This document shows positions 1 through 44,120 of a stretch of DNA of 44,120 nt, in pieces (within the stretch, counting starts at the first letter, position 1; the number at the start of each line of letters is the position of its first letter). The position numbers and the translations under genes were made by a program. Location of the stretch: sequence record DRR723986_6702. One strand, 5' to 3'. The notes beneath the pieces were generated by a model. The model made no database searches, had not been told where the DNA came from, and saw only the letters and a program-made list of their open reading frames with translations.

Positions 1-2760
1 AGACTCAGAACCTGTGATGGTCACTGGAGTGGAACTAGCTTCTTTTACAATGAAATTGGGAGTTTCAACTAAACATCCTCCAGCATTTCTTACAATTGCC
101 TGATAGGTTCCTGCAATTTCGATTTCTAAAGTTTTTCCGGTAGCTCCAGTAATCTCGGTTCCATTTTTTCTCCACTTCACTACCTCAAAAGCACCTTCAG
201 ACTTTAACGTTAGCGTTTGCTTTGTTCCCCCGCAAATGGATTCTGAACCGGTAATAGTAACCGGAGTAGTATTAGCCGCTTTAACAATGAATTCATCCGT
301 CTCAAAAAGACAAGCTCCAGCGTATCTGATAACAGCCTTGTAAGTACCAGCTCCTTCTATCTCCAAGGCTTTTCCAGTTGCACCTGAAATCTCTGTTCCA
401 TTCTTTCTCCATCTTACAACTTCAAATGGAGCTTCCGAATTCAAAGTCAGTGTTTGCTTTGTGCCACCACAAATGGATTCAGAACCTGTGATGGTTACTG
501 GACTAGAAGTAAAACTCCTTACTAATACAGTGGTATTTTTTTCTGTGACGTTTCCAGAGAAATCGACAGCTCGTAGCTCAACCGTAAGCTCTTTTCCTAC
601 ATCCTCACAGGTGACTTTGGTTTTGCTGATAGTCACCTCTTTTACAGCACAATTATCAGATATTGATTGAATAAAATCCTCTGGATTCAATTCGAGTTGA
701 CCAATTGTTAAATCAAGTTCAACTTCCAGATTGTTTGTTTGCACCTCAGGCGCTGATTTATCCTGAACAACCACTTCAATTTTATCCTCCCAAGTATTCC
801 CCTTATCGTCCTTGATTATTACCGTTACTTCTTGAGCGCCTAGGTTTTCGCATGAAAAATCTGACTTACTCAGTGTTACGGTGTAAATCGAACTTACAGG
901 CCAATTCGTGAAAACCTGCTCTGGTTTTAAGGTAGCCTTCCCTTCAGCGTTAAGCACCAGCTCTACCCTATCTTTTACAACAGGCTTAGCTTCAGTTTTC
1001 CTCAAAGGTATTTTCAGACTTACCTCGTCTTTATAAACCCGACGTTCTACCTTCTGCAGATTGTAGTTTTGATCTAATACTGGAAAAATATATACGGGTG
1101 TAAAATTGACTATAGCAAACTCCTGATCTCCCTCTACCTTTTTCTCCAAATTCACTTCTAAATGCCCGTAATGCTTTCCGCCATCAACTAAAACGGGATT
1201 AGCGCCCGAGGTATTCCATACCTCAACAGAACTCTGGTCTGCGGACCATTTTCGATAAGGATTGTAATCGAGCGTGTTAAAGGGATTACCTAACCAATCT
1301 CTCTTTTCCCCTCTCAATCCATCCCCGGCAACGCCTACATCGTAATACATAATGCCTTTGCCGTCACTATCTTCATCTACAAAGCTTCTTTCAAACAATT
1401 CATCATGTCCTGAAAAAACAGCAACTACACCATATTTTTCCAACATAGGATTCAAGATGCGCATCGGTGTTCCAACTTGGCCAATAGAAAGCTCATGATT
1501 CAACGGCACACCATGCTCGCCTGATGAAAAAGCAATGTGGTGATATTGTACAAAGATTAACTGACCATTTTCGCTGGCATCTTTCAGATTTTCTTCCAGC
1601 CAAATATATTGGTCAGATCCTGGCCCAAAACTGCTCAGATCTTTTCCTCCTGCAGCATTGTATTGTGCCAGCGTATAGTTTTCCTGAGTATCAGTGCCAG
1701 GCTCAGTGTATTGTTTTCCCGTAAGCTTAGGCTGCCCGTCAAAATCTGCGGCAGTTTGATCAGGTGTACCGTTGCTGGAATCCAGAGTCAAAATAGTTAC
1801 TGGCCCATAATCCACACGATAGTAGCTTTTTTTATGCTTTTGAAGCGGATCTTCAATTGGGGTTTCGAAATAGGTATGAAAACGGTTCCTGCCTACGACC
1901 GGAAGAAATTCACCCCTCTCATTGGTTCCGTACCCTCCGCTGATTGCTCCATAAGACTCCCAATTGCCAAGTGCAGGTATGATCGCATAGCTAGACAGGC
2001 CCTTCCCCATACTCCCTGCATTCTGTCTAAAAAATTCGTCCCAGCCAGGCTGATATCCAGCCCCTTGAACCAAATCACCCGGCATTAGGATAAAGTTCGG
2101 GTTTCGGGAATTTATGACTTTCAGGTTTTCATTATAGCCAACTTGCTCTGTCAACATGTAATTTGGAATCTCTATCCCTTGCTCAATGGTACTTCCAAAC
2201 TTTTGCTTCCAAAGTTCTGGGACAGTAGTTATGGGTCGGAATAGTGGATTTCCTGGATACCAAGCTCTGTTGGTTACTCTTCCTCTGGGTTCAGTCTCAG
2301 AATCCGCCAATGCCATAAATCTAATTTTCTCCCAATTAGACTTGGAAGCTGGCATGGTAAAAGCACCGTCATAGGCTACTCCTCCAAAAGTAACCAAATA
2401 GTTTACCGATGTTCCTGCAGGTAGGTCTATTGGTATCCTGTAGCGAAAGACCTCGTCACTTTCTATCCAACTCCCCTGCTCCAAACCTGTAAGTACTTGA
2501 CTTTTCTCCTGGGACGTATAGTAAATATTAGGGACAGGTTCGCCAGTGACTTCACCTTCATACAGAACGTTTCCTGAATCCCCAACAAGCTTAATAAAAC
2601 TGGAAGTCAATGAATTACCAAACCAAGTTAGCTGCATCTTTCCCTCTCCATAAACTTGCAAATAGGGGTAGATTCTATAAGGGTTTACTTCACTGACTTT
2701 CAGAGACATAAAAGTCAAGCAAATCAACAATCCAAAACTAAATAGCAGATGCTTTTTCAT
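1..2760 (-). CDS. Secreted metallophosphoesterase (purple-acid-phosphatase-like) with C-terminal Ig-like repeats; 3' end lies outside the window
   Basis: Absent from the ORF track because the stop is outside the window. ATG at 2760 gives MKKHLLFSFGLLICLTFMSL (signal peptide), and my manual translation stays open to position 1. Calcineurin-like motifs appear in order: FMALADSE, MPGDLVQG, ALGNWE, YHHIAFS, FSGHDE. Beta-rich Cys-containing domains and 79-aa repeats follow. Confidence 0.85.
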   Translation of the reverse strand, partial: MKKHLLFSFGLLICLTFMSLKVSEVNPYRIYPYLQVYGEGKMQLTWFGNSLTSSFIKLVGDSGNVLYEGEVTGEPVPNIYYTSQEKSQVLTGLEQGSWIESDEVFRYRIPIDLPAGTSVNYLVTFGGVAYDGAFTMPASKSNWEKIRFMALADSETEPRGRVTNRAWYPGNPLFRPITTVPELWKQKFGSTIEQGIEIPNYMLTEQVGYNENLKVINSRNPNFILMPGDLVQGAGYQPGWDEFFRQNAGSMGKGLSSYAIIPALGNWESYGAISGGYGTNERGEFLPVVGRNRFHTYFETPIEDPLQKHKKSYYRVDYGPVTILTLDSSNGTPDQTAADFDGQPKLTGKQYTEPGTDTQENYTLAQYNAAGGKDLSSFGPGSDQYIWLEENLKDASENGQLIFVQYHHIAFSSGEHGVPLNHELSIGQVGTPMRILNPMLEKYGVVAVFSGHDELFERSFVDEDSDGKGIMYYDVGVAGDGLRGEKRDWLGNPFNTLDYNPYRKWSADQSSVEVWNTSGANPVLVDGGKHYGHLEVNLEKKVEGDQEFAIVNFTPVYIFPVLDQNYNLQKVERRVYKDEVSLKIPLRKTEAKPVVKDRVELVLNAEGKATLKPEQVFTNWPVSSIYTVTLSKSDFSCENLGAQEVTVIIKDDKGNTWEDKIEVVVQDKSAPEVQTNNLEVELDLTIGQLELNPEDFIQSISDNCAVKEVTISKTKVTCEDVGKELTVELRAVDFSGNVTEKNTTVLVRSFTSSPVTITGSESICGGTKQTLTLNSEAPFEVVRWRKNGTEISGATGKALEIEGAGTYKAVIRYAGACLFETDEFIVKAANTTPVTITGSESICGGTKQTLTLKSEGAFEVVKWRKNGTEITGATGKTLEIEIAGTYQAIVRNAGGCLVETPNFIVKEASSTPVTITGSES
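2..510 (-). repeat. Intragenic tandem repeat, 237-bp (79-aa) period, two full copies plus the start of a third
   Basis: GAyTCwGAACC anchors at 2, 239 and 476. Unit: PVTITGSESICGGTKQTLTL.SE..FEVV.WRKNGTEI.GATGK.LEIE.AGTY.A..R.AG.CL.ET..FIVK, an Ig-like pattern (W..NG..I.GAT, G.Y). Confidence 0.9.
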
Positions 2761-2881
2761 GGTTAAACAATAAAAGTAAACTAAACAAAGCTAAACGATA
2801 ATTGCTTGCAATACAGGAAGTAGCACAAAATATCGCTCAGTTTGATCTATTTGAAAGAATCTAACCGCCTGAAATGTAAGG

Positions 2882-3976
2882 CTATTCCACCCTGCTTTTT
2901 AATAGAAATAACTGAACAGGATTCAAGGGATCATTACTAAAGATGTAAATATTCCGCTGATCTATTCCTTGTCTTCCTTTTGGGTCAAAAGTCACCTTGA
3001 GATATATTGATTCTCCTGGATCCAGAGTAGTCTTCGGAATCTCAAGCTTCAGACAAGTACAATTGCCTTGAATCTTCTTTATTTCCAAAGGCTCTCTTCC
3101 CTTATTGGTCAATAGAACTTCTTTTTCCTGAATTGCAGAATTTTTAATTGTCTTCAAATCGATTTCCTTAGGATCAATTACCAGTTGAGGAACTTGCTTC
3201 AAATCATCCTTAGAAAAAGGGGCATAATATTCGAAAATATCCGCCAATACACTCAAAGCAATAAATCCAGTAGAATCCTGCCAAGTAAGTGAAACCTGAT
3301 CTTCGAAATAGCCCAAATCATTTTTCATCGCTCCATTATAAGCCACCTGAAGTAACCCGCGATCATTCGGCATAATGGAGTCTGTAAGTTGCTTTACTTG
3401 TATATATTCAGGTCCGACATAGGACAGACTATCCTTGTAGAATGGAGTCTTACCAAAATTAAAGACCTCCACTTGCTTCAGTTTTGGCACATTGGTAAAG
3501 ACTTCACCGACATTGATTTTCTCCAATCGAAAGCCAAGATCACCTTTTCTTGTCCTATATGTCCCCACAGGATCACTAGCTCTTGGGATCGCATTGCCCT
3601 CAATGTAAAGCGTATCCTGCACATCTTGAAGATTCCCTTTTACTACAATCATTCTAGAAAAAAATCCAGCGCCTGAGGAAGGATCAAAAGAAACCTTTAA
3701 AATCCCAGTTTCCCCTACGACCAGGGTATCTTTAGTGTATTCTACAGTGGTGCAACCACAATCAGTCACTACGGTCTCAATGTAAAAAAGAGAATCCTGG
3801 GTATGGGTAAATTCGAATTCTGCGACCTGTGGCCCTTGCTCTTCCAAGATTGTACCCAAATCCACCTTATTGACAGCCCAGATCAATTTGGGAGTTATAG
3901 TTTCTTGAGCCTGTGTGAGTTGGGAGAAAAAACACAGAAATAAGAGGGTATAAAGGGACTTTTCTAATCTAATCAT
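2882..3976 (-). CDS. DUF1573 domain-containing protein (tandem Ig-like domains)
   Basis: Signal peptide. Two clear DUF1573-type units (VVTDCGCTTVEY..TLVVGETGILKVSFDP; IQGNCTCLKLEI.KTTLDPGESIYLKVTFDP) and a degenerate middle unit. Confidence 0.85.
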   Translation of the reverse strand: MIRLEKSLYTLLFLCFFSQLTQAQETITPKLIWAVNKVDLGTILEEQGPQVAEFEFTHTQDSLFYIETVVTDCGCTTVEYTKDTLVVGETGILKVSFDPSSGAGFFSRMIVVKGNLQDVQDTLYIEGNAIPRASDPVGTYRTRKGDLGFRLEKINVGEVFTNVPKLKQVEVFNFGKTPFYKDSLSYVGPEYIQVKQLTDSIMPNDRGLLQVAYNGAMKNDLGYFEDQVSLTWQDSTGFIALSVLADIFEYYAPFSKDDLKQVPQLVIDPKEIDLKTIKNSAIQEKEVLLTNKGREPLEIKKIQGNCTCLKLEIPKTTLDPGESIYLKVTFDPKGRQGIDQRNIYIFSNDPLNPVQLFLLKSRVE

Positions 3977-4046
3977 ACCCGCAATTAACGCATAATTTCA
4001 AACGTATTCAGGACTGTTTTACTTAATTTGCAGCAAAATCAGACCA

Positions 4047-5021
4047 ATGGCAAGAGTATTAACAGGCATTCAAAGCAGCGGAAGACCACACTTAGGAAAT
4101 ATCCTAGGCGCGATTGTCCCTGCAATTGAATTGATTAAACAGAACAAGGAGGAGTCGTACATATTTATTGCAGACTTGCATTCCCTTACCACTTCAAAGG
4201 ATGGCGAAGTTCGCAAGCAAAACACGCTTGCAGTCGCTGCAGCTTGGCTTGCCTTCGGCTTGGATATAGAAAACACGACTTTTTATCGACAGTCTAGAAG
4301 ACCTGAGGTAGCGGAACTGACTTGGTACCTGAACTGCTTCACTCCTTTCCCAATGCTTGCAAATGCGCATAGCTTCAAGGATAAGGCTGAGCGACTTTCT
4401 GATGTGAATGCGGGACTATTCACCTACCCGGTTTTGATGGCAGCTGATATTTTACTGTATTCAGCGGATTTGGTTCCTGTAGGAAAAGATCAGATGCAAC
4501 ACCTAGAAATGACCCGTGATATTGCTTCTACGTTCAATAGAATCGTGGGTGAGGATATTCTGACTATTCCAGAGGCAAGAATCGATGAAGTGGTAAAAAC
4601 CATTCCAGGCACTGACGGCCAGAAGATGAGTAAGTCTTACAATAACTTTATTGATATTTTCCTGCCGGAAAAAGCACTGAAGAAAAATGTAAACAGTATC
4701 GTGACCGACAGCAAAGAATTGGAAGAACCAAAAGATCCTGATACTGATAATGTCTTTAAGTTATATAGTTTGATCGCTTCAGAAGAGCAAACAAAGCAGA
4801 TGCGAGCGAACTACAAAGGCGGGAATTATGGCTACGGTCATGCGAAAAAAGAATTGTTACAGCTTATCCTTGATAAATATAAAAAAGAGCGGGAGCTATT
4901 TGATTTCTACATGAATCATCCCGAAGAAATCGAAATAAGATTGGCAGCAGGGGAAGAAAAGGCCAAGGCCGTTGGCGCAGAATTGTTGGATAAAGTGAGA
5001 GTGAAGCTGGGGTTTAAGTAA
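4047..5021 (+). CDS. trpS: Tryptophan--tRNA ligase
   Basis: TGIQSSGRPHLGN (HIGH-type), YPVLMAADIL, VPVGKDQ, KMSKS. Confidence 0.98.
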   Translation: MARVLTGIQSSGRPHLGNILGAIVPAIELIKQNKEESYIFIADLHSLTTSKDGEVRKQNTLAVAAAWLAFGLDIENTTFYRQSRRPEVAELTWYLNCFTPFPMLANAHSFKDKAERLSDVNAGLFTYPVLMAADILLYSADLVPVGKDQMQHLEMTRDIASTFNRIVGEDILTIPEARIDEVVKTIPGTDGQKMSKSYNNFIDIFLPEKALKKNVNSIVTDSKELEEPKDPDTDNVFKLYSLIASEEQTKQMRANYKGGNYGYGHAKKELLQLILDKYKKERELFDFYMNHPEEIEIRLAAGEEKAKAVGAELLDKVRVKLGFK

Positions 5022-5096
5022 GTTTTAGCGGAGACACGGCGGCGAGGCTATTTGCTTATCACGCAAAAGCACGAAGTTTCTGTAAACCTTTAGTTT

Positions 5097-5139
5097 GTTA
5101 TCCTGAGCGAAGTATCATCAAGAGAGAAGCCGAAGGATC
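5097..5139. repeat. REP-like element (GTTATCCTGAGCGAAG...CGAAGGATC)
   Basis: Resembles the GTCATCCTGAGC..GAAGGATC class of short extragenic palindromes; recognised by pattern only. Confidence 0.5.
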
Positions 5140-5167
5140 ATCGAAGATTTATTATCTTAATACATAC

Positions 5168-5204
5168 AAATGGCTCCTACAATCTCTGAGGGAGCCATTT
5201 TTTT
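5168..5204 (+). terminator. Intrinsic terminator downstream of trpS
   Basis: AAATGGCTCC-N13-GGAGCCATTT followed by a T tract. Confidence 0.75.
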
Positions 5205-5205
5205 A

Positions 5206-5428
5206 TACTACCGATCGTGCCTTTGGCACTCGTCAAGTAATCACTATTCTTACTTAACCCAGAATTTCATTCTGGGCTTTTACTGGCCTTGCCTTTGGCA
5301 AGGAGCATTAGAACTCAATTGAAAAGTTGTGCCAACGACACATCTAGTAAAATCCCAGAATGCAGCGCAGCGAAACTCAAGGTTTAAACCAAATCAGACT
5401 ATTTAGAGTGCCAACGGCACGATCAGTA
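5206..5428. repeat. ~220-bp imperfect palindrome built from nested REP-like units (REPIN/MITE-like)
   Basis: Left end TACTACCGATCGTGCCTTTGGCACTC is nearly the reverse complement of right end GAGTGCCAACGGCACGATCAGTA. Inner pair: CATTCTGGGCTTTTACTGG..TGCCTTTGGCA versus TGCCAACGACA..CTAGTAAAATCCCAGAATG. Confidence 0.75.
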
Positions 5429-5460
5429 TTCCTTACGATTCAAAAACATCCTACAATAAA

Positions 5461-5545
5461 AACCTTCGCGAAGGTTCTTTAGGCCTTTTATGATTTGGCA
5501 GATTAAATGAAAGAAACCTTCGAGGTCTTAAATACCTCAAAGGTT
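5461..5545. repeat. Pair of AACCTTCG...AAGGTT palindromes (REP-like)
   Basis: AACCTTCGCGAAGGTT (5461-5476, perfect palindrome) and AACCTTCGAGGTCTTAAATACCTCAAAGGTT (5515-5545). Confidence 0.7.
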
Positions 5546-5552
5546 AGTGCGT

Positions 5553-6806
5553 CTACACAAACTCCTTAAAGATCACCGAAGCATTATGTCCACCGAAGCC
5601 AAAGGTGTTACTCAAGGCAACAGACACTTTTTTCTTGATAGCAGCCTTGGTAACAATCTGAATTCCCTGAGGAATGGCAGGATCCAATGTTTCCGTATTG
5701 ATCGTTGGAGGAACAACTCCCTCATTGATTGCTTTGACACAAAAGATCGCTTCTATAGCCCCTGCCGCTCCAAGCAAGTGACCTGTCATGGACTTAGTAG
5801 CAGAGATATGTAAGTTATCATACTTCCCATCAAGCAGCGCAGATATTGCTTTGATTTCGCTTAAATCTCCTGTAGGGGTAGAAGTCGCATGCGCGTTCAG
5901 GTAATCGACATCCTGCATGGTCAAGCCTGCCTCTTCCAAAGCAAATTTCATGCATTGCAGTGCGCCAGCTCCTTCGGGATGCGTGGCTGTTAAATGGTAC
6001 GCATCAGCGGTCATTGCCGCTCCGACTACCTCTCCGTAGATTTTGGCACCACGATTTTTAGCATGCTCATATTCTTCAAGAATCAAAGCTGCAGCTCCCT
6101 CTCCCATCACAAATCCATCTCTGTCCACATCAAAAGGTCTAGAAGCAGCGGAGGGATCATCGTTGCGTGTAGAAAGCGCTTTCAACGCATTAAAACCTCC
6201 CATTGAGGCTTCTGTGATTGGCGCATCTGACCCACCGGTAATCATCACTTTAGCTTTTCCCCATTTGATATAGTTGAAAGCATCCATGATCGCACTATTC
6301 GATGAAGCACAGGCTGTCACTGCAGTGTAATTGATTCCCATCAGGCCATACTTCATGGAGATCACTCCCGAAGCCATATTCACTAGGAATTTTGGATGGA
6401 AAAATGGATTGAAACGAGGTGAGCGATCATTTGCTATAAACTCGTTCAGCTCCTTTTCAAGTGTGTTCATACCACCTTGGCTCGAACCCCAGATCACTCC
6501 TGCATCAAATGGTGAGTTCAATGTGGAAACATCCAATCCAGAATCTTCCATGGCCTCAGCGGCAACATATAAAGCGTATTGGGTAAAAAGATCAGACCGT
6601 TTAATGTCACTGCGATCAAGCCTGAGCGTAGGATCAAAATCCTTTAATTCACTAGCAAATCTGGTTTTGAACTTCTCCGGATTAAAATAAGTGATTTGAC
6701 CTGCCCCGCTTTTTCCTTCTGTGGCATTCTGCCAATTGGACTTTACATCGTTACCAAGAGCAGACAACGCTCCTAAACCTGTGATTACTACTCTCTTTGA
6801 ATTCAT
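5553..6806 (-). CDS. fabF: Beta-ketoacyl-ACP synthase II
   Basis: KRVVITGLG N-terminus; Cys-His-His triad in TACASS, NAHATST and TGHLLGAAG; SNTFGFGGHN. Confidence 0.95.
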   Translation of the reverse strand: MNSKRVVITGLGALSALGNDVKSNWQNATEGKSGAGQITYFNPEKFKTRFASELKDFDPTLRLDRSDIKRSDLFTQYALYVAAEAMEDSGLDVSTLNSPFDAGVIWGSSQGGMNTLEKELNEFIANDRSPRFNPFFHPKFLVNMASGVISMKYGLMGINYTAVTACASSNSAIMDAFNYIKWGKAKVMITGGSDAPITEASMGGFNALKALSTRNDDPSAASRPFDVDRDGFVMGEGAAALILEEYEHAKNRGAKIYGEVVGAAMTADAYHLTATHPEGAGALQCMKFALEEAGLTMQDVDYLNAHATSTPTGDLSEIKAISALLDGKYDNLHISATKSMTGHLLGAAGAIEAIFCVKAINEGVVPPTINTETLDPAIPQGIQIVTKAAIKKKVSVALSNTFGFGGHNASVIFKEFV

Positions 6807-6944
6807 CTTTTACTATATCTGAAAAAACTCCTTTTTGAATGAAAAAACCCGGCTATTGACCAGGTTCTTTACTTTATTCCTATTTTTTATCTAGACTCGT
6901 GTTTCTAAAATCTAACATTTTGATCCTTATGTCTTGATACTAAT

Positions 6945-7367
6945 CTATCTGCTTCTCCAAAGGTCCTTTAACTGTCTTCCATTAATCAGCATCACAAAGC
7001 GCGCTGGGTTAGGAATCAAAACGATTCGAACATCCTGCTTATCAAACTGCTCAGACTCAATCGGTACTCCCTGCTGACCTGAAACTTCATAGCTAATAAT
7101 GCCATTTGCATCAGGAAGAAGCGGCTTGTAAACATTTGCTATGTAAGCTGTTGGCAAAAGAATATCTGTATCAGACTTCAGCTTATCCTGAATTTTCTCA
7201 ATTTCAGTTTCAAGTCTGTCCTCATAGTTTTCGTTGAAATCATCTTCCAAGTCATGAAGCGCTTCTTCAAGATCGTCATAACTCTCATCGCTATAATCCA
7301 TAGCGGCTAATTGATTTCTTTTTTCGACTATTTCGGTAAGCTCTTTATCCAGCGTATCCCAATTCAT
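6945..7367 (-). CDS. Hypothetical acidic cytoplasmic protein (likely start ATG 7367)
   Basis: Protein-like ORF with an acidic helical N-half (YDDLEEALHDLEDDFNENY). ATG 7367 preferred over TTG 7397. Confidence 0.75.
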   Translation of the reverse strand: MNWDTLDKELTEIVEKRNQLAAMDYSDESYDDLEEALHDLEDDFNENYEDRLETEIEKIQDKLKSDTDILLPTAYIANVYKPLLPDANGIISYEVSGQQGVPIESEQFDKQDVRIVLIPNPARFVMLINGRQLKDLWRSR

Positions 7368-7440
7368 TCCGTTCTGTTTTTTTGATTTGAAGTGCAAAGA
7401 TGGGAAATCCCTTTTTTTATGAAGAACTATTTCAAAGAAA

Positions 7441-8421
7441 TTAACTTACCAAAAGGATTTTTCCATTTCTGCCAGGCTTATTGTAAGCCTCAATAGCAGC
7501 CTTTACTTCTGTAAGAGGAAATGACGCTTCTACCTCAACTTTGGAATTTTCATCCATCAGAAAAGCCTGGGTTTCTTTATAAAGTTTAGCCCTATCTTCA
7601 TTGCTGATTCTTTTCAAAATGCTACTCAACCAAAATCCTTCAATTGAAACTTCCTTGAAAATCATCAAGCCAGTGTTTAACGGCATTGGTTCACCACTTA
7701 ATACACCGAATGAATACATCTTCCCAAATTGCTTTATACAAGTCAGGGCTTTGGCAGCTAATTCTCCCCCTACTGCATCAAATACCGCAGAAACACCTTG
7801 ACCAGTAACCTCACTGATTACCTTTTTCAAATCTTCTTTCTCGGTGTTTACCACCAGATCTGCCCCAAGATCAGACAGATACTTTTTCTGCTCATCATGA
7901 CGAACAGTACAAGCGACTTTGATTCCTTTACTTTTAGCGACTTGAATTGCGAACTTTCCAAATGCTGATGCTCCTGCTGTAAGTAGCAGCCATTCTCCTT
8001 CTTGCAATTCAGATTTATTCACCATCGCTACTGCAGTCACAGGGTTGACAAAGGCTTGACATGCTATTTCAAAAGACATTCCTTCAGGCATAGGAATCAC
8101 CTGCTTGGCGGGCAGGGTAATATATTCTCTCCAAGTGCCGGTATTCGTACCTTGCGCAGTGAACATTACTCGGGTTCCAACAGGGAATTTTCCCTCCTCG
8201 TCAGATTTGCTAACAATTCCAGCTGCTTCAAAACCTGCACTACTAGGTAAATTAGGCTGAATTCCATATTTCCCCTGAATAAACATCAGATCCGAAGGGT
8301 TGATATTTCTTGCTTTTACCTGGATCTGAACCTCATGTGGCTGTGGCTCAGGAGCAGGCGATTCTTTGACCTGTAAAACATCCTCAGGCATTCCTGTCTT
8401 TTCAAAAATCACTTCTATCAT
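7441..8421 (-). CDS. Zinc-independent MDR-family oxidoreductase (enoyl-thioester reductase/quinone oxidoreductase-like)
   Basis: INPSDL..IQGKYG..P.LP...GFEAAG, VNPVTA, AVFDAVGG, C-terminal GKILL; no Zn-binding Cys cluster. Confidence 0.88.
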   Translation of the reverse strand: MIEVIFEKTGMPEDVLQVKESPAPEPQPHEVQIQVKARNINPSDLMFIQGKYGIQPNLPSSAGFEAAGIVSKSDEEGKFPVGTRVMFTAQGTNTGTWREYITLPAKQVIPMPEGMSFEIACQAFVNPVTAVAMVNKSELQEGEWLLLTAGASAFGKFAIQVAKSKGIKVACTVRHDEQKKYLSDLGADLVVNTEKEDLKKVISEVTGQGVSAVFDAVGGELAAKALTCIKQFGKMYSFGVLSGEPMPLNTGLMIFKEVSIEGFWLSSILKRISNEDRAKLYKETQAFLMDENSKVEVEASFPLTEVKAAIEAYNKPGRNGKILLVS

Positions 8422-8533
8422 AGCTTCTTAAATTTCAAATTGGCTGTTACTAGTAATTTAACTAAGAATATTATCCATTCGTTCAGGCATCCACTATATC
8501 TTTTCTATCTTGAAAGTAGATAAAAAGCTACGT

Positions 8534-9301
8534 ATGGATCTTTCATCATTATTCTCACTTGACGGAAAAGTCGCTCTGATTACAGGAGCAAGTAAAGGAA
8601 TTGGATTCGGTATTGCAGAGATATTTGCTGCGGCAGGCGCTAAAGTCGTCCTGTGTAGCAGAAAACAGGATGCTGTGGATCATATGGCTACCAAACTGCG
8701 AGCAAAAGGATATGAAGCTGTAGGCATAGCCTGTAACGTGGGAAATATGGATGAACTCCCAAACCTGGTGGGCAAAACCATAGAATCGTGCGGACAACTC
8801 GATATACTGGTCAATAATGCAGCAACAAGTCCCGTTTTCGGGCCAGTACATGAAACGAGCTCCACAGCTTTTGACAAAATTATGAATGTAAACCTGAAAG
8901 CTCCTTTTGAACTTTCAAAATTATGCTGGCCCTATTTGCGAGCTTCTTCAAATGCCTCAATAATCAATATCAGTTCTATAGGCGGTATTTCCCCTGAACA
9001 TGGATTGGGTATATATAGCGTAAGTAAAGCTGCCTTGATTTCCTTGACCAAGGTATTAGCCAAGGAATGGGGAGAAGCTAAAATTCGGGTAAATGTGATT
9101 TGCCCAGGTCTAATCGAAACTAAATTCTCAGAACCCCTTTGGTCCAATGAAAAAATCATGAAAATGGTCATGAATAAACTCGCCATCAAGCGCGTGGGTT
9201 CGGCCCAAGAAATTGGAGCTATGGCGCTATTCTTAGCTTCACCCGCATCCGCTTATACTACGGGCTCTGTGTTCACAGCAGACGGAGGTTTCACTATTTA
9301 A
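8534..9301 (+). CDS. Short-chain dehydrogenase/reductase (DHRS4-like)
   Basis: TGASKGIG, LVNNAA, YSVSK catalytic motif, ICPGLIET, DGG; ATG 8534 preferred. Confidence 0.92.
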   Translation: MDLSSLFSLDGKVALITGASKGIGFGIAEIFAAAGAKVVLCSRKQDAVDHMATKLRAKGYEAVGIACNVGNMDELPNLVGKTIESCGQLDILVNNAATSPVFGPVHETSSTAFDKIMNVNLKAPFELSKLCWPYLRASSNASIINISSIGGISPEHGLGIYSVSKAALISLTKVLAKEWGEAKIRVNVICPGLIETKFSEPLWSNEKIMKMVMNKLAIKRVGSAQEIGAMALFLASPASAYTTGSVFTADGGFTI

Positions 9302-9309
9302 CTACAAGA

Positions 9310-10188
9310 ATGATTATTTCAACTATCGGGATTATAGGCTCTGGCAACCTTGGCACCAGAATCGGATTGCAAGCCGCTTTGTCAGGTTACCACGTTCAGG
9401 TTTATGATATTCAAGAGATCAGTTTGAAAAAATCTTTGTCAACTATGAAAAAGCTGTTGGCAAAAATGACTAGAGAAGAGTTAATCAATGCACAAACGGG
9501 ACAGAAAGCCTTTGAGAGGATATCTTTTACAAAAGACCTCAAAAAGGCGCTAACCAAAACTGATTTAATCAGTGAAAGTGTCACGGAAGATCTAACCATT
9601 AAAACTGAAGTGTGGAGAAAAATAGGTCGACTAGCTCCAGAGCACACCATTTTCACTACGAATACCTCCTATTTACTTCCCTCGCAGTTTTCGGAAGTTT
9701 CAGGTAGACCTGAAAAATTCTGCGCTTTTCATTTTCACGATGTCTTTCATTCGAGAGTGGTTGACATCATGCCGCATCAAGGAACTTCATTAGAAGTTGT
9801 TAACCTGTTGGAAGATATAGGTCGCAAACTCAATCAAATCCCAATTCTTGTAAAAAAAGAACATTCAGGCTATATCTTCAATACTTTGCTTATAGCTTGG
9901 ATCGATGCTGCTGGTAGATTGCTAACAGGAGAAATCGCTGAGGTGGAAGCTATTGACAAATCCTGGATGATTAATTTCAATATGCCCGCCGGGCCATTTG
10001 GGATTTTGGATAATGTGGGCTTAGATACAGCTTGGCACATTACCAGTTCACGAAGAAATCCCTCCTCTCGTGCATTTGCTGCACTATTGAAAACCTATGT
10101 AGATCAAGGGAACTTGGGAACCAAATCTGGAGAAGGTTTTTATAAATACCCAAACCCAAGCTATAAGCATCAGGATTTTTTAAAATAA
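9310..10188 (+). CDS. 3-hydroxyacyl-CoA dehydrogenase family protein
   Basis: GIIGSGNLG, ESVTEDLTIK, FTTNTS, GYIFN, GPFGILDNVGLD, LGTKSGEGFYKY. Confidence 0.9.
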   Translation: MIISTIGIIGSGNLGTRIGLQAALSGYHVQVYDIQEISLKKSLSTMKKLLAKMTREELINAQTGQKAFERISFTKDLKKALTKTDLISESVTEDLTIKTEVWRKIGRLAPEHTIFTTNTSYLLPSQFSEVSGRPEKFCAFHFHDVFHSRVVDIMPHQGTSLEVVNLLEDIGRKLNQIPILVKKEHSGYIFNTLLIAWIDAAGRLLTGEIAEVEAIDKSWMINFNMPAGPFGILDNVGLDTAWHITSSRRNPSSRAFAALLKTYVDQGNLGTKSGEGFYKYPNPSYKHQDFLK

Positions 10189-10262
10189 ATTAAACAATTT
10201 TGCTCCAAATTAGATCTAGCTTAACAAGCTGCTCGTAATTCCAATTTCACCTAATCACCCCG

Positions 10263-12656
10263 ATGAAGTCCCTTTATTTTAATCTTGCCTTTGGCTTGCT
10301 TTTTCTGCTTGCCAAAAATGGCTATGCTCAGCTTACCAGTGGTAAAGAATCAGAATTTCCAATTTCAATTCATAACCAAGCTGAATTTGCGCAGGTTGAT
10401 TCTGGGCACTATGATTTGGAAGAATTTTTAGCGATTGAGGATTCATTGGATTTCCAATTTTTAAAATATCCGATAACGGACCTAGGATTTACTGACGGTA
10501 CCTATTGGGTGCGATTTTCTTTAGAAAATACACTAGACAAACCTCTGACATATTACCTGGAAACAGCAAGACCAATCACCGATGTAGTACACTTATATCA
10601 ATTGACTAATGGAACTGTAGTCTCAGATCAGTTGAGTGGAGATCTAGTAAAGTTCGAGAATAGACCATTCCAGCATAGAAAGCTAATTTTCCCGATCACA
10701 ATTGCTCCAAATTCCACTTCGAGATTTTACATCAAATACCAAAGTGACGGAGAAGTGATTTCTGTTCCTTTGCTCTTAAACAATACTTCATCCCTAGTAA
10801 ACTCCTCTTTCTTTACCCAACTGATTTTCGGTTTTTTCTATGGAATTCTATTTATAGCGGGTGTGATGTACCTATTCTTTTATTTTGGAATGAAGGAGTC
10901 AAGCTTTCTATTCTATGTAGCTTATGTAGTATCTATAGCTTTACTTCATTTAAATCTTGATGGGTACTTTTTCCAATATATCACACTAGAACCGGGTTGG
11001 TTTGCCAATCGCTCCCTATTAATCTTCGCAACGCTTAGTTCATTGGCCTTATGTGGCTACAGTTATGTTTATATTGAGATAGAAAGGCTTTCTACCTTTA
11101 TAAGGCGATCCTACCGTGTCCTACTATTCGCCCACCTGATTCTTTTCTTGGCAGTATTAGTTTACTCAGCAGGCCAGGCCAGTTACTATCCTGCGGTAAA
11201 TATCCTTGGAGTATTGACTTTAGCCTTGATTATCACCACTATTTTCAATTGCTACCTACTTAAACTTCCCATTGATTTTTTTTTCACCGTCGGTATAGCT
11301 TGTTTGACATTTGGCTTTGTCATTTTCATATTGAATAATTTCTCAGTAATCCCAAATTCATTTTTCACTGCAAATGCTTCCAAAATAGGAACTGGGGCTG
11401 AAATTATCTTTCTATCTCTTTCCATGGCCAATAAAATCCGCTTGCTCAAAACTGAAAAGGAAGAAATGCAGGAACTTGCCTTGATCCGGTCTGAGGAGTC
11501 CAATGAAATGAAGTCATACTTCTTATCTAATATGAGTCACGAACTCAGAACTCCATTGAATGCGATTTTAGGTCTTTCTAAGTCTATTATTAGTAATACC
11601 GAGGACCCTACAATTAAAAACAACCTGGAAGTCATTCAATATTCATCCATGTCTTTGCTAGGGTCAATCAATGATATTTTGGACTATTCTAAAATAGAAA
11701 AAGGAGAACTGAAACTTGCCCATGTGGATTTTGACCTTCAAAGAATCATACAGGAATTAAAGGTGGTGACCAATCAAAAATCCCGCGAAAAAGGCCTGAA
11801 ATTCATGTATGAGGAAAGTAACTCAATCAATGATAAACTAATAGGTGATCCCATTCGCTTGAAGCAGATCATTTCAAATGTCCTTGACAACGCCACCAAA
11901 TTCACTCATAATGGCGAAGTCAAAATGAAGGTGAATACGGAAGAAAGCCATCAAAACAGAATTACACTTTTATTGGAAATTGAAGATTCTGGTGTTGGTA
12001 TTGCCCCTGAAAAACTCGATCGAATTTTTGAGTCCTTTAATCAGGAGCAGATAAATGATAAGCGGAAATATGGGGGTTTTGGTATTGGGCTCTGTATTGT
12101 CAAGGCATTGGTAGAACTTCATCAAGGCACTATAAAAGTAAACAGTGTGAAGAATAAAGGTACACAAGTGATTATCAAGATCGAACTTGAAAAATCTACC
12201 TCAGTGGCTACAAACCAAGAATTGTTGACTCCAGCACAATCTGAAAAGCTTATGTCTGGTAAGCATTTTCTGGTAGTCGAAGACAACAGGGTCAATCAGC
12301 TGGTAATCAAATCTATACTGATAAAATGGAAGGATGTGAGCTTTGACTTCGCAAACAATGGTTTAGAGGCATTACAGGCTATGAAATCTAAAGCGTACGA
12401 TGTGATTCTGATGGACTTGCAAATGCCGGAGATGGATGGATACGAAGCGACAGAGCAGATTCGATCCGGGAATTCGGGATTGAATTCAACTAGCATTCCA
12501 ATTATTGCAGTCACTGCAGATACAACTGAAAAAACTAAAGCCCGGGTTTTCGCCATTGGCATGGATGATTATATAACCAAACCAATTGACCAGGAATTAC
12601 TCTATTCTAGTGTGGAAAAAGCGCTTTATCTGGAAAAAATAACGCTCGATATTTAG
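10263..12656 (+). CDS. Hybrid sensor histidine kinase (7TM-DISM extracellular and membrane domains, HisKA, HATPase, receiver)
   Basis: LGFTDGTYWVRFSL extracellular domain, about 7 TM helices, FLSNMSHELRTPLNAI H-box, NATKFT, DSGVGI, GFGIGL, VVEDN and LMDLQMPEMDG receiver motifs. Confidence 0.93.
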   Translation: MKSLYFNLAFGLLFLLAKNGYAQLTSGKESEFPISIHNQAEFAQVDSGHYDLEEFLAIEDSLDFQFLKYPITDLGFTDGTYWVRFSLENTLDKPLTYYLETARPITDVVHLYQLTNGTVVSDQLSGDLVKFENRPFQHRKLIFPITIAPNSTSRFYIKYQSDGEVISVPLLLNNTSSLVNSSFFTQLIFGFFYGILFIAGVMYLFFYFGMKESSFLFYVAYVVSIALLHLNLDGYFFQYITLEPGWFANRSLLIFATLSSLALCGYSYVYIEIERLSTFIRRSYRVLLFAHLILFLAVLVYSAGQASYYPAVNILGVLTLALIITTIFNCYLLKLPIDFFFTVGIACLTFGFVIFILNNFSVIPNSFFTANASKIGTGAEIIFLSLSMANKIRLLKTEKEEMQELALIRSEESNEMKSYFLSNMSHELRTPLNAILGLSKSIISNTEDPTIKNNLEVIQYSSMSLLGSINDILDYSKIEKGELKLAHVDFDLQRIIQELKVVTNQKSREKGLKFMYEESNSINDKLIGDPIRLKQIISNVLDNATKFTHNGEVKMKVNTEESHQNRITLLLEIEDSGVGIAPEKLDRIFESFNQEQINDKRKYGGFGIGLCIVKALVELHQGTIKVNSVKNKGTQVIIKIELEKSTSVATNQELLTPAQSEKLMSGKHFLVVEDNRVNQLVIKSILIKWKDVSFDFANNGLEALQAMKSKAYDVILMDLQMPEMDGYEATEQIRSGNSGLNSTSIPIIAVTADTTEKTKARVFAIGMDDYITKPIDQELLYSSVEKALYLEKITLDI

Positions 12657-12699
12657 TCGCAAATCAGTGAGAGTGAATTAGCATAAAATCACCTAACCC

Positions 12700-13824
12700 T
12701 TATTTATTGCTAGGCTTTGGACTATAATCCATTGGCAGCAAATCACCCACTCTTTCCCAGGCAATGTATCCTTCGACCAAAATTCCAAAAGGATCAGCAT
12801 AGCTCCCATTTGCATATATTTCTAGGTCTTCCATTTCGAGATGAATAGTAGAAACCTGATTTCCCAACTTTTCAGTACTCGCCCGACCTTTAAATTCAAT
12901 GCTTTCTAACTCCTCAGTATACGTGACATGTACGTAGTCACTGAAACTAAGCAGGACCTTTCCCTCCGAATTATTCACTATAAGTTCCCCTGCGGATATG
13001 GGGTTAGAGTCCAATTGATTGACAAACTTGCCCGGATTGGATGGATCAGGAATTCGATAAAGTTTTCTAAGTATAAATCCCTGGTTCTCGGTGTTTCCTT
13101 CATAAATAGACCTAATTAGATGTTGTAAACTTCCTCGGTAGGCTTTTTCACGTTCTTTTTCGACTTTTCTCTGCTTAGCTCGAGATAAAGTAGAGTCGGG
13201 AATAAAGAGAGGGTACCCAGCGTAGAACACATATCCATCGTTCCTTTCAAACCTAAACTCTTCTAGTAAATAGTCTAGTCTGTAGCCAAGATTTGGATTG
13301 TCAATTTTCAGAATGTCTGTTGCACTTACCTTGAGCATACCAGCTTCACTTTGATCGTCCAATCTCAATACAGTGTCATTTAGAAATTTACAGGAATTGC
13401 CATTTTCTGAAGTACCAAGAAAATATGCTTTGAAATACTCCAGGTTCCTATACCATGCTGGATCACGATTAACCTTCACCTCTACCAGGTCCAACTCCTC
13501 CTCACTTGGACTGAGTAAAAATCTGTATCCCTGAGACTTTAAATCATCTGTTGACAAGCTGAATACCAAACTATTATACCCTAACATACGAATAATCACT
13601 TCATAGTTTCCTTCGGGAATAGAAAGATAGAATTTCCCATTGCCATCGGCAGACACACCAAAAGTTGTATTCGTAATAAAAACGGTGGCATAAGGAACTA
13701 CTTCACCTGTCTCATAGTCAGCAACTGTACCCTGAAAGACTTGCTGCGCAAAAGCGATATTGCCACACAAAAACAAAAACAAGCCTAAAACAATCTTAAC
13801 TAGAATTGAATTAGGCTTGCTCAT
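12700..13824 (-). CDS. Carboxypeptidase-regulatory-like domain protein (exported)
   Basis: Signal peptide ending AFA-Q; G.V.D.ETGEVVPYATVFI..TTFG..ADGNGKF.L; C-terminal DLLPMDY. Confidence 0.82.
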   Translation of the reverse strand: MSKPNSILVKIVLGLFLFLCGNIAFAQQVFQGTVADYETGEVVPYATVFITNTTFGVSADGNGKFYLSIPEGNYEVIIRMLGYNSLVFSLSTDDLKSQGYRFLLSPSEEELDLVEVKVNRDPAWYRNLEYFKAYFLGTSENGNSCKFLNDTVLRLDDQSEAGMLKVSATDILKIDNPNLGYRLDYLLEEFRFERNDGYVFYAGYPLFIPDSTLSRAKQRKVEKEREKAYRGSLQHLIRSIYEGNTENQGFILRKLYRIPDPSNPGKFVNQLDSNPISAGELIVNNSEGKVLLSFSDYVHVTYTEELESIEFKGRASTEKLGNQVSTIHLEMEDLEIYANGSYADPFGILVEGYIAWERVGDLLPMDYSPKPSNK

Positions 13825-13852
13825 ATAGTCTCAATCAGGAATTGATGTCTCT

Positions 13853-16180
13853 TTACTTTTTCTTAGCGAATCGACCTCCCTTTTTCTTAGGTTCCGGCTG
13901 ATTTTCAATGATATGAATCGTCTCTTCGTAAGTCAACGTTTCAGCTTCTTTATCCTTAGGAATTTTGTAGTTGTTCTTACCCATTTTGATGTAAGGCCCC
14001 CATCTTCCGTTCAGTACCTGGATGTCTGGATTCTCGTCAAATGATTTAATATGCTTTTTAGCATCTGCCTCTCGCTTATCTTTGATCAGTTGAATGCCTT
14101 CTTCCTCTGTAATGCTCAGCGGATCCATTTCTTTTGGAAGGGAAACAAAATTGCCATCATGACGCACATATGGTCCAAATCTACCAATAGCAGCCACCAT
14201 CTTTTTATCCTCAAACATTCCGATGTCTCGAGGTAACTTGAACAATTCCAATGCATCTTCCATCGTAATATTTTCGATGAATTGCCCCTTTTTCAAGCTT
14301 GCGAACTGCTTTTCCTCATCTTCAGAATCTCCAATCTGAACCAATGGTCCGAATTTCCCCAGTCTCGCAATCATAGGCTTGCCACTTACCGGATGGTTTC
14401 CAAGTTCACGACTAGTATTGAGATCTTGCCTAGCTATTTGCTCGGTGTCTTCTACGTTCTTGTGGAAATTTCCATAGAAAGAATCTAGCATATCCTGCCA
14501 TACTTGACCTCCAGCAGCGATATCATCAAACTCCTTCTCTACCCTAGCAGTAAAACTAAAGTCAATCACATTCGGGAAATGCTCTACGAGAAAGTCATTA
14601 ACCACCATTGCAATATTCGTTGGGAAAAGCTTCTGTTTCTCTGCGCCCGTATTTTCGGTTTTGGTTGCTTCTTTGAACTCCCCTTTGGCGATGATCATTT
14701 CTACATAATCTCTAGGTGTTCCATCTCTGGATTCCTTTATGACATATTCGCGACGTTGAATCGTAGAAATAGTAGGAGCATAGGTAGATGGTCTGCCAAT
14801 TCCTAATTCTTCCAGCTTCTTCACCAAAGATGCCTCCGTATACCTTGGAGAAGCTCTAGAGAAGGTTTCACGACCTTTCATTTCTTGCAAGGCCAAGCTT
14901 TGACCTACAGTCAAAGGAGGCAATAATGCCTTACCTGCATTGGTTTCTTCCTCTTCCGGCTCATCATCGGTATCTTCCAGATAAACTTTCAAGAAACCAT
15001 CAAATTTGATAATCTCACCAGTCGCCACCAGATTTTGAGGTTGATTCGAGATATCGACTGTAATAATTGTCTTCTCCAATTCTGCATCAGCCATCTGTGA
15101 AGCTATTGCACGCTTCCAAATCAGCTCATAGAGCCGCTGTTCGTTACGTTCTCCCGATACATGGGCATTTCCAAAGTCGGTAGGTCGGATGGCTTCGTGA
15201 GCCTCCTGAGCACCTTCAGACTTGGTGGTAAACTTTCTTGATTTATGATATTTATCACCGTATGAATCTTGAATAGCGTTTTTGGCAGAAGCCATTGCAT
15301 CATCTGATAGATTCACACTATCTGTTCTCATATAGGTAATTTTACCCGCTTCATACAATTTCTGCGCTACAGACATGGTTTGAGCCACAGAGAAGTAAAG
15401 TTTTCTACTCGCTTCCTGCTGCAGTGTAGAGGTGGTAAATGGTGCGGCTGGAGATTTTTTTCCTGGTTTTTTCTCCAGGTTGGCTACTGAGAAATCAGCG
15501 GCTAAACACTTCTTTAAAAACTCCTCAGCTTCAGCTTTAGTATCAAATTTCTTAGGTAATTCAGCTTGAAAAGTTTTTCCTTCTACCTCGAAAATTGCAG
15601 TTACTCTAAAACTTGATTTAGCCTTGTGCTGCTCAATTTCTCTTTCCCTATCTACAATCAATCGGACAGCGACAGACTGAACTCTACCAGCAGATAATCC
15701 AGTTTTAATTTTTTTCCAAAGAATGGGAGAAAGCTCAAAACCTACCAAACGATCCAAAATACGTCTAGCTTGCTGGGCATTTACCAAGTCTATGTCTATT
15801 CCACGTGGATTTTCAATTGCTTTGGTAATTGCATTTTTGGTGATTTCTCTAAAGACGATTCGTTTGGTAGTTTCATCCTTCAGCTTCAGCACTTCCTTCA
15901 AGTGCCAAGATATTGCCTCTCCTTCACGGTCATCATCACTCGCTAGGAATACTGTCTCAGCATCCTTCACCAAGGCTTTTAGGTTTTTGATTACGTCCTT
16001 TTTATCAGCAGTAACTTCATAGGTAGGACTAAATCTATTTTTAATATCGATTGCTTTATCGCCTTTCGGCAGATCCCGCACGTGACCGTAGCTGGATGCT
16101 ACCTTATAGTCTTTGCCCAAGTAACCTTCGATGGTTTTGGCTTTAGCAGGTGACTCGACGATAACAAGGTTTTTTGACAT
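13853..16180 (-). CDS. topA: DNA topoisomerase I (type IA)
   Basis: LVIVESPAKAKTI, ASDDDREGE, SAGRVQS, ITYMRTDS (catalytic Tyr), QEAHEAIRPT, GIGRPSTYA; C-terminal G(K/R)(F/W)GP repeats and Lys-rich tail. Confidence 0.98.
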   Translation of the reverse strand: MSKNLVIVESPAKAKTIEGYLGKDYKVASSYGHVRDLPKGDKAIDIKNRFSPTYEVTADKKDVIKNLKALVKDAETVFLASDDDREGEAISWHLKEVLKLKDETTKRIVFREITKNAITKAIENPRGIDIDLVNAQQARRILDRLVGFELSPILWKKIKTGLSAGRVQSVAVRLIVDREREIEQHKAKSSFRVTAIFEVEGKTFQAELPKKFDTKAEAEEFLKKCLAADFSVANLEKKPGKKSPAAPFTTSTLQQEASRKLYFSVAQTMSVAQKLYEAGKITYMRTDSVNLSDDAMASAKNAIQDSYGDKYHKSRKFTTKSEGAQEAHEAIRPTDFGNAHVSGERNEQRLYELIWKRAIASQMADAELEKTIITVDISNQPQNLVATGEIIKFDGFLKVYLEDTDDEPEEEETNAGKALLPPLTVGQSLALQEMKGRETFSRASPRYTEASLVKKLEELGIGRPSTYAPTISTIQRREYVIKESRDGTPRDYVEMIIAKGEFKEATKTENTGAEKQKLFPTNIAMVVNDFLVEHFPNVIDFSFTARVEKEFDDIAAGGQVWQDMLDSFYGNFHKNVEDTEQIARQDLNTSRELGNHPVSGKPMIARLGKFGPLVQIGDSEDEEKQFASLKKGQFIENITMEDALELFKLPRDIGMFEDKKMVAAIGRFGPYVRHDGNFVSLPKEMDPLSITEEEGIQLIKDKREADAKKHIKSFDENPDIQVLNGRWGPYIKMGKNNYKIPKDKEAETLTYEETIHIIENQPEPKKKGGRFAKKK

Positions 16181-16335
16181 AGAAAAGCAGTTTTTCTGGG
16201 ATTTCAGGCCCGATTAGAAAAGCTAAAAATAGATGGCATTGTTGTCTCGTCCAAATATTTAAAATTCGACAGAACCATTTTGGAGGGATTTTTGAACGAT
16301 TAATTGAACAGTTCATAGGTCATAAACCACTTATC

Positions 16336-16803
16336 ATGAAGCGATTATTTTTACTTAGACACGGGGAAGCAGGTTTTTCTGATGGTTCTGATTTTCAAAG
16401 ACATCTTACTACAAAAGGTAAAGAAAATCTGATCAGAATGGGAGAAAGACTCAATCCAACGCTTAAAACGATTGATTTGATGTACTGTTCTGAAGCTGTA
16501 CGCACTCGCGAAACAGCTGAAATAATGGAAAAGTACCTGGCTATCCGGGAGTCAGTTTTCCTTAAAGACATTTACCATGGAGACTTAAGAAATATAATTG
16601 CAATCCTTGAAAAAACTTCGAATATCGTAGAAACTTGTTTGCTTGTCGGTCACAATCCAGCCATTAGTCTGCTTTTATCTCACGTATCCAATGAAAATTA
16701 CTTAGGATTACAACCCGGAATGTTGGCTATAATAGACTTAGAAATTTCAGATTGGGATATGATCGGGTTTGGTACGGGTGTCTTAAAAGAAATAATTCAA
16801 TAA
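16336..16803 (+). CDS. sixA: Phosphohistidine phosphatase SixA family
   Basis: LLRHG, D..R.LT..G, SEAVRTRETA, LVGHNP. Confidence 0.88.
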   Translation: MKRLFLLRHGEAGFSDGSDFQRHLTTKGKENLIRMGERLNPTLKTIDLMYCSEAVRTRETAEIMEKYLAIRESVFLKDIYHGDLRNIIAILEKTSNIVETCLLVGHNPAISLLLSHVSNENYLGLQPGMLAIIDLEISDWDMIGFGTGVLKEIIQ

Positions 16804-17260
16804 AAAGAAAGTATTTAATTTCCGAGCAGATCAAATTTGAACCACTTATTTACTTTTACTCTTTTTTTATCACCTATTTATCAAATATTACACCCTTATC
16901 TATCTATATTTACTAAATAATTTAGATAAATGCCTGTATTTGATGGCAGCTATTTATAAATTTCAATTCTTTGAGATTATCCTAACAGTGCCTGGCTAAA
17001 AATAAGTCTGCGCCATAATCAACCCAAAATATTCTTACGAATCCTCTGCCTAGGAACCACAATTTGATTTAAGATCAATTGGCTAAAACTTGAGTACCCT
17101 TTATAAGAATATACATACCCAAATTTCGATTACCTGATGAAAGTTCTGGTATAAAATCCAGCCACATTAATCACCCAGTATCTTTCTTGCTGTTATTTCA
17201 AATGATGCTTTAGATCAACAAACGCTCTTCTGATATAAAAATAACACAAGCCAATTTAAA

Positions 17261-17300
17261 TGTAAAAAGCCCTGAATTTAACTTTTCAGGGCTTTTTGCA
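17261..17300. terminator. Bidirectional intrinsic terminator
   Basis: AAAAAGCCCTGAA-N8-TTCAGGGCTTTTT, about 15 nt past the stop of the 17316-18089 gene. Confidence 0.85.
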
Positions 17301-17315
17301 TGTGGAATATTGAAA

Positions 17316-18089
17316 TCAGAAATCAGTGGACTTACCGTCTAAATCAAGCTTTTTGATCCAAACATTTCTGTAAAACACATCGTGTCCTTCAGCTTGAAGC
17401 TTTAAGCCTCCAGGTGTATCAGTAATCCCTTTCCCACCGTCATTCCCCCCATCAAGCCCTGAATTGGGACCACCCCAAACTTGCTGTATTTCTTTGTCTT
17501 CGTGGATTTTCACACCATTTAAGTAGACTGTCGCACGGGGCTTCGCTACTAGTTTCCCATTTTCAAATCGTGCCGCTTTAAATTCAATATCATATGCATT
17601 CCACTTGCCTATGCCATAATACTCCTCAGAAGTAGGAATGTGCTCGTTTATCAGGGCGCCCATTCCATGGTCACCATAATCCCCATCTAGAATCTGAACC
17701 TCATACCTATTCTGCAAATATACTCCGCTATTTCCACCTTCATTCTTAATGAAAAACTCCACGTGTGCACGAAAATCCTTGAATTTGTCCTTTGTCACTA
17801 TATCTGCGGCGCCATATAATCCCCCAGCTGCTGCCGGATCATTACTACTAATTGCTTTTCCACCATCAATAGGATCAGCTACCTCAGGCCATTTAATAGG
17901 TTTTTCAGCCATAAATCTAGGTCCCTCCCAATACTCCCAATTTTTTTCAAGAGATTTTTTGGAGCCGTCGAGATATAATTTGGCACCTTTCTCAGGCTTC
18001 ACCCCTACCCCCGTTTGGGCAGATGCAATGGTTGCCGATCCGAATAAGGCTAGAGCGAAGGAAAGCCCTTTGAAAAATTTGTAATTCAT
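17316..18089 (-). CDS. DUF1080 / 3-keto-disaccharide hydrolase family protein
   Basis: Signal peptide ASA-Q; DF.AHVEF, GNSGVYLQNRYEVQILD, G.WN.YDIEF, LQAEGHDVFYRNVWIK. Confidence 0.9.
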   Translation of the reverse strand: MNYKFFKGLSFALALFGSATIASAQTGVGVKPEKGAKLYLDGSKKSLEKNWEYWEGPRFMAEKPIKWPEVADPIDGGKAISSNDPAAAGGLYGAADIVTKDKFKDFRAHVEFFIKNEGGNSGVYLQNRYEVQILDGDYGDHGMGALINEHIPTSEEYYGIGKWNAYDIEFKAARFENGKLVAKPRATVYLNGVKIHEDKEIQQVWGGPNSGLDGGNDGGKGITDTPGGLKLQAEGHDVFYRNVWIKKLDLDGKSTDF

Positions 18090-18295
18090 ATGTTTTGAGA
18101 TTTGAATGTATTTTTTTTGGGAAAATAATAACTAGACCATGTCCAATTGTTCAATTTGGTTAATTTTAACCAAAATCAAGCTTTTTAATACATGAAATCA
18201 CAGCTGCATTAGGCAGGAGTGTTTCAAGTTCGCTACCCATTAGGAATGCCTGTTTGATCTAGAAGATTGACTTTAAACTATTTAATTATAAACCT

Positions 18296-19195
18296 ATGAA
18301 ATGGGAAGGAAGAAGACGAAGTTCAAATGTAGAAGATAGACGAGGTCAGCGAGTTGGAGGTTCTGGTGGTGGTGGATTTAATCCTATGCTAATTGGCCCC
18401 CTTCTTAAAATACTTTTCTCCAAAACTGGGCTGATAATCGTTGGTGTGATAATCGCTATTTCTGTCCTGACAGGAACCAATCCCCTAACTTTCCTCGGCA
18501 ATTTCATGGGAGGCGGTCAACAAGGCTTCACTACTGAAACAAATTATACTCCTTCTGCAGAGGAAGACCGTTTGGCTGCTTTCAGCGAAACCATACTGGC
18601 TGACACAGAAGATGTGTGGAATAAGGTCTTGGATAACTATAGAGAACCCACCTTGGTTCTATTCAGTGGGCAGGTTTCTTCCGCGTGTGGAATGGCTTCA
18701 AGTGCAACAGGTCCCTTCTACTGTCCTGGGGATGAAAAACTTTACATAGACCTAAGCTTTTTCAAAGAAATGGAGATGAAATTAAATGCTCCTGGAGACT
18801 TTGCTCAGGCTTATGTCATAGCCCACGAAGTAGGACATCATATACAGAAAATCTCCGGTATCACCGCAGAAATGGACAAACTACGAGGTCAAGTGAGCGA
18901 AAAAGAATACAACCAATTTTCAGTGAGATTAGAGCTTCAGGCTGATTTCCTAGCAGGAGTTTGGGCTAATCACAGTCAGAAGTCTATCGGATGGATGGAA
19001 AAAGGTGATTTAGCTGAAGCTCTAAATGCGGCGAATGCCATCGGAGATGATCGACTTCAAAAGCAAGCAACCGGAAGGGTCACACCCGACTCATTTACAC
19101 ATGGTACCTCAGCTCAGCGAATGAAATGGTTTAAAAAAGGATTTGAAACTGGAGATATCAATCAGGGGGACACCTTTAACACAAATGACTTATAA
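18296..19195 (+). CDS. ypfJ: Neutral zinc metallopeptidase, YpfJ family
   Basis: MKWEGRRRSSNVEDRR, TGPFYCPGD, YVIAHEVGHHIQ, LELQADFLAGVW, DSFTHGTS.QR..WF. Confidence 0.9.
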   Translation: MKWEGRRRSSNVEDRRGQRVGGSGGGGFNPMLIGPLLKILFSKTGLIIVGVIIAISVLTGTNPLTFLGNFMGGGQQGFTTETNYTPSAEEDRLAAFSETILADTEDVWNKVLDNYREPTLVLFSGQVSSACGMASSATGPFYCPGDEKLYIDLSFFKEMEMKLNAPGDFAQAYVIAHEVGHHIQKISGITAEMDKLRGQVSEKEYNQFSVRLELQADFLAGVWANHSQKSIGWMEKGDLAEALNAANAIGDDRLQKQATGRVTPDSFTHGTSAQRMKWFKKGFETGDINQGDTFNTNDL

Positions 19196-19198
19196 CCC

Positions 19199-20566
19199 TC
19201 ATGTGTTGATTTCCAACACCTGAATCTGCTCCGGATCGATCTGATGTATATACTGACGCAAGATATAATAGGTCTCTGGAACTTGTGTCACCAAATCCAA
19301 TTGAGAAGGGATGTCATCAGTAAGTTCGTCGTTTTCTAGATAGGCAAATCGGCTTAGCATTCCACTTTCAAACATACAATAGGCAGTTTCACGGGGATTT
19401 CGCCCATCCAGTTTGATCAGAATTTCCTTTTGGCCATCCTTAATCTTTTCCATAAACTCTGACACGCGTGTATTATAATCCTCCGGTTTCTCTGTAAAAT
19501 TGCAAGCGCCCTCACACCTCAAAAGGTCTTCCGGTTCACAATTCACTTTTCTCAAACCACAAAGTTTTGGACAAAGACCATAGGTTTCAATTCCAGTTTT
19601 GAGAAAGGTATTCGCCTCTTCCATAGAAAAAAAGGACTCAATCGGTTTGAAAAATTTGGTGATTTTCGCAACCTGAAATCTTCCATATCCAGAATTATCT
19701 TCGTAATGAAACAACCCAAACAATCGCTTTGGAAGCTTCGACGCGTAATTATATTTAGGCCATAAACGCTTAATTTCCAACGTCTCAAACAAAAGCGCCA
19801 TTAGTTCACTTCCAGTTAATTCCCATTTTAAATCAAAGACTTCATTCTTTAATTTCTGTTTTAGACTAGGTAGTAATTGACCGGAGAAGTGGTTTTTAAA
19901 CCTTTCCCTAATATTAATAGCCTTACCTACATAGATCGTTTTTCCATGCTCATCTTGCATATAATAAACACCACATGCGGTAGGTATTTCTTTGAATTTG
20001 GAGTGAGGAAAGTTGGGCGGTAAAAAAGCTTCTCCTGTGTTTTTCTTCAGGGATTGATTGATGATTTGGAAATCAGATTTGATCATTCTATCAAACAAAA
20101 TCGCCGTTGCCTTAGCATCTCCCATTGCCCGGTGCCTAGCCTCAATCTCGATTTTCTGACTTTCGCACAGCCTCCCTAAGCTATAAGATTTCATACCCGG
20201 ATATACTTTTCTGCTGAGACGAACAGTACAGAGTTTGGGAGTTTTAAGCTCCTTCCCTACTTTCAAAAATGCCTCACGAAGAAATCCATAGTCAAAACTG
20301 ACATTGTGTGCTACAAATACCCTTTCGTGAAGTAATTCCCACAATTCAGCATGGATAGCTTCAAAAGTAGGCTGGTGTCTAACCATAAAATTATCTATTC
20401 CTGTCAGCCCAGTAATGTAGGTGGGAATGGCCTGCTCAGGATTTAAAAGTGTCTGATACTCCCTGATAATCGATTCCCCATCGTGAATCAATACAGCTAT
20501 TTCAGTTATCCCACCATTCTTTGGCGCACCGCCGGTGGTTTCAATATCTACTATGGCGAATTCCAT
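19199..20566 (-). CDS. DEDDh 3'-5' exonuclease (DnaQ-like) fused to GIY-YIG (UvrC/Cho-like) nuclease
   Basis: VDIETTG, VAHNVSFD, HRAMGDA; GVYYM..IYVGKAINIRERF..HF; Cys cluster LCPKLCGL...C...C.GAC. Confidence 0.92.
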   Translation of the reverse strand: MEFAIVDIETTGGAPKNGGITEIAVLIHDGESIIREYQTLLNPEQAIPTYITGLTGIDNFMVRHQPTFEAIHAELWELLHERVFVAHNVSFDYGFLREAFLKVGKELKTPKLCTVRLSRKVYPGMKSYSLGRLCESQKIEIEARHRAMGDAKATAILFDRMIKSDFQIINQSLKKNTGEAFLPPNFPHSKFKEIPTACGVYYMQDEHGKTIYVGKAINIRERFKNHFSGQLLPSLKQKLKNEVFDLKWELTGSELMALLFETLEIKRLWPKYNYASKLPKRLFGLFHYEDNSGYGRFQVAKITKFFKPIESFFSMEEANTFLKTGIETYGLCPKLCGLRKVNCEPEDLLRCEGACNFTEKPEDYNTRVSEFMEKIKDGQKEILIKLDGRNPRETAYCMFESGMLSRFAYLENDELTDDIPSQLDLVTQVPETYYILRQYIHQIDPEQIQVLEINT

Positions 20567-20718
20567 TGGCTAAAAGTAAGGATAAGAATTTTCAGATTAG
20601 AAAAGTTGTCAGAGAATGACAAATAATCAATACCAGTTCAAGGTTTGGGATCATTCATCTATAACTCCAATCACATCTCAAAGTATCGGTTCCTCTCATT
20701 TTTTTTACCATTTATCCT

Positions 20719-20743
20719 ATAAATGCAACTTTGTTTCATTTAT
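20719..20743. promoter_or_regulatory. Palindromic operator, Zur/Fur-family-like
   Basis: ATAAATGCAAC-TTT-GTTTCATTTAT (11-3-11 inverted repeat, 1 mismatch) about 25 nt upstream of the -7 element of a TonB receptor gene. Confidence 0.6.
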
Positions 20744-20768
20744 GCTAGTTTATAATATTATCGCCGAC

Positions 20769-20776
20769 TATTTTTG
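20769..20776 (+). promoter_or_regulatory. Bacteroidota -7 promoter element
   Basis: TATTTTTG matches TAnnTTTG and lies 4 nt before the likely GTG start. Confidence 0.55.
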
Positions 20777-20780
20777 CATC

Positions 20781-23087
20781 GTGAATTTGAAAACAGGAAT
20801 ACTAGTGTCAGTAATTTTACTCCTTGGCCATACCCTCTATGGGCAGGATTGTAAATTATCCATAAGAGGTAAAATCATTCATTTGGAAAACAATGAGCCA
20901 ATTGAAGCAGCCTACATATGGGTTGCTGAAGCTGAAGAAGGAGCTGTAAGTGACCAGAATGGAAATTTTACCATAAAGAATCTATGTAGTGGGTCCTACA
21001 TACTTACCATTCAATACCTCGGACATAAAACGATTACGGATACCTTTAATCTGGAAACCAATACATACAGTAAGACCTACAGAATGGAGGAGGAATCTTT
21101 AGGCCTTCAGAGTGTAGAAGTCCACGGGCACCGAGACGCAGTGCAAACTACTACAGCTGTTTCTGCGCTTTATGGAGAAAATCTACTCGAATCAAGAGGA
21201 GAAAATTTAGGAGAAAGTCTAAAAAGGATCTCCGGAGTATCTACTTTTTCTACAGGGAATAGTATAGCTAAGCCCGTGATCCATGGTATGCACAGTAATC
21301 GAATTATGATCATGAATAATGGGATTCGATTGGAAGGACAACAGTGGGGAGCAGAACATGCTCCGGAAATCGACCCTTTTCTAGCTGATGAAATCACTGT
21401 AGTAAAAGGTGCCGAGACAGTAAGATACGGCCCAGAAGCAATGGGAGGAGTTATTCTGGTAAACCCCGCCCCACTACCCACTACTAAGTTTAGCAAAACT
21501 AGTCTCAACCTTATCGGTGCCTCAAACGGAGGAATGGGTAATCTTAATCTTGTTCATGTGGGAGGGTTAGAAAAAGTAAAAGGCTTAGGTTACCGCATAC
21601 AAGGCTCCGCTAAAAGGTCAGGCAATATAAAATCACCAGGATATTTTCAGGACAACACAGGTTTAAGTGAACTGAATTTAAGCAGTTCCCTAGGGTATAG
21701 TAGCTCAAAACTTGGCGTAGAAGCTTATTACAGCTTATTCCATTCTGAATTGGGAATCTTGAATGATTCACATACTGGGAATCTTTCTGATTTAGAAAAC
21801 ATCATTGAAAATGGTCGTCCCTTTTCGGATGGAGAATTCACCTATGAAATACTCAACCCGAAACAACGTGTAACACATCATTTGGCAAAGCTAAAGTCCC
21901 ATTATCATATTTCTGAAAGCTGGAAAATAAATTTCCAATACGGGTTTCAGCTAAATCATCGACAGGAATTTGACAAACGTAGAGGAGATCTGAATGAAAA
22001 AGCAAGTTTGGATTTAGAACTTTTTACCAATACGCTAGACCTATACGTAAATCACACGCATAAGAATGAATTAAGTGGCACTTGGGGTGTAAACCTCATA
22101 CAGCAGGCAAACAGTAATGTTCCGGGAACGGGTGTGACTCCGTTGATCCCCAATTACGATATGATCAATGTAGGAATGTATGCCATGGAGAAATATTCCA
22201 AAGGCCCCTTGGAAGTGGAAGCTGGCATACGCTATGACTTTAGAAATGTAAACACTGCCAGATACATTGATAATGAATTGAGAACAGCGGATTTGGATTA
22301 TCAAAACTTTTCGGCATTCCTAGGTGGCCTTTACCATATCAGCCCAGATCTGACTTTCAATTCCAATTTTGGCTCAGCCTGGAGACCACCTAATGTCAAT
22401 GAACTTTTCTCTGAAGGTCTTCATCATGGTGCTGCAGCGGTGGAAATAGGAGATCCAAATTTAGAATCTGAGAAATCACTTAAATGGATCAATGAACTTC
22501 AATACGATGGAAATAAAACCCATTTGGAATTCACAGCATACCTGAATCCTATTCAAGATTACATTTACCTGAATCCAACAGGTGAAACCTATGTGAGTTT
22601 GAGAGGGACATTCAATGTCTATGAGTACTTGCAAGCAAATGCACTTTTCTATGGTTTTGATTTTGCCGGAAGCTATGAATTCACGGACAAGTTTAGTGGA
22701 TATGTAAAAGGTTCAATAGTGCAGGCGAAGAATACAGGAGACGACAGCTACTTCCCTTTTATTCCATCTAATAGAATGGATTGGGGCGTCTCATACAGCT
22801 TCGCAAAGGATTCTGATCCCAAAACGAATAAAATCACTTTAAGTAATGTTTTGGTCGCAAAGCAAAACAGAGAGCCGGAGTTAGACATTGCTGCCGCTCC
22901 CCCATCTTATGCTTTATTCAACCTAGCTTACACCAAGCAAATAAACATCGGTGAAAACAAGATGAATCTTGGTCTTCAGGTACAGAATGTATTCAACACC
23001 GAGTATAAAGATTATATGAACCGCTTTCGATACTTCACCTATGATATGGGAAGAAATGTCTTATTAAAAATCAATTACGAATTCTAA
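20781..23087 (+). CDS. TonB-dependent receptor, probably metal uptake (likely start GTG 20781)
   Basis: Signal peptide (V/M)NLKTGILVSVILLLGHTLYG-Q, N-terminal beta domain, plug motifs (KPVIHG, QQWGAEHAPEID, VVKGA..VRYG), RPPNVNELFSEGLHHG, C-terminal Phe. Confidence 0.92.
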   Translation: MNLKTGILVSVILLLGHTLYGQDCKLSIRGKIIHLENNEPIEAAYIWVAEAEEGAVSDQNGNFTIKNLCSGSYILTIQYLGHKTITDTFNLETNTYSKTYRMEEESLGLQSVEVHGHRDAVQTTTAVSALYGENLLESRGENLGESLKRISGVSTFSTGNSIAKPVIHGMHSNRIMIMNNGIRLEGQQWGAEHAPEIDPFLADEITVVKGAETVRYGPEAMGGVILVNPAPLPTTKFSKTSLNLIGASNGGMGNLNLVHVGGLEKVKGLGYRIQGSAKRSGNIKSPGYFQDNTGLSELNLSSSLGYSSSKLGVEAYYSLFHSELGILNDSHTGNLSDLENIIENGRPFSDGEFTYEILNPKQRVTHHLAKLKSHYHISESWKINFQYGFQLNHRQEFDKRRGDLNEKASLDLELFTNTLDLYVNHTHKNELSGTWGVNLIQQANSNVPGTGVTPLIPNYDMINVGMYAMEKYSKGPLEVEAGIRYDFRNVNTARYIDNELRTADLDYQNFSAFLGGLYHISPDLTFNSNFGSAWRPPNVNELFSEGLHHGAAAVEIGDPNLESEKSLKWINELQYDGNKTHLEFTAYLNPIQDYIYLNPTGETYVSLRGTFNVYEYLQANALFYGFDFAGSYEFTDKFSGYVKGSIVQAKNTGDDSYFPFIPSNRMDWGVSYSFAKDSDPKTNKITLSNVLVAKQNREPELDIAAAPPSYALFNLAYTKQINIGENKMNLGLQVQNVFNTEYKDYMNRFRYFTYDMGRNVLLKINYEF

Positions 23088-23098
23088 CCAATTATTTT

Positions 23099-23698
23099 AT
23101 GAACACAAAAAACAAACTGTACCTCCTTGCACTAGCATTTGTTGCATTTTCGATTTCGAGCTGCGAAAGTGAAGATCCAGTTCCAGAAAATGACGGAGAG
23201 GTGATTACGGACGTAACATTGATGTTTCAAGAAATCGACGATACGGGAGCTGCAGTGGGCTCTCCTTTTGAATTCACAGCATCTGACTCAGAAGGAATTG
23301 AAGTGGGTGGAGCGCCTACGGTGGAAACTGTAATGTTATCAAAGGGTAAAACCTACCAAATGTCGATCGAAGTATATAACTCAATCGAAAATGAAGACAT
23401 CACTGAAGAGATCCAAGAAGAAGGCGATGAGCATCAATTCTATTTCTTGGGTTCTGCTTTTACTAGCTCTCCATTCCTATCCTATATTTATGATGATGAA
23501 GGAAGTGAATTGATCGGATTGAAAGGTATCGTGTCCGTGCAACAAAGCCCGGGTTTCAGCACAGCTGAAATGCGAGTAATACTGCGTCATGATTTGGACA
23601 AAAACTATCCAGGAGCTGACAATCCAAATTTTACGGATTATGCCCAAGCAGGTGGTGAGTCTGATTTGGATATCACTTTTCCTGTAGTAGTAGAATAA
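23099..23698 (+). CDS. Lipoprotein co-transcribed with the TonB receptor
   Basis: Lipobox SISS-C; EVITDV.L.F, EHQFYF, VILRHDLDK, GGESDLDITFP; 11 nt after the receptor stop. Confidence 0.82.
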   Translation: MNTKNKLYLLALAFVAFSISSCESEDPVPENDGEVITDVTLMFQEIDDTGAAVGSPFEFTASDSEGIEVGGAPTVETVMLSKGKTYQMSIEVYNSIENEDITEEIQEEGDEHQFYFLGSAFTSSPFLSYIYDDEGSELIGLKGIVSVQQSPGFSTAEMRVILRHDLDKNYPGADNPNFTDYAQAGGESDLDITFPVVVE

Positions 23699-23714
23699 TT
23701 TTTACTACCCTATC

Positions 23715-23752
23715 AAACACAAAAAGCAGCTCGAAAGCTGCTTTTTGTGTTT
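23715..23752. terminator. Bidirectional intrinsic terminator
   Basis: AAACACAAAAAGCAGCT-CGAA-AGCTGCTTTTTGTGTTT perfect stem between convergent genes. Confidence 0.9.
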
Positions 23753-23769
23753 AACCTTAATTCAGAAGG

Positions 23770-24282
23770 TTAAAATTCAGGTGAGCAAATGGTCATTGAC
23801 TCCGCATCAAAACTACTCGCTTCATCTACATTTGACCCTACATTTCCAGCTACTAAAATCACTTTATAATCAGGACCTTCACTTGCCAAATGCACCTTCA
23901 CATGTCCATCGAAAGTCTTCATATCCTCGAAACTTAGCTTAGTACCATCCATCAACGTACCAAGTACTGTTTTACTTTCTAAGTCAGCACCATTAACCGG
24001 AGTAAGCATAAGAGCCATCGGCGCTTCAGGGTCAGTATAATTCCCATAATGTAAATGAGCTGGAAAATTGGTGGAAGTAGAACTCCTTTCTCCCACTAAC
24101 TGAATAGTAGCCTCCAAATTGCCATCTATCATTTCCCGAACAGAAAACGTCCCACTGTAGTCAAACTCACTGGCTTTAAACAATTGAAAATCCAATTTTT
24201 GCCCTGTATATATATCTTGATCACTTTCAGTACAAGATCCGAAAGCAATCAAAACCAGAAGTACTACAATTACATTTCTCAT
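23770..24282 (-). CDS. Lipoprotein, CHRD-like beta domain
   Basis: Lipobox AFGS-C; PAHLHYGN, DGHVKVH, AGNVG. Confidence 0.7.
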   Translation of the reverse strand: MRNVIVVLLVLIAFGSCTESDQDIYTGQKLDFQLFKASEFDYSGTFSVREMIDGNLEATIQLVGERSSTSTNFPAHLHYGNYTDPEAPMALMLTPVNGADLESKTVLGTLMDGTKLSFEDMKTFDGHVKVHLASEGPDYKVILVAGNVGSNVDEASSFDAESMTICSPEF

Positions 24283-24427
24283 AGTTCAATTTTTCTAAAC
24301 TCAACGCAAACAGATTTACAACTGTTCGGTTATTTCTAAAATTATCAATTCATTTGGTATTCTTCCCGATTATTTTAAAATCGGATAGCTCATTAAACTT
24401 ACCTAATTCTCTTTATAAATTTCACTA

Positions 24428-26887
24428 ATGAAAGAAACGCGTCTGGCAGTTGGTTTAGATTATTTCCATAAAAAAGGTTGGACGCTTTTTCCATTCCAAA
24501 TGCAAACTTGGAATGATTACCTCGATGGGAAATCCGGGCTTCTAAATGCACCAACAGGCTCAGGAAAAACCTTTGCGTTGTGGTTTCCCGTCATTCTTGA
24601 ATACATAAATAACAATCCCGATTCCTGGCAAAAACCAAGGAAAAATGGAATTCAACTGATTTGGGTAACTCCCCTCCGTGCCTTGGCACAGGATATCCAA
24701 AAAGCTATGCAGGACGTCTGCGAAACTATTGGCCTACCTTGGCAAGTCGTAGTAAGAAATGGAGATACAGATGCTAAAACACGCGCTGCGATCAAGCGAA
24801 GACCGCCTGAGTGTTTAATAACCACGCCTGAGACTTTGCATGTGCTCATTTCCCAGAAAGATCATGCAGATTTATTTCAAAATGTACAGGCTGTAGTTGT
24901 AGACGAATGGCATGAACTGGTAGGAAATAAGCGAGGAGTACAAGTCCAACTTGCACTGGAATATATACAATCTATTTGTCCAGGCACCTTTCGAAGATGG
25001 GCAGTATCAGCAACCATCGGGAATTTGGAAGCTGCCGCAAAAACTCTTTTGGGAGAAAATCTACCATTACATATTGTAAAGGCAGCTATTAAGAAACAGA
25101 TAATTCTAAATACGGTGATTCCCGAGGAGGTAGAGAAATACCCTTGGCATGGTCATCTAGGAATTAGAATGCTAGACCAAGTTATTCCGATTATTGAAGC
25201 GGGAAAAACAGTTTTACTTTTCACTAACACCCGATCTCAAACAGAAATTTGGTATCAGAAATTACTTGAAGCAAGGCCAGATTGGGCTGGGTGGATTGCA
25301 ATGCATCATGGTTCGCTTGACATGTCTGTCCGAGGTTGGGTGGAAAATGCCTTGCACGAAGGGACATTGAAACTCGTAGTTTGCACTTCTAGTTTGGACT
25401 TAGGAGTGGATTTCAGGCCTGTAAATCGAGTCATCCAAGTAGGTAGTCCAAAAGGAGTTTCCCGATTTATGCAGCGAGCCGGGCGGGCATCCCACCAACC
25501 AGGATTGCCATCTGAGATATTTTTTGTGCCTACCAATTCCTTGGAACTAATCGAAGCTGCTGCATTGAGAGATGCCATTGAGAAGGAAGAATTAGAGTCA
25601 CAATTCCCTCCTATCTTAGCCTACGATGTCCTGATTCAGTTTTTAGTAACCTTAGCTGTCGGCGATGGATTTGATGAAAAATCAATTTATGAAGTGGTTA
25701 AAAAATGCCATTCCTATAAGGAATTATCTTTCGCAGAGATGTCTTGGATCATGGATTTCATCACCAAGGGGGGAGCTTCTTTGGGGAGTTACGATGACTT
25801 TTTGAAAGTGATTCAAACAGAAGAGGGTCTCTACAAAGTGACCAATAAGAAGATAGCTATGAAGCACAGATTGTCAATGGGGACAATTGTATCTGAGGCT
25901 ATGATCAGGGTGAAATTCAAAAATGGTGCTTATCTCGGGACAGTGGAAGAATCATTCATTTCCAAAATGAAAATTGGTGACCGCTTTTTCTTTACTGGAC
26001 GAAGTCTCGAATTACTTAAAGTTTATGGATTGACAGCCACAGTAAAGGTTTCGGAAAAAAAGGCCACCAATGTGGTGAGTTGGATGGGAGCACGAATGTC
26101 ACTTTCTTCTAAACTGGCAGATAAAATCAGGGAAATCTTTGAACTCTACAATCAGGGAGTATATATCTCGGAAGAAATAATCCAAGCTAAACCGATTTTA
26201 GACCTACAAAACAAACTCTCCATCGTGCCTGATCGAGATACATTTTTGATAGAATCACACCAAACTAACCAAGGATTCCACATCTTCTTTTATCCCTTTG
26301 AAGGCAGAGCAATACATGAGTTGATGAGCGCCTTAATAGCTTACAGAATAAGCGTCAGCTATCCGGTGACTTTCAGTATGGCGATGAATGATTATGGGTT
26401 TGAGTTACTTTGCGACAGCTATGTGAATATCGAAGAAATACTGGAGGAAGATCTTTTTTCACTTAAAAATCTTCGGGAAGATATACTCCGCTGCGTCAAC
26501 GAGACGGAAATGACTAAAAGAAAATTTAGAGAAATCGCCAGCATTGCCGGGTTGGTTTTCCAAGGATATCCAGGAAAACCTACTTCATTCAAACACATTC
26601 AAGCTAATTCCAGCTTGCTTTTTCAGGTTTTTGAACAATATGATCCTGAGAATTTATTGCTAAAACAAGCGCATGGCGAGGCAATAGATCAACAGATGGA
26701 AGAAGATAAAATGATTCATGCCTTGCAGAAAATCAATAAGCAGCAATTAGTAGTCAGGCACCCAGTTCAATTCACGCCATTTTCCTTCCCTATCATGGTT
26801 GATCGACTGAGCAGGACCTCCATCAGCTCAGAATCAATTGAAGACCGGATAGCAAAAATCCAGGCGCAGTTTCAGGTGACTGATTAA
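24428..26887 (+). CDS. Lhr-core-type (ligase-associated DNA damage response) DEXH-box helicase
   Basis: APTGSGKT, TPLRALAQD, TTPE, VVDEWHEL, SAT, HHGSL, SSLDLGVD, QRAGRA.H, PFEGR..HE, TPFSFPIMVDRL. Confidence 0.92.
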   Translation: MKETRLAVGLDYFHKKGWTLFPFQMQTWNDYLDGKSGLLNAPTGSGKTFALWFPVILEYINNNPDSWQKPRKNGIQLIWVTPLRALAQDIQKAMQDVCETIGLPWQVVVRNGDTDAKTRAAIKRRPPECLITTPETLHVLISQKDHADLFQNVQAVVVDEWHELVGNKRGVQVQLALEYIQSICPGTFRRWAVSATIGNLEAAAKTLLGENLPLHIVKAAIKKQIILNTVIPEEVEKYPWHGHLGIRMLDQVIPIIEAGKTVLLFTNTRSQTEIWYQKLLEARPDWAGWIAMHHGSLDMSVRGWVENALHEGTLKLVVCTSSLDLGVDFRPVNRVIQVGSPKGVSRFMQRAGRASHQPGLPSEIFFVPTNSLELIEAAALRDAIEKEELESQFPPILAYDVLIQFLVTLAVGDGFDEKSIYEVVKKCHSYKELSFAEMSWIMDFITKGGASLGSYDDFLKVIQTEEGLYKVTNKKIAMKHRLSMGTIVSEAMIRVKFKNGAYLGTVEESFISKMKIGDRFFFTGRSLELLKVYGLTATVKVSEKKATNVVSWMGARMSLSSKLADKIREIFELYNQGVYISEEIIQAKPILDLQNKLSIVPDRDTFLIESHQTNQGFHIFFYPFEGRAIHELMSALIAYRISVSYPVTFSMAMNDYGFELLCDSYVNIEEILEEDLFSLKNLREDILRCVNETEMTKRKFREIASIAGLVFQGYPGKPTSFKHIQANSSLLFQVFEQYDPENLLLKQAHGEAIDQQMEEDKMIHALQKINKQQLVVRHPVQFTPFSFPIMVDRLSRTSISSESIEDRIAKIQAQFQVTD

Positions 26888-28332
26888 TTAGCTCTCCAGA
26901 AGAAAGGAGTGAATAAAATCAAGAGCGTAAATAACTCCAACCGACCAAGAAGCATGATTACAGACAAAAATATTTTAGCCGAAGGAGAGAAAAACGCGAA
27001 GTTATCTACTGGTCCCACTTTGCCTATTCCCGGGCCGACATTTGCGAGTGATGTAGCAACAGAGCCTAATGAAGTAGCCAAATCATAACCCATCAGAGAA
27101 AGAACCAAAGCTCCCAACACAAAAGTGAGCAGGTAGATCAACAAGAAATTCATGATGTGAGTGATGATTCTCCCAGTCACTCGATCTCCATTGATCATCA
27201 AAGGAACAATCGCTCTTGGGTGTACCAAGCGCTTAAATTCAAGCCATGAATTCTTAATGAAAGTCAGATGCCTTACAAACTTGATCCCACCTGCTGTAGA
27301 ACCTGCACATCCTCCCAGAAACAACAGCATAAAGCAGATAAAAGTAACTCCTTGACTGTACTGGGTGTAATCATCAGTCACAAATCCAGTGGTGGTTACA
27401 ATCGAAACCACCTGAAATAAGGACTTACGAAAGGCTAATTCATGACTTACACCACCATTGGCAAAAATCGGGTAATACAGGATAATTGAGATCGCCAAGA
27501 GTGCAAATCCATAGGTTTTAAACTCATCACTTTTAAAAACCCGTTTGAATTTTCCCATCAGCCCAAAATAGATCACTGTAAAGTTGGTCCCTGCCAAAAA
27601 CATGAAAAAGATAGCGACGTATTGGATAAAAGCGGAATCGTAATAAGCCATACTAGCATTTTTGGTGGAGAATCCACCGGTTGCCAGTGTGGTAAGTGCG
27701 TGATTGATTGCATCGAAAAAGGTCATACCTCCTGCCCAATAAAGCAAAGTAGCCATCACCGTAAGTCCAACATAGACGTACCATAACCGCTTTGCTGTTT
27801 CAGAAATTCGTGGGTGAACTTTATCAGAAGTTGGACCAGGAGATTCAGCTACAAAAAGCTCAATCCCTCCTATTCCTAATAGAGGAAAAATAGCAACCGT
27901 CAGTACAATGATTCCTAATCCTCCTATCCATTGCGTCATGCTTCTCCAAAAAAGCAAGCCCTTGGGCATTGCTTCAATATCAGTTAAAATGGAGGCCCCA
28001 GTGGTCGTAAGACCTGACATAGTCTCGAAAAGTGCATCTGAAAACCCGTTGATCTCGTGACTGAGCACGTAGGGAAGCATTCCAAACCCCGCCATAAACA
28101 CCCAGCTTAAAGCAACAATCAAGTATCCTTCTCTCTTTCGAATATTTTGATCCTGCTTGGAAAATGAGAAAAACAGTGTGGCTCCAATAATCATAGTAAT
28201 GACCGCGGAACTCAAAATAGGCCAAGGATCCTCTTCAAAGTGAATAGAAAAGATAATACCAGGAAGCATCAAAATGGATATTAGCACCAAGAGTGCTCCC
28301 ATGATCTTTCCTATTTCTTTAAAATGGATCAT
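26884..28332 (-). CDS. trkH: Trk potassium uptake membrane protein
   Basis: FETMSGLTTTGAS, QWIGGLG, LATGGFS, TTTGF, GCAGSTAGGIK, NVGPG, GRLE. Confidence 0.95.
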   Translation of the reverse strand: MIHFKEIGKIMGALLVLISILMLPGIIFSIHFEEDPWPILSSAVITMIIGATLFFSFSKQDQNIRKREGYLIVALSWVFMAGFGMLPYVLSHEINGFSDALFETMSGLTTTGASILTDIEAMPKGLLFWRSMTQWIGGLGIIVLTVAIFPLLGIGGIELFVAESPGPTSDKVHPRISETAKRLWYVYVGLTVMATLLYWAGGMTFFDAINHALTTLATGGFSTKNASMAYYDSAFIQYVAIFFMFLAGTNFTVIYFGLMGKFKRVFKSDEFKTYGFALLAISIILYYPIFANGGVSHELAFRKSLFQVVSIVTTTGFVTDDYTQYSQGVTFICFMLLFLGGCAGSTAGGIKFVRHLTFIKNSWLEFKRLVHPRAIVPLMINGDRVTGRIITHIMNFLLIYLLTFVLGALVLSLMGYDLATSLGSVATSLANVGPGIGKVGPVDNFAFFSPSAKIFLSVIMLLGRLELFTLLILFTPFFWRAN

Positions 28333-28335
28333 TCC

Positions 28336-29682
28336 TTAATGAAAAAGTTTTTCTAGCGCATTCTTAGCTTCAGGTAAAGCCAATACAATTGCTTTATCAT
28401 TCAAATCCAATTGAAAGTCCCCATCCGGAATAAAGACTTCTTCTCCCCGGATTACACCAGCGACAATAGCCGAATCGGGGAAGTGTAACTCTCTTAGTGG
28501 ATTTTTTATTAATCGGTTATTCTTACAAACGGAGTATTGGATAAACTCTGCATCAACTCCATAAATCCCTGAAACAGCCTCAACAGTGCCTTTTTTCAAA
28601 AATCTTGATATCTCATTCGCAGCAACCAGTTTCTTATTAATCAGTGAATCTACACCAATACTATGCGAAATATGAATATACTCTCGGGTATCTACGTGGG
28701 CGATAGTCTTGTAAACCCCGTGATTTTTGGCAGTCAAACTCGCAATAATATTCGTCTCTGAAGATTCGGTCAATGCAAGGAAAGCATCCATCTGCTCTAA
28801 TCCCTCTTCAATTAGTAATTCTACATTTTTATAATCTCCATTGATTACCAGAGAGTTCCTTAGATTCTCAGCAAGCCATTTACAACGTTCTTTATCTTTA
28901 TTGATAAGCGTAACGCGGAAATGATCTTCCAGTCTCAGGGCTGTAGTCAAAGCCATATCATCTCCACCGATAATCATCACATTCTTGATGGTATGCTTTT
29001 CCTGACCAAGAACCTCCATAATAGTCTGTGTATTCTTTTTCGTCGAAATAAAGAATACATGGTCATTATTTCTGATTATCGTACTGCCACGAGGTATGAT
29101 AGTTTTCTGATCTCTCAGAACTGCGATGATTCGGATGTCTTCAAAAATCGGATTGGATTTGGTATCCATGATCCGCTGGTTGACCAAAGGATTACTTTGA
29201 TCTAGCGTAATTCCTACAATATTGAGCTTTCCACCTTCGAAATCGAAAACTTCCGTAAAGCTGGAATTCTCGATCATATTGAAGATATGCTTGCTACAAA
29301 GCATGGTAGGCGAGATCAGATTGTCAATGCCTAAATTTTTAAAATAGGCTAAATTATCAGACTCCATATAGGAGTGATTTCTCACTCTAGCCATCACGCG
29401 TTTTGCACCAAGCTGCTTTGCAAGGACAGCAGTTACGATATTCGTTTTCTCAGAAGTGGTCACAGCCAAAACCATACTGGCTCTGTTCACATTGGCACGT
29501 TTGAGAATTTCAAATGAGGTAGCATCGCCTTGAACTGTCAATACGTCAAGTTTGGAAGACACATAATCCAGAACTTCTCTGTCTGTATCGATCAGCGTAA
29601 TGTCCTTATTATCAAAACTTAATTGCTCAGCGAGGTGGTAACCCATATCTCCAGCACCGGCAATCACTATATTCATCCCCAT
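28336..29682 (-). CDS. trkA: Trk potassium transport regulatory subunit (two RCK units)
   Basis: IVIAGAGDMG, GDAT, second unit VMIIGGDDMA; adjacent to trkH. Confidence 0.95.
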   Translation of the reverse strand: MGMNIVIAGAGDMGYHLAEQLSFDNKDITLIDTDREVLDYVSSKLDVLTVQGDATSFEILKRANVNRASMVLAVTTSEKTNIVTAVLAKQLGAKRVMARVRNHSYMESDNLAYFKNLGIDNLISPTMLCSKHIFNMIENSSFTEVFDFEGGKLNIVGITLDQSNPLVNQRIMDTKSNPIFEDIRIIAVLRDQKTIIPRGSTIIRNNDHVFFISTKKNTQTIMEVLGQEKHTIKNVMIIGGDDMALTTALRLEDHFRVTLINKDKERCKWLAENLRNSLVINGDYKNVELLIEEGLEQMDAFLALTESSETNIIASLTAKNHGVYKTIAHVDTREYIHISHSIGVDSLINKKLVAANEISRFLKKGTVEAVSGIYGVDAEFIQYSVCKNNRLIKNPLRELHFPDSAIVAGVIRGEEVFIPDGDFQLDLNDKAIVLALPEAKNALEKLFH

Positions 29683-29711
29683 AGAGGTAATTCAGGTGAT
29701 TTTTGAATTGG

Positions 29712-29719
29712 CAAAAATA
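29712..29719 (-). promoter_or_regulatory. Bacteroidota -7 promoter element for trkAH
   Basis: Reverse complement is TATTTTTG (TAnnTTTG), about 30 nt upstream of the trkA start. Confidence 0.5.
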
Positions 29720-29846
29720 ATAGCTTTCTAAATGGTAATCAGTTATTAAGCAATTTCTTTTCGGTCTTGTAGGTCAAAGTAACAAACCTAAAATCTAAAA
29801 ACTCAGTATTTAGCCAGTTTTTTCAAGCCTCAATTATACTAAAACT

Positions 29847-31091
29847 TCAGTCCTCAAGTAGTTTATTACTTTCCGCTTCTGGCAATTCCTGAATGTCCTT
29901 TAACTTCCGCTGAATCACTCTTGTTCTAGCACCTACTAGTTTGTCCAACTCAGAGTTTGCCTCAGAGAGCTTTTTTTGAGTCTTTTCAATCAGCTCACCA
30001 AATTTGCCAAACTCAGTTTTAATCGCTCCCAAAACCTGCCAAACCTCAGAACTTCTCTTTTGAATTGCCAAAGTCCTAAAGCCCATCTGAAGACTATTCA
30101 AGATGGCTGAAAGTGTAGTCGGGCCGGTCACAAGTACTTTGTAATCTTGTTGGATCTGCTGAGTGAGTCCTGGTTCACGTAGGATTTCTGCGTAGAGACT
30201 TTCTACTGGGAGAAACAGGATTGCAAAATCCGTCGTGTATGGTGGATGAATATATTTGTTCTGAATATCGAGTGCTGCTTTTTTCACTGCTTTGAAAAGC
30301 TCATTTCGGTTCAATTCGATCTCAGGCTTTGAAGCAAGTTCATAAGCATCTACTAGCCTCAAATAGGATTCCTGAGGGAATTTAGAATCAATCGGCAATA
30401 ATACCGGATCATTTTGACCTGGCATTTTCACAGCAAATTCCACTCGCTCCCGATTCCCTTTTCCTACCTCGGCATTCAATACATACTGCTCCGCAGAAAG
30501 CAAATTCTCCAAAATCGCCTGCAATTGATATTCACCTAAGACTCCCCTGCTTTTCACATTGGTCAAAACACGCTTCAAATCACCGACCCCAGAAGCAAGG
30601 CTCTGCATTTCGCCTAGCCCTTTTTGCACAGCCTGAAGTTGGTTGCTGACCATTTCAAAGGATTGCCCAAGGCGTGTTTCCAGCGTCTTCTGGAGCTTTT
30701 CATCCACAGTTTCCCGGATCTTCTCCAACCTCAACTCTGTGGTTTTCATCAAGTCTTCCTGTCGCCTATTCAATTCGGAAAACTTCTCCCGCTGCAGTGT
30801 ATTGAATTCCTGGACATTTTGACGAAAAACCTCACCAAATGATTTCAAAGCCTCATTTTGATCTTTGGAATTTGCCCGAATACTGTTAAAAACCAACTGA
30901 AACTGATTTGTCAGATTCTCACTAGCTTCACGTCTGGATTGAGCCAAGGCCACTTCCAGCTCTCTACTCATTCTAGCAAGTTCTGATTGCAAAAAAGATT
31001 TTTCCTGCTCATTATTCTTTCTCAGAAAAAACAGAAGCATAAAAATCACTTGAAGAATGATTACTAGAATAATCAAATACTCAATCGGCAT
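29847..31091 (-). CDS. rmuC: DNA recombination protein RmuC
   Basis: N-terminal TM anchor, coiled coil, KSRGVLGE, LPIDSKFP, KYIHPPYTTDFAILFLP.E.LY, GPTTL.A.L. Confidence 0.93.
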   Translation of the reverse strand: MPIEYLIILVIILQVIFMLLFFLRKNNEQEKSFLQSELARMSRELEVALAQSRREASENLTNQFQLVFNSIRANSKDQNEALKSFGEVFRQNVQEFNTLQREKFSELNRRQEDLMKTTELRLEKIRETVDEKLQKTLETRLGQSFEMVSNQLQAVQKGLGEMQSLASGVGDLKRVLTNVKSRGVLGEYQLQAILENLLSAEQYVLNAEVGKGNRERVEFAVKMPGQNDPVLLPIDSKFPQESYLRLVDAYELASKPEIELNRNELFKAVKKAALDIQNKYIHPPYTTDFAILFLPVESLYAEILREPGLTQQIQQDYKVLVTGPTTLSAILNSLQMGFRTLAIQKRSSEVWQVLGAIKTEFGKFGELIEKTQKKLSEANSELDKLVGARTRVIQRKLKDIQELPEAESNKLLED

Positions 31092-32091
31092 AAGTCATCA
31101 GTTTGGGTTCCTGAAAGTAGTCCTTTCGTACCTCCACCCCTAAAAATGAGAGATATTTAGCGACAGATTCCGTCGGTATTTCTTCCATAGGCACATGCCC
31201 GGCATTATCAAAAACAACTAATTTGGACCCGGAAATAGTTTTCTCTAAAGTATATCCCTGAGCGACAGGAATCCATGAATCTTCATTTCCCCACATGATC
31301 ATAGTAGGCATATCTATACGATCAAAGTCTATTCGTGATTCCCGGGGCGATCCTAGTCTATCCAAAGTTGCCCTCCTATTCCCTTCTCGTAGCATCAATT
31401 CATAATATCGGGTAATTGCCTCATCGGTGACCTTCTTTGGATCAGCATAAACCTGTTTCATATTCATTCCAAAAAGAAACTTCGGTGTGCATTTCAAAAG
31501 TATGGATGATAGAATTGGATTCTTTGCCAGTTTAAAAATCCAAGGATCACTTTTCTTTGACTCATTCAAAGTTAAATCCACATTAGTTGAGGAAGGAGCG
31601 CCTGATGCATCAATTAGGTTTAAAGAGAGAATTTTATCCGGCCTAGTGGAAGCTACTTGCATAGCTACAGCTCCCCCCATCGAATTACCCGCCAAATGAA
31701 ATTTATCTAGATTCAGCTTTTCGGATAATTCTAAAACTAAAAGAGAGTAATCAGTCAAACTATACCGCTTCAACTCATCGGGACCTGTAAGTCCATGACC
31801 TGGGAAATCTATTGAGATTGTCAGAAAATAAGGACTTAGCTCCTGCTGCCAAGCATCCCAAGTATGAAGGGAAGAAAAACTTCCGTGAAGAAGAATTATA
31901 GGATCACCTTCTCCCATAATCCGCACATGGACATTCATTCCATCTATTGAAATAAAATGAGATTGTGGGGTTGAGTATTTCTGCTCGATCTCCTCTGCCG
32001 GAATATCATTTCTAAAAAGTAAAATCAAAAAGAAAACAAACGATAAAACAATAACCGTCAATACTTTCAAAATTCGTTTGATCCAAACCAT
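31081..32091 (-). CDS. Alpha/beta-fold hydrolase, membrane-anchored
   Basis: LLHGS, DFPGHG, GNSMGG nucleophile elbow, WGNEDSWI, AGHVPMEE. Confidence 0.92.
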   Translation of the reverse strand: MVWIKRILKVLTVIVLSFVFFLILLFRNDIPAEEIEQKYSTPQSHFISIDGMNVHVRIMGEGDPIILLHGSFSSLHTWDAWQQELSPYFLTISIDFPGHGLTGPDELKRYSLTDYSLLVLELSEKLNLDKFHLAGNSMGGAVAMQVASTRPDKILSLNLIDASGAPSSTNVDLTLNESKKSDPWIFKLAKNPILSSILLKCTPKFLFGMNMKQVYADPKKVTDEAITRYYELMLREGNRRATLDRLGSPRESRIDFDRIDMPTMIMWGNEDSWIPVAQGYTLEKTISGSKLVVFDNAGHVPMEEIPTESVAKYLSFLGVEVRKDYFQEPKLMTYAD

Positions 32092-32185
32092 AAATTCGGC
32101 TTTTTTGAGTTTGTTTTAAATCCCCTGAGTTTTCAAAAAGTACAAAAACTATCCTATACTCTGGCCTAGCCATTAAAGATAAACA

Positions 32186-33415
32186 TTGAGTATTAAATCA
32201 TTCTTCAAAAATCTAGGGCCCGGTCCCATTATCGCCGCAGCTTTCATTGGTCCGGGAACGGTTACCGTGTGTACGCTAGCTGGTGTGAATTTTGGTTTTA
32301 CCTTGCTTTGGGCATTGGGTTTATCCATTTTCTCTACAGTGATTTTGCAGGAAATTTCAGGTAGACTAGGACTAGTTACCGGTCAGGATCTTAGCCAATT
32401 GATCCGTAATCAGCCAGGAAAACCTCTTTTTAGAATTTTCTCTTCCATCCTCGTATTGACTGCAATCGGTCTGGGAAATGCCGCTTATGAATCGGGAAAT
32501 ATATCTGGAACAAACTTAGGCCTGCAGGTTTTCTGGGACGCACCGGTTCTAAATTTTTCAAGTTTTGAAGTGCAAACCGGGAATCTCATTTTAGGTCTTG
32601 TAGCATTCATAGTATTATGGCTAGGAAGTTATAAAGCGCTGGAGCGAGTCTTGGTAGGATTAGTAATATTCATGTCCGTCGCTTTTTCCGTTACGGCCAT
32701 ACTCACAAATCCCGATTGGTCAGCTGTTTTTGCAGGATTTGTCCCAAACTGGAATGATGATAGTCTTCCTACGCTGGTTGCTTTGATCGGGACAACTGTT
32801 GTTCCCTACAACCTTTTTCTTTATGCCAGTTTAGCTAAAAACCGCTGGTCAGGATCTAATGACATTTCTTGGATGCGAAGAGATATTGTTATCTCTATTG
32901 TATTGGGCGGACTTGTTTCCATGGCTATTCTAATGGTAGGAGCTGCGAATTCAAGCAGCGAAATATCCAGCGCAATTGATGTTTCCAAAGGTATGGAAGG
33001 GGTCTTCGGTAGCTTTGCAAAGTATCTTATGGGCTTTGGATTGATGGCAGCAGGATTGACTTCCAGCATCACTGCTCCACTAGCGGCGGGATTGGTGATA
33101 TGCGGGATAATGGGCTGGAGTCAGGAAATCCGTTCAAGCTCTATGCGAGCTTCTATGGGAATAATAGTCGGATTGGGCTTACTATTTGCCTCTTTAGGAA
33201 TCAAACCTGTGCAATTAATCACACTTGCTCAATTGGCAAATGGAGTTCTTCTTCCTCTCATCAGTGGATGGATTATTTGGATTGCTTCGCAAAAAGAAAT
33301 TCTTGGCAACTTCCGAAATAAACCTGGGCACACCATCCTAGCGGGTTTAATTTGGTTGATCACTTTAGCTCTTGGTATAAAAAGTATTATGGCGGTATTG
33401 GGGGTTAGTCTTTAG
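32186..33415 (+). CDS. Nramp-related (YcsG-like) transporter
   Basis: About 11 TM helices; LGPGPIIAAAFIGPGTVT, ILQEIS.RLG.VTG, GTTVVPYNLFL. Confidence 0.82.
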   Translation: MSIKSFFKNLGPGPIIAAAFIGPGTVTVCTLAGVNFGFTLLWALGLSIFSTVILQEISGRLGLVTGQDLSQLIRNQPGKPLFRIFSSILVLTAIGLGNAAYESGNISGTNLGLQVFWDAPVLNFSSFEVQTGNLILGLVAFIVLWLGSYKALERVLVGLVIFMSVAFSVTAILTNPDWSAVFAGFVPNWNDDSLPTLVALIGTTVVPYNLFLYASLAKNRWSGSNDISWMRRDIVISIVLGGLVSMAILMVGAANSSSEISSAIDVSKGMEGVFGSFAKYLMGFGLMAAGLTSSITAPLAAGLVICGIMGWSQEIRSSSMRASMGIIVGLGLLFASLGIKPVQLITLAQLANGVLLPLISGWIIWIASQKEILGNFRNKPGHTILAGLIWLITLALGIKSIMAVLGVSL

Positions 33416-33602
33416 ATACACTCCTTCAACTTTTTCATTGCAATTCCTTATATACCTCTCATTTTATCTTCCGCATTTTCCAACCAATTAGTCGTCAACA
33501 CTATCCCAGTTTTAATACTAGGTGCATTTTCTGCCAATTTTTAATTTGGAAATGGCTCAAATCAATAATATCACTGGTTCTATTATTTCCATAGAAAATC
33601 TG

Positions 33603-33624
33603 AATACCCCAACTTCGGGATATT
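33603..33624. promoter_or_regulatory. Imperfect inverted repeat, possible operator upstream of the 33663 operon
   Basis: AATACCCC-N6-GGGATATT (8-bp arms, 1 mismatch) about 38 nt before the ATG, in an AT-rich spacer. Confidence 0.35.
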
Positions 33625-33662
33625 ATTTAACATCAATTTTTATATTCTAAACTTTTATCAAA

Positions 33663-35702
33663 ATGGGAAATCTTAATGATACTCAATTACAAAAATTACA
33701 GGCAAGTAGAAGCCTAAAAGCAAAGTTCCAGACTATGCAAGTCATGCATGTCGATAGAAAAAACCTCGCACAAGTCTTGAAAGGTAGTGAGGGAAAAAGT
33801 AGTACAGATCTAGACCTAACCTCCAAAGCCATTCTGCTAAGAAGTCAGCAAGGTGATTTTGAAGAGGCTTTTGAATTGGCATCATGGTCATCAAAAGCAA
33901 AACCAGAGTCCAGAAAAGTGGTAGTGAAGAGTTTTTTAAAAAATAAACAAGCACCACTTCTAGTTCATCAGATAGCTCGTTTGAAAAGATCCGAAGCTGG
34001 AGATATGATGAAGGATTACTTCGGAGAAGGTGGGGACATCAAAGATGTAGCAGAATGGATGAGTGCTGCAGGCAAAATCCTGAAAACTGGAGTTGTACCG
34101 GACGAAACAGATGGACTTTGGGGCTGGATCAAGGATACAGCTAGTAATGTAGTAGATGCGGTAGTGGGAGCAATAAATACTGTAGCAGATGCAATTGCTG
34201 CAGCTGGCAGAAATCTGGCAGATGCAGTCGCCAAAGTGGTCAATTGGACACAAGCAAAAATAGATGACTTTGTAGAGGCGGTACTAGCTGCAGGAAAATC
34301 TATTTCACAGTTATTATCCGAAGCGGTGAAAAAGGGAATTTCAGCGGTGAAAAAGTTTGTACAGGCAATTTTAGAAGCTGGTAAAAAGGCCTTGGACATT
34401 ATTAACTGGGCAATCAATCAAGCAACAAGTATTTTGAAAGAGGTTCTTAAAAAGCTAGAAGAACTTCTTGGATCATTCACTTCACTCCTGATTGAAATTG
34501 CAAAAATGGCGGCATCTAGCCTAAACGCAATTGTACGAGCGCTAGTTAGTGCTGGAAAAAGAGTCATAGACTTCATTTCAAGATTAAATCGATTTGCTCT
34601 TGATTTCGGTAAAAGATTGGTTCAGGAGCTGAAAAGAGTTGGGAAAACGGTTCGGGAAATAATGCAGGCAGTGATCAATCAAACGCGGTTAATCGCTAGA
34701 GTAGTCATAGAGGCACTGAAAGATTTGGGTACTACAGTGTTCAGTATGCTAAAAGAAGTGATTACTCGTACTGCTCAGCAATTGTCAGTAATTATTGGAG
34801 CAATGAAAGATTTAGCTATTTCTCTAAGCTCAATAATCAATGACATTGCAAGATTTGTGGCAGCAGAGGCAAGAAAACTCATGCAAGCATTACGAATCAT
34901 TTGGACTAGAATGAAGGAAATTCTTGAAGTCATTGCCCAAAAATCAGTATCTGTAATTCGCACGTTGATTACAGCGATTGTAGGCACAGTAAATCATTGG
35001 CGAGAAGTGTTTAAGGAAATTATCACCAATGTAAGAGATGCTTTTAGAGAAGGGTTAATCAAAGGCTTAATCGAAATTGGTAAATCTGCCGTGACCTTGA
35101 TGATCGAAGCAACCAAACTAGGAGCAAGTATTGCTGCAGTTACTTTTGCTATTTTGATGGATATTTTTGGATCACACCGGGGCCTCAATGCAAGTGAAAG
35201 AGCTGAGGCTGAAAAAGTTTTTGGGGTTTCAATTGACTTAGATCGCGTGAAATTAACCGACGCTAGCCTTGCGGCTGATTTGATTATGTGGATGAATAAA
35301 AACCGCCCATTCACCACGATGTATGTAATCAACCATAAGTCAGGTGCTACTTTATCCATGGCAACCCTAATTCATGAACTTACTCACGTATGGCAGGCAG
35401 TTACTTCGGGTGGCGTTTATATGATTGAAGCCTTGCATTCTCAGTTCTTTGGAAAAGCGTACAACCTCTCAGAAGATGACTTGAAAAAGGCTAATGGTAA
35501 GCTGCTGAACTTAGAAAGAGAGCAACAGGCAGTTTTGGTCGAGGAATTCTGGAAAGCAGAATTTGACGGGCAAAGAACCAAAATTCCAGTTGACCTTCTT
35601 CGTCCTTATGCTAAGCAAGTCCACAAATCACGATTTGTAATCAACCGATTTGCTTTAAAGGATTTGCAACTTAGCAGCAACCTTGTTTTCATAAATAAAT
35701 AA
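33663..35702 (+). CDS. Helical-repeat protein with C-terminal DUF4157/eCIS-core-like HExxH metallopeptidase domain
   Basis: No signal peptide. About 11 tandem 29-aa repeats (aa 177-496), then R.L..SE...A..VFG.SIDLDRVKL, LIHELTHVWQ (H571-H575) and EREQQA (E620). Confidence 0.8.
   Translation: MGNLNDTQLQKLQASRSLKAKFQTMQVMHVDRKNLAQVLKGSEGKSSTDLDLTSKAILLRSQQGDFEEAFELASWSSKAKPESRKVVVKSFLKNKQAPLLVHQIARLKRSEAGDMMKDYFGEGGDIKDVAEWMSAAGKILKTGVVPDETDGLWGWIKDTASNVVDAVVGAINTVADAIAAAGRNLADAVAKVVNWTQAKIDDFVEAVLAAGKSISQLLSEAVKKGISAVKKFVQAILEAGKKALDIINWAINQATSILKEVLKKLEELLGSFTSLLIEIAKMAASSLNAIVRALVSAGKRVIDFISRLNRFALDFGKRLVQELKRVGKTVREIMQAVINQTRLIARVVIEALKDLGTTVFSMLKEVITRTAQQLSVIIGAMKDLAISLSSIINDIARFVAAEARKLMQALRIIWTRMKEILEVIAQKSVSVIRTLITAIVGTVNHWREVFKEIITNVRDAFREGLIKGLIEIGKSAVTLMIEATKLGASIAAVTFAILMDIFGSHRGLNASERAEAEKVFGVSIDLDRVKLTDASLAADLIMWMNKNRPFTTMYVINHKSGATLSMATLIHELTHVWQAVTSGGVYMIEALHSQFFGKAYNLSEDDLKKANGKLLNLEREQQAVLVEEFWKAEFDGQRTKIPVDLLRPYAKQVHKSRFVINRFALKDLQLSSNLVFINK
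34191..35150 (+). repeat. Protein-level tandem repeat, 29-aa (87-nt) period, about 11 units
   Basis: Units begin AIAAAGR, AVLAAGK, AILEAGK, KLEELLG, ALVSAGK, ELKRVGK, ALKDLGT, AMKDLAI, ALRIIWT, AIVGTVN and GLIEIGK, spaced 29 aa apart (one spacing is 30). Confidence 0.8.
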
Positions 35703-35710
35703 TTTTTTAA

Positions 35711-36610
35711 GTGAATAAAGCGATTGTAATACCAGAATCATGGTCTTTACCAGCTGGATTTTTAGTAGCGAGGTTGAATAAATTTCAACCTCGCTTTTTC
35801 ACCATTTCCATTCCTGATGTTCTTTACTTAGACTCTGAGAAATTTTTAAATCGGCTATATGCGGCGGTAGACCAGCATGCCGCACATTCAACATTAGTAG
35901 TGTTGCCACATTCCTGGGCTGAGGTTAATAAAATACAAGATTGGCCACCTATACTATGTAATGAGAAATTTCGTCCTGTGGTAAATTCAATCTTTTTCGC
36001 AGATGAATGGAAGGAATTAGAGGCTACATTATTGGACTTTCTATGTTATAAAACTGAGGCATCTCCTAAAACACATTTGACTTGTCAATACCAACAGCCC
36101 TATACTAATATGCTGAATCTTTGGTCAGAAGCGGGAGCGGAAGATTTTCATCCAGGCGATTTTTACAAATCCGAGATATTATCTGCAATCTCCACTATGA
36201 CTGGTAATTGGGTTTATTGGGGCCATGGAGAGGCAAATCTACTAAGAGGTTATGGCCATTTGGGGAAAGAAGAGTTGCTCGCTCATATTCCGAAAAAACC
36301 ACTTAATGCGACACTTTGGTTTACCTGTTCTACACTAGATTATTATGGTAGTGAGAATATCGCTCTAAGTTGGTACCGCAGTGGAGCCACTAAATGTCTT
36401 TTAGCAAGTCCTAATAAAATAAATACAGAAGCGAACCAGATCCTATCAGCAGCATGGCTAGCAGCTTCCAAAGATCCACCGATCGCTAGTATTGCTGGTA
36501 TAGTTTTAAAACTCATAAAAGAGGAATCAAAAGAAATAACTGATGTAATCAGGAATTACTATCTTCTAGGCAATCCTTGGGTACTTGCAGGCATAGGAAA
36601 TCAGAAATAA
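35711..36610 (+). CDS. Stand-alone clan CD cysteine protease-like protein (CHAT/caspase/gingipain C25 fold)
   Basis: WVYWGHG (His172), TLWFTCST (Cys206), IALSWYRSGA..LLAS, C-terminal YYLLGNP; GTG start 8 nt after the upstream stop. Confidence 0.7.
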   Translation: MNKAIVIPESWSLPAGFLVARLNKFQPRFFTISIPDVLYLDSEKFLNRLYAAVDQHAAHSTLVVLPHSWAEVNKIQDWPPILCNEKFRPVVNSIFFADEWKELEATLLDFLCYKTEASPKTHLTCQYQQPYTNMLNLWSEAGAEDFHPGDFYKSEILSAISTMTGNWVYWGHGEANLLRGYGHLGKEELLAHIPKKPLNATLWFTCSTLDYYGSENIALSWYRSGATKCLLASPNKINTEANQILSAAWLAASKDPPIASIAGIVLKLIKEESKEITDVIRNYYLLGNPWVLAGIGNQK

Positions 36611-36627
36611 CCAGGCTTTGAGTTTGA

Positions 36628-37167
36628 TTATCGATTCCATTCACTATCCAGCACACTGTAGTAAATAGTATCTCTACGTCTACCATGGGTAAGTAAAGTA
36701 TGGCTTCTGAGCACGCCCTCCTCTACCGCTCCAAATTTCAGCAACGCTTTGCGGGCAGGCATGTTGAGCACATCAGTTTTGATTTCAACACGCTTAAGTT
36801 TTAGAGTTTCAAAGCAATATTCCAACATCAAAAGTTTCATTGCTTGATTGATACCAGTACCATGGAAATCTCTACCTAGCCAAGTCCAACCAATTTCTAT
36901 CCTTTGGTCTCTTTCAGAAAAATTCCCAAAAGCGGTGCTTCCCACAGCTTGGTTGAGTTGCTTATCCCAAACCAAAAATTGCAGGCGACTTCCTGCTAAA
37001 GCAGGCTTCGCCCATTCTTCGAACTCCTCAGGAATGCTAAGGTCATATGTGAAATAAGTCCAAAGACTTGGATCATTTGCCAAAGGCATCAAAACAGGAA
37101 AATCCTGCCTATTCATAGGTCTGAGCAGGATTTTATCATTTTCCAAAACTAAATTCTGATTGAGCAT
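36628..37167 (-). CDS. GNAT N-acetyltransferase (RimJ/RimL-like)
   Basis: IEIGWTWLG..FHGTGIN...K.LML.YCFE, RVEIKTD..N..ARKA..KFGA..EG.LR.H, RRDT.YYS. Confidence 0.92.
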   Translation of the reverse strand: MLNQNLVLENDKILLRPMNRQDFPVLMPLANDPSLWTYFTYDLSIPEEFEEWAKPALAGSRLQFLVWDKQLNQAVGSTAFGNFSERDQRIEIGWTWLGRDFHGTGINQAMKLLMLEYCFETLKLKRVEIKTDVLNMPARKALLKFGAVEEGVLRSHTLLTHGRRRDTIYYSVLDSEWNR

Positions 37168-38291
37168 TAGCCTAAAACTTCTGTGATTGCTTGATTATAA
37201 AGCTTGACCTCTTCGATGGTACCAGTAGAAACTCTACACCAGTCATTTAATGGTTCGAAAGGTCTACCGATGATAAAGCCTCTGTCATACATCGTTTTAT
37301 TTAATTCTTTGATATCTCTACCTGAATGGAAAAAGATGAAATTGGTATGGGAATCTAAATAGGGAAGTTTCAATTCATCTAAAGTTTGGGTAAGCAGAGC
37401 TTTTGCTTCATTGGCTTTTTGGATAGAGAATTGGTAAAAATCCTTATCGAGGAGCGCTGCCTTACTCGCCTCAATTGCCATAATATTTGTATTGGCAACC
37501 ACACGGTCAGAAAGCAATTTGGCCAACTCAGGTTTTGCAATCAAATAACCCATTCTTATTCCCGCTAAACCGTAGACTTTTGAAAAAGTACGGGAAACAA
37601 CTATATCATACCCCTGCTTTACCAACTCAACCATTGAAGGGTAATTCGGTTCTGAAATGTAATCGTAATATGCTTCATCAGAGAAGACCACGGCTTGTTT
37701 ACTGACAGTCTTACAAAAATCAACCACCTGATCTCCAGGAAGCAATTTACCAGTTGGGTTATTAGGATTACAGAGAAAAACCATCTTGGTTTTATAGGAA
37801 ACGCGCTTTTCTATTTCATCTAAATCAAAGTCTAAATCCTTATTCAACGGCACCCAATTGATATCTGTACCCCAAAGCTCAGCATAACTCATCATTGATA
37901 AAAAAGTAGGTGAACATGAGATAATTTCTCCGCCACCCCCGAAAGTAATCCCGGCAATCTTCAATCCCTCAGTAGAACCTGCTACTAACACAATGTGGTC
38001 TTCAGGAACCCCTTCTTTTTCGGATATCATTTTGACTAAGTCAGCATTGAATCCCCATGGATATCGGCATCCATTATCAAACCCTTTCGTCATTGCATTT
38101 CGCATAGATTCAGAAGGCCCATATGGGTTCTCATTAGAACCTAGGCGTATGATTGAATCAACTGGTCTAGGATTATATTTTCTGATTTCCTCTGCAGAAA
38201 GAGAACCAAATAGTCCAGTCGATCCTAATGCAGCTAAGCCACTACCAAAAGAGGCTTTTTTTATCCATGATCTTCTTGATATTCCTGACAC
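37167..38291 (-). CDS. PLP-dependent aminotransferase class I/II (HisC-like) with twin-arginine signal peptide
   Basis: ISRRSWIK plus hydrophobic stretch; LGSNENPYGP, LCNPNNPTG, DEAY, SRTFSKVYGLAGIRMGY. Confidence 0.9.
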   Translation of the reverse strand: MSGISRRSWIKKASFGSGLAALGSTGLFGSLSAEEIRKYNPRPVDSIIRLGSNENPYGPSESMRNAMTKGFDNGCRYPWGFNADLVKMISEKEGVPEDHIVLVAGSTEGLKIAGITFGGGGEIISCSPTFLSMMSYAELWGTDINWVPLNKDLDFDLDEIEKRVSYKTKMVFLCNPNNPTGKLLPGDQVVDFCKTVSKQAVVFSDEAYYDYISEPNYPSMVELVKQGYDIVVSRTFSKVYGLAGIRMGYLIAKPELAKLLSDRVVANTNIMAIEASKAALLDKDFYQFSIQKANEAKALLTQTLDELKLPYLDSHTNFIFFHSGRDIKELNKTMYDRGFIIGRPFEPLNDWCRVSTGTIEEVKLYNQAITEVLG

Positions 38292-38489
38292 GATTTCACC
38301 ATTTAATTGTTAAAATAATAATGTATTACCACACGTATTAAAATATTTTCATCATTAAAGTATTTTTATTAATAATAGCATATTTGGTAAAAATAGACTC
38401 ACATAAAATTATCTATTATTATTTGTTTGTGGCTCAAAATATTTATTTAAATTATACAAAAGCAAAATTAACCCTAAACCCAAATATTC

Positions 38490-39281
38490 ATGAAAAAGCT
38501 ATTACTTTTCTTCGTCTGTGGGATGCTTTGGGTAAGTAGTCTCAAGGCTCAACAAACACAATATATGGTATTCGAATTTGTCAAGGTGGAAAACGATCAA
38601 CTCTTTGACTATATCGAATTTAAAGATTTAATGGAAAAAGTTTATCGCCAGGCTCTTAGCGACAAAAGGATAAAAGGCTGGGACTTCTGGTCTTTGCAAT
38701 CCGGTGGAGATCACTCAGATTTCCAATACATTATGGTCACCTATTACGATGATCCTGTGAAAATGATGAATGGACTAGATGAACATTCTATGATGGAATA
38801 TACCAGAATAGCTTATCCACATTTAAGTAATATTCAAGTAAGTAATTTGTTTCAGGAATCTCTCAGCATGCGTGATATGCCAATGAGGCTCTACATGAGA
38901 GAAATAGCAAAGACAAACGATAATTTCCAGATGAAACCCGGCGTCTTAGCCTCTTTTGATTTGATGAAAGCAAAGGAAGGTAACTTCGAGACGTATGAGG
39001 TAGCAGAATCAGAGATTTTCAAGCCTATACATCAGAAATTTGTAGAGCAGGGTTTAATGGGGCATTGGAGTTTACTCAGGACCGCACTCCCGCTAGGGTC
39101 AGAAGCTAAATCAACTCACTTGACAATGAATGTATACAAAGATTATATGCAGTTTTTTAATGCTCAATCCTATGAGGATATGACTCAAACAGAAGAACAA
39201 AGAATAGCTGTAAATGAAGGGTTAAATTCTAGAGATCAGAAGTGGGTTTATCTAGCAACATTAGAAAACGTAGTTCGATAG
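38490..39281 (+). CDS. Exported hypothetical protein with two internal repeats
   Basis: Signal peptide ending LKA-Q; the two halves share a F.(F/L)(V/M)K......Y.......W.......(Y/H)....Y.D pattern. Confidence 0.75.
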   Translation: MKKLLLFFVCGMLWVSSLKAQQTQYMVFEFVKVENDQLFDYIEFKDLMEKVYRQALSDKRIKGWDFWSLQSGGDHSDFQYIMVTYYDDPVKMMNGLDEHSMMEYTRIAYPHLSNIQVSNLFQESLSMRDMPMRLYMREIAKTNDNFQMKPGVLASFDLMKAKEGNFETYEVAESEIFKPIHQKFVEQGLMGHWSLLRTALPLGSEAKSTHLTMNVYKDYMQFFNAQSYEDMTQTEEQRIAVNEGLNSRDQKWVYLATLENVVR

Positions 39282-39301
39282 TCCGGTTGTAACTTACGTC
39301 T

Positions 39302-39329
39302 GGAGGCTTTGAAAAAAGCCTCCTTTTTT
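39302..39329 (+). terminator. Intrinsic terminator
   Basis: GGAGGCTTT-GAAA-AAAGCCTCC followed by a T tract, 20 nt after the stop at 39281. Confidence 0.85.
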
Positions 39330-39392
39330 ATTGCTAATAAAACAACGTTGTATGTAAACAGCAGATCCTAATATCATAACATATACACTATT

Positions 39393-40577
39393 TTATTCAA
39401 TTCCCTTTTGACTAGCATAAAACCTAAAGAGCAAAAGACCCGAAACAGGACCTATAACTAGCAGTGCAAGCGCCACATCAATTCTTAACCAATTTAGGAG
39501 GTATTCAGCTAATTGAATGCTAATAACCGAGAGTGCAAAACCCAATGAGTTGACAAGGGTAAGTGCTGTACCTCTATATTCTGCTGGTACGCTTTGAGCT
39601 ACTAAGGTCGAAAACTGTGGTGAATCAGCTGTGATGAATATACCCCAAATTAAAAGCAAAGCTATCCAAATCCAGCTTGGTAATCCAGCGGCAAAAAGCA
39701 CCAAAATGCAGCATACTCCAGATCCAACTAGTGCTAGTTGAGCTACCCTTGAACTTCCGATTCGATTTGAAACCATACCTCCAAGCGCACAAGAAAATGC
39801 ACCTGCTGCTATTACAAAAAAGGAGAGCAAACTGTCATTTGCTTGCATTGTGTCATTTCCCCTAAAAAAAACAATCAGTACAGGCACAAATGCCCAGAAA
39901 GTATAGAGCTCCCACATATGGCCAAAATACCCAGAAGCTGCACTATTTAATGCTTTGATTTTAGAAAGCTTTGGTAAAATGCGAATATCAAATTGAGGAT
40001 TAATTTTATGAAAAGGACCTTCTGGAACAAAAAAACCAACTATTCCGCCGCCCAACAATGCTAGCACGGAGGTAAATAAAAGTACATGTTGCCAAGAAAA
40101 ATTCAAGTCTAGACCTTTCAACAGATGAGGAAATGCAGTTCCCAAAACCAGAGCTCCCACCAGAAAACCTAGGGCTGCCCCCAACCCTTTTTGAAAGTAA
40201 TCTGCAGCGATTTTCATTCCTACAGGGTATATCCCTGCTAGAAAAAACCCAACCATAAAGCGACAAATAAGCACAACCGTCAGTTGCATTGGCAGAACCA
40301 CAATCAATAAATTAAAGCTGGCTGCCAGCACGGAGCTTACTAGAAACACCCTACTTGGAGAAAAGCGATCTGGAATAGAAAAAATTGCAAATAGTAAAGT
40401 ACCCAAGATAAATCCCAGCTGTACCACAGAAGTGATGGTTGCTAAAATTTCAGGTATTCCAAGGATAAGGCTGATTTCAGGCGCAACAGCATTTCCTGCA
40501 AACCAAAGCGAAGTGCCTAGAAATTGAGCAAAAACGATCAATATCAAAGCACTTCGAGATGTTAACCGGGACTTCAA
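39393..40577 (-). CDS. MFS transporter
   Basis: About 12 TM helices; SLWFAGNAV, VQLGFILGT, GIYPVGMK, GYFGHMWELY, ADSPQFS. Confidence 0.9.
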   Translation of the reverse strand: MKSRLTSRSALILIVFAQFLGTSLWFAGNAVAPEISLILGIPEILATITSVVQLGFILGTLLFAIFSIPDRFSPSRVFLVSSVLAASFNLLIVVLPMQLTVVLICRFMVGFFLAGIYPVGMKIAADYFQKGLGAALGFLVGALVLGTAFPHLLKGLDLNFSWQHVLLFTSVLALLGGGIVGFFVPEGPFHKINPQFDIRILPKLSKIKALNSAASGYFGHMWELYTFWAFVPVLIVFFRGNDTMQANDSLLSFFVIAAGAFSCALGGMVSNRIGSSRVAQLALVGSGVCCILVLFAAGLPSWIWIALLLIWGIFITADSPQFSTLVAQSVPAEYRGTALTLVNSLGFALSVISIQLAEYLLNWLRIDVALALLVIGPVSGLLLFRFYASQKGIE

Positions 40578-41593
40578 GCTCCTAAGATTCCACGGATAGA
40601 AGTCACTTCTTCTGGACTGAAAGAAGAATTCTTAACCGCTGAGACATTATCATCTAATTGCTCAGGCTTAGATACCCCAACCAAAACAGAGGTGATTCTT
40701 TGATCTTTGAGTAACCATGCAATAGCCATTTGAGCCAGCGTTTGTCCCCTATTAATCGCAATATCATTCAGTTTAGAAATCATGGAGATTTTCTCCTCAG
40801 AAATCTGCGCTGCTTTTAGATATCTACCATCTTTAGCAGCACGGGAATCCTCAGGGATACCTTTGAGATATTTATCCGTAAGAAGCCCTTGCTCTAGAGG
40901 TGAGAATGCAATACTCCCTACTCCTTTTTCACCCAAAACATCCATCAACCCATTTTCAACCCAGCGATCAATCATAGAATACCTTGGCTGATGAATTAAA
41001 AGTGGAGTTCCAAGTCTTTCCAAAATCTCATAAGCTCTTGCTGTTTCTTCTGCAGAATATTGAGAAATACCTACATAAAGCGCCTTTCCTTGTCTTACCA
41101 AAAGGTCAAGTGCACCCATGGTTTCTTCAAGTGGCGTATCTGGATCCGGTCTATGGTGGTAGAAAATATCTACATAGTCCAACCCCATGCGCCTCAAGCT
41201 TTGATCACAGCTGGCCACCAAATATTTTTTAGAGCCAAAGTTACCATAGGGACCTGGCCACATATCCCAGCCAGCTTTTGATGATATTACCAATTCATCT
41301 CTTAAGGATGAAAAGTCTTTTTTCATGATTCTACCGAAATTTTCCTCAGCAGATCCAAATGGAGGCCCATAATTATTAGCCAAATCAAAGTGACAAATTC
41401 CAAGATCAAATGCTCTTCGAAGAATGGAACGACCAAGTGTAAAGTCTGCATTATGCCCGAAATTATGCCACAGGCCTAGGCTGATTTCTGGTAATACTAA
41501 GCCACTATTTCCGCATCTACGATATTTCATCTGATGATAACGGTCGGCTGCAGGTTGGTAAGGTAAAAGCGGGGAATGATCGTTTATATCCAT
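40574..41593 (-). CDS. L-glyceraldehyde 3-phosphate reductase (YghZ/MgrA-type aldo/keto reductase); likely start ATG 41593
   Basis: SLGLWHNFG, HFDLANNYGPP.GSAE.NFG, ISSKAGWDMWPGPYG, YHHRPDP.TP.EET, LIHQPRYS. Confidence 0.92.
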   Translation of the reverse strand: MDINDHSPLLPYQPAADRYHQMKYRRCGNSGLVLPEISLGLWHNFGHNADFTLGRSILRRAFDLGICHFDLANNYGPPFGSAEENFGRIMKKDFSSLRDELVISSKAGWDMWPGPYGNFGSKKYLVASCDQSLRRMGLDYVDIFYHHRPDPDTPLEETMGALDLLVRQGKALYVGISQYSAEETARAYEILERLGTPLLIHQPRYSMIDRWVENGLMDVLGEKGVGSIAFSPLEQGLLTDKYLKGIPEDSRAAKDGRYLKAAQISEEKISMISKLNDIAINRGQTLAQMAIAWLLKDQRITSVLVGVSKPEQLDDNVSAVKNSSFSPEEVTSIRGILGA

Positions 41594-41615
41594 TATTCCT
41601 GGTTTTATTGTTTGA

Positions 41616-42950
41616 TTAAGCAAACCAAAATAGAGCGATAAAAACTGAAATCAAACCTAACGCCATAAGAAGTAGCCAACTTTTCCATAAGTAGCTGATC
41701 CAGCTATTGTATTTAATTCCTGCCGCAGCTACCACAGCCATCATACCTCCATTTGTAGGCGCAATTAGATCCATCACTCCAGCCGGATACTGATACGTCA
41801 GAACAGCTATTTGCCGGGAAACGCCCAACAAATCCATGAGTGGTACCGCAAGAGGTGTAGTCAAAACGGCCTGTCCGGAGGTACTAGGAACAGGTAGATG
41901 TATGAGTGCTTGGCTCAGATACAAGCCCAACGCTGCAATTTGTGTTGGCATGGATTCCAGTGGTTGAAACATACCTTGAATAATAGGGTCAATAATCGAA
42001 GTATTTTGCAAAATCAAATAAACACTTCGCGCTAAACCTACAATCACTCCTGCAAAAATCATTTCACCGAACCCTGCTGTGTAAGCTCTGGCGGTACCGT
42101 TGATTCCCATTTTGCCAATAAGACCACAACTTATCCCAACTATAAAAAACAAAGCACTCATTTCATTGTAACCCCAATCTTTGTAGACAATCCCCCAAGC
42201 CATAACTACTACACCTCCAGAAGCTAAAAAGAGAATCATTGAATGCTGCAAAGATATTTTTGCAGGCTTTAACTCAATAGCCTCTTCGGAGGGAGTTTTG
42301 AGTTTGCCATACTTGATGTGATAACCACACCAAATCAAAATTGCTAAAATGAGAAAAATCATTCGATAGGCAAATCCCTCATTGAAATCGAGTTCAGCTA
42401 TCGTTTGGGACAGTAAGGACCCAAAAGGATTTACTGGAGAAAAACTGGCTCCTACTAGCGCAGAACCAAGTGCTATGGCCACAATCGCCCTCACATCATA
42501 ATTGATTTTCTTAGCGAGAAGAATTAAAATTGGAGCTAAAGCAATGAGTTCCTCCTGCATCGCAATGGTAGCTCCGCAAAAGGCAAAAATTAACCCAATT
42601 ATATACAGTAACAAATACTGCCTATTCCTGAATTGATAAATCAGCGCAGTAATTCCCTCCTGAAGCGCCCCAGTCTTTTCTATCACATAAAAAGCGCCTC
42701 CAATCAGCAAGATCAAGACTACAACATCTGCACCAAGGATGATTCCTTCTGGTATCGAAAGTGCGATATCGTAAATACTCGCATTTCGATCTTCAATACT
42801 ATGAAAACTACCGGGTACAATTATTTCTCTTCCAGACTCCAGATCTAAAACCCGTTCGTAGCTTCCTGATTGAATAAAGTAGCTTGATAATGCTGCTAGA
42901 ATAATAAAACCTAGGAGAATGATGATGGGGTGTGGAAAAGATAGTTTCAT
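41616..42950 (-). CDS. YfcC family transporter
   Basis: FPHP..IL, LLIGGAF.VIEKTGA, SPVNPF, VPSTSGQAVLT.P, AP.NG. Confidence 0.85.
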   Translation of the reverse strand: MKLSFPHPIIILLGFIILAALSSYFIQSGSYERVLDLESGREIIVPGSFHSIEDRNASIYDIALSIPEGIILGADVVVLILLIGGAFYVIEKTGALQEGITALIYQFRNRQYLLLYIIGLIFAFCGATIAMQEELIALAPILILLAKKINYDVRAIVAIALGSALVGASFSPVNPFGSLLSQTIAELDFNEGFAYRMIFLILAILIWCGYHIKYGKLKTPSEEAIELKPAKISLQHSMILFLASGGVVVMAWGIVYKDWGYNEMSALFFIVGISCGLIGKMGINGTARAYTAGFGEMIFAGVIVGLARSVYLILQNTSIIDPIIQGMFQPLESMPTQIAALGLYLSQALIHLPVPSTSGQAVLTTPLAVPLMDLLGVSRQIAVLTYQYPAGVMDLIAPTNGGMMAVVAAAGIKYNSWISYLWKSWLLLMALGLISVFIALFWFA

Positions 42951-44068
42951 GGAGAAAGGTATGAGATGACTTGATTCGCGATTTCAATTCTGAAATCAGA
43001 TTTATCACGGGAGTTTGCAAATAAAAAAATGGCCGTTTTTGTTTCTTTAGAATAAAACAAAAGACTGGAATAACCCGCTTGGCCCCCAAAATGTCCTATC
43101 CATTCACTTCCATTGATTTGCGTTTTCTGAAAACCCAAGGGTACGTCTTCGTCTTCAATTATAAGCCAGTCAAGAGCTTTTTGATAGGCACCATTTTCAC
43201 CCCTAAGTAGTTGAACCATTGCCATACTCATATCCTTGGTTGTAGTGACCAAACCTGAGGATGGTGAAGGAAGTACGGGGAAGATAATCCTTTTTGGCTC
43301 AATTCTTTTCCAGATGAAGGTCTTCTGATAACCAGTTAGACCTTTCTCTTTCATTGGCCATTCACTCACAAATTCAGAGTTTGTCATCCCGGAAGGCTCA
43401 AACACATGAGTTTTCACAAATGAATCCAAATCAGTAGCATCATTAGCTGTGAGCAAAAAACCTAATAAGTCGTAATTAGAATCTGCATAATTATAGTTGC
43501 TAGAATCAGAATGATAGGTCGCCAGATTCGCGATAAATTCTACCCCCCACTCATTTAAATTTTGGGATTTTGAAAAAGAAAGAATTTTCTCAGAAAAGGT
43601 TTTATCTCGGATACCAGACTGATGAGATAAAAGATGATCTATTCGAATACTGCCGAGAGGTGAGAAATTTAGACTTGGCCCCAATTCTATAGCATATAAA
43701 GAATCAGAAGGCCGGATTCCTCTATCCTGAAATGAACTCGCGACGCTTAAGGCAATAAAGATTTTAGATATGGAAGCAACTAAAACCCTACTGTCCACAG
43801 TAAGGGAATCCTTTGTTTCCAGATTTTCAAAACCGAAAGCATTCAGGTAAATAACCTTGCCATCTTTGACTATTGCGCCAGATATACTAGGCAGCAAATA
43901 GGTCAACATCGCTGACTTTAAAATCGAATCTACTCCATCTTGGACGGTATTTACCTGCGTATTTGGTATTACTCGGACTTTAGGGAAGCTATGCCACCAT
44001 TCCCAAGCAATAAATAGAGCAGCCCAGAAAACCAAAACAGATAATAAAACTTTGATTTTCTTGGTCAT
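42947..44068 (-). CDS. Serine hydrolase (beta-lactamase/PBP-like family), membrane-anchored; likely start ATG 44068
   Basis: ASISK (SxxK), LLSHQSGI, YNYADSNY.LLG, GHFGG. Confidence 0.85.
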   Translation of the reverse strand: MTKKIKVLLSVLVFWAALFIAWEWWHSFPKVRVIPNTQVNTVQDGVDSILKSAMLTYLLPSISGAIVKDGKVIYLNAFGFENLETKDSLTVDSRVLVASISKIFIALSVASSFQDRGIRPSDSLYAIELGPSLNFSPLGSIRIDHLLSHQSGIRDKTFSEKILSFSKSQNLNEWGVEFIANLATYHSDSSNYNYADSNYDLLGFLLTANDATDLDSFVKTHVFEPSGMTNSEFVSEWPMKEKGLTGYQKTFIWKRIEPKRIIFPVLPSPSSGLVTTTKDMSMAMVQLLRGENGAYQKALDWLIIEDEDVPLGFQKTQINGSEWIGHFGGQAGYSSLLFYSKETKTAIFLFANSRDKSDFRIEIANQVISYLSP

Positions 44069-44120
44069 AGTAAAAAGAACTTTCAATCGATAAAGATTTG
44101 TAATCTTTAATTTTCCATGG

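Follow-up and report, generated by a model that had tools for sequence, protein, structure and literature searches.

The gene pair analysed here lies on the plus strand at positions 33663-36610 of the Algoriphagus sequence record DRR723986_6702; the whole stretch of 44,120 nt is referred to below as the window. A first-pass annotation of the window had described two co-oriented genes 8 nt apart, and we found both open reading frames at these coordinates, with 8 nt between the stop of gene 1 and the start of gene 2. The locus comprises the following features:

33416..33662, no strand assigned: region presumed to hold the promoter of the two-gene operon, the 247-bp gap between the end of the Nramp ORF (33415) and the start of gene 1
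33663..35702, plus strand: gene 1, ORF for a solenoid-metallopeptidase protein, 679 aa, ATG start
33663..34088, plus strand: N-terminal all-helical domain of gene 1 (aa 1-142), no known family; helices from residue 6 to 142, pLDDT of about 86-95
34089..34121, plus strand: hinge loop (aa 143-153) with D147-E-T-D150-G151; non-helical, pLDDT of about 68
34164..34859, plus strand: eight clear 29-aa two-helix repeats (aa 168-399), an alpha-solenoid, from lag-29 autocorrelation and the AF2 model
34860..35168, plus strand: about three degenerate repeats (aa 400-502); three long helices, low confidence
35169..35627, plus strand: C-terminal zinc-metallopeptidase domain (aa 503-655) of the VgrG2b C-ter/Tpe1 type, DUF4157-related, from a family profile match
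35373..35387, plus strand: H571-E572-L-T-H575 zinc-binding/catalytic motif, invariant in 55 sequences
35711..36610, plus strand: gene 2, ORF for a stand-alone gingipain-like (C25, clan CD) cysteine protease, 299 aa, GTG start
36224..36226, plus strand: codon of the catalytic His172 (Y-W-G-H-G), His in 66 of the 68 stretches aligned for the wide family
36326..36328, plus strand: codon of the catalytic Cys206 (W-F-T-C-S-T-L-D), C in 66 of the 68 aligned stretches

According to Pfam, the pair is flanked by RmuC, alpha/beta hydrolase and Nramp genes upstream and by GNAT, aminotransferase and MFS transporter genes downstream, which bears out the unrelated housekeeping surroundings noted earlier. 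A sigma-70 scan of the 247-bp region 5' of gene 1 scored no better than shuffled sequence and did not locate the promoter. By inspection, neither the N-terminus of gene 1 (MGNLNDTQLQKLQ...) nor that of gene 2 (MNKAIVIPESW...) has a hydrophobic signal-like stretch, in agreement with the annotated absence of signal peptides in both proteins.

The protein database yielded 48 homologs of gene 1 and the species genomes 317 relatives, and the AF2 model of gene 1 reaches a mean pLDDT of 80.1. The sole informative structural look-alike of the N-terminal domain above a TM of 0.5 is a 972-aa relative from the same family, and some relatives have K/R/P-rich disordered N-termini. The linker that had been annotated as DETD|G (residues 141-155, KTGVVPDETDGLWGW) contains a conserved Asp-Gly, with D150 found in 54 and G151 in 46 of 76 gene 1 relatives and an Asp followed by G, S or A in 65 of them. 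These two residues are kept although the loop around them varies, but the Asp-Gly could be a mere structural turn, and in a subfamily linked to acyl carrier protein (ACP) and ketosynthase (KS) genes the hinge motif reads D-[SAE]-A-V-V-E and not D-G. The approximately 11 helical repeats of 29 aa described previously resolve into the eight clear and about three degenerate copies listed above. The BLOSUM62 autocorrelation at lag 29 is 0.76 for residues 155-390 (-0.63 +/- 0.14 in 500 shuffles) and weaker for residues 390-503 (-0.11 vs. -0.72 +/- 0.22 in shuffles). In the AF2 model, helices of 13 and 8 residues alternate in the clear repeats (pLDDT of about 85-94), and the degenerate part, where the lag-29 signal is weak, forms the helices 388-424, 429-463, and 465-502 (pLDDT 51-70). 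No tandem repeat was found at the DNA level beneath the protein repeats, and fold matches of the solenoid are limited to generic armadillo-like or designed helical repeats (TM <= 0.2). The helical region also matches phage tape measure proteins (6v8i, E 2.8e-7; 9d93, E 1.6), but designed helical repeats score like 6v8i against it. That gene 1 is itself a phage tape measure protein was considered and rejected, as a tblastn search of 50,697 phage records gave no match and the neighbourhood of the window contains no tail genes.

Conservation within the pair is highest in the metallopeptidase domain (for instance, 92.5% identity in locus L003), with H571, E572, H575, Q578, and E620 invariant in 55 gene 1 sequences. 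The gene 1 family profile (A3) matches the effector domain of VgrG2b (6h56_A, E 1.1e-12, 50.5 bits) over profile positions 498-640, approximately 143 positions that take in a G-x-x-R-x-L...E...V-F-G motif, HExxHxWQ, and a subsequent E-Q-Q motif. Pfam DUF4157/eCIS_core (PF13699) does not match the window protein and remains below the cut-off for the relatives P0067 and P0075 (E 0.068 and 0.033). An hhalign comparison with a true DUF4157 stretch of the nearest genome (G001) aligned HELTH..Q with a probability of 28% and an E of 6e-4, and one UniRef record labels a gene 1 homolog DUF4157. The HExxH domain previously called DUF4157-like can be described as DUF4157-related and of the VgrG2b/Tpe1 toxin type. 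Toxins with such metallopeptidases are widespread, and what they cleave is, to our knowledge, still to be found. Although gene 1 resembles VgrG2b C-ter and Tpe1 in this profile match and in the invariant HExxH, it lacks a VgrG or PAAR part and does not lie in a T6SS locus, and it is followed by a presumably cytoplasmic C25-like protease and not by a small periplasmic immunity gene. It further differs from the members described in the available text of PMC6899460 in that 500 aa of N-domain and solenoid precede the domain.

Gene 2 was modelled with high confidence (AF2 pLDDT 90.7, pTM 0.91), and its first 25 residues form a strand and a helix within the fold (pLDDT 94-96). The first-pass annotation had made its proposal dependent on a caspase-hemoglobinase fold, and this fold is found, both in the model and in its alignment to gingipains. 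The model superimposes on RgpB with a Z of 22.8 (rmsd 3.9, 295 of 299 residues aligned) and on Kgp with a Z of 21.3, and Foldseek matches gene 2 to a gingipain with an E of 1.8e-11. The next unrelated classes do not exceed a Z of 14.8, the value for SAVED-CHAT, which aligns only to residues 114-299 and ranks under the gingipains. Structural relatives also include legumain-type ligases (Z 12.6), GPI transamidase (Z 11.5), and PorU (Z 8.4). The suggested CHAT/caspase-like class holds at the level of clan CD, to which the structural relatives belong, but the closest of these are the gingipains (C25) and not CHAT proteins or caspases. Pfam CHAT (PF12770) does not match the window protein or any of 46 gene 2 family members, although two UniRef records call gene 2 homologs "CHAT domain-containing protein". 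Peptidase_C25 (PF01364) has no match in the window protein at E <= 1 and misses the ortholog in G001, where it does find two canonical C25 genes, but it matches 27 of the 46 family members at E <= 0.001, and the family member of locus L063 scores 42.1 bits (cut-off 23). The annotated His-Gly/Cys dyad is well preserved: G171 (67), H172 (66), and C206 (66) are the best-conserved positions across the 68 stretches of the wide family, and in 25 close homologs Y-W-G-H-G and W-F-T-C, which contain all three, are invariant. Cys206 follows His172 by 34 residues, and the strands 166-171 and 200-205 precede the two residues. Together with the conserved HExxH and E620 of gene 1, the G-H-G and Cys make both enzymes look catalytically active, as judged from their sequences.

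As in the gingipains RgpB and Kgp of Porphyromonas gingivalis (MEROPS C25), the gene 2 protein covers the whole two-subdomain catalytic domain with His before Cys. In contrast to them, its 299 aa are the catalytic domain alone, lacking a signal peptide, prodomain, Ig-like domain, and T9SS CTD, and identity is 12-14%. Of the best 150 of 2435 relatives found among 1.84 billion cluster representatives, 144 are 184-350 aa and six 357-434 aa long. As these lengths nearly all fall within 184-350 aa, gene 2 appears to be mostly a stand-alone catalytic domain that would need a partner for specificity. Known members of the gingipain family are secreted virulence proteases and the T9SS sortase; gene 2, which is presumably cytoplasmic, suggests that the family also includes minimal intracellular enzymes. 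Gingipains cleave after Arg or Lys and not after Asp, so with gene 2 being nearest to them, Asp specificity at DETD|G should not be assumed.

Gene 1 and gene 2 form an obligate pair. Among 80 genome loci from over a dozen phyla, 66 have a gene 2 relative downstream of gene 1, which is the immediate neighbour in 65 of them and lies at a distance of 3.5 kb in the last (L074); at a further locus (L018), another Pfam C25 protease occupies the gene 2 position. In the reverse direction, gene 2 as the starting point led to 11 metagenome loci, each of them with gene 1 upstream, so the co-occurrence across genomes that had been put forward as a check holds both ways. The two genes overlap in many relatives. 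Broken copies were seen in three of the 11 metagenome loci. The distribution is patchy and mobile, with the pair present in one of five sampled Algoriphagus genomes and full-length in two of 401 Bacteroidota genomes. Between Algoriphagus lineages the flanks differ and the pair alone is kept; this and the patchy presence make a typical picture for accessory conflict genes. Divergence is much faster in gene 2 than in gene 1 (for example, 46.7% vs. 77-92.5% identity in L003), which one would not obviously expect if the two were an enzyme and a substrate in tight co-adaptation. The first-pass annotation did not assign the pairing to any described system, and our literature searches found no paper describing it.

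The observations of the first-pass annotation are confirmed, and its interpretation, a protease-activated effector pair, is partly supported. Our preferred reading, held tentatively and at somewhat less than an even chance, is an intracellular two-protease module in which gene 2 processes the gene 1 product. It is suggested by the pairing, the conserved catalytic residues, the folds, the conserved hinge, the patchy distribution, and the apparent independence of a delivery machine, given that three of seven isolate genomes with the pair (G004, G005, and G046) lack both a CIS tube gene and TssC and that no signal peptides were seen on inspection. The pair would be a self-contained, horizontally mobile operon whose two active proteases cooperate inside the producing cell. 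Gene 1 would encode a latent effector, a Tpe1/VgrG2b-type metallopeptidase tethered to the 29-aa-repeat alpha-solenoid and the helical N-domain, and gene 2 a minimal cytoplasmic gingipain-family protease free of prodomain, sensor domain, and secretion signal. We infer that gene 2 may cut gene 1, with the conserved Thr-Asp-Gly hinge that separates N-domain and solenoid as the most plausible site, and that this cut would release or unmask the metallopeptidase, which might then cleave a conserved cellular target, making the cascade a conflict or cell-death effector. The Arg/Lys preference of gingipains and the replacement of D-G in the ACP/KS-linked subfamily argue against cutting at the Asp hinge. 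Against the two-protease reading as a whole stand the lack of a defence neighbourhood, the fast divergence of gene 2, and the broken metagenome copies. In addition, an intracellular role fits poorly with the characterised relatives of the metallopeptidase, which, according to the available part of PMC6899460, act in the periplasm of the target cell after T6SS delivery.

Several bacterial immune and cell-death systems discovered in recent years rest on effector-licensing clan CD proteases, and protease-activated bacterial gasdermins follow a comparable logic. Like TPR-CHAT/Csx29-Csx30, SAVED-CHAT, and separase-securin (Z 12-15), the pair combines a clan CD protease with its presumed substrate. 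Unlike these CHAT and caspase-like pairs, gene 2 has no CRISPR, CBASS, TPR, or SAVED sensor and a fold nearer to gingipains, and its partner is a metallopeptidase instead of a gasdermin or anti-sigma module. The defence-island and PADLOC searches proposed by the first-pass annotation gave no support for a defence role. No defence island was found among 98 neighbouring ORFs at 27 loci, where the 25 PADLOC families listed (of 63 matched) had one ORF each. Within PADLOC-DB 2.0.0, gene 2 had no match, and the single match of gene 1 was to the helical tail in ZorA profiles (E 1.6e-6, positions 337-580 of 590); gene 1 lacks the MotA-like part. The pair joins a clan CD protease and a VgrG2b/Tpe1-type metallopeptidase in a fixed cassette that extends from Bacteroidota to Actinomycetota, and the cassette is small and expressible as a unit, offering a tractable route to the metallopeptidase target and the control of its latency. 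A broader version, which we consider unlikely, is a widespread two-protease executioner switch in which a minimal cytoplasmic gingipain-type protease licenses the solenoid-tethered metallopeptidase through a Thr-Asp-Gly cut within the producer cell and no injection machine is involved. If true, prokaryotes would have their own counterpart of initiator-to-executioner protease cascades, with one subfamily wired into an ACP/ketosynthase operon.

Another reading, to which we give rather little credence, is that gene 1 is a tape-measure-like cargo of an eCIS or T6SS encoded elsewhere and gene 2 its maturation or loading protease. The homology of the C-terminal domain to the VgrG2b T6SS toxin domain, often annotated as DUF4157 according to the accessible text of PMC6899460, would fit this, as would the match of the helical region to tape measure proteins. 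Gene 1 shares the DUF4157-related HExxH domain and long tape-measure-like helices with eCIS cargo (AlgoCIS Cgo1/Cgo2; Tme, Sle1/Sle2), and DUF4157-associated tape-measure-like CIS effectors are described in the available part of PMC13277306. The disordered N-termini of some relatives resemble the eCIS loading signals outlined in the accessible portion of 10.64898/2026.05.27.728243. However, the domain order of gene 1 is reversed compared to described cargo (disordered N-terminus, DUF4157, toxin), its own N-terminus is folded and helical, and neither of these two sources mentions, in the portions available, a partner cysteine protease for eCIS cargo. Algoriphagus genomes carry an eCIS, and that of the nearest genome, G001, comprises sheath and tube genes plus an ORF for a 1318-aa DUF4157 protein, but it is on contig C5, whereas the pair is on contig C1. 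A CIS tube gene is found in 25 of 50 genomes with the pair vs. 84 of 401 sampled Bacteroidota, a comparison (50% vs. 21%) that mixes phyla and incomplete MAGs and is therefore only suggestive. The tube gene is on another contig than the pair in 22 of these 25 genomes, and in one the two lie 766 kb apart. The eCIS proximity anticipated by the first-pass annotation is thus the exception, seen in two genomes: in L047 the pair has Pvc16_N, sheath, and tube genes as divergently oriented neighbours, and in L031 a tube gene follows 7 kb downstream. TssC (PF05943) is present in one of eight genomes with the pair, and the three isolates devoid of both tube gene and TssC, as well as the failure to match phage records, also speak against a cargo role.

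Equally improbable in our view is a lipid or membrane-surface role, with gene 1 as an amphipathic repeat protein similar to phasins or apolipoproteins and gene 2 as an enzyme that cuts it, or some other protein, and perhaps attaches it to an acyl or polyketide product of the adjacent ACP and ketosynthase genes. Models for gene 2 in such a role are the C25-family sortase PorU and the clan CD GPI transamidase, which, like the legumain-type ligases, are among its structural relatives. A ketosynthase adjoins the pair in 16 of the 80 loci, with an ACP in 10 and a second KS-like gene in 10, and the ketosynthase-linked loci belong to Bacteroidota, Actinomycetota, Chloroflexota, Nitrospirota, Acidobacteriota, Myxococcota, Verrucomicrobiota, and Pseudomonadota. 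L063 has an overlapping same-strand array of gene 1, gene 2, ACP, KS, and KS-like genes, preceded by genes for a cytidylyltransferase, HAD hydrolase, Fe-ADH, and PlsC-type acyltransferase, and L031 contains SDR/KR, Ketoacyl-synt_2, KS, and ACP genes. Long-form gene 1 proteins also pass Pfam Phasin_2 (L063, 52.9 bits, cut-off 24.9), and the window protein weakly matches ApoLp-III, perilipin, phasin, and Mce4_CUP1. These matches may reflect helical composition alone, as designed repeats score equally. No membrane anchor or acceptor motif was identified, and this reading does not account for the invariant HExxH domain. Moreover, no ACP or KS genes lie beside the pair in the Algoriphagus window and the 12 closest loci, so this link is limited to one subfamily, in which it may hint at a connection between protein and lipid.

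It is very unlikely that the pair is a toxin-immunity module in which the downstream gene 2 neutralises gene 1 as a Tpe-type antibacterial toxin. This arrangement would agree with the VgrG2b/Tpe1 family, where the immunity protein is encoded directly downstream (PMC6899460, in its available part), and with the faster evolution of gene 2, as is often the case for immunity genes. Known Tpi proteins are, however, small and periplasmic, whereas gene 2 encodes a 299-aa, presumably cytoplasmic enzyme fold whose catalytic G-H-G and Cys are its best-conserved residues, which would favour catalysis over mere binding. Immunity proteins are also typically diverse, but a single family follows gene 1 in the 66 paired loci, with the other C25 protease of L018 in the same position. 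Finally, there is next to no chance that the two genes are functionally unrelated neighbours, as this is contradicted by their co-occurrence, in both directions of the search, across phyla and amid changing flanks.

The window derives from an Algoriphagus genome, as the closest homologs of the pair carry that name and G001 is the nearest of the genomes searched. Both ORFs were recovered with the orientation and 8-nt separation described in the first-pass annotation:

33663-35702, + strand: gene 1, ORF of 679 aa, preceded by a 247-bp spacer
35711-36610, + strand: gene 2, ORF of 299 aa with a GTG start, 8 nt past the gene 1 stop

According to Pfam, RmuC, an alpha/beta hydrolase, and Nramp lie upstream of the pair, and GNAT, a class I/II aminotransferase, a 263-aa protein, and an MFS transporter lie downstream. 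The 263-aa protein (38490-39281, + strand) has no Pfam family and a signal-peptide-like N-terminus (MKKLLLFFVCGMLWVSSLKA). The GC content is unremarkable. Neither protein obtained an above-threshold assignment from Pfam, NCBIfam, or PADLOC, and a ZorA identity (PADLOC, NCBIfam) was rejected because gene 1 matches no more than the helical tail of the profiles (NCBIfam 21 bits vs. a cut-off of 500).

The AlphaFold2 model of gene 2, computed with 25 homologs as input (pLDDT 90.7, pTM 0.91), bears out the proposed caspase fold and places the protein closest to the gingipains, which cleave after Arg or Lys. Foldseek against the PDB ranked RgpB first (E 1.8e-11, TM 0.69), ahead of Kgp, SAVED-CHAT, Craspase TPR-CHAT, and separase. 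An independent all-against-representatives structure alignment gave Z-scores of 22.8 for RgpB (295 of 299 residues, rmsd 3.9) and 21.3 for Kgp, with SAVED-CHAT (14.8), separases (~14), and legumain, metacaspases, GPI transamidase, and caspases (9-13) scoring lower. As RgpB and Kgp score well above the other classes, gene 2 consists solely of the gingipain catalytic domain, with both subdomains present. The suspected His-Gly/Cys dyad corresponds to G171-H172 and C206, invariant in 25/25 close homologs, and these positions are also the most conserved across 68 aligned stretches of the wider family (G in 67, H and C in 66 each). The gene 2 protein of the window has no Pfam match, whereas 27 of 46 family members match Peptidase_C25, and no other family, at E <= 0.001 (the Lacinutrix member with 42.1 bits vs. 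a curated cut-off of 23). Sequence and profile searches of the PDB yielded no credible match, a GH26 match (E 0.006) being judged to be chance. When 1.84 billion cluster representatives were searched with a gene 2 profile, 2435 relatives scored E <= 0.001, of which 410 reached E <= 1e-10 and 243 reached E <= 1e-30; among the best 150 of these 2435, 144 measure 184-350 aa and the other six 357-434 aa, indicating that fused sensor domains are at most rare.

Gene 1 was modeled from 55 sequences (mean pLDDT 80.1), and the model predicts the following layout:

Residues 1-142: helical N-domain
Between N-domain and solenoid: loop with D147-E-T-D-G151
Residues 163-383: regular solenoid of alternating 13- and 8-residue helices
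Residues 388-502: three long helices, low confidence
Residues 504-655: alpha/beta domain

The lag-29 score over residues 155-390 is 0.76 (shuffles -0.63 +/- 0.14), and the 29-residue period is weak over 390-503. Counted from this signal, eight clear and about three degenerate repeats agree with the approximately 11 helical repeats noted earlier. Foldseek with the whole model returned generic helical-repeat matches only (TM <= 0.2), which are uninformative for the N- and C-domains, and a structure-atlas search with the N-domain gave no matches beyond TPR-like folds and members of its own family; as modeled, this domain resembles nothing known. The helical region does not discriminate among tape measure proteins, ZorA tails, phasins, and designed repeats, all of which it matches. 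We treat these matches as compositional, with the exception that relatives longer than the Algoriphagus short form (hereafter, long form) pass Pfam Phasin_2.

The C-terminal domain had been described as a DUF4157-like metallopeptidase. It is a VgrG2b-type domain, with the gene 1 family profile matching the Pseudomonas aeruginosa VgrG2b effector domain (6h56) over ~143 positions at E 1.1e-12; direct Pfam evidence for DUF4157 is weak. H571, E572, H575, Q578, and E620 are invariant in 55 sequences. PMC6899460 describes the VgrG2b family as zinc metallopeptidases with no known substrate, frequently annotated as DUF4157, which kill from the periplasm after T6SS delivery; a gene for a small periplasmic immunity protein comes after theirs.

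Scanning one genome per species identified 317 gene 1 relatives, of which 80 loci were retained. They include Bacteroidota, Pseudomonadota, Myxococcota, Acidobacteriota, Actinomycetota, Chloroflexota, Cyanobacteriota, Verrucomicrobiota, Nitrospirota, Nitrospinota, Gemmatimonadota, Planctomycetota, Desulfobacterota, and others. With an iterated gene 2 profile, co-occurrence was confirmed in 66/80 loci, where a gene 2 relative lies downstream on the same strand, directly after gene 1 in 65 and 3.5 kb away in one (L074). Among the other 14, two lack downstream sequence, three are short C-domain-only proteins, and eight are followed by other or unassigned genes. In the last one (L018), a different C25 protease lies downstream (Pfam 49.3 bits); hhalign gave a probability of 4.6% between it and the gene 2 family, and judged by sequence, the two are separate C25 lineages. 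In the reverse direction, searched with the close gene 2 alignment (A1) and thus covering the close subfamily only, gene 1 lies upstream of gene 2 in 11/11 metagenome loci. The pairing is obligate. One gene is frameshifted, interrupted, or fragmentary in three of these 11 loci, with decaying copies in which gene 1 is split by a frameshift (L086:2940-4989) or interrupted by ~1.4 kb (L090:1419-4979), or gene 2 is fragmentary (L096:2867-4362).

The layout of gene 1 is likewise fixed (N-domain, variable repeat number, and the same C-domain; 580 to ~1100 aa), and no alternative C-terminal toxin was found in the variants inspected. A polymorphic toxin with a constant N-terminal part and swapped C-terminal toxins was rejected for the sequences seen, as 4/4 shorter or longer variants retain the metallopeptidase domain. 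This domain is the slowest-evolving part of the pair and gene 2 the fastest; identities in the relative L003 are 79% for the N-domain, 77% for the solenoid, 92.5% for the C-domain, and 46.7% for gene 2. Read from the alignments, the catalytic residues of both enzymes are under purifying selection.

The DETD/G linker, termed hinge here, proved to be a conserved feature within a loop that varies in both length and sequence among 76 aligned relatives. D150 is retained in 54 and G151 in 46 of them (Ala in nine, Ser in six), and the linker of 65 contains D-G, D-S, or D-A. The hinge may be a cleavage site or a structural turn. R506, upstream of the metallopeptidase domain, was discarded as a cleavage site because the same Arg aligns inside the VgrG2b domain itself.

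The distribution of the pair is mobile and patchy. In 401 Bacteroidota genomes (each >= 90% complete), the gene 1 profile matches eight at E <= 1e-10, two of them at full length, and one of five sampled Algoriphagus genomes has a full-length match. The Algoriphagus loci show at least three flank contexts with the pair as the sole common part; as the Nramp and aminotransferase genes are non-adjacent in four Algoriphagus genomes without the pair, a clean insertion boundary could not be drawn. Collections of phage and plasmid records contained no match. The suggested location in defence islands did not hold for the 98 ORFs nearest the pair (from 27 of 57 prepared loci): the 25 PADLOC families listed, of 63 matched, each occur in a single ORF, most of them being protein-kinase-type models (e.g. 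PD-T4-6) that may derive from one ORF. Among Pfam families, recurrence was limited to LGFP (n = 5), ketoacyl synthase (n = 3), and the T9SS sorting domain Por_Secre_tail (n = 3). From these results, the pair does not reside in defence islands.

The pair lacks a sensor, an immunity gene, and a dedicated secretion signal. Together with the selection on both active sites, the obligate pairing, and the patchiness, we infer from this that the cysteine protease acts on its partner. In the reading that we tentatively favor, the stand-alone gene 2 protease would cut gene 1, probably at the hinge, which would unmask or release the metallopeptidase, and this two-protease module would act inside the producer.

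Alternatively, gene 1 could be unlinked CIS or T6SS cargo matured by gene 2. We chose 50 of the 80 genomes for a CIS tube gene search (PF06841), near-duplicates and short contigs being among the 30 set aside; 25 of the 50 have such a gene, vs. 84 of 401 sampled Bacteroidota, a suggestive enrichment that is confounded by phylum and MAG quality. The proposed proximity to eCIS loci applies to two of these 25, where no more than 10 kb separates the pair from CIS genes (L047, L031); in one it is 766 kb away on the same contig, and in 22 it is on other contigs. Neither a tube gene nor TssC is present in 3/7 isolate genomes with the pair, so a contractile injection system is not required, and we consider this cargo role unlikely. 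In L047 (308-6977, a Desulfocapsaceae MAG), the pair is divergent from and ~800 bp away from a contractile-injection cluster with Pvc16_N, sheath, two gp19-type tube genes, and CIS_tube. G001 encodes an AlgoCIS-like eCIS (G001:C5:85134-109736) comprising two genes each for sheath and tube plus a 1318-aa ORF strongly matching DUF4157 (E 1.6e-31); its pair is on contig C1. Two other Bacteroidota genomes (G097:C21:525912-542501 and G393:C25:34469-54124) encode C-domain-only ORFs of 690-752 aa, 16-19 kb from CIS tube genes, showing that this metallopeptidase-type domain occurs in eCIS clusters in another architecture.

Operons with acyl carrier protein (ACP) and ketosynthase (KS) genes suggested another reading, in which the pair would be associated with lipids or membranes and act as a PorU- or GPI8-like transpeptidase; its probability is similarly low. 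A ketosynthase adjoins the pair in 16/80 loci from eight phyla, all of them long-form; an ACP and a second KS-like gene are each found in 10 loci. No ACP, KS, or LGFP neighbors accompany the Algoriphagus short form. N-terminal Gly acylation after a D/G cut was rejected as a general model, as the ACP/KS-linked subfamily has D-[SAE]-A-V and lacks D-G. In Lacinutrix gracilariae (L063:4126-13415), gene 1, gene 2, ACP, KS, and KS-like genes form an overlapping same-strand array, with a cytidylyltransferase, HAD hydrolase, Fe-ADH, and PlsC-type acyltransferase upstream. Another long-form array (L031:11604-14809) includes an SDR ketoreductase and a Ketoacyl-synt_2 protein. Directly upstream of the long-form pair, 12 loci encode an LGFP-repeat protein (~550-680 aa, same strand); examples are L026:5693-7744, with no obvious signal peptide, and L031:5932-7596, where Pfam detects the repeats at E 1.3e-63.

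A toxin-immunity pair would mirror the gene order of the VgrG2b family, with a complete catalytic domain in the immunity position, and is very improbable. Chance adjacency of the two genes is negligible given their co-occurrence. The leftover probability belongs to an explanation not yet conceived.

The families of both protein domains are known; novelty lies in their fixed pairing, the solenoid architecture, and the minimal, presumably cytoplasmic gingipain. Full-text literature searches returned no paper on this pairing, in line with the first-pass annotation, although the homolog lists of PMC6899460 and of eCIS surveys might include the family. Antisense ORFs inside gene 1 (33960-34417 and 34994-35359, - strand; 97-133 aa) have counterparts in 61-69 related loci and are most likely not genes, being a by-product of the Ala/Leu/Lys-rich repeat coding sequence.
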